The position numbers and the translations under genes were made by a program. A stretch of DNA of 57,054 nt from Candidatus Spyradocola sp. (GTDB taxonomy: Bacteria > Bacillota > Clostridia > Christensenellales > UBA1750): NCBI GenBank assembly GCA_034113365.1, contig JAXEXP010000083.1, positions 1-57,054 of the forward strand, in the 5' to 3' direction. Below the pieces are notes generated by a model. That model was not told the DNA's origin, searched no databases, and saw nothing but the letters and a program-made list of their open reading frames with translations. Positions 1-57,054 of this stretch are shown piece by piece. Within the stretch, counting starts at the first letter, position 1. Every line of letters starts with the position of its first letter.

Positions 1-127
1 CGGGGGGGGGGGGGCGGGGGGCCCCCGGCTTTGGGGGGGGGGGGGGCCGCCGGGCGGGAGCACTGCCGTGCGGCGCGCGCAGACCCCGGCTGGGGGCGGG
101 ATGCAGTCTATCGATGGAGAGGTGCGG

Positions 128-805
128 ATGATTCAGCTGGATGAACGCCTGCTGGCGGCGGAAGCGCTCGCCGGGCGCTGTGATCGCGTGGTGGACGTGG
201 GCACGAACCACGGCTTTCTGCCTGTGCACATGCTGCAGAGCGGCTTGTGCGGGCGGGCGGTGCTGTGCGACGTGAGCGCGGACGCATTGGAGCGCGCAAG
301 GAGAATGGTCGCGGCGGAAGGCCTGGAAGGGAAAACAAAGCTGATCGTGACCGATGGCCTGCAGGGCATTGAGATCAAGCAGGGCGACGTGGTGACGGTC
401 TGCGGCATGGGCGCCAGAACCATTGCGCATATATTGGATGAAAACCCCGGCTGCCCGGTGGTGATGCAGCCCAATGTAGAGGTGCGCCTGCTGAGAAGGC
501 ATTTGGAGGGCATCGGCATGCACATCGCAAGGGAGAGGATCGCGTTTGCCGCGGGAAGGTATTATGTGCTGCTGCGCGCCGAGCCGGGCAGAGAAGCGGG
601 AATGAGCGACTACGAGGCGCACATCGGGCCGGCGCTGTTGCGGGACAGGCCGCCGCTGTTTCGGGAGTATCTGCAGTGGCGGCTGGGCGTGACGCAGCGC
701 GCGCTGGACGGCATGAAGATCGGCAGGGACGCGGAAAAGCTTCGGCAGGCGCAAAGCGACGTGGACGACGTCAAGAGGGCGCTCAGAGAGGTGGAGAGCA
801 GATGA
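128..805 (+). CDS. trmK: tRNA (adenine22-N1)-methyltransferase TrmK
   Basis: LDERL...DVGTNHGFLP SAM motif, TDGL, VCGMGARTI, MQPN; ATG 128 follows GGAGAGGTG RBS; next to a Nif3-like gene as is typical. Confidence 0.9.
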   Translation: MIQLDERLLAAEALAGRCDRVVDVGTNHGFLPVHMLQSGLCGRAVLCDVSADALERARRMVAAEGLEGKTKLIVTDGLQGIEIKQGDVVTVCGMGARTIAHILDENPGCPVVMQPNVEVRLLRRHLEGIGMHIARERIAFAAGRYYVLLRAEPGREAGMSDYEAHIGPALLRDRPPLFREYLQWRLGVTQRALDGMKIGRDAEKLRQAQSDVDDVKRALREVESR

Positions 806-1530
806 AAATGAAGGACCTGATGTGCGCGATGGAGTGCATCGCGCCGGTGAGCAGTGCGGAGGAGTGGGACAATCCCGGCCTGCTGGTGGGCGACGAGGAA
901 GGAGAGGTGCGCGGCATTGTGCTGTGCGTGGACGCGACGTCCGCTGTGGTGGATTTTGCGGAAAAGGTGGGCGCGAACGTGATCCTTTCGCATCACCCGC
1001 TGATGTTCGGCGGGATAAAGCAGCTGACGGAAGGGAGCTATGAGGGTGCGCTGCTGCGGCGGCTGATCCGGAAGGACATGATGCTGTTCGCAGCGCACAC
1101 CAACCTGGACAAGGCGCCCGGCGGCGTGGAGGATTGTCTGGCGGAAGCCTTGGGCGTGGAGTGCGAATGGAGCGAGGAGCCGTTCCTGCGCTGCGGGCAG
1201 GTGGGGCTACACAAGGTGGGGCAGCTGGTGCGCCGCGTGCGGGAGCGCATCAGCCCGCAGGCGGTGTTTTACGGCGATGCGGATGCGGAGATCGACCAGG
1301 TGGCGCTCTCCTGCGGCGGGGGCGGAGAGTTCTTCCGTAGGGCGCACGAGCTGGGCGCGAACGTGTTCATCACGGGCGAGATGAAGCACCATGAGCGCAT
1401 CGAGGCGCAGGGGCTGGGCATGCAGGTCATCCTCGCCGGGCATGAGGAGAGCGAGCGCGTGGTGCTGGAGCCGCTGAAAGAACGGCTGGAGGCACTGATG
1501 CCTGGGAAACCGCCTGTGTTCATTGCCTGA
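802..1530 (+). CDS. Nif3-like dinuclear metal centre protein (GTP cyclohydrolase I type 2 family)
   Basis: EEWDNPGLLVG, SHHPLMF, AHTNLD, TGEMKHH, AGHEESE motifs; ATGA overlap with trmK stop. Confidence 0.9.
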   Translation: MKMKDLMCAMECIAPVSSAEEWDNPGLLVGDEEGEVRGIVLCVDATSAVVDFAEKVGANVILSHHPLMFGGIKQLTEGSYEGALLRRLIRKDMMLFAAHTNLDKAPGGVEDCLAEALGVECEWSEEPFLRCGQVGLHKVGQLVRRVRERISPQAVFYGDADAEIDQVALSCGGGGEFFRRAHELGANVFITGEMKHHERIEAQGLGMQVILAGHEESERVVLEPLKERLEALMPGKPPVFIA

Positions 1531-1550
1531 GGTTAAGTTTTGGATTTGAG

Positions 1551-1579
1551 TTGACAGTGCGAAAGGATTGTGCTATACT
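1551..1579 (+). promoter_or_regulatory. sigma-A promoter of infC operon
   Basis: TTGACA(1551-1556)-17 bp-TATACT(1574-1579) with extended -10 TGn. Confidence 0.85.
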
Positions 1580-1589
1580 CTTTGCTGTT

Positions 1590-1706
1590 GAAGCAGAAGC
1601 ACCCGCTTCTCACCCGCGCCTCAGGCTAAACGGGTCCTACAATGCAAGCACATGCAGTGATAGTGGCGTATTGATGCGGGTGAAATCTGTTCACCCGCTT
1701 TTTTTA
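1590..1706 (+). ncRNA. L20 ribosomal protein leader (cis-regulatory RNA)
   Basis: AGAAGCACCCGCTTCTCACC start; GCGGGTGAA...TTCACCCGC-T7 terminator whose 5' arm can alternatively pair with CACCCGC; directly upstream of infC-rpmI-rplT. Confidence 0.85.
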
Positions 1707-1747
1707 TGCGGAAAGATTGCTACCAAACAACTCGGAGGTGTGTCGGA

Positions 1748-2263
1748 ATCAGTATGGACATGATGATCAATGAAGAAATCCGCGACAAAGAGATCCGTCT
1801 GATCGGTCAGAACGGCGAACAGCTCGGCATTATGTCGGCCCGCCAGGCGCTGGAGATGGCGGAGGGCATGGACCTTGACCTGGTCAAGATCGCGCCCACG
1901 GCCAAGCCGCCCGTCTGCAAGATCATGGACTACGGCAAGTACCGTTTCGAGCAATCCAAGCGTGAGAAGGAAGCGCGGAAGAACCAGAAGGTCATCTCGG
2001 TCAAGGAGGTCCGCCTTTCCCCCACCATCGAGGAGCACGATACGCAGGTGCGCGTGCGCGACTGCATCAAGTTCCTCGGCAACGGCGACAAGGTCAAGGT
2101 CTCCATTCGGTTCCGCGGCCGCATGATCACCCACTCCGAGGTCGGCCTCGATGTGATGAACGAGTTCTACGAAAGAGTCAAGGATTATGCCGTGATGGAT
2201 CGCAAGCCCTCCACCGAGGGCCGCACCATGACCATGATGCTCTCTCCCAAGCAGGACAAGTAA
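1748..2263 (+). CDS. infC: translation initiation factor IF-3 (probable ATC start)
   Basis: INEEIR...PPVCKIMDYGKYRFE, KVKVSIRFRGR; GGAGGTG at 1734-1740 is 7 nt before an in-frame ATC. Confidence 0.97.
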   Translation: MSMDMMINEEIRDKEIRLIGQNGEQLGIMSARQALEMAEGMDLDLVKIAPTAKPPVCKIMDYGKYRFEQSKREKEARKNQKVISVKEVRLSPTIEEHDTQVRVRDCIKFLGNGDKVKVSIRFRGRMITHSEVGLDVMNEFYERVKDYAVMDRKPSTEGRTMTMMLSPKQDK

Positions 2264-2300
2264 TCTCATAAATTTCCCCTAAGAGAGGAGGATATATTCC

Positions 2301-2498
2301 ATGCCTAAGCAGAAAACGCACAAGGGCGCCGCAAAGCGCTTTTCGGTGACGAAGAACGGTCTGGTCAAGCACCAGAAGGCTTTCAAGGGTCACATCCTCA
2401 CCAAGAAGAGCACCAAGCGTAAGCGCAACCTGCGCCAGACCGGTTACACCACCACCACCGAGGGCGCGACCATCAAGAAGCTCATCCCCTACAAGTAA
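2301..2498 (+). CDS. rpmI: 50S ribosomal protein L35
   Basis: [14 protein letters not shown]...[15 protein letters not shown]. Confidence 0.98.
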
Positions 2499-2537
2499 GA
2501 AAACCTGTTGTGGTAAATCAAAGGAGGCATACCCCAA

Positions 2538-2894
2538 ATGGCCAGAATTAAGATGTCGGTCAACGCCAAGAAGCGCCGCAGGAAGGTTTTCAAACTTGCC
2601 AAGGGCTACTTTGGCGCCAAGTCCAAGCAGTTCCGCGCGGCGAACGAGCAGGTCGCCCGTTCCCTGCGTTACGCCTATGTCGGCCGTCGCCTGCGCAAGC
2701 GCGACTTCCGCAAGCTGTGGATCGCCCGTATCAACGCGGCTGTCCGTCCCTACGGCCTGTCCTACAGCCGTTTTATCAACGGCCTGAAGCTCGCCAACGT
2801 CGACCTGAACCGCAAGGTTCTCGCCGAGATGGCCATCAACGATCCCGCGGCGTTTGCCAAGGTCGTCGAGGTCGCCAAGGCGAAGCTGGCGTAA
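2538..2894 (+). CDS. rplT: 50S ribosomal protein L20
   Basis: [34 protein letters not shown]. Confidence 0.98.
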
Positions 2895-2912
2895 AGACCA
2901 CCGCATAAATTG

Positions 2913-2942
2913 ACCGTCCGTGTGCGCATGGGCGGTCTTTTT
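2913..2942 (+). terminator. intrinsic terminator after rplT
   Basis: GACCGTCCGTG-TGCG-CATGGGCGGTC hairpin followed by TTTTT. Confidence 0.75.
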
Positions 2943-2964
2943 CGTAAAGCAAAGGAGAGGGAAA

Positions 2965-3750
2965 ATGCTTCAGGATCTGCTGACCAGCACGGCCAACGAA
3001 AAGGTGCGCTTCATGCGCGCGCTGCAGGACGCAAAGGCGCGCAAGGGCTCCGGGCTGATGCGCGTGGAGGGCAGAAAGCTCTGCAATGAAGCGGCGCGGG
3101 AGCTTTCCGTGGACACGCTGTTCGTGGACGAGAGCCGTGTGAACGAGTATGACGGCCTGATCGAAGCGTGCCTAAAGCAGGGCGCTGCGGTGCACCCCGT
3201 CTCGGCGCGCATCATCGAGTACGCGTCGGAGACCAAGACCCCGCAGGACGTGGTGCTCTCGGCGCACATCCCGCAGCTGCCGCTGCGCAGCGGGCCGCTG
3301 GTCGCGCTGGACGGCGTGCAGGATCCCGGCAACTGCGGCACGATTCTGCGCACCTGCGACGCGGCGGGCTTTGGCGGCGTGATCCTCGGCCCGGGCTGCG
3401 CCGACCCCTACGCGCCCAAGACCGTGCGCGCCACGATGGGCAGCCTGTTCCGCGTGCCCATCCTGCGCGTGGACGACCTTGCGGGCGAACTTGCGAGCCG
3501 CCGGGAGCAGGGCACGGCGATCCTGATCTCCCACCTGCACGGCGAGGATTTCTACGCGCGGAAGCCCCTGCCCGAGCAGCTGGTGCTCGTCATCGGCAGC
3601 GAGGGGCGCGGCGTGAGCGACGCCGTGGCGGCCACCGCCACCCACCGCTTCAAGCTGCCCATGGTGGGCGGCGCGGAGTCGCTCAATGCCTCGGTTGCAG
3701 CCGGCATCCTCATCTACGACATCTTCCGCGAGCGGCATTATCCGCGTTGA
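2965..3750 (+). CDS. TrmH/SpoU family RNA methyltransferase
   Basis: VQDPGNCGTILRT, IGSEGRGVS, ESLNASVAAGI SPOUT motifs; AAGGAG RBS. Confidence 0.92.
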   Translation: MLQDLLTSTANEKVRFMRALQDAKARKGSGLMRVEGRKLCNEAARELSVDTLFVDESRVNEYDGLIEACLKQGAAVHPVSARIIEYASETKTPQDVVLSAHIPQLPLRSGPLVALDGVQDPGNCGTILRTCDAAGFGGVILGPGCADPYAPKTVRATMGSLFRVPILRVDDLAGELASRREQGTAILISHLHGEDFYARKPLPEQLVLVIGSEGRGVSDAVAATATHRFKLPMVGGAESLNASVAAGILIYDIFRERHYPR

Positions 3751-3758
3751 CCGGAGAC

Positions 3759-3867
3759 GACCTCATCCGTCTCGTGCCGCAGAAGCGTCACGAGCCACCT
3801 TCCCCTGAGAGGGGAAGGCTTTTGGATGCGCGCGTTCCTCCATAGGCTTCCCCTTGAGGGGAAGCTG
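3759..3867. repeat. inverted pair of REP-like family A units (forward variant 3759-3820; truncated reverse copy 3845-3867)
   Basis: ACCTCATC...CCTTCCCCTGAGAGGGGAAGGC and GGCTTCCCCTTGAGGGGAAGCTG match the repeat at 18160, 21218, 33490, 50503. Confidence 0.8.
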
Positions 3868-4165
3868 CAGCCTGTCGACAAAGTCGACAGGCTCGAAAAA
3901 GATGAATACTCATCTTTTTCGAATTGCAGAAAAATTCGCGCACGGCCTTGCCGCACACGAATTTTTCTGTATCGGAAGCGATTTTCCATCTGCCTATGGA
4001 TTAAGAACGGTGGAAACAGAGACTTCGTCCAGCTCATTCTTTCCTAGCGTACAGAAAATCGCTCCTCGGCGGGGTACACGCCCCCGCCTGCGGATTGAAG
4101 ATGAAGGGGCTGCGGCCCCTTCATGCATCCCCGGGGAGCACATGCCTGTTTTTTGACAGGCTGTA
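3866..4165. mobile_element. non-autonomous MITE-like element with terminal inverted repeats
   Basis: left TGCAGCCTGTCGACAAA vs reverse complement of right end TACAGCCTGTCAAAAAA; interior made of stacked hairpins; no convincing ORF. Confidence 0.6.
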
Positions 4166-4209
4166 CCGCCGTTTTCCCCTTGAAACAGGGGGAAAACGGC
4201 GGCTTTTTC
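4165..4209. terminator. hairpin terminator between convergent genes
   Basis: CCGCCGTTTTCCCC...GGGGAAAACGGCGG followed by CTTTTT. Confidence 0.65.
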
Positions 4210-4243
4210 ATGCGGTTTTCAGTCATAATCGGTGCAAAACTGA

Positions 4244-5527
4244 TCACTTTGTCAGGCGGATGGTGTAGAGCCAGTGGCTGTCCACGGTCTCGGGGTCGAT
4301 GGGCGGGAAGAGGAGCTGGGCCTTGCCGTGGTGTTCGCGGACGGTGATGGGCGCGTCGCTGCCCAGCAGGTCGGCCTTGAGGCGGGGAGCGTAGTCCACC
4401 AGCTCCAGCGTCTGCTCGCCGAAGGGGAAGCGGTTCAGGATCGCGTAGGTGGTGTCGCCCTTGCGGGTGTAGTAGACGCCGTTTTGGCGCGATTTGCTGT
4501 GGATGGTCGTGCCGTAGATGGCTTCGCCGTTGACGCGCAGCCAATCGCCCATCTGGAGCAGGCGCTCCTCCATGATGGCAGGAATGGTGCCGTCGGCGGC
4601 GGGGCCTACGTCCAGCAGGAAGTTGCCGCCCTTGCTGACGAGGTCGCAGAGCATCTCCAGCAGCTGTTTGGCGGTGAAATAGTCGGCGGCGCGCTCGTTG
4701 CGGTTGAAGCCGAAGGACTTGCCGATGCCGCGGTTCTCCTCGAAGGGGCGGTCCAGCGTGACGTCCTCGATGCGCAGGTTTTCCTCGATAAAGCCGTATT
4801 CCGTGGTGAAATTGCCGCCGAAGTGGCCGCGCGTGCCCTTGCCCCAGCGGTCGTTGGGCACGATGAAATCGCGGACGGAGGACTCGTTATAGAGCCACTG
4901 CAGGAACTCCGTGGAATGCCAGGTGGTGTCGGGATGGTCCCACTCGCCGTCGGTAAAGAGGGTATAGGGCTGGTATTTTTCCACCAGCTCCTTGAGCATG
5001 GGGTGCAGGTGCTCGAGGGCGTAGCGCTCGGGATCCTTGAGGTAGAGCGGGTGATACCACTCATAGACCGAATGGTAGACGCCAAAGCGCACGGGCGTGC
5101 CGTCGAGCGCACATTTCAGCTCCTGCAGGAAGTCGCGGTGAGGGCCGACGTCCACGCTGTTCCAGTTCCAGGCGTAGTCGGACTTGTAGAGGCAGAAGCC
5201 GTCGTGGTGCTTGGAGACGAAGTTGACGTAGCGCGCGCCGGACTTGACGAAGATGTCCGCCCAGCGGCCGGCGTCGAACAGCTCGGCGGTAAAGCCCTTT
5301 ACAAAGTCCTCATAGCGGGCGTGCTCACCGTAAACGCGGCGATGGAACGCGGAGGCCTCGCTGTTTGGGTCCTCGAGCTGTTTCCAGTACCACTCGGCAT
5401 AGTCGCCGTTGCGCGTGTAGGCGGGGACGGAATACAGCCCCCAATGGATGAAGATGCCGAACTTGGCGTCGCTGAACCACTGCGGGACGGGGCGGGCGTT
5501 GAGCGACGCCCAGTTGTTTTCGTACAT
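4244..5527 (-). CDS. alpha-L-fucosidase (GH29), no signal peptide
   Basis: WFSDAKFGIFIHWGLYSVP, SKHHDGF, NDRWG, VSKGGNFLLDVGP. Confidence 0.92.
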   Translation of the reverse strand: MYENNWASLNARPVPQWFSDAKFGIFIHWGLYSVPAYTRNGDYAEWYWKQLEDPNSEASAFHRRVYGEHARYEDFVKGFTAELFDAGRWADIFVKSGARYVNFVSKHHDGFCLYKSDYAWNWNSVDVGPHRDFLQELKCALDGTPVRFGVYHSVYEWYHPLYLKDPERYALEHLHPMLKELVEKYQPYTLFTDGEWDHPDTTWHSTEFLQWLYNESSVRDFIVPNDRWGKGTRGHFGGNFTTEYGFIEENLRIEDVTLDRPFEENRGIGKSFGFNRNERAADYFTAKQLLEMLCDLVSKGGNFLLDVGPAADGTIPAIMEERLLQMGDWLRVNGEAIYGTTIHSKSRQNGVYYTRKGDTTYAILNRFPFGEQTLELVDYAPRLKADLLGSDAPITVREHHGKAQLLFPPIDPETVDSHWLYTIRLTK

Positions 5528-5553
5528 GCGGGATGACCTCGCTTTCTTGCGGA

Positions 5554-7383
5554 TTAGCGGATGCCGCGGCGGGCGTTGAATTCCTGCCAGACGGTCTCAA
5601 ACCAGTCGTCGGTGCGGGGCAGCGGGCGGACTGGGGTATAAAAACTAACGTTGTCGCGGGTGCGGAGGGTGTGGCTGCGCATGGGATCGCCCGCGGGGAC
5701 GCCCGGCACGAGCGCCGAGCCGAGGCTGCCCGAGGTTTTGGCGGAGAGCAGCATGGCCGAGAGCATGGCGCGCTGCACGGCGAGCGCGTCCAGCGTGTCA
5801 AAGGCGGCGGGCAGGTCGGCGACGCCCTGCGCGGACAGTCTCGGGGGCTGAGAAAGCTCATTTGCCATGCTCTGCATCTGTTCGACGTCGCGGGTGAAGG
5901 CGGCGTACTGCGTCATGCGGGTCTGCATGCGCTTGCGAACGGTCAGGTGGTGCGGAGCATCGGCGGTGAGCAGCGCAGCGATGTCGCTGCGGAGGGCCTG
6001 GACGGCATTTTCGCAGGCGGATTCGTCGATGGGAGCGGGCTGCGCTTCGTAGGCGATGTGCTCAGCGGCGCGCTGAGCGCCCACCTGCGTGGAATTGAGC
6101 GCGGAGCCGCCCGGGCGCGCGATGCCGAAGGTGCCCGCGGCCTCGCCCGCGCAATAGAGGCCCTCGATGCTGGTGCGCCAGTTGGCGTCCACGGCGAGGC
6201 CGCCGTTGCAGTGCTGGGCGCAGACGGCGATGGGCAGCAGCTCGCGCGACAGGTCGATGCCGTGGCTGCGGTAGAGCTGCACGGCCTGCGGGTTCATGCG
6301 GCGCAGGCGCTCGATGGGCGTGGCGACGAGGCAATCCGAGCGGGTGAGGTACTCGCGCGCCTCGGGGGAGAGCAGGGTGAAACTATCGTCGAGTCCGGCG
6401 GGGTCGTGGGTGAAGTCGAGGTAGACGCTGCGGCCCTTCATGCGCTCGGCGTGCACGGCGAGGTCGACGCGGGAGGAGCCCACTGCGGCCTTGGTGCTGT
6501 CGAAGGGCCACTGGTAGCCCTTGAGGAAGGTCATGTTGAGGGCTTCAGCGGCGCTGCCGAGGGCCTCGGGCAGGAATTCGCGCTGGACGCCGTGCTCGTC
6601 GATGGAGACGTAGCGCGGGAGCACCTGCTGGTAGCTGCCCGAGAGGTTCCAGCGGAAGGAGGTGCTGGCGAGGCCGTACTGCCACTGGTTGAGGTTGGAG
6701 CCCTCCGCGCCCGCGCTCAGCGCCATACCCGTGCCGCCCGACTGGCTCTCGGGGTAGACGACGCTGTCGTAGGCCAGCGCGGGACCGCCGGTGCACAGCA
6801 CCACAAACGGCGCGCGCAGGAGCGTCAGGCCGTAGTCGTCGTGCAGGCGGGAGGTGTCCAGCGCGAGCACGCCGTGGACGCGGTTGCCCTTTGTGATGAG
6901 GCGGACGGCCTGCAGGGGTGCTAAAGTTTGCACGCCTGCGCGCCCGGCGGCGCGTTGGAGGGCCTCGGTCATCAGCTTTGAGGTGAGGGGGCCTGCGGAG
7001 GTGGCGCGCATGCGGGAATCGTGGTCGGTGCGGTAGCCCACGAACTCGCCGAAGCGGTTGGTGGGAAAGGGCACGCCGAGGTCGGTCAGGCGCAGGAAGG
7101 CGCGGGCGCTGCCGGCGGCCTCGCAAAGCGCGGTATCGCCGTCGACGCAGCCGCCGGAAAACAGGTCGCGCGCCATGTCGTAGACGCTGTCCCTGCGGTC
7201 GGCGCAGAGGGAGAGCTTGTAGTAGGTCTGCTTATCGCTGCCGGTGTTGCGCGAGGTTCCGCGGTTGACGCCCGCGCTGAGCAGCAGCACGTCCGGCACG
7301 CCGAGGCGGGCGAGGGTTTCCGCGGCGGCATAGCCCGCGCAACCCGTGCCGATGACGAGCACGCGGGCGGTGATTTCCTTCAT
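5554..7383 (-). CDS. FAD-binding oxidoreductase (FAD_binding_2, SdhA/NadB-like superfamily)
   Basis: VLVIGTGCAG dinucleotide motif, LCTGG, QHCNGGL, GLYCAGEAAG, RPGGSAL; ATG 7383 after AGGGAG. Confidence 0.85.
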   Translation of the reverse strand: MKEITARVLVIGTGCAGYAAAETLARLGVPDVLLLSAGVNRGTSRNTGSDKQTYYKLSLCADRRDSVYDMARDLFSGGCVDGDTALCEAAGSARAFLRLTDLGVPFPTNRFGEFVGYRTDHDSRMRATSAGPLTSKLMTEALQRAAGRAGVQTLAPLQAVRLITKGNRVHGVLALDTSRLHDDYGLTLLRAPFVVLCTGGPALAYDSVVYPESQSGGTGMALSAGAEGSNLNQWQYGLASTSFRWNLSGSYQQVLPRYVSIDEHGVQREFLPEALGSAAEALNMTFLKGYQWPFDSTKAAVGSSRVDLAVHAERMKGRSVYLDFTHDPAGLDDSFTLLSPEAREYLTRSDCLVATPIERLRRMNPQAVQLYRSHGIDLSRELLPIAVCAQHCNGGLAVDANWRTSIEGLYCAGEAAGTFGIARPGGSALNSTQVGAQRAAEHIAYEAQPAPIDESACENAVQALRSDIAALLTADAPHHLTVRKRMQTRMTQYAAFTRDVEQMQSMANELSQPPRLSAQGVADLPAAFDTLDALAVQRAMLSAMLLSAKTSGSLGSALVPGVPAGDPMRSHTLRTRDNVSFYTPVRPLPRTDDWFETVWQEFNARRGIR

Positions 7384-7393
7384 AATCGGCTCC

Positions 7394-8179
7394 CTAGATG
7401 TGCGCGAAGCGGTCGTCGGGGATGGAGAGGCGCTGGGCCAGCTGCATGGCCAGCTCGACGAAGCACAGCTCGCGCAGCGCGTGGGCGTCGCTGCCCAGCG
7501 TGAAGGTGCAACCGCAGTCGCGCGCGATGGAGAACATGCGCTCGTGATTGGCCATAAGCTGGGGGTCGTTCCACTCGCGCTCGAAGGAGGAGCCGTTGAT
7601 CTCGATGGCGGCGCCGTGCTGTGCGGCGAGGGTGAAGCAATCCGCGAACTGCTCGTCGGAGATGCAGTCGAGTATGGCCTTGGTCTGCATAGGCGTGCGG
7701 CCGACGGGGCCGAAGGGGTGGGCGATGATGGTGGCAAAGTCCTTGCTGACCAGGTCGCAGAAGCTGGTGACGAGGTAGTCGGCGACCTGCTCGTCGGTGA
7801 CGCGGTCCTTGGGCAGCACGAGGCCCACCATGTGGATGTGGGAATGCGGCACGAGCAGGTAGTCCAGCTGATCCTTGCAGGCCTGCGAGAGCATGATCTT
7901 GCCGCCGGCGAACTCCGTCTCCGCGCCGATGAGCAGGCGGACGCCGTGCAGGTCGGCGGGGATCTGATCGCGGATCTTCATGATGTGGGAGAAGGGCTGG
8001 CCGGCGTAGAACTCGCTGCCCGCGGGGGCATCGCAGTCCCAGACGTGGTTGGAGATGCCGATGGTGCCCACGCCATGCGCGGCGGCCCAGGCGGCGATGT
8101 TTTCCACCGTCTGCTCGGGGTCGGAGGAGCAGAGCGAGAGGTTGGTGTGGATGTGCAGGTCATGGAGCGGTGTGTTCAT
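7394..8179 (-). CDS. PHP-domain metallophosphoesterase
   Basis: HDLHIHT, ISNH, GAETE, IAHP, GSDAH; AAGGAGG RBS before ATG 8179. Confidence 0.85.
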   Translation of the reverse strand: MNTPLHDLHIHTNLSLCSSDPEQTVENIAAWAAAHGVGTIGISNHVWDCDAPAGSEFYAGQPFSHIMKIRDQIPADLHGVRLLIGAETEFAGGKIMLSQACKDQLDYLLVPHSHIHMVGLVLPKDRVTDEQVADYLVTSFCDLVSKDFATIIAHPFGPVGRTPMQTKAILDCISDEQFADCFTLAAQHGAAIEINGSSFEREWNDPQLMANHERMFSIARDCGCTFTLGSDAHALRELCFVELAMQLAQRLSIPDDRFAHI

Positions 8180-8208
8180 ATAGATAAACCTCCTTGGTGT
8201 GATGAATT

Positions 8209-8631
8209 TCAAGAATGAGCGTTTTCGACGAGGGCGGCGTTCGCAACGGTTCCGCCGCTGACCCTTTTTCCCGCCTGTTCAAGCGGTCTCTGCGCGATGG
8301 CAAAGAGCTTCTCCTGCAGGCCGTTGACCGTGATCGTCCTGCGGAACTCGCAAAGCGACGCTGCGTCCGGCACCTGCTCGCCCGCCGCGCGATCCAGCTT
8401 CATGAATGCCATCATGGCACGGCTGTCGCAGATCACGTCCTCTACAGCATCATCGGGCAGATGAAACCAGATCTGCAGCAGGAACATGCGCAGCATCTGC
8501 TCGGTTCTGCGCGCTCCGCCCGGCCAATGCGGCTCCATCAGCCTGACGCACGCCTCCCACGGGATCAGCCCGTCCATCTCCATCAGAAAGGCTTCCCGCT
8601 TTGTCCGGTGCGGTCTTGTGCTGCTTTCCAT
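8209..8631 (-). pseudogene. IS5-family transposase N-terminal (DUF772-like) fragment, truncated at the start of the DDE domain
   Basis: TKREAFLMEMDGLIPW, MLRMFLLQIWF, QVPDAASLCEFR, GGTVANAA resemble the IS5 N-terminus (..GTIVDAT..); only 140 aa; no TIRs seen. Confidence 0.75.
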
Positions 8632-8658
8632 TCTTCCTCATTCCTTCCCTGTTGCTAT

Positions 8659-8686
8659 AGTATAGCACTTCTCATCAGCGGGTCAA
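8659..8686 (-). promoter_or_regulatory. sigma-A-like promoter upstream of the IS5 fragment/PHP operon
   Basis: TTGACC-16 bp-TATACT with TGn extended -10 on the minus strand. Confidence 0.6.
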
Positions 8687-8760
8687 ACTTCGTTTTTACA
8701 AATCGCTCCGAGTGAGGGGATTTCGAGTGAAGCCGAGAAATCTCTCAGTACTCTGGAGCA

Positions 8761-9561
8761 CTAAGTCGAGTGGCGCCATTTGCCCGGCGGCACGGAATAG
8801 GTCTGGCGGAAGGCGCGGATGAAGTTGTTGACGTCGGCAAAGCCGCATTTGACCGCCACGTCCGTCACGGGCAGGTCGGTGGTCTCCATCAGCTCGCGGG
8901 CGTAGGACAGGCGCAGCAGCTTGATGTACTGCTTGGGGCTGTAGCCCACCTGTTCGTGAAAGCTGTGCGTCAGGTGGCTGGGGCTGACGAAGAACTTCGC
9001 TGCGACCTGTGCCACGGACAGCTCCTGTGTAAAGTGCCGGTCGATGTATTCCTGCGCCTCGCGCACACGCCCCGCGACGGGGCCCGGGCAGGCGGCGAAG
9101 TTCTCCGGACAGGCGCGTCGCGTCAGCACGAGCAGGCGCTTGAGTTCCGCCTCGGCCATCTCCCGCGCGCAGGGCAGGTCGGAGAGGTATTCCCGATGCA
9201 GCGAGGCAAAGATCGCGTCGGCATCCGTGCGGCTGCTTCGCAGGGGCACGCAATGAGTAAAGCCCCTCGGCCGGCTGGTAAACACGGCCGTCAGCGACGA
9301 GTGCGGGAATGCGCGCGTCAGCTCGGCCAGCGACAGGATCGCAAAATACCGCTCATAGGGCTCGGACAGCACGCGCACCTGATGCTCCTCCAGCGAGGAG
9401 ATGAACAAAAGGCAGCCCGGCCCGGCGGTGTAGTCCACCCCGCCGATGGTGAAGCGCGCCTTGCCGCGCTTGACATACACCATCTCGCAGGAGAGATGGC
9501 TGTGGCGGTGTTCGGGCGCCTGGCTCACGCTGTGCTGCAGATCTGTGATGAGCTTCTTCAT
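8761..9561 (-). CDS. AraC family transcriptional regulator
   Basis: N-terminal cupin HRHSHLSCEM; C-terminal HTH VSPSHLTHSF...VAVKCGFADVNNFIRAF. Confidence 0.93.
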   Translation of the reverse strand: MKKLITDLQHSVSQAPEHRHSHLSCEMVYVKRGKARFTIGGVDYTAGPGCLLFISSLEEHQVRVLSEPYERYFAILSLAELTRAFPHSSLTAVFTSRPRGFTHCVPLRSSRTDADAIFASLHREYLSDLPCAREMAEAELKRLLVLTRRACPENFAACPGPVAGRVREAQEYIDRHFTQELSVAQVAAKFFVSPSHLTHSFHEQVGYSPKQYIKLLRLSYARELMETTDLPVTDVAVKCGFADVNNFIRAFRQTYSVPPGKWRHST

Positions 9562-9562
9562 G

Positions 9563-10570
9563 TCAGGCCATCGTCTCCAGCATAGCGGGCGTCACTTCGT
9601 AGCGCGGCGCTTCGCCCGAGAGTATGCGCGCACACTCGTCGGCCATGTATGCGCCCATACGCGCCACCTCCCGGCCCATCGAGCCCGCGATGTGCGGCGT
9701 GAGGAACACGTTGGGCAGGCGCAGAAGCGGACTGTCCGCATCGGGCGGCTCGGGGAAGGTGACGTCCAGCAGCGCGGTGCGGTCGGGGCATTCCTCCATT
9801 GCGCGGGCGAGGGCGGCCTCGTCCACCTGCGCGCCGCGTCCCGTGTTGATGAACGTGGCGTTGGGCAGCATGGATCGCAGCAATTTCTCGTCGATCATGC
9901 CCACGGTGGAGGGCAGGTTGGCCACATGGTTGGAGATGATCTGGCAGGTCGAGAAGATCTCCTCCAGCGTGGCACGGCGCGCGCCCAGCGCAGCAAGCGT
10001 CTCGTCGGACACGAAGGGATCGTAGATCAGCACCTCGTATTCATAGGCGCGCAGGCGCTCGGCGACCATGCGGCCGATCATACCGGCGCCCAGCAGGCCC
10101 ACGCGGATGCGGTAATTGCAGGGCTGCGATGCAACGAATCGCTTTGCATCATCGCGGTCGTGGTCGCGGTAGCGGCGCATGGCCTGGAAGCACCCCTTGC
10201 CCGACAGCACGATCTGCGAGACAGTGTACTCGGCCACGGGCACCGCGTTTGCCGCCCATGCAGAGATCACGCGCACGCCGCGCGCCAGGAAGGGGCGCGC
10301 AAAGGCCTGCACCGAGCCCGCGCCGTAGAACAGGACCTGCAGGTTGGGGAAGATCTCCGCGATGCGCTGCTGCGTCAGCGCCGGCATGCCCCAGGTGGAC
10401 AGCAGCACGCGCACGTCCTTGACCTCTTCTGCCCGCGCCGCGAGCGTCTCCTCCGTCAGCACGCCGGGCAGCAGGTCGAGCAGTTCATTCAGCCGCTGCC
10501 GCACACTTTCCGGGTAGACCCGGTCGATCAGTTCCGGTGAATTGGTGATGAACGCCGCGCGCATGCGCAT
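9563..10570 (-). CDS. D-isomer-specific 2-hydroxyacid dehydrogenase
   Basis: GLLGAGMIG, FINTGRG, LDVTFPEP, LTPHIAG. Confidence 0.9.
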   Translation of the reverse strand: MRMRAAFITNSPELIDRVYPESVRQRLNELLDLLPGVLTEETLAARAEEVKDVRVLLSTWGMPALTQQRIAEIFPNLQVLFYGAGSVQAFARPFLARGVRVISAWAANAVPVAEYTVSQIVLSGKGCFQAMRRYRDHDRDDAKRFVASQPCNYRIRVGLLGAGMIGRMVAERLRAYEYEVLIYDPFVSDETLAALGARRATLEEIFSTCQIISNHVANLPSTVGMIDEKLLRSMLPNATFINTGRGAQVDEAALARAMEECPDRTALLDVTFPEPPDADSPLLRLPNVFLTPHIAGSMGREVARMGAYMADECARILSGEAPRYEVTPAMLETMA

Positions 10571-10799
10571 GCAGACTCCTCCTTTATTCGTGTGATTTGC
10601 ATATTCTCATTGTAGCAGAACGCACGCCGGATGAACAGCCCTCATCTGCAATAAAATCGGCAAAACCTGCACAGGACGGTACCGTCGTTTTTGGCATGGA
10701 GCGCAGATTCCGCATAGTTTTTGCGTGATTTGTGCGACCGCGCGGCGGGGAAATGTCGTATGCTGGATCTATCGAAACGCTATGACAGGAGGAATGTGC

Positions 10800-12107
10800 A
10801 TGTTCACCTGCAAGACACTGGAGGAGCTTCGTCAGGCGGCGGAGCGCGCCGGGGTGCAGCTGCCCCTTTCCGACGGGTATGACGCGCTGCGTCGCCCGCT
10901 GACCGTTGCCGGGCGCGTGCTGCCCAACCGCATCGCCATCCAACCCATGGAGGGCTGCGACAGCGAATCAGACGGCACACCGGGCGAGCTGACGCTGCGC
11001 CGCTATGATCGGTTTGCGCGCAGCGGTGCGGCGCTGATCTGGTTTGAGGCGTGCGCCGTGCGGCGCGAGGGGCGCGCCAATCCGCGGCAGTCCTTCCTGA
11101 CGCCCGGCAATCTGGACGACTTTCGCCGCCTGACCGAGCGCATTCGGCAGACGGCGGTGCAGGCGGGGCACGAGCCGCCGCTGCTCATCCTGCAGGCGAC
11201 GCACTCGGGGCGGTATTCCAAGCCCGACGGCGCACCCGCGCCCATCATCGCCTACAACAACCCGCTCTTTGAAAAGGACGGCCCTCTACCCGCCTCCTGC
11301 ATCATCTCCGACGACGAGCTGTTCCGTTTGGAGGACGACTTTGCGCACACGGCGCAGCTTGCGCAGGCTGCGGGCTTTGACGGCGTGGACGTCAAGTGCT
11401 GCCACCGCTATCTGGCCAGCGAACTGCTCTCGGCGCACACCCGGCCGGGCGCGTTCGGCGGCAGCTTTGAGAACCGCACGCGGCTGCTGCGCGAGAGTTA
11501 CGGCAAGGCAAAGGCCGCTGTCACGGGGGATTTCCTCGTCACCTCGCGCCTGAACGTGTACGACGGCTTCCCCTACCCCTACGGCTTTGGCGTGCGGGAC
11601 GACGGCAGCCTGGAGCCCGATCTGACCGAGCCCATCCGGCTGGTGGGCGCGCTGCGGGAGATGGGGCTGCAGCTGCTGGACGTGACCATCGGCAACCCGT
11701 ATGTCAACCCGCACGTCAACCGCCCTGCCGACTGGCAGCCCTATCCCCTGCCCGAGGAGCCGCTGAAGGGGCTTGCACGCATGATGGACTGCGTGGGCGG
11801 CATCAAGCGCGCCTTCCCTGGGCTCGCGGTGATCGGCTCGGCGTTCTCGTATCCGCGCGCGTTTGCGGGGAATCTTGCTGCGGGCGCGGTGAAGGCAGGC
11901 GTGTGCGATCTGGCGGGCTTTGGGCGGATGGCGTTCGCCTACCCAGAGTTTGCGGAGGATCTGCTGTCCGGGCGCGGTCTGGACATGAAGAAGTGCTGCG
12001 TCGCCTGCGGCAAGTGCTCGCAGCTGATGCGCCTGGGCGGTATGGCGGGCTGCGCGGTGCGCGATCCCTACTACACCAAGCTGTACAAGGAGCTGACTGC
12101 AAAATGA
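10800..12107 (+). CDS. NADH:flavin oxidoreductase (OYE-like TIM barrel) with C-terminal Cys cluster
   Basis: LPNRIAIQPMEG, GFDGVDVKCCHRYL, FGGSFENRTR, CVACGKC...C. Confidence 0.88.
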   Translation: MFTCKTLEELRQAAERAGVQLPLSDGYDALRRPLTVAGRVLPNRIAIQPMEGCDSESDGTPGELTLRRYDRFARSGAALIWFEACAVRREGRANPRQSFLTPGNLDDFRRLTERIRQTAVQAGHEPPLLILQATHSGRYSKPDGAPAPIIAYNNPLFEKDGPLPASCIISDDELFRLEDDFAHTAQLAQAAGFDGVDVKCCHRYLASELLSAHTRPGAFGGSFENRTRLLRESYGKAKAAVTGDFLVTSRLNVYDGFPYPYGFGVRDDGSLEPDLTEPIRLVGALREMGLQLLDVTIGNPYVNPHVNRPADWQPYPLPEEPLKGLARMMDCVGGIKRAFPGLAVIGSAFSYPRAFAGNLAAGAVKAGVCDLAGFGRMAFAYPEFAEDLLSGRGLDMKKCCVACGKCSQLMRLGGMAGCAVRDPYYTKLYKELTAK

Positions 12108-12901
12108 ATGTCATTTCGGGCAAGGGACACAATGCGCTGGTGACGGGCGCGCGGCGCGGCATCGGGCTGGGCATCGCAAAGGCGCTGCTGCGCGAGGGCT
12201 ACCGCGTGATGCTGTGCAGCGTGACGCGCGGGCCGGAGGCGGCAAAGGACATCGCGCCTGAGCTGGACGCGCTGGGCGACTGGCGGTACGTGCCCTGCGA
12301 CGTGTCGGACGAGGCGCAGCGCGCGGAGCTGTTTTCCGCGGTGCAGCGCGAGTTCTCCGGGCGGCTGGACGTGCTGGTCAACAACGCGGGCGTCGCGCCG
12401 CGCGTGCGGCTGGACGTGCTGGACACCACGGTGGAGAGCTACGAGCGCCTGATGCGCAACAACGCCGAGGGCTGCTTCTTCATGTGCCAGGCGGGCGCGC
12501 GGATGATGATTGCGGGGCAGCAGGCGGGCTTCCCCGATTACCGCCCGCGCATCGTCAACATCTCCTCCATCTCGGCCTACACCTCCTCCACCTCGCGCGG
12601 GGAATACTGCACCTCCAAGGCAGCCGTGTCCATGACGACGCAGCTGTTTGCCGACCGGCTGGCCGAGCACGGCATCCCGGTGTTCGAGGTGCGCCCCGGC
12701 ATCATCCTGACGGACATGACCGCGGGCGTGCGGGACAAATACGAGCATCTCGTGCATGAGGAGGGAATCACGCCCATCCGCCGCCTGGGCACGCCGGACG
12801 ACGTGGCCAATCAGGTGCTCGCCGCCTGCTCCGGCTTGCTGGACTTTGGCACCGGCACCGTGCTCAATGCCGACGCGGGCTTCCACCTGCGCCGCCTGTG
12901 A
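12104..12901 (+). CDS. short-chain dehydrogenase/reductase (3-ketoacyl-ACP reductase-like)
   Basis: TGARRGIG, VNNAG, YCTSK; ATGA overlap with the upstream gene. Confidence 0.92.
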   Translation: MNVISGKGHNALVTGARRGIGLGIAKALLREGYRVMLCSVTRGPEAAKDIAPELDALGDWRYVPCDVSDEAQRAELFSAVQREFSGRLDVLVNNAGVAPRVRLDVLDTTVESYERLMRNNAEGCFFMCQAGARMMIAGQQAGFPDYRPRIVNISSISAYTSSTSRGEYCTSKAAVSMTTQLFADRLAEHGIPVFEVRPGIILTDMTAGVRDKYEHLVHEEGITPIRRLGTPDDVANQVLAACSGLLDFGTGTVLNADAGFHLRRL

Positions 12902-12968
12902 GCGCCCAAGTCCGGCAGACCTTCCTTGCCGCCCCAGGAGGAGCCCGGCGTCCGTCGAGGACGCCATA

Positions 12969-13013
12969 GACCCTCCCGCCCCTCCCCCCTTGTGGGGGAG
13001 GGGCGGGAGGGTC
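12969..13013. repeat. perfect 20-bp GC-rich hairpin
   Basis: GACCCTCCCGCCCCTCCCCC-CTTGT-GGGGGAGGGGCGGGAGGGTC. Confidence 0.7.
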
Positions 13014-13038
13014 ATCTTTCCCCCGGCCGCCGGCGGGC

Positions 13039-13077
13039 AAAAAAGAGACGTCCCGCAGGACGTCTCTTCCTTTTTTC
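13039..13077. terminator. bidirectional intrinsic terminator
   Basis: A-run, AGAGACGTCC-CGCA-GGACGTCTCT, T-run between convergent genes. Confidence 0.75.
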
Positions 13078-13083
13078 GCGTAT

Positions 13084-13752
13084 TTACTTCAGCTTCGGAG
13101 GCAGCAGGGACTTGTTCAGCTCCTCGTCCTTGTCGCAGTCCATCACGAACACCTTGGTGCCGGCCAGGCAGTTCTCGAACATCCACTTGATGTCCTCGTC
13201 GAGCATGCGGATGCAGCCGTGGGAAGCGGGCGTGCCCAGCTTGCGGTAGGAGGTGCGGCTCATGGTCGAGACGTCGGGCTTGCTGTAGAGCAGCGAGTGG
13301 AAGAAGTAGTTGCCCTTGATGTGCACCGCGTAGCGCACATAGGTGTTGTAGGTCTTGAACAGTCTCCACTCCTTGCGCTCGGCATCCGACAGCGTGAACT
13401 CGCCCTTGGGCGTGGGGTTCCTCTTGGTGCCGGTGGAGCAGATGAACTGATGCTCGATCTGATCGTAGTGACCGGAGGAGGACTCGCTCAGGATCGTGAT
13501 GACCTGATTGGTGCGGTCGACCTTGATGACGTAGGGCATGTTGTAGGTGTACCAGTCGGCGACGTAGATGCCGTCGGTGGAACCGGTGCTCTGCTCCACC
13601 TTCTCAGGCGTTTCGGCCTTTCCGGTGTAGGTGGGTTCCTGCGCGCGGGGCGCCTCGTCGTAATCGGGATAATAGGTCACCGCCAGCGCGCTGGCCGGGA
13701 AGCACACCATCACCAGTGCGAGAACGAGCAGCGAAGAAATCAGTTTTTTCAT
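13084..13752 (-). CDS. L,D-transpeptidase (YkuD) with signal peptide
   Basis: CSTG...TPKG, FFHS, LGTPASHGCIRM; MKKLISSLLVLALV...ASA signal. Confidence 0.9.
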   Translation of the reverse strand: MKKLISSLLVLALVMVCFPASALAVTYYPDYDEAPRAQEPTYTGKAETPEKVEQSTGSTDGIYVADWYTYNMPYVIKVDRTNQVITILSESSSGHYDQIEHQFICSTGTKRNPTPKGEFTLSDAERKEWRLFKTYNTYVRYAVHIKGNYFFHSLLYSKPDVSTMSRTSYRKLGTPASHGCIRMLDEDIKWMFENCLAGTKVFVMDCDKDEELNKSLLPPKLK

Positions 13753-13914
13753 TTCAGTGATCACACCTCCAAAGTCTGTTGGAAATATTATGACATATTT
13801 GTTACGATTTGACTAGCCCCCAATTTGCTTTTTTGCGTTCAATTTTATCGCTTGACAAGCAGGGGCGCGCCTGCTAGCATGGAGGCGTGAGTATTCCAGC
13901 AAACAGAAACGGAG

Positions 13915-15120
13915 ATGAAAACCATGCAGGCACGCAGGCTGCGCACGCCCGAGGAATACGTGGAGGCCGTCAAGATCTCCACCATCGCCTTTGTGGGCAA
14001 GTGCGACCCCGAAAAAGTCCGCGCGGGCGTTGAGGAGGAGATGCGCAGAAACGACGGCTCTGCCGAGTTCTGGGGCGCGTTCGGCGACGACGGCGCCATG
14101 ACCTCCCACATGATCAACAACATCTATCACATACTCTACGACGGGCGCATCGTGCTATGCGGCGGCGTGGGCAACGTCTCCTCGCTGCCCGAATACCGCA
14201 GGCAGGGCGGCATCCGCAGCATTTTCCGCGAAAAGTTCGCCGACATGCGCCAGCGCGGCTTCGTATTCTCGGCGCTGTATCCCTTTTCGCACGAGTATTA
14301 CCGCAAGTTCGGCTATGAGTTCTGCCATGCGCCGCTGCGCCAGCGGGTGGAGGTGAAGGATCTTTCCATCTTCCCCTGCCCGTATCAGGTGCGGCTGCAC
14401 CAGTGGGGCGAGAGCATCCAGCCCTTCAAGGACGTCTACCAGAAGTTCATACTGGGGCGCAACATGGCCATCGTCCGCTCCGAGCGGCAGTGGGACTGGA
14501 TCGAGGGCGATCCGTACAAGGACAACGCATACCGCTACCTGCTCTCGGATGAGAGCGGCGCGCACGCCTATGTGATGTTCAAGCCCGAGGGCGGCGGCGA
14601 CACGCGCAAGGCCGTGATCCGCGACATGGCATGGGACAGCCGCGAGGCGCTCTACGGGCTGCTGGGCTTCCTCTACCGGCTCAGCGCGCAGTACGCCTAC
14701 GTCGAGGGCGTGTTCCCCGCCGAGGTGGACTTCCGCACGCTGATCCCCGAGCCCTACCGCGTCGAGCAGAAGGTGGATACCCACGGCATGTACCGCGTGG
14801 TGGACGTGCCCAAGGCGCTGACGCTGATGCGCCATCCGCAGGGCAGCGGCAGCTACACCATCGCGGTGCGCGATGCGTTTATCGAGGAGAACAGCGGGAC
14901 GTATGCCGTCAGCTACGCGGACGGGAGCGCCGTTTCCGTCGAGCGCACCGGCGCGCCGGCCGACCTGACCTGCGACGTGACGACGCTGGCGCAGCTGGTG
15001 CTGGGCTACGCGCCGCTGTCCACGCTGCGCCTGCGGCCCGACGTGGTGGTTTCGGGCAACGAGGAGACGCTCAAGGCCGTGTTCGTCAAGAAGAACTGCT
15101 ACTTTGCCGATTACTTCTAA
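13915..15120 (+). CDS. Eis-like GNAT acetyltransferase with SCP2-like C-terminus
   Basis: VSSLPEYRRQG, ALYPFSHEYYRKFGY, C-terminal ADYF. Confidence 0.88.
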   Translation: MKTMQARRLRTPEEYVEAVKISTIAFVGKCDPEKVRAGVEEEMRRNDGSAEFWGAFGDDGAMTSHMINNIYHILYDGRIVLCGGVGNVSSLPEYRRQGGIRSIFREKFADMRQRGFVFSALYPFSHEYYRKFGYEFCHAPLRQRVEVKDLSIFPCPYQVRLHQWGESIQPFKDVYQKFILGRNMAIVRSERQWDWIEGDPYKDNAYRYLLSDESGAHAYVMFKPEGGGDTRKAVIRDMAWDSREALYGLLGFLYRLSAQYAYVEGVFPAEVDFRTLIPEPYRVEQKVDTHGMYRVVDVPKALTLMRHPQGSGSYTIAVRDAFIEENSGTYAVSYADGSAVSVERTGAPADLTCDVTTLAQLVLGYAPLSTLRLRPDVVVSGNEETLKAVFVKKNCYFADYF

Positions 15121-15135
15121 ACCCTGCGGACAGGC

Positions 15136-15192
15136 AAAAAAGAGCGGGCCGCCCTTCCCGGACAATCCGGGAGAAGGCAGCCCGCCTTTTTT
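15136..15192. terminator. bidirectional terminator
   Basis: AAAAAGAGCGGGC...CCCGG-ACAAT-CCGGG...GCCCGCCTTTTTT. Confidence 0.7.
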
Positions 15193-15200
15193 ATGCCTGC

Positions 15201-15704
15201 TTACGTGATCTGCGCGCGCTGCGCCAGCTTCCTGAGCAGGTACAGCAGCGGCTTGAACAGCGCCAGCGCCGCCAGGAAATTGCCCACACAGTGCGCGATG
15301 TCGAACATCAGGCCCGACACCCAGGAGGCGATCATCGCCTGCCAGCCCACGAAGAAGAAGTGCGACAGCTCGCACAGCGCGCCGAACGCGAGGCCGAACG
15401 CGCCGCTGAGGATCGCCCAGCCCAGCGTGGACTCCATTTTGCGGAAGCACCAGGTCAGCCCGGCCAGCACCGCCCAGATGTACAGATAGGTGATCCACCA
15501 GGTGGAAAAGCCGTAGAGCAGCCCCTCCAGCACCGCGAAGGCATAGATGACATACAATACCTTGGGGCCGAACACCAGCGTGTAGACGATGACCAGCAGC
15601 GACACCAGCTCGATATTGGGCAGGAAGGACAACGCCACCTGCGCCACGAACAGGATCGCCGTCATCAGGCCCAGGATCACCAGCTCGCGCACCTTGAGCT
15701 TCAT
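15201..15704 (-). CDS. ECF transporter S component (CbrT-like)
   Basis: QVALSFLPNIELVS, YGFSTWWITY, FDIAHCVGN; hydrophobic. Confidence 0.8.
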   Translation of the reverse strand: MKLKVRELVILGLMTAILFVAQVALSFLPNIELVSLLVIVYTLVFGPKVLYVIYAFAVLEGLLYGFSTWWITYLYIWAVLAGLTWCFRKMESTLGWAILSGAFGLAFGALCELSHFFFVGWQAMIASWVSGLMFDIAHCVGNFLAALALFKPLLYLLRKLAQRAQIT

Positions 15705-15710
15705 CGCGGT

Positions 15711-16118
15711 TTACCAGCCGGTGGTCAGCGTCAGCTCAAAGGCGTCGCCGTCGTAGATGGGGGTGGTGTCAACGCCGGTGTTGAGCATCTCGCCGCCCTT
15801 GGTCACGCACCACCACTCCTGCGCGGAGTCGTCGGCGGTGTAGCCGTCCACGGTGGTGATGAACAGGCCGTACTCGCTGTCAGAGCCCTGGACCAGGTCC
15901 ACCTGCTCCAGCGCGCCGCGCAGCATCTCTTCATCGGTATCGATCTCCACCACTCGCTCGGTCGCGTCCTTGTGCACGACGGTGACGGTGATGTGCTTGG
16001 CGCCCGCAGCGGTGTCGGGACGGGTGGCAAAGTAGACGCCGGCAAAGATCGCGACGACCGCAACCAGCGCGACCAGCGCCCAGATGAGGTTTTTCTTCTT
16101 GGTAGACTTGTTGGTCAT
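15711..16118 (-). CDS. DUF4430-domain membrane-anchored protein
   Basis: N-terminal TM; YGLFITTVDG, WWCVTKGGEMLNTGVD. Confidence 0.8.
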   Translation of the reverse strand: MTNKSTKKKNLIWALVALVAVVAIFAGVYFATRPDTAAGAKHITVTVVHKDATERVVEIDTDEEMLRGALEQVDLVQGSDSEYGLFITTVDGYTADDSAQEWWCVTKGGEMLNTGVDTTPIYDGDAFELTLTTGW

Positions 16119-16152
16119 GAAAATAACACTCCTTGTTCTGAATTGTGAACCC

Positions 16153-16181
16153 ATGATACCGTACAAACTACGTTTTGTCAA
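16153..16181 (-). promoter_or_regulatory. sigma-A promoter of DUF4430-ECF S operon
   Basis: TTGACA-17 bp-TATCAT on the minus strand. Confidence 0.75.
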
Positions 16182-16299
16182 TCGCAGCGCATGACAAATG
16201 TTCCATATTGTGAAATCTTATGGAATATTTCAAAATCCATATAGGCATTTGCGGGAGTTTGTAGTATAATGTAGAAAAACTAAATAAGGATGATGGATC

Positions 16300-17241
16300 A
16301 TGCGTAGAAATGCGATTTATATAGTAACTCTGCTGTTGCTGACCACGGTGCTGCTGTCGGGCTGCACGCCCCCTCATGCCAACGCGCAGGGCGTGCCCAG
16401 CGGGGACATGGTGATCCTGGAAAACGGCGACGGCCACGCGGCGCACCAGGAGCAGATCGTAGTGACGCTCAAGCCCGCGCCCACGCCGGAAGCCACGCCG
16501 ACGCCTGTGCCCACGGCGACCCCGGCTCCCACCCCCGCCCCCACGCCGGAGCTCACGCCCGAGGCGACGGAAGCGCCCGAAGCGGCGGGCCCGTCCAACC
16601 CGGCGGAGCAGATCCCCGCGGTGGAGGGCAAGATTTGCTACCTGACGTTTGACGACGGTCCGTCGAAGAACACCGAGGCGATCCTCGATGTGCTGGAGGA
16701 CAAGGGCGTTGTGGCGACGTTCTTTGTGATCGGCGAGAACGCGCAGAGCCATCCCGAGCGCATTCAGGCCATTGCGGCGCAGGGCTCGCTGGTGGCCAAC
16801 CACACCCAGACCCACCAGACCGACACCATCTACAAGAGCGAAGAGGCGCTGCTGAAGGACCTTGAAGCGGGGCGCCAGACCATACTCTCGGTCCTGGGAC
16901 AGGATTACCCCGACGACCTGATGCGCTTCCCCTACGGCTCCACCAACCGCCGCTGCCGCGACTACCGCGAGGCGGTGGAGGCTGCGGGCTACCGCTACTT
17001 TGACTGGAACGCGCTCAACGGCGACGCCGAGTCCAACGCCTCCAGCCGCACGACGCAGCAGCTCTATGAGGAGCTGGTGGAGACCGTGAACGTGCAGGCC
17101 GAGCGCGGCCGCAACCTGATCGTGCTGATGCACGACACCAACAGCAAGGGAAAGACCGTGGAGATGCTGCCCGACGCCATCGACTACATCCGCAGCCTGG
17201 GCTACACCTTCGCGACGCTGGAAAACAAACCCATGGAGTGA
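16300..17241 (+). CDS. polysaccharide deacetylase (CE4) lipoprotein with Pro/Thr/Ala linker
   Basis: LLSGC lipobox; LTFDDGP, NHTQTH, RFPYG, LMHD. Confidence 0.9.
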
Positions 17242-17248
17242 TCGCATC

Positions 17249-18112
17249 ATGTGGATCGTATACGCTCTCGCCTCTGCAGTGTTTGCAGGGGCGACTTCTA
17301 TTTTGGCAAAGGTGGGCATCCGCGACTGCGACTCGCACGTGGTCACGGCGCTGCGCACCGGCGTGGTGCTAGTGTTTTCGTGGCTGATGGTGCTGATCAC
17401 CGGCGCGCAGGCGGGGCTTACGGAGCTTACGGGGCGCACGGTGCTGTTCCTGACGCTGTCGGGACTGGCGACGGGCGCGAGCTGGCTGTGCTACTTCAAG
17501 GCGCTGCAGCTGGGGCCGGTGGCGGCGGTGGCGGCGGTGGACAAGTCCTCCACGGTGCTGACCATCCTGCTGGCGGCGCTGCTGCTGACCGAGGGATTGA
17601 CGCTGTGGAAGGGCGCTGCGGTGGTGCTGATCGCGGCGGGCACGCTGCTGATGCTGGACCTGAAGCCCGCAAAGGGCGCGGAGAGCAAGGGCGGGCGCGG
17701 ATGGCTGGTGTGCGCGGCGCTGTCGGCGGTATTTGCCGCGCTGACGAGCATACTGGCCAAGCTGGGCCTGCAGGACGTCAACAGCAACCTGGCCACGGCG
17801 CTGCGCACGGGCGTGGTGCTTGTGATGGCATGGAGCATGGTGTTTGTGACGGGCAAGGCAAAGATGGTGCGGCATGTGCGCGGGCGCAGCCTGCTGTTCA
17901 CCGTGCTGTCGGGCATCGCGACGGGCGCGAGCTGGCTATGCTACTACAAGGCGCTGCAGATGGGGCCCGCGTCGGCGGTGGCGCCCATAGACAAGCTGAG
18001 CATACTGATCACGGTGGCGTTCGCGCGGGTGTTCCTCGGGGAAAAGCTGTCGCGCAAGGCGCTTGCGGGGCTCGCGGTGCTGACGGTGGGCACGCTGCTG
18101 ACGCTGCTGTGA
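17249..18112 (+). CDS. EamA/DMT family transporter
   Basis: two internal repeats (ATGASWLCY[F/Y]KALQ), ~10 TM. Confidence 0.9.
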   Translation: MWIVYALASAVFAGATSILAKVGIRDCDSHVVTALRTGVVLVFSWLMVLITGAQAGLTELTGRTVLFLTLSGLATGASWLCYFKALQLGPVAAVAAVDKSSTVLTILLAALLLTEGLTLWKGAAVVLIAAGTLLMLDLKPAKGAESKGGRGWLVCAALSAVFAALTSILAKLGLQDVNSNLATALRTGVVLVMAWSMVFVTGKAKMVRHVRGRSLLFTVLSGIATGASWLCYYKALQMGPASAVAPIDKLSILITVAFARVFLGEKLSRKALAGLAVLTVGTLLTLL

Positions 18113-18129
18113 CGAGCGGAATGTTTTTT

Positions 18130-18213
18130 GGTGCGCTGGGGGATGGCTGGTGCGTGACGGACACCTCATCAGTCGCCTGCGGCGACAGCTTCCCCTCAAG
18201 GGGAAGCCAAAGG
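18130..18213 (+). repeat. REP-like family A unit (core 18160-18208)
   Basis: GACACCTCATCAGTCGCCTGCGGCGACAGCTTCCCCTCAAGGGGAAGCC, two hairpins. Confidence 0.9.
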
Positions 18214-18272
18214 ATGGTCTGCGTTATGCGATCAGGAGGTATCCTTTGGATAGGATTGTATAGGAGACATTT

Positions 18273-18962
18273 ATGGCTGAAATCGTTCCCATGAAGATCA
18301 TCGCGCGCATCCGCAGCGATTTTTCTGAGAAATTCGGCATTCCGCGGCAGAGCGGACTGGTGGACGCGCTGCGGGCGCGCATCGTGTTTGAGCCGGAATA
18401 CCGGAACGCCGACGCGCTGCGGGGGCTGGAGGGGTTCTCGCACATCTGGCTGCTGTGGCAGTTTTCCCGGGCACAGCGGGAGGACTGGTCGCCCACGGTG
18501 CGGCCGCCGCGGCTGGGCGGCAATGCGCGCATGGGCGTGTTTGCGACGCGGTCGCCGTATCGGCCCAACGCCATCGGACTTTCCTGCGTCCGGCTGGTGT
18601 CGGTGGATGTGGACGCGGAGGACGGTCCGGCGCTGACGGTGGCGGGGGCCGATCTGTTGGACGGCAGCCCGATCTTTGACATCAAGCCCTACCTGCCCTA
18701 TGCCGACGCGCACCCCGAGGCGGCGGGCGGTTTTGCGCCCTCCCCCGCCGCGACGCTGCGCGTGGCGTTCCCCGAGGCGCTGCTGGAGCGGCTGCCCGAG
18801 GACAAGCGCGGGGCGGTGCTGGACGTGCTGGCGCAGGACCCGCGGCCGGGCTATCAGCACGAGCCGGGGCGCATCTACGGCATGGCGTTTGCGGGGCACG
18901 ACGTCAAGTTCACGGTGTCGGGAGACATATTGACGGTGACGGACGTGCTGAAGTTGGAATGA
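18273..18962 (+). CDS. tsaA: tRNA (t6A37-N6)-methyltransferase TrmO/TsaA
   Basis: KFGIPRQ, GVFATRSPYRPNAIGLS, GSPIFDIKPY, QDPRP. Confidence 0.93.
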   Translation: MAEIVPMKIIARIRSDFSEKFGIPRQSGLVDALRARIVFEPEYRNADALRGLEGFSHIWLLWQFSRAQREDWSPTVRPPRLGGNARMGVFATRSPYRPNAIGLSCVRLVSVDVDAEDGPALTVAGADLLDGSPIFDIKPYLPYADAHPEAAGGFAPSPAATLRVAFPEALLERLPEDKRGAVLDVLAQDPRPGYQHEPGRIYGMAFAGHDVKFTVSGDILTVTDVLKLE

Positions 18963-18967
18963 GTACA

Positions 18968-19018
18968 GAAAAAACATGCGGACCTGAGCGGTTTTGTGGC
19001 TCGGTTCGCATGTTTTTT
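18968..19018. terminator. bidirectional terminator
   Basis: AAAAAACATGCGGACC...GGTTCGCATGTTTTTTT between convergent genes. Confidence 0.75.
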
Positions 19019-19019
19019 A

Positions 19020-20261
19020 TCATTTGTCGAAGCGGAAGGCGTCCAGTTCGAGGTGCTCGCCCTTGAGGTTCAGCCAGACGGGCAGCGTGCCGGTGAGGCC
19101 GGGAGTCAGCGCGCCGTGCAGCTCGGTGAAGGCGTCGGCGGAGACGTCAATGGAGCCGAGGATGCGGTTCTGGGTAGTCATCACGGAGACGGCGCCCTTG
19201 CCGCGGGCGCGCAGCGTCCAGCCGGATGCGGGTTGGTGGAAGTTCAGGTAGCGGTATTCCGCCCAGCCCTCGTGCTTGCCCTCTTCGCAGGTGAGCATTT
19301 CGCGGCCTTCGGGCTGCGGGGCGATGAACCAGCCCCCGCGCAGGCGGCAGGCGACGGCGGCGTCGATCCAGCGGAAGGCGTCGAGGGGATCGGACGCGCC
19401 CTGCGAGGTCATCATCACCTCGTCGATGGAGCCATCGGGGTTGAAATGGATGGGCTCGACGCAGACTCTGCGGCTGGTGAAGCTGTTTTGCGAGGCGCGG
19501 TGGTAGAAGATGTACCACTGGCCGCGCCACTGACAGATGGAGCCGTGGTTGTTCCAGGTGCCGGGGTCGCAGAAGGTGTTGTCCACGATGACGCCGCCGC
19601 GCGTGTAAGGGCCCAGCGGCGCGTCGGCCACGGCATAGGACATGCAGGTGGCGCGGCCGCGCGTGGTGTCGGTATAGATGAGGTAATACTTGCCGCCATG
19701 CTTGCGGATGGACGAGCCCTCGTGGAAGCCGTGCTCCTGCTCGGTGAGGATGCCGTGGCGCAGGGTGGACAGGTCGAGCGAGGTCATGTCGGGGTTGAGC
19801 TTTGCGCCGCGCAGGCTGATCTGGCCCCAGAAGTAATAGGCTTGGCCGTCGTCGTCGATGAACACGGAGGGGTCGATGCCGTCGCCGTCTGCTCCGACGA
19901 TGGGCTGCGCGGAGTGGAAGGGGCCTTCCGGGCGGTCGGAGACCGCGACGCCCTCGTGGCCGAGGCAATCGCACATGTAGAGGTAGGTTTTGCCGTCGCG
20001 CTCGATGGCGTCGGGGGCAAAGAGCACGGTGTCGGGGCTCCACGGCAGGCCGGGATGGTCGGCGGTGTTGCGGAAGGAGACGCCGCAGTCCGTCCAATGC
20101 TCCATTTTGTCGTCGTCGGTGACGTAGACGTGGTACTCCTTGCTGCAATAGTCGGCGCAGCCGGAGAGGTCGTTGGAGCCGTAGAGGTAGAGCCTGCCGT
20201 CGGGCATGACGCGCGCTTCGGCGTCGGGGGTGAAGAATTGGGTGGGCAGCAGCGGATTCAT
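19020..20261 (-). CDS. glycoside hydrolase family 43 with CBM6-like C-terminus
   Basis: PDAEA...RLYLYGS, LFAPD, IDPSVFIDDDGQAY, FHEGS, NNHGS. Confidence 0.88.
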   Translation of the reverse strand: MNPLLPTQFFTPDAEARVMPDGRLYLYGSNDLSGCADYCSKEYHVYVTDDDKMEHWTDCGVSFRNTADHPGLPWSPDTVLFAPDAIERDGKTYLYMCDCLGHEGVAVSDRPEGPFHSAQPIVGADGDGIDPSVFIDDDGQAYYFWGQISLRGAKLNPDMTSLDLSTLRHGILTEQEHGFHEGSSIRKHGGKYYLIYTDTTRGRATCMSYAVADAPLGPYTRGGVIVDNTFCDPGTWNNHGSICQWRGQWYIFYHRASQNSFTSRRVCVEPIHFNPDGSIDEVMMTSQGASDPLDAFRWIDAAVACRLRGGWFIAPQPEGREMLTCEEGKHEGWAEYRYLNFHQPASGWTLRARGKGAVSVMTTQNRILGSIDVSADAFTELHGALTPGLTGTLPVWLNLKGEHLELDAFRFDK

Positions 20262-21082
20262 GCGTTCGATCCCTCCTTCGGTAGATTTGCGCCATAGTCC
20301 AGCCAGGCTTGGATCATGGCGCTGGCGATGGCAATGGACTGCGGGCCGCGGGGCAGCTCGTCGCGGGAGAACCAGCGGGCGTCGGCCAGCTCCTCCTGTT
20401 GGATGCGGATGGGCTCGCGCTCGTCGGCCTGGGCGAAGAAGCCCACCATGTGGGTGTCGGTAAAGGGCCAGGGCTGGTTGCCGAAGTATTGCAGGTTGGT
20501 CAGGTGCAGGCCGGTCTCCTCCAGCGCCTCGCGGCGGACGGCCTGCTCGAGGCTCTCGCCGATCTCGAGATACCCGGCGATGCAGGAGTAGAAGCCGCCC
20601 ACGAAGCGGCGGCCCTGCGCGAGCATCAGCTTGTCCGCGCCGTTGTGGATGAGCACGATGACGGCGGGCGAGATGCGCGGGTAGACGGTGTTGCTGCAGG
20701 AGGGGCAGGTCATGGCGCGCTCGGTGGCGCTATGGGTCATGGGCGCGCCGCAGCGTCCGCAGAAGCGGGTGTTGCGGTACCAATCCCAGAGGTGCTGCGC
20801 GGTGCCGCCGAGGAATGCCAGCGGCTGGGGCAGGCTGCGCAGTGCGCGGTGGGGCTGGCGCTGGGCGTAAAGCGGGGGCTGGTCGGCGAGGAACACGGCG
20901 CGGCCGTCGTAGTCGAACAGGTACTGGAAGGCGGTATCGGTGGGGTAGTCGGCGCAGGTCGGGAAGGCGTTGTCCCGGAGGTAGACGCCCTTGGGGTCGA
21001 AGTACAGCGCCAAGTCGCTGCGCTGCGGGGCGCGGGGGGAATAGGCGTTGGACAGCACGTGCGGTGCGATGTCGTGCAGCAT
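20258..21082 (-). CDS. nudC: NAD(H) pyrophosphatase NudC
   Basis: FCGRCG..CPSC zinc finger, YPRISP, Nudix box GESLEQAVRREALEETGL, NQPWPF. Confidence 0.92.
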   Translation of the reverse strand: MLHDIAPHVLSNAYSPRAPQRSDLALYFDPKGVYLRDNAFPTCADYPTDTAFQYLFDYDGRAVFLADQPPLYAQRQPHRALRSLPQPLAFLGGTAQHLWDWYRNTRFCGRCGAPMTHSATERAMTCPSCSNTVYPRISPAVIVLIHNGADKLMLAQGRRFVGGFYSCIAGYLEIGESLEQAVRREALEETGLHLTNLQYFGNQPWPFTDTHMVGFFAQADEREPIRIQQEELADARWFSRDELPRGPQSIAIASAMIQAWLDYGANLPKEGSNA

Positions 21083-21187
21083 AGGAACTCCTTGTTTTTT
21101 GCGAGAGAACAATGTCTCTTCTTCATTTGTATTGGATACGAAAAAGATACAGCTTGGGGCATCGAAGCGGGGCTTGGGGCTGTTTTG

Positions 21188-21267
21188 GTGCGTCTGGGGG
21201 TGGGGTGGCAGTTTACGGACACCTCATCAGTCGCCTGCGGGCGACAGCTTCCCCTCAAGGGGAAGCC
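21188..21267 (+). repeat. REP-like family A unit (core 21218-21267)
   Basis: one-base variant of the 18160 core. Confidence 0.9.
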
Positions 21268-21465
21268 GTAGGGTGCGCATTGCTGCTGACTGCATGAGTT
21301 GGCTGTTTATGCTGAACAATGAACGTTCACCATGCAAAAAGGTGGTGTTAGAACTGCATGTGATGTGATCCCTTGCGGCCGGGGTTGGGGTGCGGTGACG
21401 GGTGCTTCATCGGTCGCCTGCAAAAGGAAGGATGAGGCACATAGCCCGGATTCGCGCTTCCTTAA

Positions 21466-21755
21466 GGCTCCCCTTGAGGGTTTACCCAGAGGGGCGAAGC
21501 CCTGAAGGTCGAGCGTGTCGGAATAAACAGTCCGGTGGACTGACCTACGGAGGGGCGCAGCCCTGAAGCATGAGCGTTTCGGAGGGAACAGTCCTGTGGA
21601 CTGTTGCCGGAGAATAAGCCATGTGGAACACCGGAGCAGTCCAAAGGACTGATTCGGTGCGCAGATAGATGAAGCCGACCGGAACACCGGAACAGTCCGA
21701 AGGACTGTTTCGGTGCGGAGCGGGGAGCTGCCGGCCTTCGGCCGGCGGAAGGGTG
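21466..21755. mobile_element. nested composite: reverse REP A split by element B' (21481-21542 + 21665-21720), itself split by element B (21546-21664)
   Basis: internal duplication of GGAGGGGCGNAGCCCTGAAG and GGAACACCGGA..CAGTCC..GGACTG..TCGGTGCG; homologous to 30801-30923 and 50326-50453. Confidence 0.75.
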
Positions 21756-21815
21756 GCGCTGCAGCTCTGCCAAACGGATAATGACGTCAGTGGCTCAACA
21801 TGAAGTCCAAGGGGA

Positions 21816-23171
21816 TCATTTCAGGAAAAAGCGGAGGAGCTTTTCCTTTTTCTTCGTATAGGGGTGGTAGCGGATGGGCAGGTCCAGGAAGGTGGACTTG
21901 TCCAGCACGCTCTTTTCGTGGGAGAAGGTGTCGAAGGAGCGCTTGCCGTGGTAGGCGCCCATGCCGGACGCGCCCACGCCGCCAAAGCCCATGTGGGTGG
22001 TGGCCAGGTGCACCACGGTGTCGTTGACGCAGCCGCCGCCAAAGGACAGGCGGCGCAGCACCTCGCGCTGGGCGGGCTTGGACTCGGTGAACAGGTAGAG
22101 CGCGAGCGGCTTTTCGTCGCCGCGGACGAAGGCGATCATGTCCTCGAGGGTGTCCATGGGGAGGATGGGCAGGATGGGGCCGAAGATCTCCTCCTGCATT
22201 GCGGGGGCGGTGCGGTCGCGCACCTCGATGAGGGTGGGCTCGATGCGCAGGCCGTCGGTTTGCCCGCCGGCGAGGATCTGGGCGCCGTCCAGCAGGGCGG
22301 TCAGGCGCTGGGCGTGTTTTTCATTGATGATGTGGGGGTATTCGGGGCTTTGCAGCGGGTGCTCGCCCAGAAAAAGCGCGATGTACTTGCGCATGGCGGC
22401 GACGAGGGCGTCCTTTGCGCCGCGCTGCACCAGCACATAGTCGGGCGCGACGCAGGTCTGGCCGGAATTGAGCAGCTTGCCGAACACGATGCGCTTGGCG
22501 GCCAGGTCGATCTTGGCGTCGTCCAGCACGAGCACGGGGCTCTTGCCGCCCAGCTCGAGGGAGACGGGAGTGAGGAACTGCGCAGCCTTTTCCATCACGA
22601 GGCGGCCGACGGTCTTGCCGCCGGTGAAGAAGATGTAGTCAAAGCGGGTGTCGAGCAGCGCGGCGTTTTCGGCGCGGCCGCCCTGCACCACGCGCACCAG
22701 CTCGCGCGGCAGGCAGTCGCTGAGCAGGCGCTCCATGGCCTTGGCGGTGTGGGGCGCGTAGTTGGAGGGCTTGAGCACGACGCAGTTGCCCGCGGCGATG
22801 GCGCCGATGAGCGGCTCGAGTGACAGCTGCAGCGGGTAGTTCCACGGGGCCATGACCAGCACCAGGCCGTAGGGCTCGCGGTAGATGCGCGAGACGGCGT
22901 GGAACTGCGCCAGCGGCGTGCGCACGCGGCGGGGCCTGGCCCAACGCCGGAGGTGGCGGATCTGGCAGCGCAGCTCGTCGAGCACCAGGCCGACCTCGGT
23001 CATGTAGCCCTCCATGGGGGCCTTGCCAAGGTCCAGCTCCAGCGCGGCGAGCAGCTCCGCCTCGTGGCGGACGATGCCCTGCTGCAAGGCGCGCAGCCAG
23101 CCCAGCCGCGCGTCTGGATCCAGCGTATTGCCTGCGTCAAAGAAGGCGCGCATGTGCGAAAAATCCATCAT
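21816..23171 (-). CDS. aldehyde dehydrogenase (ALDH3-like)
   Basis: APWNYP, FFTGG, LELGGKSP, SGQTCVAPDY, EEIFGP. Confidence 0.95.
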   Translation of the reverse strand: MMDFSHMRAFFDAGNTLDPDARLGWLRALQQGIVRHEAELLAALELDLGKAPMEGYMTEVGLVLDELRCQIRHLRRWARPRRVRTPLAQFHAVSRIYREPYGLVLVMAPWNYPLQLSLEPLIGAIAAGNCVVLKPSNYAPHTAKAMERLLSDCLPRELVRVVQGGRAENAALLDTRFDYIFFTGGKTVGRLVMEKAAQFLTPVSLELGGKSPVLVLDDAKIDLAAKRIVFGKLLNSGQTCVAPDYVLVQRGAKDALVAAMRKYIALFLGEHPLQSPEYPHIINEKHAQRLTALLDGAQILAGGQTDGLRIEPTLIEVRDRTAPAMQEEIFGPILPILPMDTLEDMIAFVRGDEKPLALYLFTESKPAQREVLRRLSFGGGCVNDTVVHLATTHMGFGGVGASGMGAYHGKRSFDTFSHEKSVLDKSTFLDLPIRYHPYTKKKEKLLRFFLK

Positions 23172-23264
23172 GATGCTCACGCTCCCCTGTCATTTTGCCT
23201 GCAATCATTATAGCGCATCGCGGCGCAGAAATCCACAAAATCGCCCGCATTGCCCGCGTACTCC

Positions 23265-23293
23265 TTGAAACAAAGCAAAAACAGGATTATAAT
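23265..23293 (+). promoter_or_regulatory. sigma-A promoter of degV-family gene
   Basis: TTGAAA-17 bp-TATAAT. Confidence 0.75.
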
Positions 23294-23333
23294 AGAACCA
23301 TCCAGGCATTCCATGCGAAAGGAGGGAATTGAA

Positions 23334-24203
23334 TTGAAAGTCAAGATCTTTACCGACACCACCTGTGACCTGTGCCCCGAAAAGCGCGCGCAGCACGACA
23401 TCACGGCGCTGCCGCTGCATGTGATCCTTGGGGAGGAGGACCACCTGGACGGCGTGGACGTGACGCCGCAGCAGCTGTTCGACTACGCGCTGCACACCAA
23501 ACAGCTGCCCAAGACCGCTGCGGTGGGCGTACTGGAGTTCCAGAAGGCGTTTGCTGAAGCACTGGACGGCGGGTACGACGAGCTGATCTACACGGGGCTG
23601 TCCTCGGAGTTCTCCACGACGTATCACAACGCCTGCCTGGCGCGCGACGCGCTGGCAGAGCAGGGTTACGACCCCAAGCGCATCCATCTGGTGGACTCGC
23701 GGCAGCTGTCCTCGGGCGAGGCGCATCTGCTGCTGCGCGCGGCGGACATCCTGGAAAAGGGCGGCACCGCGCAGGACGCGGAGGACGACATGCGGGCGGT
23801 GATCCCGCGGCTGTCCACGCACTTCATCATCGACACGCTGCAGTACCTGCACATGGGCGGGCGCTGCTCGTCGGTGGCGTACCTGGCAGGCTCGGTGCTC
23901 AAGCTGCACCCGCAGATCAACGTCATCGACGGCAAGATGATCGCGGGCGAGAAGTTCCGCGGCAAGATCGACAGCTGCATCCAGCAGTACAAGCAGCGCA
24001 TGATCGTCGACCAGCTGGACCAGATCGAACCTGAGCGCATCTTCATCACCAGCACGCTGCCCCGCGACAAGGCGGAGGCGCTGGCCGAGGAGATCCGCGC
24101 GCTGGGGTACTTTGAGGAAGTGCTCGTCGAGACCGCCGGCGCAACCATCTCCAGCCACTGCGGTCCCAACACCATCGGTTATCTGACCATCCACAAGGCG
24201 TAA
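23334..24203 (+). CDS. DegV family fatty-acid-binding protein
   Basis: IFTDTTCDL, LSSEFSTTY, DSRQLS, YLHMGGR, SHCGPNTIG; TTG start after GGAGG. Confidence 0.92.
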   Translation: MKVKIFTDTTCDLCPEKRAQHDITALPLHVILGEEDHLDGVDVTPQQLFDYALHTKQLPKTAAVGVLEFQKAFAEALDGGYDELIYTGLSSEFSTTYHNACLARDALAEQGYDPKRIHLVDSRQLSSGEAHLLLRAADILEKGGTAQDAEDDMRAVIPRLSTHFIIDTLQYLHMGGRCSSVAYLAGSVLKLHPQINVIDGKMIAGEKFRGKIDSCIQQYKQRMIVDQLDQIEPERIFITSTLPRDKAEALAEEIRALGYFEEVLVETAGATISSHCGPNTIGYLTIHKA

Positions 24204-24396
24204 ACCATTTCATACTGCATCATTTATCCGTACCTTACGTCGCGCCGCATCGCTCAAATGCGGCGCGGCGTTTTTGTGCGCGGGCGACCGCGGATTTTTT
24301 TTGCGTCCGGCCAGACTTTTTTAACACAAATCCCGGAAAAAGCCATGTGCAACGGGCAAAAACTCTGGTATAATAAAGCATTGGAGGGATGAACAC

Positions 24397-25617
24397 ATGA
24401 CTTTTGAAAAGCAGATCTTTGGCGTGCTTCGCAACGAAAACGGCCCGGACGCCTGCAATAACGTGGTGCTGACCGGCGATATGAACAACGACGGCTGGAA
24501 TGACATCGTGCTGTGCGGCAACTGCGGCAGCCTGGCCGTGCTGCGCAACGGCGAGAACTACCGCCGCTGGGAGCGCGTGATCCTGGACGACGCGGTGGAG
24601 CACGTGGGCGGCGCGGCCGCGCTGTGCGACCTGACGGGCAACGGCTACCTGGACATCGTGCTTGCGGGCGACAATCAGTCCGACAAGGTGATCTGGTACG
24701 AGAATCCCGGAGACCTTGAGGCCAAATGGGAAAAGCACGTCGCGTTTGAGACGGGCTGCAACGGCTTTACCGACATGGTGCTCACCGACAACCTGCTGGG
24801 CGACGGCCGCCGCTGCCTGCTGATGACCAACACCGCGCCCGAGGGCACCCGCGTGCTGTGCGCGCCCCTGCCTGCGGACGCAAAGGCCCCCTGGGCCGCG
24901 CCCATGGTGCTGGCCGAGGGCCTGCTGGATGAGGACAGCGAATACGGCATCTCCGCGCCCGCCACGGGCCTTGCCGTGGGCGATCTGGACGGCGACGGCC
25001 ATCTGGAGTTCGTGTGCGGCACGCGCTGGTTCAAGCGCGAGGGCGAGGCCTTTGTCGGCCACAAATACTGCGAGAACAAGGTCTCCTGCCGCGTGGCCCT
25101 GGGCGACGTAGACGGCAGGGACGAGCTGGCCATTGTGGTGTGCGAGAGCGCGGCCATCCGCGAATACGAGCTCTCGGGCGCTACGCTGTCGGTCTACCGC
25201 CAGGGCGTGGACATCGCGCAGCCCTGGGAAGAGGAAGTGCTGTGCGACAGCATCAACGACTGCGGCGCGCTGCTGGTAGGCAATCTGACCGGCGGCAAGA
25301 CCCCCGACATCATCGTGGGCGAGGTGGGCCAGGAGGGCCTGACGCGCAGCCTGTGCACCTTTGCAAAGCCCGCGCACCTGGGCGGCTTCAACTTCACCGC
25401 CGACACCACCCGGTACCTGAGCCAGGGCGAAAAGCCCGTCACCCGCATCTTCACCCGCAAGGACGGGGAGTTCGTGGGCAGCGTGCTGTCGGAGGACACC
25501 GGCCTGTACGCGGCGGCGCTGTCCGACGTGCTGCACGCGGGCCGTCCCTCGCTGGTGGGCGTGCCCAAGATCGGCCCGGAGAGATGGGCGCTGGAGTGCT
25601 TCACCGCCCGCAACTGA
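24397..25617 (+). CDS. FG-GAP/VCBS repeat beta-propeller protein, no signal peptide
   Basis: repeated GD(M/L/V)x(N/G)DGxxDIV motifs (GDMNNDGWNDIV, CDLTGNGYLDIV, GDLDGDGHLEF), WYENPG. Confidence 0.75.
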   Translation: MTFEKQIFGVLRNENGPDACNNVVLTGDMNNDGWNDIVLCGNCGSLAVLRNGENYRRWERVILDDAVEHVGGAAALCDLTGNGYLDIVLAGDNQSDKVIWYENPGDLEAKWEKHVAFETGCNGFTDMVLTDNLLGDGRRCLLMTNTAPEGTRVLCAPLPADAKAPWAAPMVLAEGLLDEDSEYGISAPATGLAVGDLDGDGHLEFVCGTRWFKREGEAFVGHKYCENKVSCRVALGDVDGRDELAIVVCESAAIREYELSGATLSVYRQGVDIAQPWEEEVLCDSINDCGALLVGNLTGGKTPDIIVGEVGQEGLTRSLCTFAKPAHLGGFNFTADTTRYLSQGEKPVTRIFTRKDGEFVGSVLSEDTGLYAAALSDVLHAGRPSLVGVPKIGPERWALECFTARN

Positions 25618-25660
25618 GACAAAGGGGAACAGACAGATAACAAAGCAGGGGGAACAGAAC

Positions 25661-26311
25661 ATGAAAAAGCTGGCCATCGTGCTGCTGAACGACTACTGGC
25701 ACCCGGCGCAGAGCATCGAGCCGCTGCTGCCGATGATCTTTGATGAGAAGGAATGGATCGTCCGCGTGACGGAGGATCCCAACTACGTCGGCGCGCACAT
25801 GATCCCGCCGGACCTGGTGATGAACTTCAAGGACGGCATCGCCGACACCTCCATCCCCACCACCAACTGGTACACCAACCATGCGTGGCCGCCCTATGTG
25901 GTGCCCATGCTCTTTGCGGGCGGCGGTGCGGGCTACATCGGCGTGCACTGCGGGCTGGCCAACATTCCCGCGGACTCGCCGGTGTACACCGAGCTGCTGC
26001 GCGGGCGTTTCATCACCCACCCGCCCAAGTGCCCCGTCAAGGTGAAGATCACCGCGGAGCACCCCGTGACCGAGGGCGTGCACGACTTTGAAATTGAGGA
26101 CGAGCACTACCAGATGGAGGGGCTGTGGGATCAGACGCAGGTGCTGGGCACCACCGAGTCCGAGCACGGCAGCCAGGTGGGCATCTGGGCGCACGAGTTG
26201 GGCGCCTGCCGCGTTGTGGGCATCACGCCCGGCCACACCACCGAGGTACTCACCCACCCCGAGATGGTCAAGCTGCTGCGCAACGCCGTGAACTGGGCAG
26301 CCAAGCGCTAA
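25661..26311 (+). CDS. ThuA-like (class I glutamine amidotransferase fold) protein
   Basis: DYWH, GYIGVHCG, GRFITHP, HPVTEGV, DEHY, PGHT. Confidence 0.8.
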   Translation: MKKLAIVLLNDYWHPAQSIEPLLPMIFDEKEWIVRVTEDPNYVGAHMIPPDLVMNFKDGIADTSIPTTNWYTNHAWPPYVVPMLFAGGGAGYIGVHCGLANIPADSPVYTELLRGRFITHPPKCPVKVKITAEHPVTEGVHDFEIEDEHYQMEGLWDQTQVLGTTESEHGSQVGIWAHELGACRVVGITPGHTTEVLTHPEMVKLLRNAVNWAAKR

Positions 26312-26471
26312 AGAGACGCAATGCCGCCGCGCAGTCTGGATTTTCAGGCTGTGCGGCGGTGTTTTTTATCTGGAAATTTCAGGGTTGACAAGGAGCGCGG
26401 ACTGCGCTATCGTTAAATTCAGGGAAAGCAAGCCCGACATACACACAGAACAAACGGAAGGGGCGTAACGC

Positions 26472-27701
26472 ATGAAGATCACAGACCTCAAGGGCGCCAT
26501 CATCGGCAACAACATCTGTCTGCGCGTGGTGACCGACGCCGGCATCGACGGCTACTCGCAGGTGGAGGAATTCAAGGATTTCCTGTTTCCCAACATCGAA
26601 TACTACAAAAAGGCCATTGTGGGCAGCGACCCGACGGACGTGGAGGCCGTGATGCGGCGCATCCGCCGTCTGGGCGCGTTCAAGCCGTGGGGCAAGCTGG
26701 TCAGCTCCATCGAGATGGCGCTGTGGGACATCGCGGGCAAGGACGCGGGCGTGCCCGTCTACAAGCTGCTGGGCGGTAAGGTGCGCGACAAGGTGCGCGT
26801 CTACTGCACAATGTACTCCAATGAGGAGCTGCCGCACCCCGAGCGCTTCTCGCTCAACCCCGAGACGCGTGCCGAAAATGTGCTCTACCTGCACGAAAAG
26901 TACGGCTTCTCCATCGTAAAGACCGCGCTGTCCTTCCACAACCCGGGCTTTACGCAGCTGGCCATCGACGAGGGCTACGCCTACAACAGCTACCCCGTCG
27001 AGCCGCCGGTGCAGTACTTTGAGAACGCCAACGGCTCCATGCTCACCAAGAAGGGCATGGACTTTCTGCTGAACTATGTGCACCGCCTGCGCGAGCTGGT
27101 GGGCGACAAGGTGGGTCTGGCGTTCGACTGCGGCCCCGGCATGATGCCCTGCGACGCGCTGCGCTTTGCAAAGGGCGTGGAGGACTGCAACGTGATGTGG
27201 CTCGAGGACATGGTCACGGGCGACAACGAGGGCTACAACATGGCCAACCTCTACCGCGACATCACCAACAACACCACCACCAACATCCACACCGGCGAGC
27301 AGGTGTATCTGCGCCAGAACTACCGCGAGATGATCGAGACGCAGGCCGTCAATATCCTCGGCCCCGACCCGGCCGACGTGGGCGGCATTGCGGAGCTTAA
27401 GTTCATCGCGGAGTACGCAAACCTGCACGGCATACTCATCGCGCCGCACGGCGTGTTCGACGGCGTATTCGGCATGGCGGCGCTGACGCAGGTGTCCTGC
27501 ACGATGCCGCAGAACTACATCGCCTACGAGTACCCGCAGGCGCATCCCGCGTGGTGGTACGACATCGTGGAGGGCCTGCCCGAGGGCTTCTTCAAGGACG
27601 GCCACGTCACGGTGTGGAACAAGCCGGGCATCGGCGTGGAGTTCAACATCCCCAAGGCGGAGAAGTATCTGCGCCCCGAGGACAAGGATTTCTTCCTCTA
27701 A
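26472..27701 (+). CDS. mandelate racemase/muconate lactonising enzyme (enolase superfamily), probable acid-sugar dehydratase
   Basis: IEMALWDIAGK..GVPVYKLLGGKVRD, WLED, TGEQ, IAPH. Confidence 0.9.
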   Translation: MKITDLKGAIIGNNICLRVVTDAGIDGYSQVEEFKDFLFPNIEYYKKAIVGSDPTDVEAVMRRIRRLGAFKPWGKLVSSIEMALWDIAGKDAGVPVYKLLGGKVRDKVRVYCTMYSNEELPHPERFSLNPETRAENVLYLHEKYGFSIVKTALSFHNPGFTQLAIDEGYAYNSYPVEPPVQYFENANGSMLTKKGMDFLLNYVHRLRELVGDKVGLAFDCGPGMMPCDALRFAKGVEDCNVMWLEDMVTGDNEGYNMANLYRDITNNTTTNIHTGEQVYLRQNYREMIETQAVNILGPDPADVGGIAELKFIAEYANLHGILIAPHGVFDGVFGMAALTQVSCTMPQNYIAYEYPQAHPAWWYDIVEGLPEGFFKDGHVTVWNKPGIGVEFNIPKAEKYLRPEDKDFFL

Positions 27702-27720
27702 GCCGGTCTCATCGCAAGTC

Positions 27721-27758
27721 AAAAGCGCTTCCCGTTTTTCGGGAAGCGCTTGTTTTTT
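27721..27758. terminator. bidirectional terminator
   Basis: AAAAGCGCTTCCCG-TTTTT-CGGGAAGCGCTTGTTTTTT. Confidence 0.8.
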
Positions 27759-27761
27759 GCA

Positions 27762-28598
27762 TTATTTGCCTGCCAGCACGTCGCCAATGAACTGCAGCTC
27801 CGTCTCAAACAGGCGCTCGCAGTCCTCCGGCTCGTTGTGGATCTCGTGGAAGGCGTTGGGGAACTCGACGTAGCGGACGCCGGCGGCCTTTGCGGCGAAT
27901 GCGCGGCTGCCCTCCACCGAACAGATGGGGTCCTTGGCGCCGTGGCAGAGCAGCAGCGGCACCTTGAGCTGCTGTGGATTGTCCAGCACCCACTGCGCGG
28001 CGCGGTTGGCGTCGCCCGCAAGGCCCAGACCGATGCGGTCGTGGTTGAGGGGATCGACGTCATAGGCGGCGCACACCGCGGCGTCGTGGCTGAGCGCCGA
28101 GGCGGGGATGCCGTTTTTGATGGAGATTGGGTTGAGCACGCCCGCCATTGCGCCCACGACGTCGAACAGCGCCTTGGGCGGCGGGTTGACGAGGCGCAGC
28201 CACGGGCTGGTGATGATGGCGCCGGCGACGGGCGGCTTGGCGTTGAGCGTGGTAAACAGGCCGATCAGCCCGCCCAGCGAATGGCCGAACTGGAACACGG
28301 GCAGGCCGGTCTCCTTGATGGCAAGCTCGATCATGGTCACCATGTCGCGCTCAAGGTCGCGCATGCGGGCGATGCCGCGCTGGCTCTTTTGGGTGACGTT
28401 GCGGCCGTGGCCGCGGTGGTCGTGGACGTAGACGGTGATGCCGCTGCGGTTCATGACCTCGGCAAAGCGCTGGTAGCGGTCGCCGTGCTCGCCCAGGCCG
28501 TGCGCGATGCACAGCACGGCGCGGGGATTATCCGCCTCAAAGGCGCGCGCGTAGAGCCTGACGCCGTCCGGGCAGGTCAGCTCGAACTCTCTTCTCAT
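27762..28598 (-). CDS. alpha/beta hydrolase (lysophospholipase/monoacylglycerol lipase-like)
   Basis: HGLGEH, DHRGHG, GHSLGG, HEIHNE. Confidence 0.9.
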   Translation of the reverse strand: MRREFELTCPDGVRLYARAFEADNPRAVLCIAHGLGEHGDRYQRFAEVMNRSGITVYVHDHRGHGRNVTQKSQRGIARMRDLERDMVTMIELAIKETGLPVFQFGHSLGGLIGLFTTLNAKPPVAGAIITSPWLRLVNPPPKALFDVVGAMAGVLNPISIKNGIPASALSHDAAVCAAYDVDPLNHDRIGLGLAGDANRAAQWVLDNPQQLKVPLLLCHGAKDPICSVEGSRAFAAKAAGVRYVEFPNAFHEIHNEPEDCERLFETELQFIGDVLAGK

Positions 28599-28599
28599 A

Positions 28600-28875
28600 T
28601 TACCTCTTCTTTTCCTGCGCGATGTTGGAGGACAGCAGGGCGCTGACGGCCTGCAGAGCTTCCTTTTCGTCGGCGCCGTTGACGGACAGCGTGATCTGGT
28701 TGTTCGCGCCCACGCCCAGGGACAGCACGCCCATCATGGACTTGGCATTGATGATCTTGGTGCCCTGCTCGATGAGGATCTGCGAGCGGAAGCGGCAGGC
28801 GATCTGCACGAGCTGCGCAGCGGACTTGGCGTCCAGGCCGTCGCGGTTGGTGATGACGATACTTTTCTGAAGCAT
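28600..28875 (-). CDS. HPr-family protein (Crh-like, Asp at position 15)
   Basis: GLDAKSAA replaces GLHARPA; NAKS46MMGVLSL retained; follows whiA. Confidence 0.88.
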   Translation of the reverse strand: MLQKSIVITNRDGLDAKSAAQLVQIACRFRSQILIEQGTKIINAKSMMGVLSLGVGANNQITLSVNGADEKEALQAVSALLSSNIAQEKKR

Positions 28876-28893
28876 ACTCGGTCGTTCCCCTTT

Positions 28894-29829
28894 CTATTTG
28901 TGCATATCCCGGGCAATCTCCATGAGTTTTCTCAGGCGGTTATTGACGGCGCTCTTGCTGATGGGGGGATCGAAATACTCTCCCAGCTCCTTCAGCGGCG
29001 AATCGGGGTGCTCGACGCGCACCTCCGCCATCCTGCGCAAGTGCACCGGCAGCTTTTTGAGCCCCATGCCGCGCTCGATGGCCTCGATGGCCTCGATCTG
29101 GCGCTGGGCGGCGTCCATGGTCTTGTCCACGTTGGCATTGTCGCAGTTGGCGGCGCGGTTGACGTTGTTGCGCATATTCTTTTTGATGCGCACGTTTTCC
29201 AGCTCCATCAGCGCGTTGTGCGCGCCCATGTGGTTAAGGCAGGTTACGATCAGCTCGCTCTCTTTTAAGTATACCACAAAACTGTCCCGCCGCGGAACCA
29301 TCTTTGCCGGAATTTCCAGGCGGCCCAGGAAATTGACGAGCGAGCGCGCGTACTCCTCCGCGGAGGAGGTGATCTCCAGATGGTAGCCCTTGCCGGGGTC
29401 GGACAGCGTGCCGGTAGCCAGGAACGCGCCGCGCAGGTAGGCGCTGCGGCAGCAGCTCTTGCGCACCAGACCTGAGGGCACCGCGCGGCTGATGCGCACG
29501 CCCTGGTCGGTCTGCAGCATCAGGCCGGTCTGCTCCAGTATGTGCGGGGCAGCCTGCGGGCCGATGACCACGTGGTAGACGTTGCGCTTGCCCAGGCGCT
29601 TGCGCAGCTGGGTGCGCACCTCGGGCGTGACGCCGAAGCACGCCTTGCACAGCGAGAAAATGCGGCGCGCGACAGCGGGCACCTCGGTGGTCATCCACAC
29701 CGACTGGCCCCCGCGCCCGATGCGCAGCGTGCCGATGCCGTGGATGAACGCGGCCAGCTCGGCCAGCTTACAGCAGCTCTTGCTGACGCACTGGCAGAGC
29801 TCCTGCTTGGTCTCCGATGAAAAGGACAT
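28894..29829 (-). CDS. whiA: DNA-binding protein WhiA
   Basis: MSFSSETKQEL, AYLRGAFL..G.LSDP, NRAANCDNAN, SKSAVNNRLRKL. Confidence 0.95.
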   Translation of the reverse strand: MSFSSETKQELCQCVSKSCCKLAELAAFIHGIGTLRIGRGGQSVWMTTEVPAVARRIFSLCKACFGVTPEVRTQLRKRLGKRNVYHVVIGPQAAPHILEQTGLMLQTDQGVRISRAVPSGLVRKSCCRSAYLRGAFLATGTLSDPGKGYHLEITSSAEEYARSLVNFLGRLEIPAKMVPRRDSFVVYLKESELIVTCLNHMGAHNALMELENVRIKKNMRNNVNRAANCDNANVDKTMDAAQRQIEAIEAIERGMGLKKLPVHLRRMAEVRVEHPDSPLKELGEYFDPPISKSAVNNRLRKLMEIARDMHK

Positions 29830-29838
29830 AACACATTC

Positions 29839-30705
29839 TCATTTCTTAGCGTAATAGACGGCGTCGCGGTGCGAGGCGGAGCAATGGAAGCCCGCCTGCT
29901 GCAGGCCCTTTGCGATCTCCATCGCCAGGCACACGCTGCGGTGCTGGCCGCCCGTGCAGCCGATGCCGATGACCAGACGGTCCTTGCCCTCGGACACATA
30001 GTGCGGGATGAGGAAGCGGAGCAGGTCCAGCGTCTTTTCGAGGAACACGCGGCTCTCTTCAAAGCTCATCACATAGTCGTGCACGGGCTGATCCGCGCCG
30101 TTCATGGGGCGCATCTCGGGGATGTAGAAGGGGTTGGGGATGAAGCGCACGTCAAAGACCAGGTCCGCGTCCTGCGGAATGCCGTGCTTGAAGCCAAAGG
30201 AGAGCACGTTGACGGAGATGGCCTTGTCCACGTCGCCCTCGCCGTACATGCGCAGCAGCATCTCCCGCAGCTGGCGGGTGAGCATGGTGGTGGTGTCGAT
30301 GACGCGGGTGGCGCGGCGCTCCATGCCGCGCAGCATCTCCCGCTCCTTTTCGATGTTCTGGATGAGCAGCTTTTCGCTGCCCATGGGGTGCGCGCGGCGC
30401 GTCTCCTTGTAGCGGCGGATGAGCTCCTCGTCCGACGCGGTCAGGTAAAGCACGTCGCAGTTGACATTCATCTCGCGCAGCGCGTCCAGCGCCTCGTCCG
30501 CGTGGCCGAAGAACGCGCCGCTGCGCGTGTCGATGCCCAGCGCCACCCGCTGGATGGCCGGGTCGTCCTCCATGCACAGCTTCGCCATATTGGGGATGAG
30601 CATGGGCGGCAGGTTGTCCACGCAGTAGAAGCCGATGTCCTCCAGCGTGTGCAGCGCCTGCGTCTTGCCCGCGCCGGAAAGTCCCGTCACCACGACCAGT
30701 TTCAT
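29839..30705 (-). CDS. rapZ: RNase adaptor protein RapZ (YvcJ)
   Basis: GLSGAGKT, CVDNLP, SFGFKHG, DVRFIPNP, GCTGGQHRSV. Confidence 0.96.
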   Translation of the reverse strand: MKLVVVTGLSGAGKTQALHTLEDIGFYCVDNLPPMLIPNMAKLCMEDDPAIQRVALGIDTRSGAFFGHADEALDALREMNVNCDVLYLTASDEELIRRYKETRRAHPMGSEKLLIQNIEKEREMLRGMERRATRVIDTTTMLTRQLREMLLRMYGEGDVDKAISVNVLSFGFKHGIPQDADLVFDVRFIPNPFYIPEMRPMNGADQPVHDYVMSFEESRVFLEKTLDLLRFLIPHYVSEGKDRLVIGIGCTGGQHRSVCLAMEIAKGLQQAGFHCSASHRDAVYYAKK

Positions 30706-30785
30706 ATCGTTCTCTCCTCGTCTTTCCGCAGCACCTGGCGGCCGGATAAAATTACGGCAACCACGAAGCTGCCTGTCGGGGGTTA

Positions 30786-30955
30786 AGCTTCCCCTTGAGG
30801 TTCACCCGGAGGGGCAAAGCCCTGAAGCATGAGCGTTTCGGAATGAACAGTCCTGTGGACTGTTTATGGAGAATAAGCCATGCGGAACACCGGAGCAGTC
30901 GGAACGGCTGGTTCGGTGCGGAGGGTGAAGTGCCGCCTTGGGCGGCGATAGGGTG
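30786..30955. mobile_element. reverse REP A variant split by element B (30801-30923)
   Basis: AGCTTCCCCTTGAGG | B | GGTGAAGTGCCGCC-TTG-GGCGGCGATAGGGTG. Confidence 0.75.
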
Positions 30956-30992
30956 AGCCTGTTGGACGTCGCGCTGCAACACCGCCCTGTGG

Positions 30993-31322
30993 CTACTCCT
31001 CCACCCGTCCGATCGATCTTTCGCTGTCAAATCCATCCGGGTACCGCGCGCGCAGCTTGGCCAGGTTGCGCTGCAGCACCTCCTCCAGCGGGACGTCCAG
31101 CGCCCAGGCGGTCTCCGCAAGGTACCAGGCCACGTCGCCCAGCTCCTTAATGAGCCCCTCCCGATCCAGCTCGTGTCCCTGCGCCAGATGCTTTTTTACG
31201 ATGTCTATGGCTTCGCCCGCCTCGCCGCACAGCCCCATCACGCCGTTGATGAGCACGTCGCGCTTGTCCAGCGCGGGATTGAGCGTGTGCAGCGCCTGAT
31301 GCTGATACTCATTCGCCGTCAT
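30993..31322 (-). CDS. MazG-like nucleotide pyrophosphohydrolase
   Basis: GLCGEAGE..DIVKK, KELGDVAWY, NLAKLRARYPDGF. Confidence 0.88.
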   Translation of the reverse strand: MTANEYQHQALHTLNPALDKRDVLINGVMGLCGEAGEAIDIVKKHLAQGHELDREGLIKELGDVAWYLAETAWALDVPLEEVLQRNLAKLRARYPDGFDSERSIGRVEE

Positions 31323-32229
31323 GTTTATCCTCTCCGATGATGCGCACCTCGGGCTCCAGCTGCACGCCGAACTGCGCCTGTACCTCGTGCTGCACCTTTT
31401 CCATCAGCGCCAACACGTCGCTCGCGGTCGCGCCGCCGCGGTTGATGAGGAAGCCCGCGTGCAGCTCGCTGATCTGCGCGCCGCCCACGCTCGCGCCCTT
31501 GAGCCCCGCGTCCTGGATCAGCTTGCCCGCAAAATACCCCTCCGGCCGCTTGAAAAAGCTGCCCGACGAGGCGTACTGCAGCGGCTGCTTCTCCCTGCGC
31601 CGGTGCGAATACTCCGCCATGCGCGCCGCGATCTGCTCCGGATCATCCGGCTTCAGCCGGAAGCGGGCGGACAGCACCACGCCGCCCGTCTCCATCAGGG
31701 AGGTATGGCGGTAGCGCATGTCCAGCGCGGCAGCATCCATCTCCACGATGTCTCCCGAGGGCGTCAGCACGCGCGCACATTCCAGCGCCTGGCTCATCTC
31801 CCCGCCGTAGGCGCCCGCGTTCATGTACACGCCGCCGCCCACGCTGCCGGGGATGCCCTCGGCAAATTCCAGCCCCGCAAGGCCATGCTGCTGCGCCGTC
31901 CGCGCCAGCGCGCCCAGCGTCGCGCCCGCCTGTGCGGTGACGCAGTCGCCTTCCACTGTCACGTGCGAGAACTCCGCGCCCAGATGCAGCGCCACGCCGC
32001 GCAGCCCGCCGTCGCGGACCACCAGGTTGCTGCCGCGCCCGACGAGCGTCAGCGGCAAGCCGTTTTCCCGGCACGCGCGCACCACCTTTGCTATGTCCTG
32101 CTCGTTTGCGGCGTGCACCACGCAGTCCGCGGCGCCGCCCACGCGCATCGTGGTCAGCTCCCGCATCGGAATGCCGGCCTGCACGCGTCCCTCGAGCCCC
32201 AAGCTGTTCATCAAATCAAAAGCCTTCAC
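31309..32229 (-). CDS. murB: UDP-N-acetylenolpyruvoylglucosamine reductase
   Basis: GRGSNLVV, GIPGSVGG..MNAGAYG, KQPL, GSFFKRP, LEPEV. Confidence 0.96.
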   Translation of the reverse strand: MKAFDLMNSLGLEGRVQAGIPMRELTTMRVGGAADCVVHAANEQDIAKVVRACRENGLPLTLVGRGSNLVVRDGGLRGVALHLGAEFSHVTVEGDCVTAQAGATLGALARTAQQHGLAGLEFAEGIPGSVGGGVYMNAGAYGGEMSQALECARVLTPSGDIVEMDAAALDMRYRHTSLMETGGVVLSARFRLKPDDPEQIAARMAEYSHRRREKQPLQYASSGSFFKRPEGYFAGKLIQDAGLKGASVGGAQISELHAGFLINRGGATASDVLALMEKVQHEVQAQFGVQLEPEVRIIGEDKHDGE

Positions 32230-32297
32230 ATCTGCACCTCTGCTGCGATTTATTACAGTTTACATGATTCAGCGCAAGAATTCAAGTGGCAAGCGCG

Positions 32298-33347
32298 TCA
32301 GGGCAGGACGACGCCGCCCTGCAGCGCCCGCTCAAGCGCCGCCATCTGCTCGTCGTCCGCATAGACCGGCCCGCAGTCCGTCACGGGAAACAGCCCTGCG
32401 CGCGCAAGGTCGCGCTGTGTTTCCTCCTCCAGCAGGAATTGCAGCAGCCGCGCCGCGCACTGCGCCCGCGCCTCGGCATTCTCCCGGCCCGCCGCCGTCA
32501 GCTCCGGCCGCACCACGCCGCCCAGCAGCACCTGATCGGTATAGGCCTCCCCTTCCGGCACGAGCAGCACGGTTTCAAACCCCTTGCCCGCGCTGCCCAG
32601 CGCCTGCATGCGCCGGATCTCCCGCTGGGTGGCCACATAGAACGCGTACTTTTCCTCGATCACAAAATCCGGCCACACCTTGCCGTGCGGGCGCTCGCCG
32701 TCCACGCGCACCTGTCCCGCATCGCCCATGCGCGCCAGCGCGCGCAGCGGGTCGGTGTAGGGCATCTGCGGCGCGGCGACGGCCATGCCCTTCTCCGCCA
32801 GCAGCGCCATCGTGTCATCGAAATTCAGCGATGGCGACCAGCCTGCGGCGTCCAGCAGCTTCCGGTTGCCCAGCAGCGCATAGCCGCCCATCGCGACGGG
32901 CAGGGCGAGGCGCTCTCCGCCCCACACGCCCGCGTCCTGCAGATCGCTGCGCACGCTTGGGCTGTCCGGCAGGGGCTGCAGCAGCTGCTCCGCGTCCAGC
33001 GGCACGGTCATGCCGAACAGCAGCGCGTCGGGCAGCGTACCCGCCGCGGCGCCCGTGCGCACGCCCGTCTCGGTCAGCTCGCGCAGCGAGACGAGCACGC
33101 CGCTGTTCTGCGCCTCAAACCTGCGAAAGCTCGCCTTGAGCCAGCCGTTTACGTTGACCGTGGGGAAGGAGGGCACTACGCCCACCGCCACCACGCCCTG
33201 CCAGGCGGGCTTTTCCGGCTTGAGCCGCTGCTTTACGTCCACCACCGCCGTGCGCGCGGCCCAGGGCGCGGCCAATGTCGCCGCGATCAGCAGCCCCAGT
33301 GCCAGCACCCTCCATCCCCATTTCAAGGCACATCCCTCCCCTACCAT
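32298..33347 (-). CDS. probable extracellular solute-binding (periplasmic binding protein type 2) protein
   Basis: N-terminal hydrophobic segment; FEAQNSGV, PDALLFG, LPVAMGGYALLGN, LQFLLEEETQ..L..GLFPV pattern. Confidence 0.6.
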   Translation of the reverse strand: MVGEGCALKWGWRVLALGLLIAATLAAPWAARTAVVDVKQRLKPEKPAWQGVVAVGVVPSFPTVNVNGWLKASFRRFEAQNSGVLVSLRELTETGVRTGAAAGTLPDALLFGMTVPLDAEQLLQPLPDSPSVRSDLQDAGVWGGERLALPVAMGGYALLGNRKLLDAAGWSPSLNFDDTMALLAEKGMAVAAPQMPYTDPLRALARMGDAGQVRVDGERPHGKVWPDFVIEEKYAFYVATQREIRRMQALGSAGKGFETVLLVPEGEAYTDQVLLGGVVRPELTAAGRENAEARAQCAARLLQFLLEEETQRDLARAGLFPVTDCGPVYADDEQMAALERALQGGVVLP

Positions 33348-33458
33348 TATAAACCCCTGCTGCGGATCTATTCCTCATGGCACATAAAAAAGAGCCGACT
33401 TCTCTGTCGGCTCTCAGCCTGTCATAAAGCACTTCTGGAAAAGCACATGGTGTGATTC

Positions 33459-33545
33459 GGTGCGTCCAGGGCAGGGCTGGTGCTTGACGGACACCTCATC
33501 AGGCTCCTTCGGGCGCCAGCTTCCCCTCAAGGGGAAGCCAAAGGC
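33459..33545 (+). repeat. REP-like family A unit (core 33490-33539)
   Basis: GACACCTCATCAGGCTCCTTCGGGCGCCAGCTTCCCCTCAAGGGGAAGCC; first stem altered. Confidence 0.88.
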
Positions 33546-33628
33546 TGCGATGCGCTATTCTCTGCATGGTTTTTTGACAGAAAGAGAGCCGACAGCGCAG
33601 TCGGCTCTCGTAGGTGATATGGTTTCGT

Positions 33629-33916
33629 TCAGGCTTTGTCCCGTGCGTTTTGTTCCGCCTTGTGCAGCGCCTGGCGCATCAGCGTCAGCTCCTTGCGCAT
33701 GGCGTTGACCTCGTCCTTGCTCTTGAGCAGCTCGTCGGCCAGGTTCAGCGCGGTCAGCGCCATCAGACGGTCCTCGGACAGGTAGCCCGAGTAGGAAAGC
33801 TCCGTCATGCGGCGGTCGACGTAGGACGCGACGCGCTGCATGTACTCCGGCGTCTCGGTCCCTACGACGGTGTAATCCCTGCCGTGTACGGTGACGACGG
33901 TCTTGTTTTTTTCCAT
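33629..33916 (-). CDS. zapA: cell division protein ZapA
   Basis: VTVHGRDYTV, YMQRVASYVDRRM, LTALNLADEL coiled coil. Confidence 0.9.
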   Translation of the reverse strand: MEKNKTVVTVHGRDYTVVGTETPEYMQRVASYVDRRMTELSYSGYLSEDRLMALTALNLADELLKSKDEVNAMRKELTLMRQALHKAEQNARDKA

Positions 33917-33969
33917 GATGCTTCCCTCCCGTCAGGCGGCGTTCTTTGCACTATTATACCCGTTTTTGC

Positions 33970-36366
33970 TCAAGAACGCAACTGCGCGTTGAATTCCGTC
34001 GAAACGTTGGTGATGATCTTATCCGTGACGCGGGTGATCTCCTCCTCGCCCAGCGTGCGGTCGGCCGCGCGCAGCGTGATGGACACGGCGACGGACTTCT
34101 CGCCCTTTGCGATGGGCACACCGCGATAGATGTCAAACAGCTTGACCTCCTCGCACAGCGCGCCGGCGCTCTTTTCCATGGTGCGCATCACGTCGCCCAC
34201 GGGCACCTCTTCCTTCATCACGAACGCGAAGTCGCGCTGCACGGCGGGGAACTTGGGCATGCCCTTGGCGTCGCCCACGCTGGTCTGGCTCTCGTCGAGC
34301 ACGTTGAGGTTGAGCTCGGCGACGTAGGCGCGGCACTTGAACTTGAAGCTCTCGGCCACGTCGGGATGCACCTCGCCCAGCAGGCCCAGCAGCTGCTCGC
34401 CCGCGTACACCTCGGCGCTGCGGCCGGGATGCAGGTAGGGCGCGCCGGAGCGCTTCCAGGACACGTTCTTGACGCCGAAGCGGGTCAGCAGCGCCTCAAC
34501 CATGCCCTTGATGGTGTAGAAGGTGGCCTTCTCGCCGTACAGGCCGATGCACAGCGCGGGGCGCTCCTCGGGCAGCTCCTCCAGCGGCAGCGACTTGGGC
34601 AGGAACTGCTTGCCCAGCTCGTACAGCGCCGCGCCCGCGTTGCCGCGGTTGATGTTGGTGGACAGGGTATTGAGCATAGAGGGGATGAGCGTGGTGCGCA
34701 TCACGGAGTAGTCCTCGCCCAGCGGGTTGAGCAGCTTGGCGCTCAGGCGCAGCGGGTCGTCCTCGGGCAGGCGCAGCGCGTCGTACCACTTGGGGCTGAT
34801 GAACGAATAGGTGACGGCCTCGTACGCGCCCATGCCGCACAGCAGGGAGCGAATCTTGGCGTCGCGCAGCTGATGCGCGCTGTTGTGGCCGCCCATCGTC
34901 TCGCCCTTCATCAGCGTGGAGGGGATGTGGTCGTAGCCGTAGATGCGCAGCACCTCCTCGGCGATGTCCGCGCCCACCTTGATGTCCTGACGCCACACGG
35001 GGCTCTCGCAGATCAGCTTGTCGCCCTTGACGATGGTCTTGATGTCCAGCTGCTCGAGGATCTCGGCCATCTTGTCGGCGGGGACCTCGATGCCCATCAG
35101 GGTCTGGACGTATTTTACGTCGGCCTCGACCACGGGGGCGGGCTCCTCGTTGGGGTAGATGTCGATGATGCCGTCCACGACCTTGCCGGCGCCCAGTTCG
35201 TCCACCAGCGCGAGCGCGCGCTGCAGCGCCTTCTTGCACAGGCGCACGTTGACGCCGCGCTCGAAGTGGCCCTGCGCCTCGGTGCGCATGCCCAGGCTGC
35301 GGCCGCTCTGGCGGATGTTCGCGCCGTCAAAGCAGGCGGACTCGAACATGACGACCTGGGTGCTGTCGGTGATCTCGCTCTCCTCGCCGCCCATGATGCC
35401 GGCAAGGCCCGTCGCGCCCTCAGCGTCGGCGATGACCAGCATGTTGGAGGTGAGCTTGCGATCCTTGCTGTCCAGCGTCATCATCTCTTCGTTTTCCTGC
35501 GCACGGCGCACGATGATCTGGCGTCCGCGCACCGCGTCGAGGTTGAAGGCGTGCATGGGCTGGCCCATCTCGATCATCACGAAGTTGGTGATGTCCACGA
35601 TGTTGTTGATGGGGCGCACGCCCGCCTTGTGCAGCGCCTGACGCATCCACAGCGGGGAGGGCTCGATCTTGATGTCCTTGATGACCGCGGCGCAGTAGCG
35701 CTTGCACAGGTCGGGGTCGTCCACGCGGACGCGCACCTCGTCGTCGATGCTGCCGCCGTGGGTGGCGTACTCGTAATTGGGCTCCACGACGGGGTTGCCC
35801 GCGGCGACGGCGGCCTCGTGCGCAAGGCCGAGCACGCTCAGGCAGTCGGGGCGGTTGGCCAGGATGTCAAAGTCGATGACGGTATCGTCGAGGCCGAGCA
35901 CGGGCTTGATGTCCGCGCCGGGGGTGGGCTCGCCCTTGAGAATGAGCAGGCCGTGCTCGGTGTTGGAGGGGTAGACGTCCGCGGGGACGCCCAGCTCCTC
36001 GCCGGAGCACATCATGCCGTTGGAGGGCTCGCCGCGCAGCTTGCCCTTCTTGATGTGCACGCCGCCGGGCAGGTAGGAGTCGTGCAGCGCGACGGGGACA
36101 TAGTCGCCCACGGACATGTTGTCCGCGCCGGTGACGATCTGGATGGGAGCCTCCTGCCCCACGTCCACCTGGCAGATGGACAGGTGGTCGGAGTTGGGAT
36201 GGGGCACGATCTCGGTCAGGCGGCCCACGACCACGTTTTTGACCTCCGCGCCGCAGTCCTCATAGCCCTCGACCGCGGTGCCGCTCATGATCATGCGGCG
36301 GACGAACTCGTCCACGGGGATGTCGATCTTTACGTATTTTTTCAGCCAGGAAAGCGGTACCAGCAT
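33970..36366 (-). CDS. pheT: phenylalanine--tRNA ligase beta subunit
   Basis: MLVPLSWL, HPNSDHL, NRPDCLS, IAEEVLRIYGY, KFPAVQRD. Confidence 0.97.
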   Translation of the reverse strand: MLVPLSWLKKYVKIDIPVDEFVRRMIMSGTAVEGYEDCGAEVKNVVVGRLTEIVPHPNSDHLSICQVDVGQEAPIQIVTGADNMSVGDYVPVALHDSYLPGGVHIKKGKLRGEPSNGMMCSGEELGVPADVYPSNTEHGLLILKGEPTPGADIKPVLGLDDTVIDFDILANRPDCLSVLGLAHEAAVAAGNPVVEPNYEYATHGGSIDDEVRVRVDDPDLCKRYCAAVIKDIKIEPSPLWMRQALHKAGVRPINNIVDITNFVMIEMGQPMHAFNLDAVRGRQIIVRRAQENEEMMTLDSKDRKLTSNMLVIADAEGATGLAGIMGGEESEITDSTQVVMFESACFDGANIRQSGRSLGMRTEAQGHFERGVNVRLCKKALQRALALVDELGAGKVVDGIIDIYPNEEPAPVVEADVKYVQTLMGIEVPADKMAEILEQLDIKTIVKGDKLICESPVWRQDIKVGADIAEEVLRIYGYDHIPSTLMKGETMGGHNSAHQLRDAKIRSLLCGMGAYEAVTYSFISPKWYDALRLPEDDPLRLSAKLLNPLGEDYSVMRTTLIPSMLNTLSTNINRGNAGAALYELGKQFLPKSLPLEELPEERPALCIGLYGEKATFYTIKGMVEALLTRFGVKNVSWKRSGAPYLHPGRSAEVYAGEQLLGLLGEVHPDVAESFKFKCRAYVAELNLNVLDESQTSVGDAKGMPKFPAVQRDFAFVMKEEVPVGDVMRTMEKSAGALCEEVKLFDIYRGVPIAKGEKSVAVSITLRAADRTLGEEEITRVTDKIITNVSTEFNAQLRS

Positions 36367-36369
36367 TTC

Positions 36370-37404
36370 TTACACCCTCCCTTTTCCGAACTGCGACAGG
36401 AAACGCAGGTCATTTTCAAACAGCAGACGCATATCGGGCACGTTGTACTTCAAATTGGTGACGCGCTCGATGCCGATGCCGAACGCAAAGCCGGTGTACT
36501 TCTTAGAGTCGATTCCGCACATCTCCAGCACGTTGGGGTTGACCATGCCCGCGCCGAGGATCTCAATCCAGCCGGTGCCCTTGCAGATGCGGCAGCCCTT
36601 GCCCTTGCAGGCGGCGCAGGTGACGTCCACCTCGGCGGACGGCTCGGTGAAGGGGAAGAACGAGGGGCGGAAGCGGGTGGAGATGCCCTCGCCGTACATC
36701 TCGCGGGCGAAGGTATCCAGCGTGCCCTTCAGGTCGCCCATGGTGATGCCCTCGTCGATGACCAGGCCCTCGCACTGCGAGAACACGGGGCTGTGGGTGG
36801 CGTCCACCTCGTCGGCGCGGTAGACGCGGCCGGGGCAGATGATGCGGATGGGCGGCTTCTGCGAGAGCATGGTGCGCGCCTGCACGGGCGAGGTGTGGGT
36901 GCGCAGCAGTATGTTCTCGTTGAAGTAGAAGGTATCCTGCGCATCGCGCGCGGGGTGGTTCTTGGGCAGGTTGAGCAGCTCGAAGTTGTACTTGTCCAGC
37001 TCGACCTCGGGGCCTTCGGCCACGGAAAAGCCCATGCCGGTGAAGATGGAGATGATCTTCTCCAGCGTGGAGGACAGCGGGTGCTCGTTGCCCATGGGGA
37101 TCTCTTCGCCGGGGATGGAGATGTCCAGCGTCTCGGCGGCCAGGCGCTGCGCCTTTTCCTTTTCGGCAAGCTCTTGGCTCTTCTGCTCCAGCCAGCCCTC
37201 AATCTCGGCGCGCAGCGCGTTGACCTTCTGACCCACGACGGGTCTCTCCTCGGGGCTGAGCTTGCCCATGCCCTTGAGCAGCGCGGTCAGCTCGCCCTTG
37301 CGGCCCAGCACGGAGACGCGGATGTCCTCGATATGTGCGCTGCCTGCCGCTGCATCCAGCCTGGCCCGCACGGACTGCCGGATCTCATTCAGTTTTTCCT
37401 GCAT
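36370..37404 (-). CDS. pheS: phenylalanine--tRNA ligase alpha subunit
   Basis: HPARDAQDTFY, LRTHTSPVQ, FPFTEPSAEVD, GFAFGIGIER. Confidence 0.97.
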   Translation of the reverse strand: MQEKLNEIRQSVRARLDAAAGSAHIEDIRVSVLGRKGELTALLKGMGKLSPEERPVVGQKVNALRAEIEGWLEQKSQELAEKEKAQRLAAETLDISIPGEEIPMGNEHPLSSTLEKIISIFTGMGFSVAEGPEVELDKYNFELLNLPKNHPARDAQDTFYFNENILLRTHTSPVQARTMLSQKPPIRIICPGRVYRADEVDATHSPVFSQCEGLVIDEGITMGDLKGTLDTFAREMYGEGISTRFRPSFFPFTEPSAEVDVTCAACKGKGCRICKGTGWIEILGAGMVNPNVLEMCGIDSKKYTGFAFGIGIERVTNLKYNVPDMRLLFENDLRFLSQFGKGRV

Positions 37405-37451
37405 GATGGTTCCTCCCTTTCACAAAATGGTGTGCTCCTGGGTCCTGTCTA

Positions 37452-37690
37452 CAAAAGAAAAGGCTCCGCGTCCGATATTGGGACGCAGAGCCATAGCCCT
37501 TCGTGGTACCACCCAAGTTCGCCGCCGCGTCCATCAACGCGCGGCCTCTTGCACGCTGTACCGGGCGCACCCGCGCGGCTCCGAGGTGAACTTCGGCCCG
37601 CTTTTCCGTCCCGATCCGCTTTCAGCCGATGGCGGACCTCTCTTTGGAGACATTACAAAAGCGGCTTACTGAAAAACTCATCACTGCCGA
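37452..37690 (-). ncRNA. T-box riboswitch (Phe, UUC specifier)
   Basis: T-box AACTTGGGTGGTACCACG (37502-37519), terminator 37461-37492 with T-run, specifier GAAG-TTC-A (codon at 37588-37590). Confidence 0.92.
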
Positions 37691-37699
37691 CTAACCTAG

Positions 37700-37728
37700 T
37701 TTATACCACAATCCCGCAAAAAAGTCAA
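37700..37728 (-). promoter_or_regulatory. sigma-A promoter of pheST
   Basis: TTGACT-17 bp-TATAAA with TGn. Confidence 0.75.
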
Positions 37729-37739
37729 CCAAAGCGCGG

Positions 37740-38972
37740 TTATTTAACGCTTTCGCATTCATAAATGCGCCGCACGGCGGCGCGATTGCGGAACACCGTC
37801 AGCCAGCAGACGGCGAGCGTGCCCCCGGCGCACAGCGCCATGCACGCGGGATAGGGCAGCACCTCGCCAAGGGCCCCGGCCAGCAGGCTGAGCACGCTGG
37901 TGGCGGCCAGCGTCATCATCTCCTGCAGCGAGGAGATGCGGGCGCGCATTTCGTCGGGGAGGTATTTCTGCACGGCGGCCTGCCGCAGCGTGGCGCTGCC
38001 CACGCCCAGGAACCCGCACGCGGCGCGGTTGACCAGCATCAGCGGATAGGGCAGCAGCAGCAGGATCATGTCCATCAGCTCATAGGCGTTGTAGACGAAG
38101 AACGCAAAGCCGAACTTTTTCTTGGGCGGGATGGTGACGCGGTAGAGCACGGCGCTGCCCAGCGTGCGGCCGACGAACTCGGCGGCGGTGAACAGCGAGT
38201 ACATGGCGGTGGTCAGCCCCGGCGCGGTCTGGAAAAACGCGACGAGCAGCGGTCCGTAGCCGCCTGCGACGCCGTTTGTGACCGCCATGTAGGTGTACAG
38301 CGCGCGCAGGCCCTTTTCCTTTTTGAAGTAGGCGGCGGCGTCGCACACGTCGCGCCACCACAGGCGGACGGAGAAGCGCTCGCCCTCCATGCGGCTGGAT
38401 TCCTGCATGCGGATGCCGCTCTCGGTCAGGGCGGCCAGCAGCGACAGGCCGCTTTGCAGCAGCAGCAGGTTGCCCACGCCGAAGCGGTCGTAGAGCAGGG
38501 CGGCCACGGGCATCATCACCACGTTGAGCAGCGGATAGACCATTGCGGAGACGGCGTAGCCCTTCTCCTCCATGCCCGCGGGGATGAGCTTGGGGTAGAT
38601 GCTGTCGTAGGCCAGGGAATCGAAGGCGCCGATGCAGGAGAGCAGCAGCGAAAAGGCCAGGTAGCCGACGTAGGAAAAGCCGCTGAACTTCAGGTACAGC
38701 CCGGCCAGCAGGTACAGCAGCGCGGCGGCGGCGTCCCCGCCCACGAGGAAGGGCTTGCGCGGCAGGCGGTCCATCCACGGCGCGACGAACAGCGGCAGCA
38801 CGAAGCCCGGGATCACGCGCATGGACAGGATGAGCGCGGAGGCAAGCGTGCTGCCCGTCTCGTCGAACACCAGGAAGGACAGCGCAAAACCGCTGGCAAT
38901 GCTCCCCGCGGCGCCCAGCACGGTGGCGACGGTCAGCAGCGTAAAGTTTTTCGTCCAGAGCGTTGGCTTCAT
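37740..38972 (-). CDS. MFS transporter (macrolide-efflux-like)
   Basis: LWTKNF, VFDETGS, PWMDRLPRK, QKYLPDEMRARI; ~12 TM. Confidence 0.88.
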   Translation of the reverse strand: MKPTLWTKNFTLLTVATVLGAAGSIASGFALSFLVFDETGSTLASALILSMRVIPGFVLPLFVAPWMDRLPRKPFLVGGDAAAALLYLLAGLYLKFSGFSYVGYLAFSLLLSCIGAFDSLAYDSIYPKLIPAGMEEKGYAVSAMVYPLLNVVMMPVAALLYDRFGVGNLLLLQSGLSLLAALTESGIRMQESSRMEGERFSVRLWWRDVCDAAAYFKKEKGLRALYTYMAVTNGVAGGYGPLLVAFFQTAPGLTTAMYSLFTAAEFVGRTLGSAVLYRVTIPPKKKFGFAFFVYNAYELMDMILLLLPYPLMLVNRAACGFLGVGSATLRQAAVQKYLPDEMRARISSLQEMMTLAATSVLSLLAGALGEVLPYPACMALCAGGTLAVCWLTVFRNRAAVRRIYECESVK

Positions 38973-39072
38973 GTGTTTTCACCTCACGGAGAACAGCATA
39001 GCACATCCGTAAGGTGAATAAAACCCGGTTATTTGGGGAAAACAGTCCGCAAAACAGCCGGGTTAACAGCGC

Positions 39073-40209
39073 TTATTTTGTATTTACAGGAAAATCCTTC
39101 AGCAGCTCGCAGGCCTGCTTGTACTGGCGGCTGCTCTCCAGCCATTCCAGCACCCAGGGCAGGTGGAAGGCGGCAAAGCCCGCGGGGCGCTCGGCACGGC
39201 AGCGGGTGAAGCAGGCCATCAGCGCGTCGCCGTAGGCGGGGTCGTGCAGGGGATCGGGGGATTGTAGGCGCAGGCGCACCACGCGCGCCATCAGGCGGGT
39301 GAGGTCGTTTGGGGCCGCACCGTCTTGGTCGAGCCTGCGCTCCATTTCATCCAGCGTGCGCAGCGCTTCGTCGGGGCGGTGCAGCTTTTCCAGGCAGATG
39401 GCCAGCTTGTGCAGCGCCAGCGCATCGGGGTCGGGCAGGGCGGAGAGCAGGTCGTAGGCCTCCTGCGCGCGCCCGGCCTCCAGCAGCGTGGCGCCGGTGT
39501 TGTAGCGCAGGCTGTACAGATCCTGCGTGCGGCCCAGCGCGCGGGCGAGGCGCTCGGCCACCGCGTAGTGCGCGCGCATGCCCGCAACGTCGCCGCGGTT
39601 GCTGCAGCAGTTGCCCATAAACAGGCGGCAGTCCAGCATCAGCGCAGGGCGGCCCTCCTCCGCGGCGAGGCGGTAGGCGGTGTGCAGCGCCTCCATGGCG
39701 GCGGTGTTGTCGCCCCTTTCGTAGGCGAGTATGCCGCGGCTGCGGTGCAGCAGCGCGCAGGGGTACAGGCGGCAGGCCTCCTCGCAGCGGTCCTGCAGGT
39801 TGCGCTGCAGGGCGAGCTGGATGTGGCTGAGGCAGGGCTCCAGCGCCTCGTCCAGCGGGGCGTAGGGCGGGGCTGCGTAGGCGCGCAGCAGCAGCGCCCA
39901 CGGCTCGAGCTCGCTGCCGCGCAGGTCGGGCAGGCCGTCGGTCGCCTCGCGCACGTCGTCCCAGCGGCCGTCAAACAGCGCCTCCATGCTCTGGCGGATG
40001 CGCTGCTCCGCGTCGCGGCGCTGGGCTTCGTCGGGGACGGGGAGGTTCAGCCGGGCATAAAGCGCGTCCAGCACCTCGCGCGAGGGCGCGGCCTGCCCCT
40101 GCTCGATCTTGCTCAGGTAGCTGACCGCGCAGATGCCCTTGCACAGCCCCTGCTGGCTCCAGCCGCGCGCAAGGCGCTCCCGGCGGATCACAAAGCCGCA
40201 GTAATCCAT
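39073..40209 (-). CDS. XRE HTH transcriptional regulator with TPR-like helical C-terminus
   Basis: IRRERLARGWSQQGLCKGICAVSYLSKIEQG; helical repeats (MGNCCS, YNTGATLLEAGRAQEAY). Confidence 0.85.
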   Translation of the reverse strand: MDYCGFVIRRERLARGWSQQGLCKGICAVSYLSKIEQGQAAPSREVLDALYARLNLPVPDEAQRRDAEQRIRQSMEALFDGRWDDVREATDGLPDLRGSELEPWALLLRAYAAPPYAPLDEALEPCLSHIQLALQRNLQDRCEEACRLYPCALLHRSRGILAYERGDNTAAMEALHTAYRLAAEEGRPALMLDCRLFMGNCCSNRGDVAGMRAHYAVAERLARALGRTQDLYSLRYNTGATLLEAGRAQEAYDLLSALPDPDALALHKLAICLEKLHRPDEALRTLDEMERRLDQDGAAPNDLTRLMARVVRLRLQSPDPLHDPAYGDALMACFTRCRAERPAGFAAFHLPWVLEWLESSRQYKQACELLKDFPVNTK

Positions 40210-40411
40210 AATAAATGACCCTCCGCGTTCCGAATAAGGAAAAGATACTTTCACACGATTGGTTGCGCCGCTTCGCGTCACGGCTTACCTCCGCTCGAAT
40301 CCCATGCTCAGCCCTTCTGGTCCTGCAAAAGGGACAAATGCCAGAGCGCACGATTTTGCTCAAAGCGAGGGTCTTTCAGCGGAAAGCCTTCTTGGAGAGA
40401 GCGGGCTGCGC

Positions 40412-41776
40412 TCAGTCCTCCGCGACCTGCGCAAGGTACGCGGCGAAGTCCTCCGTCAGGCCGAGGTCCCACAGCAACGAGCAGGAGAGATATTTATCGC
40501 GGATGTCGCGCGAGCCGAGGAAGGCGTCCACGGTGTCCTGGATGCTCACGCCGATGTCGCCGGGGGTGAGGGGCATGCCGGTCGACGCCATCAGGCTGCG
40601 CAGCGCGTCCAGCGGGGGCAGCTCCTCGTCGATGATGCGCAGGATGTCGTCCCAGTGCGCCAGTATGTTGTCCAGGCGGGCGGCGTGGCGCGCGGGGTCG
40701 TTTTTGCGGGTCTGGGCCTCGATTTTGAGGATCTCATCGGCGGTCTTACCGAAGATGCGGCGCACTTGGGCCTCCCACGCGGCGGGATCGAAGGACGCCA
40801 TGTGCTGCCGGGCGCGGGCGGGGTCGGGGGTGACGGTGCGGATCTTCTCGTAGAGCTTGAGGGTGAGCAGCGTGCCCACGCCCACCTGGATGCCGTGCAG
40901 GTCGTACCGGCTGCCGCGCTCGAGCGCCATCATCTCCCACATGTGGGAGAAGTAGTGCTCCAGGCCCGAGGCGGGGCGGGAGATGCCGGCATAGGCCATG
41001 GCGATGCCCGCGATGACCAGTCCCTCGGCGATGGCGCCCACGGCGTCCGGGTCGCGGCTAGGGATGCCGGGGGCGGCGTCAGCCACGCGGCGGACGGCGG
41101 CGCGCATCAGCGCGGCGATGTTTTCGCAATAGAATTCGCCGGTGACGAGGTTGGAGATGCGCCACTCGCACAGCGCGACGTACTTGGCGGCCATGTCGCC
41201 CAGACCCGCCCAGAGCATGCGCATGGGCGCCTGGGCGAGCACGTCGGTATCCAGCAGGATGCCCGCGGGGGCGTGGTTGTAGAGAGAGACCTTGACGTGG
41301 TCCACCTCCATGGAGGAGGAATTGGAGGCATAGCCGTCCATGGAGGGCGCGGTGCCCACCACGGCGCTGCGCGTGCCGATGGCGTGCGCCATGACCTTTC
41401 CAATGTCGTTGAGCACGCCGGAGCCCACCGCCAGGATCAGGTCGCAGCGGGGATCGTAGTGCATCACGGCGCTGCCCACCTCCCACTCGGCGGGCGAGAT
41501 GCGTTCCTCGCCGGGGAGGATGTAGAGGGTATAGGCGATGCCGGCTCGGTCCAGCAGGGCGCAGACGCGCTCGCCGGCGGCGGCGTAGGTATTGCGGTCG
41601 CAGAGCACGAAGGGGCGCTTGCTGCCCAGCGCGGACAGCATGTCGGGCACGGAAGTCAGCGCGCCCCGGCCGATCCTGAGGTACTGCAGCGCGCAGACGT
41701 GGTGGTGGCCGCAGGCGCAGTCATAGCCCTCGGGGCGCGTCAGCTGCTGGAGGGTGAGCTCGTCGAAATTCTGCAT
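40412..41776 (-). CDS. sn-glycerol-1-phosphate dehydrogenase (AraM/EgsA family)
   Basis: AVGSGVLNDIGK, TAPSMDGYAS, PASGLEHYFSH, LHGIQVG. Confidence 0.9.
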   Translation of the reverse strand: MQNFDELTLQQLTRPEGYDCACGHHHVCALQYLRIGRGALTSVPDMLSALGSKRPFVLCDRNTYAAAGERVCALLDRAGIAYTLYILPGEERISPAEWEVGSAVMHYDPRCDLILAVGSGVLNDIGKVMAHAIGTRSAVVGTAPSMDGYASNSSSMEVDHVKVSLYNHAPAGILLDTDVLAQAPMRMLWAGLGDMAAKYVALCEWRISNLVTGEFYCENIAALMRAAVRRVADAAPGIPSRDPDAVGAIAEGLVIAGIAMAYAGISRPASGLEHYFSHMWEMMALERGSRYDLHGIQVGVGTLLTLKLYEKIRTVTPDPARARQHMASFDPAAWEAQVRRIFGKTADEILKIEAQTRKNDPARHAARLDNILAHWDDILRIIDEELPPLDALRSLMASTGMPLTPGDIGVSIQDTVDAFLGSRDIRDKYLSCSLLWDLGLTEDFAAYLAQVAED

Positions 41777-41797
41777 GGAGGCCGCCTTTCTGCCGCA

Positions 41798-43210
41798 TTA
41801 CACGGCGATCTTGGTCCATTTGCCGGTGCTGAAGCGGTAGAGCGTAAAGCCCAGCCGCGTGTACTGGTCGATGATGATGCCGATCCACGCGCCCAGCAGG
41901 CCCAGCCCCAGCGGATAGCACAGCAGGTAGGACAGCACGGGGCGCACGAACATGATGCTGATGAAGGACACCATCGCGACGAACTTGGTATCGCCCGCGC
42001 CGCGCAGGCAGCCCGAGAACACCACCTGCGAGGTCTGCGCAAAGGTGACGACGGCGGTGATGTAGAGCAGCGGCACGCCAGCCTGGATGATGTGGGCCTC
42101 CTGCGTGAAAAGCCGCATGATGGGCACGGCGCAGGTGACAAAGACCACGCACAGCACCGAGGAGATGCACATGGCCAGCCGGTTGCCCACCTTGCCGTAG
42201 ATGATGGACAGGTCGGGGCGTTTGGCGCCCAGCTCCTGGCCCACGAGCGACGCGCAGGCGACCTGCAGGCCGTCGCCGAAGGTGAAGGACATGCTCATGG
42301 CGTTCATCGCGATCTGGTGGGTGGCAAAGGCGTCGGTGCCCAGACCCGCGATGATCTTGGCGTAGGTGAAAAAGCCGATGCGCATGAACACCTGCTCCAC
42401 CAGCGCAGAGGCGGTGATGGAAAACATGCTCCCCAGCGAGAATTTGTCCATCAGCCAGCGGCAGCGCATGCGCAGCGTCAGAAAGCCGTCGCGATAGAGC
42501 AGAGACGCAATGGCGATGGTGAGCGACACCATGGAGCCGATGACCGTGGCCAGCGCCGCGCCCGCGATGCCCAGCTTGGGAAAGCCCAGGTTGCCGCCGA
42601 TGAGCAGGTAGTTGAAGATCATGTTCACAAAATTGGCCGCGAGGTTGGTCACCATGGAGATCTTGGTGTTGCCCGCGCCGCGCTGGGCCGCGTTGATGGT
42701 CATGGACAGGCCGTTGAATATGGTGCCCAGCATGATGATGCGGAAATAGGTGGTGGCCATGTCGAGGATGTCGTCGCCCGCGCCGGCAAAGCGCATCATG
42801 GGCCGCGCAAACGAGAAGCCCGCAAAGCCGAACAGCAGCGAGATCACCGCGGAGAGCAGCATGGAAAAGCGCAGGCACTGGTTGGCGTCCATGCGCTGCA
42901 GGGCGCCCTTGCGCCGCGCGACGATGGCGGTGACGGACACGTTCAGGCTCATGATGATGGCCAGCACGATCATCTTGGGCTGGTTGGTCAGGCCGACCGC
43001 GGCGATGGCGCCCGCGCCCAGCGTCGAGACCATGATGGTATCGATCACGCCGACAAGGCCGACGAGCACCGCCTCCAGCGTGGAGGGCCAGGCGATGCGG
43101 AAGGCCGTGGTGTAGATCTCTTTTGTGGACGGGATGGGCCCGCAGACCAGCTCCGGCTTGACCATGCAGCGCGGAATGAAGAAGTTGCGCAATCGGCTGG
43201 GCAATGACAT
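41798..43210 (-). CDS. MATE family efflux transporter
   Basis: IDTIMVSTLG, RGAGNTK, LGIAGAALATV, RGAGDTK. Confidence 0.92.
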   Translation of the reverse strand: MSLPSRLRNFFIPRCMVKPELVCGPIPSTKEIYTTAFRIAWPSTLEAVLVGLVGVIDTIMVSTLGAGAIAAVGLTNQPKMIVLAIIMSLNVSVTAIVARRKGALQRMDANQCLRFSMLLSAVISLLFGFAGFSFARPMMRFAGAGDDILDMATTYFRIIMLGTIFNGLSMTINAAQRGAGNTKISMVTNLAANFVNMIFNYLLIGGNLGFPKLGIAGAALATVIGSMVSLTIAIASLLYRDGFLTLRMRCRWLMDKFSLGSMFSITASALVEQVFMRIGFFTYAKIIAGLGTDAFATHQIAMNAMSMSFTFGDGLQVACASLVGQELGAKRPDLSIIYGKVGNRLAMCISSVLCVVFVTCAVPIMRLFTQEAHIIQAGVPLLYITAVVTFAQTSQVVFSGCLRGAGDTKFVAMVSFISIMFVRPVLSYLLCYPLGLGLLGAWIGIIIDQYTRLGFTLYRFSTGKWTKIAV

Positions 43211-43346
43211 GATGTGGTCAACCCCCTGTTTTTCGTCTTTTTTTCATTATAGACCATGCCGGAATAAAATGCAAATCGCCCCCGGAGGCGTGCTGCGGCG
43301 CCTGCCGGGGACGATGCGTGCGCATGGAAAGCGTTTTTGGGGGCGA

Positions 43347-43790
43347 TCAGAGGGATTTTTTGAGGTAGATCATGTCGGTGAGGCGCTTGCCGCACTCCAT
43401 CACGGGATGGTCGTAGTGATCCACGAAGAAATTGGGCACGCGGTGGGAATAGGTGAAGCCGCAGGCGGCATAGAAGGGCAGGGTGAGGGGGCTTTCGCCC
43501 GTGCCCACCAGCAGCGTGTCGTACCGGCCGCGGCAGACCTCCTCGACGTGCCGGATCATGCGGCGGCCCAGACCGGTGCGCTGGCGCTCGGGGCGCACGG
43601 CGAGGTTCTTGATCTCCGCGGTGCGGCCGCCCTCGTCCGTCACCACGCAGACGGCCTGTATGCCGCCGTCCTCCAGCGCGTAAAGCGTGCCGCGCTCCAG
43701 GTAGCGGTCGATCATGCTCTCCTGCTCATCGGCGAGCAGCAGCAGGTCCAGCACCTGCTTTTTATCGGTTTTCAGTTCCACGATGCGCAT
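43347..43790 (-). CDS. GNAT N-acetyltransferase (YvbK-like)
   Basis: LLLLADEQ, EIKNLAV..RQRTGLG, FYAACGF, NFFVDHY. Confidence 0.88.
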   Translation of the reverse strand: MRIVELKTDKKQVLDLLLLADEQESMIDRYLERGTLYALEDGGIQAVCVVTDEGGRTAEIKNLAVRPERQRTGLGRRMIRHVEEVCRGRYDTLLVGTGESPLTLPFYAACGFTYSHRVPNFFVDHYDHPVMECGKRLTDMIYLKKSL

Positions 43791-43805
43791 GCGGCCCCTC
43801 CTCCC

Positions 43806-45062
43806 CTACTCCAGCGAGATGGCGTGCTCGGTCTGTTCGGGGTCGTCGGCGGTGACGTAGCGCAGCTCGCCGCCCACGCGGCGCATGGCGGCCACGCGCA
43901 CGCCCTCCAGCGCGGTGCGCACCTGGCCGTCCGCCGTGTGGAAGCAGCACAGCGCGCCGTCCTCCGTGCGCAGGTAGTAGACACTGCCGCCCAGCACGGC
44001 GACGCCGTCCACAGCGTCCTGCACGGCCTGCAGCACCTCGCCGGTGGCAAGGTCAAGGCGGAACACGCCGGGGATGCCCTCCATGTAGGTGAAGTAAACC
44101 GCGTTGCCGGAGGCGTCCACATCGGCGCTGGGAGCGTCCAGCAGCTCCGGCATCAGGCTCTCGGGGCAGGTGACCAACGCGCGGTTCTCGGTCGTCCAGG
44201 TGTTCCAGCCGTTCATGCGGGCAACGTCGGCGTCGGACAGACCGAAGCAGGTCAGCGCCTGACCGCCGCTCAGACCGGCTTCGGTCTGCACGTCGCAGTG
44301 GAAGGAGACGCCGCCGATGGTCAGCACGTTCCAGGCGTGGCTGCCGTCGCCCGCGGTGACCACCACGTTCTCAATGCCCGCCTGGTCCAGCAGATAGCCG
44401 TAGGCGTAGGCAAAGCCGTAATCCGTGGCGCGGCCCTGCGTCAGCGCGCCGTAAATGCCCGCGTCCTCGGCCTCGTAGTCCAGCCGGACGGTCTGCGCGA
44501 GGGCCTTGTAGAGCGACAGCGCGGCGGACAGCTGCGTCTGGCCGGGGGTGACGCAGCGCTCCAGCAGGCGCTGGGCGGCCTCATCCAGCTCCTGCGCCTG
44601 CGCGGCGCGGGCGTCTGCCCCCTCCACCGAATAGGTCAGGTTCAGCTGCGCGTCCTGGCCGCGGGTGACGTCGCCCAGCGTGCCCCAGATGTTGCGGCTG
44701 AGCAGCGCGGCGCGCACGGCCTCCAGCTGCTCATCGGGGACGTCGGCCTGACCCAGATCCACGCTGTCCTGCCCGGCGCGGACGGCGTCGGCCAGCAGGG
44801 TGTAGAGGGGCAGGGAGAACTCCGGCTGGGCGGCGAGCGCGGAGGGCGGACACGCGGGGTCATAGGCGCAATCCGCCACCAGCGCCTGGCCCTGCTGCAG
44901 CGCGTCGGCCTGCTGCACGGGCTCCACGGTGGGGGCGGGCGTGATCTCGGGCATGGGGATGGAGCCGTCGGATACGGTGAACTGCTCGCTTAGGTGGGGC
45001 GCGGTGCAGCCGGCCAGCAGCGCGCAGGCGCACAGCAAGGAGACGATACACAGTTTTTTCAT
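43806..45062 (-). CDS. lipoprotein with transglutaminase-like domain and C-terminal beta-repeat region
   Basis: LLAGC lipobox; YGALTQGRATDYGFAYAY, HAWNV, HCD. Confidence 0.7.
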   Translation of the reverse strand: MKKLCIVSLLCACALLAGCTAPHLSEQFTVSDGSIPMPEITPAPTVEPVQQADALQQGQALVADCAYDPACPPSALAAQPEFSLPLYTLLADAVRAGQDSVDLGQADVPDEQLEAVRAALLSRNIWGTLGDVTRGQDAQLNLTYSVEGADARAAQAQELDEAAQRLLERCVTPGQTQLSAALSLYKALAQTVRLDYEAEDAGIYGALTQGRATDYGFAYAYGYLLDQAGIENVVVTAGDGSHAWNVLTIGGVSFHCDVQTEAGLSGGQALTCFGLSDADVARMNGWNTWTTENRALVTCPESLMPELLDAPSADVDASGNAVYFTYMEGIPGVFRLDLATGEVLQAVQDAVDGVAVLGGSVYYLRTEDGALCCFHTADGQVRTALEGVRVAAMRRVGGELRYVTADDPEQTEHAISLE

Positions 45063-45171
45063 GGTTTGTTCACCTCTATATGAGAGAAAGCGACGGACGA
45101 AAATGTGCATTTTGCGTCGGTCGCTTTCCGGAATGTCATCTTAAATTTTCCCCTTGCGGTCGGTCAGGCGA

Positions 45172-46368
45172 TCAGAGCTTGTTGCTCTTGATCTCAACAT
45201 TGGCCTCGGAGATCCACTGATCCAGCTGCGCGTCGTAGGCGTCGGACTGGGCAGAGGAGAGCATGCCGTCCATCAGGTCGGCCTTGACGTCCTCAAAGGG
45301 CACCTCGCCGGCCGCCTTGGTGGCCACGCGGCGGATGATGTGATAGCCGAAGTCCGAGGCAACCAGGCCCGTGGTCATGCCGTCCTCGGTCAGGGCGTCG
45401 CAGGCGGCGGTGAACTCCGCGACGAAGGAGGGGTTGCCCACATACGTCAGGTAGCCGTCGGCGTAGTAGTCGTAGGTCATGCCGGGATCGTCGCCGTACT
45501 CGGCGATAAGGGCGTCAAAGTCCCCGCCCGCCTCGACTGCGGCCAGCGCAGCGTCGGCTTCCTCCTGGATGGTGGCCAGGAACTCGTCGCGCTTGGCGTC
45601 GGCGGTGGCGGCGACGGCCTCGTCGTCATCGGCGCGCAGATCCTTGAGCTCCTGCTTCTGCTCGTCGGTCAGGCCGATGAGGATGTGCTTGACGTAGTAA
45701 GTGCCCTCGGGCACATAGTAGATGACGTGGCCGTTGTCAAAGGCGTTGACGAAGGCGGCCAGATCGCCGTCGTAGCTCTCCTTATCGGAGGCGACGTTCT
45801 CGGCGTAGGTCAGCTTGGCCTCCTCCTCGGTGACGACGACGTCCTTGGTGACGTACTCATAGAGCTTGTTGCTGGGAATGGCCTCGACCTCCTGCGCCTT
45901 CATGTCCTCGATGGAGGTGCCGTAGTAGGACAGGTATTCCTCGACGTCCTGCTTAGCCTGCTCCTCGGGATCGGCGACGGACTCGTCCTTTTCATACTCG
46001 GCCACCAGCGCCTCAATCTGGGACTGGTACCAGTCGTCCACACCCTTTTCGGCCTCGGCCTTTTCCTCATCGGTGATCTGATCAAAGCCCAGCTCGCGCA
46101 CCTTCTGGTCGACAACCAGGTCCTCAACCATCTGATCGATGAAGCTCTCCTTGAGCTCGGCCAGCTGGTCGGCGATCTCCTCGCTGTCCTGCGTATAGCC
46201 GTACATGGAGAGGAAGGCGTTGAACTCCTCGTCGAACTGCGCCTTGGTGATGGTCTCGCCGCCGACGGTGGCCACCGTGATCTTTTCGGGATTGACGGTC
46301 ACCAGCGAGCAGCCGGCAAGCGCCATGACCGCAAGGCACACGGCCAGGAGCTTAGCAAACTTCTTCAT
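45172..46368 (-). CDS. PrsA/SurA-like peptidyl-prolyl isomerase lipoprotein
   Basis: LAGC lipobox, VATVGGETIT, VKHILI, YGDDPG, SDFGYHII; downstream of mfd. Confidence 0.85.
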   Translation of the reverse strand: MKKFAKLLAVCLAVMALAGCSLVTVNPEKITVATVGGETITKAQFDEEFNAFLSMYGYTQDSEEIADQLAELKESFIDQMVEDLVVDQKVRELGFDQITDEEKAEAEKGVDDWYQSQIEALVAEYEKDESVADPEEQAKQDVEEYLSYYGTSIEDMKAQEVEAIPSNKLYEYVTKDVVVTEEEAKLTYAENVASDKESYDGDLAAFVNAFDNGHVIYYVPEGTYYVKHILIGLTDEQKQELKDLRADDDEAVAATADAKRDEFLATIQEEADAALAAVEAGGDFDALIAEYGDDPGMTYDYYADGYLTYVGNPSFVAEFTAACDALTEDGMTTGLVASDFGYHIIRRVATKAAGEVPFEDVKADLMDGMLSSAQSDAYDAQLDQWISEANVEIKSNKL

Positions 46369-46499
46369 CGTAACTCTTCCTTTCTTCTTCACGGGCGCGT
46401 AGAGGCCCATGTTGTAAGCACCCATTCATTATACACGATATGATTTGGAGATGCAAATAATATTCTGTAACGATTCTTTGAACGGGCGGCTTTTTTGCA

Positions 46500-49400
46500 T
46501 CATTTTTCTTCCATTTGGGAGAGCAGCTGCTCCAGCGCGTCCACCGCGAGCTCCATCAGCTGCTCCGGCTCGCCCTTCCGGTCCAGCACCAACAGCGTGG
46601 CCGTGCCCGCCTGCTGCAGCGTAAGGCGCGTTTTTCCCGCGCGGTTGAGGGCCTTGACCAGGCGCGCGCCGTCAACGCGGGCATAGGGCGAAAAGCGCAG
46701 CGTCAGGCGTCCTGCGCGCATCAGCACCATCTCCACGCCCAGGCGCGAGGCCAAAGACTTGAGCAGCGCGATCCACAGCAGGTGCTCGGCCTCGGGCGGC
46801 ACGTCGCCAAAGCGGTCGATCAGCTCGTCCATCACGTCGCGCCAGTCGTCGCGGCTCTCAATGGAGGCGATGCGCTTGTAGACCTCCATGCGCACGGTGT
46901 CGCCCTGCACGAACTCCATGGGCAGGTAGGCGTCCACGCGCAGCTCCACCTTGGTCTCGATGTCGGTGGCAAGGCCTGCCTGACCGCGCAGCTCGTTTAC
47001 GGCCTCCTCCATCAGCTTGCAGTAGAGGTCGTAGCCCACGTCGGAGAGCTGGCCGTGCTGCTGGCTGCCCAGCAGGTTGCCCGCGCCGCGGATCTCCAGG
47101 TCGCGCATGGCGATTTTGAAGCCCGAGCCGAACTCGGTGAACTCGCGGATGGCGGAGAGGCGCTTTTCGGCGACCTCGGTGAGCACCTTGTTGGGCGGGA
47201 CGGTCAGGTAGCAGTAGGCCAGGCGGTTGCTGCGGCCCACGCGCCCGCGCAGCTGGTAGAGCTGGGACAGGCCGAAGCGGTCGGCGTCGCAGACGATCAT
47301 GGTGTTGGCGGTGGGCACGTCCAGGCCGGACTCGATGATGGTGGAGCAGACCAGCACGTCGAACTTGCCCTCGTAGAAGTCCAGCATCACGTCCTCGAGG
47401 CTGTTTTCGCGCATCTGGCCGTGGCCGATGGCGACGCGCGCTTCGGGCACGAGACGGCAGATGTGGTCGTAGAAGCGCTCGATGGAGCGGACGCGGTTGT
47501 AGAGCAGGTAGACCTGTCCCTTGCGCTGCAGCTCGCGCAGGATCGCGTCGCGGATGAGCGCGTCGGAGTACTCCAGCACGTAGGTCTGCACGGGGTAGCG
47601 CTCCTCGGGCGGGGTTTCCAGCAGCGACATGTCGCGGATGCCCACCATGGACATGTGCAGCGTGCGCGGGATGGGCGTGGCGGACAGCGTGAGCACGTCC
47701 ACCTGGTTCTTGAGCTGCTTGAGCTTCTCCTTATGGGCGACGCCGAAGCGCTGCTCCTCGTCGATGACGACAAGGCCCAGGTCCTTGAAGCGGACGTCCT
47801 TGCCAAGCAGGCGGTGGGTGCCGATGAGGATGTCGATCTTGCCCTCGCGCAGCTGCTCGAGGATGTGCTTCTGCTCCTGCGGCGTGCGGAAGCGCGACAG
47901 CATCTCGATGCGCACGGGGAAGTGCTGGAAGCGCTTTTTGATGGACTGGAAGTGCTGCTGGGCCAGCACCGTGGTGGGCACGAGGAAGGCCACCTGCTTG
48001 GAGTCCATCACGGCCTTGAAGGCCGCGCGGACGGCGACCTCGGTCTTGCCGTAGCCCACGTCGCCGCACAGCAGGCGGTCCATGGGGTGGGGCTGCTGCA
48101 TGTCGGCCTTGATCTCGGCGATGCACTGCAGCTGGTCGGGCGTCTCCTCGTAGGGGAAGTCGTCCTCAAAGTCGCGCTGCCACGGCGTGTCGGGCGAGAA
48201 CGCGAAGCCCGGCGTGGCCTGACGCGCGGCGTAGAGCTTGATCAGCTCGTCGGCCATCTCCATGATCTCGTGCTTGACGCGGGACTTGGAGCGCTGCCAC
48301 TCGGAGCCGCCAAGGCGGTTGAGACGGGGCACCTTGTTCTCCATGCCGATGTACTTCTGCACGCGGTCGAGCTGATCGGTGGGGACGTAGAGCGCGTCGG
48401 AGCCCTGATACTGGATGTGCAGGTAGTCGCGGGTCTTGCCCTCCATGGTCATGCGCACGGTGCCGGTGTACACGCCGATGCCGTGGCTCTCGTGCACCAC
48501 ATAGTCGCCCACCTTGAGGTCGGTGAAGGCCTGGATCTTCTGTCCGGCCTTGTGCCGGCGGCGGGCGGCGCGCTGGCGCGTGGTGCCGAACAGATCCTGA
48601 TCGCCCAGCACCGCAAAGCCCGCCTCGGGCAGCTCAAAGCCGCGGGTGAGGCCGATGGGCAGCACGGCCATCTGTCCGGGAGAAAGCGCTGCGGGTTCCT
48701 CGGTGAATGTAACGGACAGACCGCGCTCGCGCAGCGTCTCTGCAAGGCGTTCGCCGCGCGCGTGGCCGCCCGAGAGCATGGCGACGGACAGGCCCTTGCC
48801 GCGGTAGAGCTCGAGCTGCTCGACCAGCAGCGCGTTCTGGCCCTGCAGGTCGGGGGTCTGGCGGGACTCGATGGTGCACAGCGCGCTCAGGCGCACGTCG
48901 GCAAGCCCCACCTGCAGCATGCCGAGGATGACGCAGCGGCGCTTTTCCAGCATGCGGGGGATGCTCTCCCAGCCCTCCATCAGGCGCTGCTGGCCGGGGA
49001 AGCCCTCGCCGCGCTCCAGCGCGCTCTCCAGACGGGCGGCGAACTCCAGCCCCATGTTCTGCGCGCGCTCCTTTACGCGGGCGTATTCGTCCAGCACGAC
49101 CAGTTCGGGGTCGAAATAATCGCTGAAGTAGGCGGTGTTTTCATACAAATAGGGGATGAAGTTCTCCAGCGCCTCGGTGCGGTGGCCCAGGCGCAGGCTG
49201 TCGATGATCTCCTGACGGCGGCCGGAAGTGTCGGCGCGCTGCACGACGGCGCCGTCGTCGTCCTCCTCGGCGGTGAGCCAGGGGAGGTCGGACTCGTCGG
49301 GCTTTTTTGCGGGCGCGGGGCGGCTTGCAAGGCCGCTGAGCTCAGCGGCGAGCAGGGCGGCGGCGCGCTGCATCTGCGCAAGGCCCGCGACGGCCTCGGT

Positions 49401-50075
49401 GGCGGGGTAGACCTCGCAGGGGTCGTCGGCGGGGGCGGAGCGCTGGGTCATCACATCCAGTTCGCGCACGGAGTCCACCTCGTCGCCGAACAGCTCGACG
49501 CGGTAGGCGGTGAGCGCCTGCACGGGGTAGACGTCGAGTATGCCGCCGCGCACCGCGAACTGGCCGCGGCCCTCCACCAGATCCTGCCGCTCATAGCCCA
49601 TGTCGGTGAGCAGGCGCGCGGTGCGGTCCAGGTCGAGCTCGTCGCCCGGCTCGATGCGCAGCAGGGCGGCTGCGAAGTCCTGCCGGGGCATCAGCGGGGT
49701 GAGCAGGGCCTCAACGGGCGCGGCGACCACCTGCGCCTCGCCGCGCAGCAGCCTGCCCAGCACGGCGATGCGGCGCTGGATGAGCTCGCGGCTCTCGGCG
49801 GCCATGTGGTAAAGCGTCATGTCGCGCGCGGGAAAGTAGAGCGCGGGCACGCCGATGCGCGTCAGATCCTCCGCCATGCGCAGCGCGGACTGCTCGGAGG
49901 GCGTGACGACGAGCGTGCGGCGGCCGGTGCTCAGCGCGCCCGTGACCACGGTCTTTGCGCCCTCGCTCAGGCCGAAGGCGGCGGCGGGCTTGCCCTTGGA
50001 GCGGTCGATGGCGGCGGCGAGGTCGCGGTAGCCCTTGACCTTCATCAGCGGCTGCAGAAACAGATCGGATATCAA
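46500..50075 (-). CDS. mfd: transcription-repair coupling factor
   Basis: [50 protein letters not shown]; TTG start after GGGGGTG. Confidence 0.96.
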
Positions 50076-50260
50076 AAACTCACCCCCATAAATAGGAATT
50101 AGCGAAGAGTGAAGAGTCGGAGTTCGTTTGGGTTGGATTTTTCCCAAAAACGCCTTGTGCCGCAGTACCCGCTGATGGGGGGCTGCGGTAGAGGTACATA
50201 CTAATATAGTTTTATCCAAATATGACCGTTGCTGCCTAACGCCCTGCGAATCGGCGTTTC

Positions 50261-50555
50261 TGTGCGTCTGGGGCTGGGCTGGTGCTTGGCAGACGCCTCA
50301 TCAGTCGCCTGCGGGCGTCAGCTTACTGCGCACCGAACCAGCCGTTCCGGCTGTTCCGGTGTTCCGCATGGCTTATTCTCCATAAGCGCTCCACAGGAGC
50401 CCTTATTCCGAAACGCTCATGCTTCATTCAGGGCTTCGCCCCCTCCGTGTAAACCCTCAAGGGGAAGCCAGGGGACTTCTGGGGGTGGGAGGGCGCTCGG
50501 CTGACACCTCATCAGTCGCTGCGGCGACAGCTTCCCCTCAAGGGGAAGCCAAAGG
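50261..50555. mobile_element. REP A split by element B (50326-50453, minus orientation) followed by an intact REP A (50503-50550)
   Basis: GACGCCTCATCAGTCGCC..CAGCTT | B | CCCTCAAGGGGAAGCC next to an uninterrupted copy. Confidence 0.8.
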
Positions 50556-50590
50556 TTGTGCGCCGTTCATACTCTACCGAGGTTGATCAG

Positions 50591-51060
50591 TTAGGTGACA
50601 GGGATGCCCAGCTCCTTGCGCAGCGCGGTCAGGCGGGGCAGCTCGTGGGGCGGGGGCGGCGCGGTGGGGTCGGAAAAGGCGTGCTGGAGCGCGTCGGCGT
50701 CGATGAGCGCCTCGGCAGCGGCGCGTGGCGGCCCGCCTTGTCGCTGTGGCAGGCGATGGCGGCGCAGACCGCGTCGATCTCCTGCGCGGAAAAGACGCCG
50801 GTTTGCTCGAGGAACGGCCGCGCCATGGCGGCGCTGCGGGCGGCGTGGTCGGTGCTGTCCAGCGTGGCGTAGAAGGCCATGTCGTGCAGCAGCCCTGCTG
50901 TGGCGGCGAGCTCCGCGTCCAGCCCGCGGCGGGCGGCGAGCAGCGCGCAGGCCTGCGACACGCCATGGAGGTGGGCAAAGCCGTGCAGGCGCTCGGCTTC
51001 GTCGGGGACGTTGGAAAGCAGCTTATCGATGCCGCGCTGCACGGAGGCGATGCGGGTCAT
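50591..51060 (-). pseudogene. HD-domain protein with a 1-nt frameshift near 50716
   Basis: HLHGV, GLLHD, DHA, CHSDK, then the frame shifts; the alternative frame gives EALIDADALQH...ELGIPVT-stop at 50591. Confidence 0.7.
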
Positions 51061-51071
51061 GTTCTTTCACC

Positions 51072-51605
51072 TCACAAGTCGTAGGCGACCAGCTCGCAGT
51101 TGTCCGCGAGGTAGTCGAAGAACTCGTCGCCCGTCATGCTGACGAAATAGCTGCGGATGGCGCGGCTGACGGCGCCGTGGCAGACGAGCAGCACGTCCTG
51201 CTGTGCGTCCCGCAGCTCGTCCAGCAGCGAATAGACGCGGTGCACCACGTCGAACGCGCTCTCGCCGCCGCCCTGGCGCAGCGGGGCCTGACGGCGCTGC
51301 GCCCGGAACGTGGGCTCTAAGCGGCTCGTGCCGTCGAACGCGCCGAAGTCCTGCTCAGCAATGCGGGCGTCGATCTCGATGGGCAGTTCGATGCCGGACG
51401 TCTCCAGCAGGAAAAACGCCGTCTGGCGGGCGCGGGTAAGGGGCGAAGCGATGACGCGGTCGAGGTGCAGGCCGCGGAGCTGCTCGGCGGTGGCTCTGGC
51501 CTGCGCAACGCCGGTGTCATCCAGTGGGACGTCTGCCCGGCCGCAGACGCGGTTCTGGGCGTTCCACGGCGTCTGGCCGTGGCGGATGACGTAGAGCTTA
51601 GCCAT
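51072..51605 (-). CDS. histidine phosphatase family protein
   Basis: IRHGQT, SPLTRARQTA, EQDFG, LVCHG. Confidence 0.9.
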   Translation of the reverse strand: MAKLYVIRHGQTPWNAQNRVCGRADVPLDDTGVAQARATAEQLRGLHLDRVIASPLTRARQTAFFLLETSGIELPIEIDARIAEQDFGAFDGTSRLEPTFRAQRRQAPLRQGGGESAFDVVHRVYSLLDELRDAQQDVLLVCHGAVSRAIRSYFVSMTGDEFFDYLADNCELVAYDL

Positions 51606-52161
51606 TGTACTTCGCCATCGCTTTCTCGGTGCCGTTCTGGATGATCTCCTTGACCGCGTCGGCCGCGCGCAGGAAGGCGTCGAACATGGTCTGCTGCTGT
51701 TCCTTGGGATAGCGGCCGAGCACATAGTCGGCAAGGTCGTAGCCGGGGTGGTCGGGCTTGCCGATGCCCACGCGCACGCGCGGGAAGGTCTGCTGGCCGG
51801 TCAGGCCTATGATGGAGCGCATGCCGTTGTGGGTGCCGGCGCTGCCGGTGGCGCGCACGCGCAGCCTGCCCGCGTCCAGGTCCACGTCGTCATAGACGAT
51901 GATGAGATTCTGGGGCTTGACCTTGTACCAGTTCATCAGCTGGACGACGGCCTCGCCCGAGAGGTTCATGTAGGTCTGCGGCGCGGCGAGCACCACGCGC
52001 TCCCCGCCGATGCTGCCCTCCCCCACCAGCGACTTGCAGCGCAGCTTGGTGATGGGGATGTGCAGCTGGGTGCTCAGCACGCTCAGCACGTCAAAGCCCA
52101 CGTTGTGGCGGGTGTGCTCGTATTTTTTATCGGGATTGCCAAGGCCCACGACGATATACAT
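51598..52161 (-). CDS. pth: peptidyl-tRNA hydrolase
   Basis: VGLGNP..YEHTRHNVGF, PQTYMNLSG, GTHNGMRS. Confidence 0.97.
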   Translation of the reverse strand: MYIVVGLGNPDKKYEHTRHNVGFDVLSVLSTQLHIPITKLRCKSLVGEGSIGGERVVLAAPQTYMNLSGEAVVQLMNWYKVKPQNLIIVYDDVDLDAGRLRVRATGSAGTHNGMRSIIGLTGQQTFPRVRVGIGKPDHPGYDLADYVLGRYPKEQQQTMFDAFLRAADAVKEIIQNGTEKAMAKYNG

Positions 52162-53534
52162 TACAGCTTGCCCTCCGCCTTGCGCGTCTCCACCCAGCCG
52201 GAAAGGTTGCGCTGACGCTCGCGCGCGATGGCCAGCGCGCCGCCGGGCACGTCCTTGGTGATGGTGGAGCCCGCGGCGATGTACGCGCCCGCCTCGACGG
52301 AAACGGGCGATACGAGATTGACGTTACAGCCGATGAACGCATCGTCGCCCACGGTGGAGCGGTACTTGCGCTTGCCGTCGTAGTTGGAGAACACCACGCC
52401 GCAGCCCAGGTTGATGTTCTTGCCCAGGTCCGCGTCGCCCACGTAGGTCAGGTGCGACACCTTGGTGCCGTCGCCGATGTTGCTGTTCTTGATCTCCACA
52501 AAGTCGCCGATGCGGCAGTGGTCGCCCACGTTGGCCTTGGGGCGCAGGTAGGCGTTGGGGCCGACGGTGGTGTGGCTGCCCACGCGGCAGTCGATGAGCA
52601 CGGAGGCCTCGACCGTAGTGCCGTCGCCGATGATGGCGTTGCTCATACGGCAGTGGGGCAGTATGGTGCAGTCGCTGCCGATGGCGGTTTCTCCCTGCAG
52701 CGTGCAGCCGGGGTAGACGACGGTGTCCTGCCCGATGGTGACGGTTTCTTCAATATAAGTGTTGTCCGGGTCGATGAGCGTGACGCCCGAGCGCATCAGG
52801 CGCTCGTTGATGCGGCGCTGCATCGCCTTTGCGGCCTGGGAAAGCTGCACCAGGTCGTTGACGCCCATGCAGTCCTCCATCGGCACCACGACGGGCTCGA
52901 TGCGCTCGCCGTCCGCGCGGAGTATGGACACGACGTCGGTCAGGTAATACTCGTGCTGGTTGTTTTCATTCTTGATGCGCGGCAGCGCGGAGAGCAGCGC
53001 TTCGGCGCGGAAGCAGTAGACCGAGGCGTTGATCTCCTTGACGGTCCGCTGCTCGGGGGTGCAGTCGCGGTGCTCCACGATGGCGGAGACTGCGCCGGTG
53101 TCGTCGCGCAGCACACGGCCGTAGCCGGTGGGGTCGTCGGCGATGGCGGTGAGCATTGCGCCCGCGGCGCCGGCCTCGACGGCGTCGCGCATGCGCGCAA
53201 GGTCGGGCGTGCGCAGCAGCGGCATGTCGCCCGCGAGGATGTACACCAGTCCGTCGGCGGGGATGAAGGCCTGCGCGCTCATCACGGCGTGGCCGGTGCC
53301 CCAGCCGGTGGCCTTGTCCTGCACGGCAAAGTCCACGGTGTCGCCCAGGTGGGCGCGCACGCTGTCCGCCGCGTGGCCCACCACGACCACGGGGCGCTCC
53401 ACGCCCAGCTCGCGGGCGATGCGCACGGGATAGTCCACCATTGCGCGGCCGCAGAGGGTGTGCAGCACCTTGTGCACCTTGCTCTTCATGCGCGTGCCTT
53501 CGCCTGCAGCCAGTATGATCGCCGTTGTATTCAT
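52161..53534 (-). CDS. glmU: bifunctional UDP-GlcNAc pyrophosphorylase/glucosamine-1-P acetyltransferase
   Basis: ILAAGEGTRMKS, GTGHA, EYYLTD, SHLTYVGDA, NYDG, hexapeptide repeats. Confidence 0.97.
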   Translation of the reverse strand: MNTTAIILAAGEGTRMKSKVHKVLHTLCGRAMVDYPVRIARELGVERPVVVVGHAADSVRAHLGDTVDFAVQDKATGWGTGHAVMSAQAFIPADGLVYILAGDMPLLRTPDLARMRDAVEAGAAGAMLTAIADDPTGYGRVLRDDTGAVSAIVEHRDCTPEQRTVKEINASVYCFRAEALLSALPRIKNENNQHEYYLTDVVSILRADGERIEPVVVPMEDCMGVNDLVQLSQAAKAMQRRINERLMRSGVTLIDPDNTYIEETVTIGQDTVVYPGCTLQGETAIGSDCTILPHCRMSNAIIGDGTTVEASVLIDCRVGSHTTVGPNAYLRPKANVGDHCRIGDFVEIKNSNIGDGTKVSHLTYVGDADLGKNINLGCGVVFSNYDGKRKYRSTVGDDAFIGCNVNLVSPVSVEAGAYIAAGSTITKDVPGGALAIARERQRNLSGWVETRKAEGKL

Positions 53535-53573
53535 AAGCAAACGCTCCTTTTATGCTATTCTAGCTCTACTATT

Positions 53574-54164
53574 TTACCAGCATTGCGCGGGCAATGCAAT
53601 GGGCTTGATATACTTGAGATAGGTGAGCAGATACCGGTCGTTCAGCGCGACAGTTTCGATCCGGGAGTACGAATAGCGCGAGGGCTTCTCCTCCCAGACG
53701 CCGTCCGCGTCGAATCTGCGCATGGCAAACGCCCGCGCGCCCGCCCGCAGGAGCTTGCCCGCGGCGTAGTCACCAGAATCGCCGTCCGGCTTCAGATAAA
53801 TGGCCAAAACCGCATCCTGCGCCAGCAGATCCCCCAACGCGCTCTGCCAGCTGTCCAGGCGAACGGCGGGGATCTCTCCGATGCGCTCATACAGCCTCTC
53901 GCCCTGCGCGATGCCCTGGCGGAAGTCCGAGTCGATCTCCGCCTCTGCGATGCTGCGCAGCGGGATCAGGCGCAGCCCATTGGGCTGGAAGTCGGGAAAG
54001 CTCGCAAACAGCACGAGCCGCTCCCCCACGCCGAGCACATAGCCACAAATGCCCCAGCCGGGGTCCGCTTTGGAATACAGCGTCACATGCCTGCGCTCCC
54101 GGAGGGTCGTTTGGAGCGTATGCAAGCGCTGTTCCTGTCGTGTCCTTCTCTCCCGTTCTTCCAT
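53574..54164 (-). CDS. hypothetical protein with two internally similar beta-rich halves
   Basis: open ~197-codon frame co-oriented in the purR-glmU gap with AAGGGAG RBS. Confidence 0.65.
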   Translation of the reverse strand: MEERERRTRQEQRLHTLQTTLRERRHVTLYSKADPGWGICGYVLGVGERLVLFASFPDFQPNGLRLIPLRSIAEAEIDSDFRQGIAQGERLYERIGEIPAVRLDSWQSALGDLLAQDAVLAIYLKPDGDSGDYAAGKLLRAGARAFAMRRFDADGVWEEKPSRYSYSRIETVALNDRYLLTYLKYIKPIALPAQCW

Positions 54165-54288
54165 CACCGGTTGCACTCCCTTCGTCTCTTCGTTCCGGAT
54201 GGCTTTCTACAGAAATAACCCCCGAGGGGAGCCAAACGTTCCCATCGGGGGCCGGGCGATGCCGCGCACTGCAGTCCCGTCAGGAGGA

Positions 54289-54323
54289 CCCGGGGATGCC
54301 CGAAGGGGGCCGCAGCCCCCTTC
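54289..54323. repeat. hairpin repeat family C (also at 4103-4135)
   Basis: reverse complement GAAGGGGGCTGCGGCCCCCTTCGGGCATCCCCGGG vs GAAGGGGCTGCGGCCCCTTCATGCATCCCCGGG. Confidence 0.75.
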
Positions 54324-54351
54324 GGTTTCCCCGTTCCGGCGGGTGCGCGGG

Positions 54352-55182
54352 TTACTGCTGGTTGAGCAGCCAGGCGGCGGGGTGGACGATGGCGCCCTGC
54401 TGCGCATCCATGGCGTCGGAGACGACGAAGATGGAGCGGATGTCGTCGTAGATGCGGGGGGCGCCCTCCTTGCGGCGCTCCACCATCACGCCAACGCCCA
54501 CCGTAGTCACGTCAAACTCCTGCATCAGCTCTACCATGCCGCGCACGGTGCCGCCGTCCTTGGTAAAGTCGTCCACGATCAGCGCCTTCTGGCCGGGACG
54601 CACGGCGCGCTTGGCCAGCGACATGGTCTTCATCTCGCCGCCCGCGCCGGAGATGTAGTTGATGGTGACCACGGAGCCCTCAAACGCCTTGTGGTCGCGG
54701 CGGGCGATGACCAGCGGCACGCCCAGCGCGCGCGCCACCATCAGCGCAAAGGGGATGCCCTTGGTCTCCACCGTCAGCACGAAGTCGGGCGCGGCGGAAT
54801 AATAGGGCGTGGCCATGATGGCGCCCAGCACCTCCAGCGCGTCGGGCTGGGAGAGTATGTCCTGAATGTAGAGGAAGTTGCCGGGCAGAATGCGGCCGGG
54901 GTCGCTGAGCTGGCGGCACAGCGCATAGACGTAGTCCAGCGCGCCCTGCTGCGTCATCTTGGGCAGGAAGCGCACGCCGCCCGCCGCGCCCGTCACGGTC
55001 TCGATCTCGCCCAGGCCAAACTGGCGGTAGACCTGGCGCAGCAGCTCAATGTCCTCGGAAATGGTGGACTTTGCCGCGTCAAACATGCCGCAGAAGTGGC
55101 TGAGCGTGAAAATATGGTTGGGCGCTGCGGTTAGGATCCGCGACATCGCGCCGATGCGTTCGTTTCTCTTGATCTTGTCCAT
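54352..55182 (-). CDS. purR: pur operon repressor PurR (Bacillota type)
   Basis: KRNERI, AAKSTISED, GAAGGV, ETKGIP, INYISG, IVDDFTKDGGT. Confidence 0.95.
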   Translation of the reverse strand: MDKIKRNERIGAMSRILTAAPNHIFTLSHFCGMFDAAKSTISEDIELLRQVYRQFGLGEIETVTGAAGGVRFLPKMTQQGALDYVYALCRQLSDPGRILPGNFLYIQDILSQPDALEVLGAIMATPYYSAAPDFVLTVETKGIPFALMVARALGVPLVIARRDHKAFEGSVVTINYISGAGGEMKTMSLAKRAVRPGQKALIVDDFTKDGGTVRGMVELMQEFDVTTVGVGVMVERRKEGAPRIYDDIRSIFVVSDAMDAQQGAIVHPAAWLLNQQ

Positions 55183-55194
55183 GACGTCCTCCGC

Positions 55195-55327
55195 TAATCC
55201 GAATGTTCGGAACATTAAAATCTATTATATGCGTATATTTCCGTAAATTCAAGTTCTTAACGTAATTTTCATTCAGTTTTCCGTTAACTTTTGCGCATTT
55301 GTATTTTTACGCGCAATATCGTATAAT
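55195..55327. promoter_or_regulatory. divergent purR and murC promoters with PurBox-like site
   Basis: minus TTGAAT-17-TATAAT (55224-55252); plus TTGTAT-17-TATAAT (55299-55327); TAATCCGAATGTTCGGAACATTA at 55195-55217. Confidence 0.7.
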
Positions 55328-55365
55328 ATTGGAAGGGATTTTGCCCGGAACGGAGGATGCGTTTT

Positions 55366-56751
55366 ATGGGAGACATTCGTCTGAGCGACTTTAAGGATAG
55401 ACAGATCCACTTCATCGGCATCGGAGGCAGCTCGATGTCGGGGCTGGCGGAGCTGCTGATCGGGCAGGGCTACCGCGTGCGCGGCGACGACCGCGTGGAG
55501 AGCCACTCCACCGAGAAGCTGCGCCGCGAGGGCGTGGAGGTCATCATCGGCCATGCGGCGGAAAACGTACACGGCGCGGCGCTGGTAGTGTACACGGCGG
55601 CCATTGCCGAGGACAACGTCGAGCGGCAGGAGTGCGTGCGGCTGTCCATCCCGCAGATGGAGCGCGCGGAGCTGCTGGGGCAGCTGGCGGCGGAGTTTGC
55701 ACGGTCCATCGCGGTGTGCGGCACGCACGGCAAGACCACCTCGACCTCGATGCTGGCCACGGTGCTGCTGGAGGCGGGGCTGGACCCCACCATCCACATC
55801 GGCGGCGAGATGGACCGCATCGGCGGCAGCGTGCACGCGGGCAAGGGCGACACCTTCCTGACCGAGGCGTGCGAGTTCAAGGCGAGCTTCCTGACGCTGC
55901 ACCCGACGCTGGCGCTGGTGCTCAACATTGACGCGGATCATCTGGATTTTTACCGCGACATCCAACACATAGAGGACACGTTTGCGATCTTTCTGAACCA
56001 GATCGCGCCGGGCGGCACAGCGATCCTGTGCGGCGACAACGTCCGCGCGCTGTCGATGGCGGGGCGCATCGCAGCCCCGAGCATAAGCTATGCTCTGGAC
56101 AACGCCGAATGCGACTACACGGCCGCGGACATCGAGCACGACGACATGCTGTGCTTCTCCTTCACGCCCCTGGAGCACGGCGAGCCGCTGCCCCGCGTGG
56201 CGCTGCGCGTACCCGGGCGGCACAACGCGCTCAACGCGCTGGGTGTCGTGGCGCTCTGCCGCCGGATGGGTCTGGACGGCGAGGTGATCGCGCGGGGGCT
56301 TTCGGCATTTGCCGGAGCGCACCGCCGCTTCGAGCTGACGTCGGTAGTGGAAGGCGTGAAGCTCTACCACGACTACGGTCACAACCCGGCGGAGTTCCGC
56401 TCCGTGGTGCCCCTGGCCGACGCGGTGGCGGGCGACCACCACCTATTCGTGGTCTGCCAGCCCCACACCTACTCCCGCACCAAGCTGTTATTCAACGACT
56501 ATCTGGCCTGCTTTACCGGCGCGGACACCGTGCTCATCACGGACATCTACGCCGCCCGCGAAAAGGACCCCGGCGACATCCACGCCACCATGCTCGTCGA
56601 CGCCCTCCAGAAAAACAACGTCCCCGCCGTCTATACCCCCGACTTCAACGCCTGCGAAGCCTACCTCCGCACCCACTGGCGCCCCGGCGACGTCGTCATC
56701 ACCCTCGGCTGCGGCAACATCAACCAGCTGAACGACCAGCTGGCGAGGTAG
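55366..56751 (+). CDS. murC: UDP-N-acetylmuramate--L-alanine ligase
   Basis: IHFIGIGGSSMSGLA, GTHGKTT, EACEF, NIDADHLD, DYGHNPAE, QPHTYSRT. Confidence 0.96.
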   Translation: MGDIRLSDFKDRQIHFIGIGGSSMSGLAELLIGQGYRVRGDDRVESHSTEKLRREGVEVIIGHAAENVHGAALVVYTAAIAEDNVERQECVRLSIPQMERAELLGQLAAEFARSIAVCGTHGKTTSTSMLATVLLEAGLDPTIHIGGEMDRIGGSVHAGKGDTFLTEACEFKASFLTLHPTLALVLNIDADHLDFYRDIQHIEDTFAIFLNQIAPGGTAILCGDNVRALSMAGRIAAPSISYALDNAECDYTAADIEHDDMLCFSFTPLEHGEPLPRVALRVPGRHNALNALGVVALCRRMGLDGEVIARGLSAFAGAHRRFELTSVVEGVKLYHDYGHNPAEFRSVVPLADAVAGDHHLFVVCQPHTYSRTKLLFNDYLACFTGADTVLITDIYAAREKDPGDIHATMLVDALQKNNVPAVYTPDFNACEAYLRTHWRPGDVVITLGCGNINQLNDQLAR

Positions 56752-56773
56752 GGTACGACGGGGGAAGGAACGC

Positions 56774-57054
56774 GCTTTCTTTCCTGAGGAAAGAAAGCTG
56801 CGCAAAGAAAGGCATGGATGGTGCGGTGCAAAGGGGGAGCACTGTTCTCTGGCCTACTGGAAAACGCCTCCTGGGGCGGCGTTCTGCGCAAGCAGAACAA
56901 GCCCCCCGGCCGCGCTTCGCGCGGCCGGGGGGCTTCATTTGCCTTACGGCAAATGCTACGTCAGGAAGGTTTTTTCAGAAGGGCTAGAACACTGCAGTCA
57001 CCACTTAGCAGGTACCATATATGCTCTTCTTTTGCGCAGCTTTTCTTCTCTCAG
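56774..57054. repeat. inverted-repeat element family D, cut by the window end
   Basis: CTGAGGAAAGAAAGCTGCGCAAAGAAAG vs reverse complement of 57024-57054; internal hairpin GCCCCCCGGCCGCG-CTT-CGCGCGGCCGGGGGGC. Confidence 0.7.

Follow-up and report, generated by a model that had tools for sequence, protein, structure and literature searches.

The genome analysed here carries a repeat of about 117 nt, hereafter B, that folds into three hairpins on one strand, lies mostly in or after other hairpins, and nests in a hairpin of its own. B is a real, discrete repeat occurring well above chance expectation, and is a new family of the REP/BIME/BOX/MITE-like kind that homes to hairpins. On balance, and with modest confidence, we read it as a selfish, non-coding, non-autonomous interspersed element that is placed in hairpins and also travels as a passenger. 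The window, that is, the whole stretch of 57,054 nt that was analysed, belongs to a genome of 2.87 Mb in 175 contigs (G000), carried in pig-gut metagenome runs. The copy at 30801-30923 on the + strand was the reference for every B search; this copy and the one at 50326-50453 on the - strand had been named in the original prediction, and nhmmer and blastn confirmed both. Genome-wide, as that prediction had proposed, blastn with B gave 109 HSPs in G000 and the covariance model R1 gave 84 matches (E<=1e-5), while a B profile searched with nhmmer gave 110 matches at 76 loci. The copies are scattered over at least 60 contigs. Identity has a median of 77% over all pairs of copies and of 92.7% between nearest neighbours; the copies are old, and no ongoing movement of B was seen.

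The distribution of B was followed in a genus set of 8 Christensenellales genomes, all fragmented and 85-97% complete, which includes a sister species (G002) and another species (G007). R1 matches numbered 84 in G000, 69 in G002, 36 in G007, 26 in G003, 5 each in G004 and G005, and 0 in G001 and G006, so that B was present in 6 of the 8 genomes at 0 to 84 copies per genome. R1 did not find it in 12 genomes of 8 sister genera, nor was it found in 150 further genomes of the order Christensenellales. No B match was obtained among phages and plasmids, either by a pattern scan of viral contigs or by blastn against plasmids and phages. When metagenome contigs were scanned for a strain of the same species by means of the neighbouring NUDIX protein, the best match had only 67% amino acid identity. 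A search of the whole window against Rfam yielded no match at the gathering score, and for 21100-21830 at E<=10 solely chance-level matches far under the gathering scores, in agreement with the view that B belongs to no recognised named family.

The fold of B, on one strand, has three parts: the small hairpin Ha; a long, irregular arm formed by stem S and hairpin Hb; and Hc, a hairpin of 14 bp with GAA as its loop. Sixty B copies drawn from three species were aligned; of 2502 cells, 89.2% were paired, compared with 36-44% when the partners were slid, and 32 of 42 base pairs had changes on both sides. The covariation score was 0.488 against a maximum of 0.087, and none of 500 shuffles reached 0.488. 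Stem S occurs as GCATG/CATGC, GGTCG/CGACC, GGGCG/CGCCC and GTCCG/CGGAC. The two strands differed markedly in the pairs that they tolerate (G·T+T·G, 122 versus A·C+C·A, 13; G·A+A·G, 101 versus C·T+T·C, 7) and in folding energy (-76.4 kcal/mol, z -7.8, for the + strand; -63.5, z -5.25, for the - strand), and the unpaired linkers GAGCGTTT, AATAAGCC, GGAACACCGG and GGTGCG were conserved across the three species. These data strongly support a three-hairpin fold that covaries and is strand-specific, and the single-stranded form of B therefore matters. Because variants of the Hc tip occur in both the alpha and the beta lineages, the modules of B recombine.

The very strong covariation, the linkers conserved in three species, the tolerance of G·U pairs on a single strand only and a z of -7.6 when B is folded as RNA could also come from a functional, structured RNA present in many copies, either an sRNA or an element acting in cis within transcripts, whose fold would be under host-benefit selection and whose spread would be secondary. 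Several B copies of G007 do lie just 3' of terminators in the same orientation. We nevertheless consider such a function very unlikely. Species of this one genus have anywhere between 0 and 84 copies, copies that are nested, truncated or permuted are common, and no Rfam family emerged at either threshold. In tandem gene pairs, B had the same orientation as the genes in 15 cases and the opposite orientation in 18, gene direction serving as a proxy for replication direction. At the first locus of the window, the sense strand of B is antisense to the operon that it interrupts, and a search of the 21000-21900 block revealed nothing promoter-like.

The three window loci are dissected in Table 1. 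The REP hairpin named in the original prediction did prove to be a host of B, but it is only the first hairpin (H1) of a two-hairpin repeat of 110-130 nt. Throughout G000 this repeat has the pattern host-left, B x n, host-right, with n from 0 to 3, plus nests; 43 solo, 7 double and 1 triple B were counted, together with at least 57 empty hosts. Among 91 B 5' ends in G000, 45 lay in the 3' arm of H1 and 8 beyond an intact H1; 13 followed B's own Hb, 12 followed the Hc of a preceding module, and 12 were classed as other, mostly in or after hairpin-type repeats (H1 variants and two further repeats, host 2 and host 3). B is thus associated with hairpins, as the claim that it parasitises them implied. 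Its orientation was invariant in H1 hosts, and both orientations occurred in host 3. GAGGGG-like motifs were present at the H1 loop, the B start and the B end. By blastn, the host repeat was found in G000 and G004 only; B of G002 is accompanied by another host hairpin, and the copies of G007 lie in unique DNA without a REP host, often 4-14 nt after a terminator or other hairpin.

Table 1. B copies, host-repeat parts and empty host repeats at the three window loci
Feature	Positions	Strand	Supporting match
Empty host repeat, without B: H1, H2, CTGATGAGGTG, tail	21170..21295	-	
Host left part, GGCTCCCC subtype; H1 5' arm and loop, GGCTCCCC-TTGA-GG	21466..21480	+	Paralogous composite C77:17734-18036 homologous from 21462
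Outer B, beta subtype (stem S = GGTCG), 5' part X	21481..21542	+	nhmmer 21482-21542, model 2-62; 13-nest alignment
Inner complete B, alpha subtype (stem S = GCATG/CATGT), after GGACTG of outer Hb	21543..21664	+	nhmmer 21544-21663, model 3-122; R1 21542-21664, 115.5 bits
Outer B, 3' part Y	21665..21720	+	nhmmer 21670-21719, model 73-122
Host right part: H1 3' arm (CGGGGAGC), second hairpin GCCGGCC-TTCG-GCCGGC, tail GGAAGGGTGG	21721..21765	+	C77 homology stops at 21765
Host left part, AGCTTCCCC-TTGA-GG	30787..30800	+	
Solo B, alpha; reference copy	30801..30923	+	R1 123.9 bits
Degenerate host right part: GGTGAAGT, hairpin GCCGCC-TTGG-GCGGC, tail GATAGGGTG	30924..30960	+	
Host right part after B: TAAGCTG, hairpin GACGCC-CGCA-GGCGAC, CTGATGAGG, tail; H1 3' arm missing	50256..50325	-	
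Solo B, alpha, variant Hb tip GGGCTCC-TGT-GGAGCGC	50326..50453	-	nhmmer; R1 110.6 bits
Host left part before B, GGCTTCCCC-TTGA-GGG	50454..50476	-	
Empty host repeat adjoining filled one	50478..50563	-	

A common insertion point in the hairpin had been proposed for the three window loci. This held for the left junction, which was identical in hairpin position at all three (CCCCTTGAGG(G) followed by TT[TC]AC), but the right junctions varied: position 21721 has CGGGGAGC and position 30924 a degenerate GGTGAAGT, and at 50325 the 3' arm is lost and the sequence is TAAGCTG. The core of B extends from CGGAGGGG to GGTGCGNAG. The ends are asymmetric, as had been noted, although B had been taken to begin with TTTAC or TTCAC and the shared homology begins at position 7 of that reading, with CGGAGG. 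Because homology across different contexts begins there, TTCACC is host context and not part of B. The two termini (CGGAGGGG... and ...GGTGCGNAG) are not inverted repeats of each other, and neither terminal inverted repeats nor a consistent target duplication emerged when the flanks of 63 to 91 copies were inspected. B also has no conserved ORF. All this accords with what had been seen at the window copies. A possible AAGCTG repeat at the B flanks was confined to the copies after an intact H1, and the sequence 5' of B showed no fixed target word of 4-5 nt. Long copies in which B ends flank an ORF, a form envisaged in the original prediction, were absent among the 110 nhmmer matches.

The block at 21466-21755 had been parsed as a complete B between the two halves of another, all within a REP, and nhmmer gave a matching 5' half, full copy and 3' half. 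Hairpin Ha belongs to part X, as do the 5' strand of stem S and, from Hb, the upper hairpin AACAGTCC-GGT-GGACTG. In part Y, the linker ATAGATGAAGCC is joined by CGACC, which is the 3' strand of stem S, and by hairpin Hc with the end GGTGCGGAG. The inner B has 98.4% identity to the inner copy at C77:17813, and window positions 21462-21765 as a whole have 94% identity over 304 nt to C77:17734-18036. The inner copy does interrupt the outer Hb, directly after AACAGTCC-GGT-GGACTG, but the insertion is not clean, because the 3' stem strand of the outer copy lacks about 7 nt.

Nesting of B in its own Hb was found at 13 loci in G000, on separate contigs and with distinct sequences and unique flanks, and at 5 loci in the sister species G002. 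Nesting of B is therefore recurrent in two species, and the claim that B parasitises itself is borne out. The G000 nests combine subfamilies, alpha inside beta, and all of them resume in the same odd way, with GAAGAAGCC or GATGAAGCC. Their outer halves had matching S strands in 8 of the 10 nests with both halves present; those of the C45 nest were non-matching. The inner subtype of the G002 nests is different, and the outer S strands matched in 4 of 4 complete nests; the G002 nests are clearly events separate from those in G000. A tree of the outer nest halves, drawn to see whether the nests had one origin or several, required 8 changes, and its starred branches force at least 3, but this tree is untrustworthy because Hc tips have moved between lineages. 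Repeat copies joined chimerically when a metagenome bin is assembled from short reads could in principle imitate a nest, given that G000 is broken into 175 contigs and that 15 of its 76 B arrays touch contig ends. Such an assembly artefact is extremely improbable, since the 13 nests differ in sequence, have unique flanks and are spread over different contigs, a paralogous pair of nests is 94% identical over 304 nt, and equivalent nests occur at 5 loci of an independently assembled sister species.

The claim that B is a discrete unit was supported by near-identical cores (92-98%) in unrelated contexts, where homology stops at the core. For example, C79:6543 and C101:30905 have 98.3% identity over 115 nt in different contexts, the copy at 30801 matches C94:4408 and C24:10072, two inner nest copies with unrelated flanks, at 95.7% across 117 nt, and the homology between C7:3425 and C102:64521, again in different contexts, is limited to the core. 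Occupancy of loci was lineage-specific. As to the proposed comparison of empty and filled orthologous sites, host 2 carries B in G004 (C24) and lacks it in G000 (C17:38622-38889), but the two sites differ by more than a clean insertion. Intergenic sequence around the three window copies has diverged too far from G004 to be aligned and to yield base-precise empty sites; the spacer at the second locus is 286 nt in G000 versus 88 nt in G004.

Other observations speak against the picture of a lone B that jumps: composites are copied whole, half-modules stand alone, orientation in H1 is fixed and junctions are heterogeneous. In many pairs of B copies, homology extends 20-110 nt into the host flanks, and half-modules X and Y are found singly or arrayed in G000 (as X X, Y Y or X F Y F), and likewise singly or arrayed in G002 and G007. 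B might accordingly be a boxB-like variable internal module of a BIME/BOX-kind composite, with the composite as the moving unit and with tandems, nests and shuffling produced by slippage, template switching at hairpins and short-motif recombination. The host repeats with n = 0 (at least 57), 1, 2 or 3 B units, the composites duplicated whole (94% over 304 nt, besides the pairs with shared flanks), the solitary and arrayed half-modules, the Hc tip variants shared by alpha and beta, the invariant orientation in H1 and the GAGGGG-like motifs at the H1 loop and both B ends all agree with this explanation. It is less easily reconciled with B lacking the host repeat in G007 and having other hosts in G002, host 2 and host 3, with one B sublineage (95-98%) that is solo, tandem and nested with homology stopping at the core, or with the host 2 ortholog filled in G004 and empty in G000, and alpha-in-beta nests are not expected from slippage within one copy. 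We regard it as possible but rather unlikely.

The original prediction had B mobilised in trans; no Y1/RAYT, TnpB, RT or IS110 gene was found to co-occur with B. Domain searches of G000 for Y1_Tnp (PF01797), TnpB, RVT_1 and IS110 (PF01548) gave 0 matches. Within the genus, Y1 was found only in G003, in an unrelated low-GC IS200-like element, and as a fragment in G004, with none in the B-rich G002 and G007; RVT_1 was found in G004 only and was absent from G000, G002 and G007; and IS110 (PF02371) was absent from all 8 genomes. A repeated IS could be unassembled, because the genus genomes are fragmented and 85-97% complete. Several candidates were set aside. The IS200-like locus of G003 has no real B match, only one of 17 bits within its coding region; the rve, DDE_Tnp_1 and tyrosine-recombinase loci of G000 have no informative link to B; and an IS30-family element targets the host repeat of B, but its ends are unrelated to B and it is confined to G000. 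A hammerhead reading of the host-repeat word CTGATGAG had no Rfam support, and its junction strands did not fit.

For the selfish element that we favour, the following course can be proposed. B would have multiplied within one genus of gut Christensenellales, each new copy landing in the loop or 3' arm of an existing hairpin or a few bases past its 3' foot. Its targets would include the abundant host repeat with its two hairpins and further repeats of hairpin type, besides intrinsic terminators, its own Hb and the end of a neighbouring B; the tandem and Russian-doll arrangements would result. Once embedded, B would be a passenger whenever the host repeat or an entire composite is copied. The active form would be single-stranded DNA folded during replication or transfer, not RNA, and insertion would be performed by a putative trans-acting, structure-specific enzyme. 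A more radical version would have a hairpin-homing class moved by something other than the enzymes known to accompany REPs, in which a structure-specific insertion process, working with single-stranded DNA or templated by RNA, sets the folded unit of about 117 nt into the loop or 3' arm of any suitable hairpin, the agent being an unrecognised enzyme family or host replication and repair. This proposal seems quite unlikely to us; if true, it would account for the missing Y1, TnpB, RT and IS110 in B-rich genomes and for growth by hairpins within hairpins (short-Hb versus long-Hb, B in B, B in REP).

PATEs, which derive from IS200/IS605, have no terminal inverted repeats and no target duplication, carry hairpins at or near their ends and follow a single-strand logic. 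B similarly lacks inverted repeats and target duplications, with Ha near its 5' end and Hc at its 3' end. B differs from PATEs in that there is no Y1 or TnpB in G000, no orientation bias (15 versus 18) and no fixed target word; the missing bias counts against an IS200/IS605-type lagging-strand single-stranded-DNA transposon, which would be expected to show one. ERIC elements resemble B in being structured repeats that are interrupted at set internal positions, and very small cyanobacterial hairpin repeats nested in one another were reportedly described by Elhai et al. in 2008. Unlike classical MITEs, B shares no terminal inverted repeats with a parent IS and has no fixed-length target duplication, and unlike class C group II introns, which home to terminators, have RNA domains of several hundred nt and encode a reverse transcriptase, it is about 120 nt long, has no Rfam intron match and occurs in genomes without RVT_1 (G000, G002, G007). 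Integron attC sites, with R''/L''-L'/R' boxes, GTTRRRY at the 3' end and arrays beside intI, are structure-conserved and strand-specific, whereas the B copies are dispersed on at least 60 contigs and do not form cassette arrays.

According to Croucher et al. (2011, PMC3049150), BOX of Streptococcus consists of boxA, a variable number of boxB and boxC, the same boxB occurs in S. suis between different pairs of end modules, and the IS-like terminal inverted repeats lead BOX to be regarded as a MITE. B resembles BOX in being an internal module, present from zero to several times between fixed end modules, that folds largely alone, and resembles S. suis boxB in that different host hairpins flank it in different species. 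It is unlike BOX in lacking terminal inverted repeats, in being free of end modules in G007 and in nesting in its own hairpin. The arrays are a BIME/BOX-type mosaic, with modules combined regularly and a variable number of the internal one, in architecture and not by homology; by the Rfam search, which gave no match, B has no sequence relation to BOX.

REP/BIME mosaics and REPIN-RAYT systems were compared as set out by Bertels and Rainey (2011, PMC3116915). Like REPs and REPINs, B is a GC-rich extragenic hairpin element of about 100 copies, old, vertically inherited and genus-restricted, with compensatory changes in its stems. The differences are that no RAYT/Y1 gene was found in the three B-rich genomes, and that B measures 117-123 nt with three separate hairpins and conserved single-stranded linkers, unlike an imperfect REP palindrome of 20-40 nt, which replicates as a doublet of inverted REPs making up a single long hairpin. 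Ton-Hoang (2012) and Nunvar (2010) are said to treat REP/REPIN-RAYT systems further. Insertion sequences that specifically target REP hairpins are described by Tobes and Pareja (2006, PMC1525189), and ssr9 of ISPpu9 is presented by Pares-Guillen et al. (2025, PMC12288879) as a small non-coding, selfish passenger module that makes circles of its own and invades REPs by itself via an IS110-family transposase. The IS30-family element of G000 is alike in lying in the same host repeat as B, but it is absent from the other B-bearing genomes. Unlike ssr9, B has no IS110-family transposase in any of the 8 genus genomes, and its copy number is far higher.

Small structured repeats have been well studied in proteobacteria and streptococci and hardly in gut Clostridia. 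Our literature search found no relevant work on such repeats in Christensenellales or Christensenellaceae. The B family is an unusually clean case, with a well-supported fold, a clear strand asymmetry that points to a single-stranded active form, 0 to more than 80 copies among sister species and insertion in hairpins including its own. Because known transposases are undetectable alongside B, the spread of REP-like repeats without RAYT becomes testable within one genus. B arrays also break metagenome assemblies, as seen from the 15 of 76 at contig ends. Finally, B-type elements widen operon spacers: about 715 nt (21100-21815) separate two co-transcribed-looking genes at the first window locus, and this block is absent from G004, G003, G001, G006 and G002, in which the two genes are 0-33 nt apart.

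The original prediction divided window positions 21466-21755 into the left part of a REP, a half copy of B, a complete B, the other half copy and the right part of the REP, and both the sequence and the profile matches bore this out. The profile of B, a structured repeat with a core of about 117 nt, was made from 58 full-length copies. The copies placed at 30801-30923 and, reversed, at 50326-50453 were both recovered by searching the genome, a 2.87-Mb assembly of 175 contigs at 93% completeness, whose contig C83 is the window.

Parts of the nested B locus (locus 1) and profile matches within it
Feature	Content	Window position
Locus start	hairpin 5' part, GGCTCCCC-TTGA-GG	21466 onward
After the hairpin start	first 62 nt of outer B copy, then complete B, then last ~55 nt of outer copy	
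Locus end	CGGGGAGC, second hairpin GCCGGCC-TTCG-GCCGGC, tail GGAAGGGTGG	to 21755
Profile match	model 2-62	21482-21542
Profile match	model 3-122	21544-21663
Profile match	model 73-122	21670-21719

B gave 109 blastn HSPs in this genome (G000) and 110 nhmmer matches falling into 76 loci. Its covariance model, R1, detected 84 copies here and, among seven other genomes of the genus (G001-G007), 69 in G002, 36 in G007, 26 in G003, five each in G004 and G005, and none in G001 and G006. R1 found no B in 12 genomes from 8 other genera of the family or, under stricter filters, in a further 150 genomes spanning 95 genera of the order. The Rfam screen proposed for a known family matched nothing to B, and neither an IMG/VR pattern search nor plasmid and phage records contained it. 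The sequencing runs containing the stretch are labelled pig-gut metagenome.

Sixty aligned copies of B (23 from this genome, 19 from G002 and 18 from G007) support three structural elements: a short hairpin with a GNA-type loop (Ha), a long, irregular arm (stem S, a GC/GC step and hairpin Hb) and a 14-bp hairpin with a GAA loop (Hc). They are joined by unpaired conserved linkers, GAGCGTTT, AATAAGCC, GGAACACCGG and terminal GGTGCG. Pairing held in 89.2% of 2502 cells versus 36-44% for slid partners, both-sided changes occurred in 32 of 42 pairs, and the covariation score was 0.488, a value that none of 500 shuffles reached, versus a maximum of 0.087. Subfamilies alpha and beta differed by a compensated switch of stem S (GCATG/CATGC versus GGTCG/CGACC), and G007 also had GGGCG/CGCCC. 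The lower 7 bp of Hb (B positions 39-45 and 65-71) were hypervariable but remained complementary: about 70 copies, 85-95% alike elsewhere, had at least 12 different stem sequences. Some copies in G002, G003 and G005 had only a short Hb; the arm therefore acts as an expansion segment. The upper hairpin, AAACAGTCC-NGT-GGACTGTTT, is conserved and looks like one added within an older hairpin. Mismatches were asymmetric by strand (G·T 122 versus A·C 13; G·A 101 versus C·T 7), and the nested locus folded better on the plus strand (-76.4 kcal/mol, z -7.8) than on the minus strand (-63.5, z -5.25), indicating that the fold is kept on one strand of single-stranded nucleic acid. Most loops in B and the host repeats were C-GNA-G triloops (GCGAAGC, CCGCAGG, CCGAAGG, CGGAACG), which form unusually stable DNA mini-hairpins. 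This triloop type weakly suggests that B matters more as DNA than as RNA.

Genes were predicted with a crude ORF caller (2447 genes, 87% of the genome covered). The 61 placeable B arrays lay between convergent (22), co-directional (33) or divergent (6) genes, versus 316, 1603 and 353 background gene pairs, respectively, and within co-directional pairs B was co-oriented in 15 cases and opposed in 18. Thus, B favours gene 3' ends without orientation bias, which argues against a cis-acting element of mRNA and does not support lagging-strand targeting.

The "REP" hairpin, GCTTCCCC-TTGA-GGGGAAGC (H1), belongs to a 110-130-nt host repeat, in which a second hairpin follows it; the consensus is ...ACGGTGCGCATCCTTTG-H1-T-GTCGCC-CGCA-GGCGAC-TGATGAGGTGTCCGTCAAGCACC...CCCCAGACGCACC. 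Empty copies were aligned (n=57), and the second hairpin (H2) showed covariation between subtypes. The window contains four empty copies, including those at 21170-21295 and 50478-50563; by blastn, the host repeat occurred only in this genome, plus three copies in G004. Its tail contains CTGATGAGGTG, for example at window 21205-21235 (minus strand), and thereby CUGAUGA, the core word of hammerheads; a hammerhead identity was rejected, as the three-way junction misfits and Rfam gave no match.

Among 91 classified B 5' ends in this genome, 45 lay within the H1 3' arm (CCCCTTGAGGG, then TTCAC...), 8 followed an intact H1, 13 followed Hb of an outer B (nests), 12 followed Hc of a preceding module (tandem) and one was at a contig end. 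The other 12 were mostly in hairpin-type repeats, namely H1 variants, host 2 (a second repeat family) and host 3 (a GCTTTTCT...AGAAAAGC stem), the last with both B orientations relative to its asymmetric flanks. A long inverted repeat (CCATCCATGCTCTTCTTTTGCGCAGCTTTTCT ... AGAAAAGCTGCGCAAAGAAAGGCATGGATGG) encloses B in either orientation (C130:4837, C166:16122, C64:9789, C31:1223), possibly because of separate insertions or because the sequence between its arms was inverted. In G002, B occupied the loop of another host hairpin, GGCTCCCC-TGTA-[B]-GGGGGGAGC, or lay between GGGGGGAGC-GAA-GCTCCCCCC hairpins. In G007 it lay in unique DNA with the ends ATG(G/A)AGGG... and ...GGTGCG(M)AAT, often 4-14 nt past a terminator or other GC-rich hairpin. 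The inspected flanks had no regular target duplication, in agreement with the original prediction.

Several sequence comparisons support B as a unit of its own. In copy pairs 92-98% identical, homology ended at the B core (positions 7 to ~121-123 in the original numbering) and the flanks were unrelated. Such pairs joined a solo and a tandem copy (C79:6543 and C101:30905, 98.3% over 115 nt), the solo copy at window 30801 and the inner copies of the nests on contigs C94 and C24 of this genome (95.7% over 117 nt), and a nested and a tandem copy (C7:3425 and C102:64521). The proposed comparison of empty and filled orthologous sites gave one locus, with flanking genes 88-90% identical, at which B lies between the two hairpins of host 2 in G004 (its contig C24), whereas host 2 is without B in this genome (C17:38622-38889); the two states differ by slightly more than a clean insertion. 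In the window, a block of ~715 nt (21100-21815) between aldehyde dehydrogenase and NUDIX hydrolase genes, both on the minus strand, was missing in five sister species, where the gap is 0-33 nt. Besides the nested composite, the block contains an empty host repeat and a degenerate host-like stretch (~21380-21440), and ~300 nt of it is unique within this genome. The spacer of the 30801 copy (locus 2) was 286 nt versus 88 nt in G004. As a side observation, the spacer of the third copy (50082-51076) was ~995 nt versus ~150 nt in G004, and a possible small gene in it (50629-51060, minus strand) is missing from G004 at that place.

Other features argue for a mosaic, in which composite repeats are copied and modules recombined rather than B moving alone. 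Half-modules of B (X, 5'; Y, 3') occurred alone and in arrays, also with full copies, F (X X, X F Y Y, X F Y F; Y arrays in G002), junctions were of several types, deleted derivatives were present, and orientation was constant inside H1 hosts. The copies were also old, with a median pairwise identity of 77% and a nearest-neighbour median of 92.7%.

Nesting of B in its own hairpin was recurrent in this genome and in G002. At 13 loci here, a full copy came after a 5' half, and the outer stem-S strands matched in 8 of 10 nests with both outer halves (C45 mismatched, C101 ambiguous). Inner copies were alpha in all but one, and outer copies mostly beta. The inner copy always began directly after GGACTG of Hb, but the outer hairpin was not simply interrupted: ~7 nt of its 3' strand was missing, and the outer copy restarted with (T/A)(C/T)AGA(A/T)GAAGCC. 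These shared peculiarities could go back to a single origin, after which the composite spread. The window nest and C77:17734-18036 were 94% identical over 304 nt, both host flanks included, showing that composites were copied whole. The outer-half tree did not unite the nests; eight changes were needed, at least three of them forced by starred branches. Because Hc tips were shuffled among lineages, the nests of this genome may have one or several origins. The five nests in G002 had an inner copy of short-Hb type (S = GCTCG/CGAGC) placed 3-5 nt past the outer Hb loop, an outer restart at G(N)AAAATAAGCC and matching outer S strands in 4 of 4 complete cases. Because they differ in make, nesting in Hb arose more than once.

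Candidate movers were sought by domain. Y1_Tnp, TnpB zinc-ribbon, RVT_1 and IS110 domains were not found in this fragmented genome; within the genus, the sole Y1 gene was an unrelated, IS200-like one in G003, beside a fragment in G004, RT occurred only in G004, and Transposase_20 was absent from all genomes searched. All of these genomes are fragmented, and such domains may lie in unassembled parts. Four rve matches, one DDE_Tnp_1 and three tyrosine recombinases in this genome had no informative link to B. A 1.07-kb IS30-family IS (C48:20-1089, locus L239/L246; HTH_38 plus rve; NCBIfam transpos_IS30, 239.8 bits) has ~24-nt imperfect inverted ends, and contigs C67, C161 and C140 end in additional junctions of it. 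Its site in the host repeat is constant, between H1 and H2 (GGGGAAGCTG-IS-CCGCTGTCGCC), at all three left and both right junctions. This REP-targeting IS was present only in this genome among the eight of the genus, and B copies following an intact H1 occupy the same spot.

The boxB module of BOX elements (PMC3049150) and BIME mosaics (PMC3116915) are like B in architecture, REP-targeting insertion sequences (PMC1525189) in behaviour towards hairpins, and the ssr9 module is also like B, spreading alone into REPs by means of an IS110-family transposase (PMC12288879). Tested hallmarks of REPIN-RAYT, of IS200/IS605 derivatives, of classical MITEs, of IS110 passengers and of group II introns were missing in B. 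A search of open-access papers and preprints brought up nothing relevant on such repeats in Christensenellales or Christensenellaceae. The earlier interpretation found partial support, in that B is discrete, structured and associated with hairpins and has entered both itself and further hairpin repeats; composites, however, also move whole and modules recombine. We infer that B would choose its targets by structure and be mobilised in trans; what moves it is a testable question. H1 was also joined to other repeat modules (window 3846-3935; C39:1246, C68:10250, C50:9176, C47). In one, CAGCCTGTCGACAAAGTCGACAGGCTCG precedes a terminator-like AAAAAGATGAAT..CATCTTTTT, and in another, CAGCCTGTCAAAAAACAGGC precedes the host 2 hairpins. 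This genome thus has a broader repertoire of exchangeable hairpin modules.

Follow-up and report, generated by a model that had tools for sequence, protein, structure and literature searches.

What is the non-coding unit of about 115 nt that recurs between the genes of this stretch of DNA, and is it kept as a sequence or as a fold? The window (the whole stretch analysed, 57,054 nt) is contig C83 of a draft genome of Candidatus Spyradocola sp. that comprises 2,868,647 bases in 175 contigs, with 63.6% G+C and 93% completeness. The original prediction compared four copies of the unit, here called element B, and proposed that compensatory base changes conserve it as a structure, which acts either as folded single-stranded DNA (ssDNA) of the kind handled by HUH enzymes such as that of IS608, or as a structured RNA. 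The first part of this proposal can be answered plainly: what is conserved in B is a single-strand fold, and not the sequence alone.

The B unit and its fold

The copies of B in the window, their helices, and the modules beside them are as follows.

30808..30922, + strand: B unit, single copy (covariance model 131.4 bits, alignment, fold z-scores)
30812-30815 with 30819-30822, + strand: P1 of this unit
30827-30831 and 30833-30834 with 30877-30883, + strand: P2 of this unit
30837-30839 and 30843-30853 with 30857-30867 and 30871-30873, + strand: P3 of this unit, with a 3x3 GGA/GGA internal loop
30888-30894 and 30896-30901 with 30905-30910 and 30912-30918, + strand: P4 of this unit
30787..30807, + strand: 5' flanking module of this unit, the left arm of an A-type hairpin, then a short leader with an ACCC end
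30923..30957, + strand: 3' flanking module of this unit, a G+C-rich hairpin and a purine-rich tail (delimited by eye)
21489..21542, + strand: outer B unit, 5' part, with P1, the P2 5' arm, and the top of P3, broken off after the P3 loop
21549..21663, + strand: inner B unit, complete and nested in the outer one (covariance model 124.9 bits)
21668..21718, + strand: outer B unit, 3' part, with the P2 3' arm and P4
50327..50445, - strand: B unit with P3 in the form GGGCTCC/GGAGCGC and 4 additional bases following P1 (covariance model 117.7 bits)
50479..50567, - strand: copy of repeat A that lacks B, immediately upstream of the B unit at 50.4 kb
18136-18232, 21194-21279, and 33469-33558, - strand: other copies of A in the window

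Compared directly, 21548-21664 and 30807-30923 share 88% identity, and 30823-30923 shows 89% complementarity to 50326-50426. The 3' module at 30923..30957 resembles the right-hand module that follows other B units (e.g., 21724-21758) and was classed as an "other" 3' context.

Each unit folds into a hairpin P1, a long irregular hairpin P2-P3, and a hairpin P4, whose joints are conserved purine-rich linkers; in the 30808..30922 unit these read GGAG, TGAAG, AGCGTTT, AATAAGCC, GGAAC, and GCGGA. Run on 76 full-length copies from this genome, RNAalifold returned an identical structure with RNA and DNA parameters. The pairings singled out in the original prediction are present as described: GCATG (30827-30831) with CATGC (30879-30883), GGTCG (21507-21511) with CGACC (21676-21680), GCATG with CATGT in the inner copy (one G.T pair), and the listed variants of hairpins 1, 2, and 3. 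Its long-range stem is real as a pairing, but it is not a separate contact. It forms P2, the base of the long irregular hairpin to which hairpin 2 belongs, and it runs on through a bulged A, two G-C pairs, and an asymmetric internal loop into P3.

Larger alignments bear out the claim of structural conservation, with covariation far above slid and shuffled controls. In A1, an alignment of those 76 copies, 92.5% of the 3097 cells of the four-helix structure hold standard pairs, against 29.8-43.0% when the partners are slid by 1-3 columns. Double-sided changes occur in 25 of 41 pairs, and the covariation score of 0.337 (0.043-0.070 when slid) was reached by none of 500 shuffles. A second alignment, A2, holds 38 copies, which come from five further species of the genus and from one species outside it, in a neighbouring genus; it was fitted to the model and is thus biased towards it, and in it 95.6% of cells are paired, 32 of 38 pairs show double-sided changes, and the score is 0.392 against at most 0.057 when slid. 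Plain MAFFT alignment followed by RNAalifold, applied to 23 near-complete A2 copies chosen by hand, recovered P2 and P4 unaided, with 11 of 18 predicted pairs compensated, and missed P1 and P3, two helices of variable length. All such counts come from related copies, so that pair states are not independent events.

The variants themselves are instructive. P2 occurs in this genome mainly as GGTCG/CGACC and GCATG/CATGC, with the minor compensated forms GTCCG/CGGAC, GATCG/CGATC, and GGTTG/CAACC and a few uncompensated ones, and other species add GGCCG/CGGCC, GGCTG/CAGCC, and GGGCG/CGCCC. The GGA/GGA internal loop of P3 is found in 47-48 of the 76 copies; most of the remainder have Watson-Crick pairs of several kinds in its place. 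In other species P1 is extended from 4 to about 10 pairs and P3 is cut to 4-5 pairs, while the linkers GRAG, TGRAG, AGCGTTT, AATAAGCC, GRAAC, and GCGNA stay constant. Since stem lengths vary around fixed junctions, the pattern cannot come from homogenisation of palindromes alone. The most conserved part of B is the internal P2-P3 core, not the ends.

The terminal loops of all three hairpins are triloops: C(GNA)G in 65 of 76 copies for P1, C(NGT)G in 67 for P3, and GAA in 66 for P4. The GNA triloops noted earlier therefore stand, mostly as C(GNA)G. They belong to a class of very stable DNA mini-hairpins, with GCGNAGC described as extraordinarily stable in the available text of PMC13037366.

Copies, modules, and placement

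An iterated nhmmer search of this genome gave 111 B matches, of which 76 span the whole unit. They group into 75 loci, with one match at 52 and two to four at 23, and all are intergenic by the GC3-based gene call of this study (2328 genes, 82% of the genome). A1 served to build a covariance model, which found 90 matches here and 71, 35, 27, 14, and 5 in five of the seven other species of the genus, and none in the other two. The same model gave three weak matches in G009, a species that belongs to a neighbouring genus, none in 11 other genomes of the family, and, under stricter filters, none in 150 further genomes drawn across the order. Judged by these searches, B is a genus-restricted family. 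The three G009 elements (L081, L088, and L095; 1501-1593) keep GGAG, P1, TGAAG, P2, GRAAC, P4, and GCGCA and are devoid of the AGCGTTT/AATAAGCC core; for this reason they may be distant relatives of the family.

No B was found in the phage, plasmid, viral, or metagenome collections searched. The phage and plasmid sets gave no BLAST match, and an exact-pattern scan across the conserved core returned singletons on 11 genome contigs, 16 metagenome contigs, and 1 viral contig, none of which is B by the covariance model, in collections that may omit the genus of the window. Public sequencing runs that hold the stretch are labelled gut, pig-gut, wastewater, and "whole organism" metagenomes. Similarly, Rfam 15, self-cleaving ribozymes included, gave no match at gathering score in the window, only one 15-bit chance match near B, and no match on the B copies of four related genomes.

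Set between other repeat modules, B units stand alone, follow one another in tandem, or are nested. Upstream of the 76 full-length units lie the left arm of A plus leader (40 units, the context type of 30787..30807), a whole A hairpin (4), another B unit placed directly in front (12, tandem, with a period of about 118), the first part of a unit interrupted just past its P3 loop (12, nested), other sequence (7), or a contig end (1). The 3' contexts mirror these, with variable joints to the right-hand part of A. In G003, one locus (L079, G003:C87, 1000-1594) has six head-to-tail units of the short-P3 form with a period of about 100 nt, each with its own stem sequences.

Repeat A is about 95 nt long. 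Its parts are two hairpins, one perfect with the loop TTGA and a second one that covaries, and a tail with TGATGAGGTG, which contains two stop codons and a Shine-Dalgarno-like word. It has 164 matches genome-wide, mostly without B; most B units of this genome are nonetheless embedded in it, and A, wherever it borders B, points the same way with respect to it (the "other" flanks were judged by eye). BLAST finds A almost nowhere outside this species, and in other species B is flanked by different hairpins; B is therefore the older module and the one that the species share. In a tree built from the units, the A-left label requires 16 changes (shuffled mean 25.4), the nested label 8, and the tandem label 11 (shuffled mean 11.4 for both). 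The labels are thus interleaved, and so the contexts were repeatedly re-created or units were swapped by recombination. As to a single ancestor for the nested composites, the inner units proved only weakly clustered, at the 8 changes just given.

The genome holds further repeats. An interspersed repeat of about 305 nt at 3834-4172, beside an A-type hairpin, recurs at 90-97% identity on at least 10 other contigs. There is also an IS5-family insertion sequence (IS) of about 1.16 kb, with a full copy at L146 (G000:C94:21400-23050) that encodes a 323-aa DDE_Tnp_1 + DUF772 transposase and is bordered by a 4-nt duplication, the sole full copy available. All 17 of its ends found, on 15 contigs, lie within an A-type hairpin loop, and relative to A the element points either way: it is an IS that strictly targets hairpin loops.

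Three orthologous loci, compared with sister species, differ by whole blocks of 600-1000 nt, and their intergenic regions grew by such blocks. The murB-rapZ gap measures 24-35 nt in G003, G006, and G007 and 622 nt here, where it contains a MazG-like ORF and B. Similarly, the gap between the NUDIX and aldehyde dehydrogenase genes is 0-30 nt in four sister species and 717 nt here. No clean B-only insertion was seen on comparing filled with empty sites at these three loci. Because they differ by large blocks, unit borders are not readable from them. Inspection by eye of the B unit borders showed no terminal inverted repeat or target duplication.

Some details of these loci deserve recording. The ORF that shares the murB-rapZ gap with B encodes a MazG-family protein of 109 aa (30993-31322, - strand), and a terminator-like hairpin with a T-rich tail sits between the rapZ start and B, on the same strand as the genes (30756-30773, - strand). 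G001 and G002 carry a different insert between murB and rapZ. The 717-nt region (21101-21817) is largely made of repeats, namely A in reverse and then the nested B composite.

With regard to neighbouring genes, the 60 classifiable loci comprise 37 co-directional, 19 convergent, and 4 divergent gene pairs, against 75.3%, 11.5%, and 13.2% of gene pairs genome-wide (chi-square p = 4e-6), so that B is enriched between convergent genes. At co-directional loci B lies in sense 16 times and in antisense 21 times, i.e., without orientation bias relative to the genes, and a look for promoter-like sites at B found none.

Strand, selection, and the preferred reading

As originally proposed, B folds on the strand on which it was first read. 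The consensus energy of the + strand is -101.3 kcal/mol against -92.4 for the other strand with RNA parameters, and -75.2 against -68.4 kcal/mol with DNA parameters. The window copy gives z-scores of -6.3 against -3.1 as RNA and -4.1 against -2.1 as DNA. Across all pairs there are 211 G.U and 30 A.C states; if two nearly invariant G.U sites are set aside, 78 and 30 remain. One G.U site is conserved in 61 of the 76 copies.

Frequent and rare variants behave differently. Among pair states present in at most two copies, 14 are Watson-Crick, 16 G.U, 21 A.C, and 25 other, while the commoner states, again without the two nearly invariant sites, hold about 62 G.U against 9 A.C. The rare states are mostly pair-breaking and show no preference for G.U, and therefore recent, copy-specific changes mostly break pairs. 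Private substitutions number 52, with 27 in the 76 paired columns and 25 in the 39 unpaired columns. They are thus scarcer per paired column, and some constraint on resident copies could account for this. Since the variants that propagated pair and prefer G.U, and the private ones do not, selection seems to have kept the structure of B in multiplying lineages and not in each resident copy, a reading that rests on those 52 substitutions from related copies. A fold that is kept in multiplying lineages while resident copies decay would serve copying, and not a cell function of each copy.

We therefore consider it somewhat better than an even bet (a probability of roughly 0.55) that B is the core module of a genus-restricted, BOX-like repeat family whose fold is needed for copying by way of a folded single strand. 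Species-specific flanking modules, here repeat A, would enclose zero to four B units. The + strand of each unit would fold into three hairpins held by the purine-rich linkers, and this fold would be maintained in multiplying lineages as resident copies decay. The intermediate would be a folded single strand of "+" sense, more likely ssDNA than RNA, and it would be handled by some enzyme, unless the family is now dormant. In short, B looks like a structured, non-autonomous repeat of the selfish type and not like a gene.

For the copied strand, ssDNA is favoured over RNA. The leaning derives from the triloops (mostly C(GNA)G or GAA), from the lack of a promoter-like site, and from the lack of orientation bias with respect to transcription, and it should be read with the caution that comparative analysis does not reliably separate ssDNA from RNA motifs (PMC5737381, in the text available). 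RNA-library contigs from three studies, which are assembled and carry no strand, ends, or level, run from flanking genes into B and cover the flanks too, with no joint removing B at this locus. As they cover B together with its flanks, B is probably transcribed by read-through.

The likeness to BOX is one of build and placement. BOX, known from Streptococcus pneumoniae and S. suis and made of boxA, a variable number of boxB, and boxC, is like B composite, non-coding, and intergenic; both have terminal modules around a variable number of tandem central modules, and in both the central module folds on itself (PMC3049150). Both are also over-represented between convergent genes, an excess reported for pneumococcal BOX, RUP, and SPRITE repeats. 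Neither has a proven mobilising enzyme, and BOX is described as now dormant (PMC3049150). The available text of that study does not contain the word "compensatory" (0 occurrences), and to that extent reports no covariation for BOX. Other features set the two apart. In B the central module is conserved across species while the flanks change, and nested forms occur, unlike in BOX. The boxB hairpin is 45 nt long. It is a single hairpin, whereas B has 115 nt, three hairpins, and conserved linkers.

Other readings and known systems

Could B instead be the substrate of a single-strand copying system that has not been described, either a branched ssDNA handled by an enzyme that is none of the known Y1/Y2 HUH transposases, or a new class of self-processing RNA that spreads as tandem units? 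We regard this as a possibility worth holding, though an unlikely one. The three-hairpin core and its invariant linkers would then be a catalytic or recognition centre. Another known system to set beside B is the integron attC site, a recombination site that works as folded ssDNA, in which structure is likewise more conserved than sequence and one strand is active. Sites of this kind range from 57 to 141 nt, and B falls within that range. An attC site is one imperfect hairpin after a cassette gene, in an array with an integrase beside it. B has a branched fold, and at its 75 scattered loci it lies either way round relative to genes; the genes that flank it, with a median of 342 aa against 298 aa genome-wide, are not short. 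According to the available part of PMC5737381, ssDNA motifs of greater complexity than a hairpin would be rare.

It is also conceivable, if rather doubtful, that B works as a structured RNA in its own right. It could then be a small RNA of many copies, a sponge that binds proteins, or a small RNA that cleaves or processes itself, and it would be made either by transcription at many loci or by processing of read-through transcripts. Covarying stems of variable length beside invariant unpaired linkers are what a functional RNA would show, and GGA-containing linkers stand ahead of each helix. The tolerance of G.U, with its near-invariant site, and the RNA z-score of the + strand fit as well, and the comparative overlap of ssDNA and RNA motifs cited above leaves room for it. 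The units also form tandem arrays, a layout that in other organisms serves the processing of self-cleaving repeats. The library contigs that cover B would agree with this, but having neither strand nor ends they may represent read-through, or DNA. Against an RNA function stand the absence of any Rfam match in this genome or the four related ones, the even orientation relative to flanking genes and the missing promoter-like site, the rare changes that break pairs without favouring G.U, terminal loops that are all triloops and not the tetraloops typical of RNA, and two species of the genus that do without B.

The HUH form of the original prediction, in which an IS200/IS605-type Y1 transposase would cut B out as folded ssDNA and insert it 3' of a short target that is always the same, fared worse, and we now consider it improbable. 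Such a mechanism is established for IS608 (PMC3201880, PMC5027513), and several features of B recall it: the strand-specific fold with GNA triloops, a P1 and a P4 that lie 4 nt inside the 5' and the 3' end of the unit, respectively (the ends being provisional), a TTCAC or TTTAC leader before many units, and units that abut head to tail. However, the enzyme is missing where it would be needed. This assembly has no match to the Y1 HUH transposase family (PF01797), which occurs in two of eight genomes of the genus, intact in G003 and as a fragment in G004, and in none of the species with 71, 35, and 14 copies of B. Next to the PF01797 genes there is no B either, the best scores being at most 18 bits against 24 to 137 for accepted copies.

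The target does not fit any better. The four bases before the unit vary (ACCC, CTAC, GTAT, TTAT, ACAT, AGCT, and others), and no fixed tetranucleotide precedes it. Conservation, as noted, peaks in the P2-P3 core and not at the ends. The strand bias, which for such an element should place the active strand on the lagging-strand template, has if anything the wrong sign: the folding strand is the G-rich strand at 11 of 36 loci with strong GC skew, with 25 in the opposite sense (p = 0.03), and at 24 against 35 of all loci (p = 0.19), with the qualification that the sign of GC skew, used as a proxy for replication, agrees with the gene-strand majority in just 31 of 46 long contigs. The same facts bear on REP/REPIN-RAYT repeats and the IS200/IS605-derived PATEs. 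These share with B a high copy number, an intergenic position, one-strand hairpins, and the lack of terminal inverted repeats or target duplication, but they have one hairpin per end where B has a multi-helix core, and B-rich genomes have neither the Y1 gene nor the fixed flanking tetranucleotide. Of the broader alternative, folded ssDNA or structured RNA, the conserved structure and the strand thus stand, and the specific HUH/IS608 form does not.

A wider search for a partner gene was no more productive. The genome has no TnpB domain (PF07282, PF01385) save one sub-threshold PF07282 match, and no IS110 (PF02371). Reverse transcriptase (PF00078) was found only in G004, and the search for IS91 (PF04986) carries no weight, its control having matched nowhere. 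In this genome the only families found repeatedly next to B are paralogues of the MatE, ABC, response-regulator, and SDR kinds, and the genes beside B at 37 loci in 7 genomes include no recurring family. It is important to remember that in this 93% complete assembly the smallest contig has 2011 nt, so that a multicopy IS of 0.7-1.8 kb, a Y1 element under 2 kb included, could be missing, and the absence of an enzyme is weak evidence.

MITEs such as RUP, Correia, and ERIC, which are mobilised by DDE transposases, are like B small, highly base-paired, intergenic, and non-autonomous, but no terminal inverted repeats or target duplications were found at B. B was also considered as a MITE of the resident IS5-family element and rejected, there being no shared ends save a 6-nt word in the leader. 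That element enters the A loop either way round; B and A always point the same way.

Finally, it is highly improbable that there is no selection on structure at all, with palindrome arms kept alike by intrastrand template switching and B spreading solely by recombination between flanking repeats. P1, P2-P3, and P4 are indeed all local inverted repeats open to templated correction, and B, co-oriented with A and sharing its junctions, could convert A-only sites by homologous recombination, as the interleaved tree labels (11 changes for tandem, close to the shuffled mean) would allow; yet template switching gives perfect palindromes, whereas a bulged A, an asymmetric GT/TAA loop, and a G.T in P4 persist from species to species, a preference of the common states for G.U over A.C is not expected of a strand-symmetric process, species-variable stem lengths beside constant linkers fit it poorly, and A is nearly confined to this species while B occurs in five others with different flanks.

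The preferred reading is accordingly that of a BOX-like core module copied through its folded + strand, and B is best placed in a new family of its own among structured, modular interspersed repeats, specific to the lineage and unusual for its branched fold with conserved junctions. How repeats without a transposase of their own, such as REP, BOX, and ERIC, multiply is a long-standing question, and the B family offers an unusually sharp handle on it, with a defined fold and invariant linkers, a clear active strand, and 0 to about 90 copies among sister species. Its common and private variants, moreover, separate what is needed to spread from what is needed in place. In practical terms, these repeats break up the assemblies of this gut genus and enlarge its intergenic regions.
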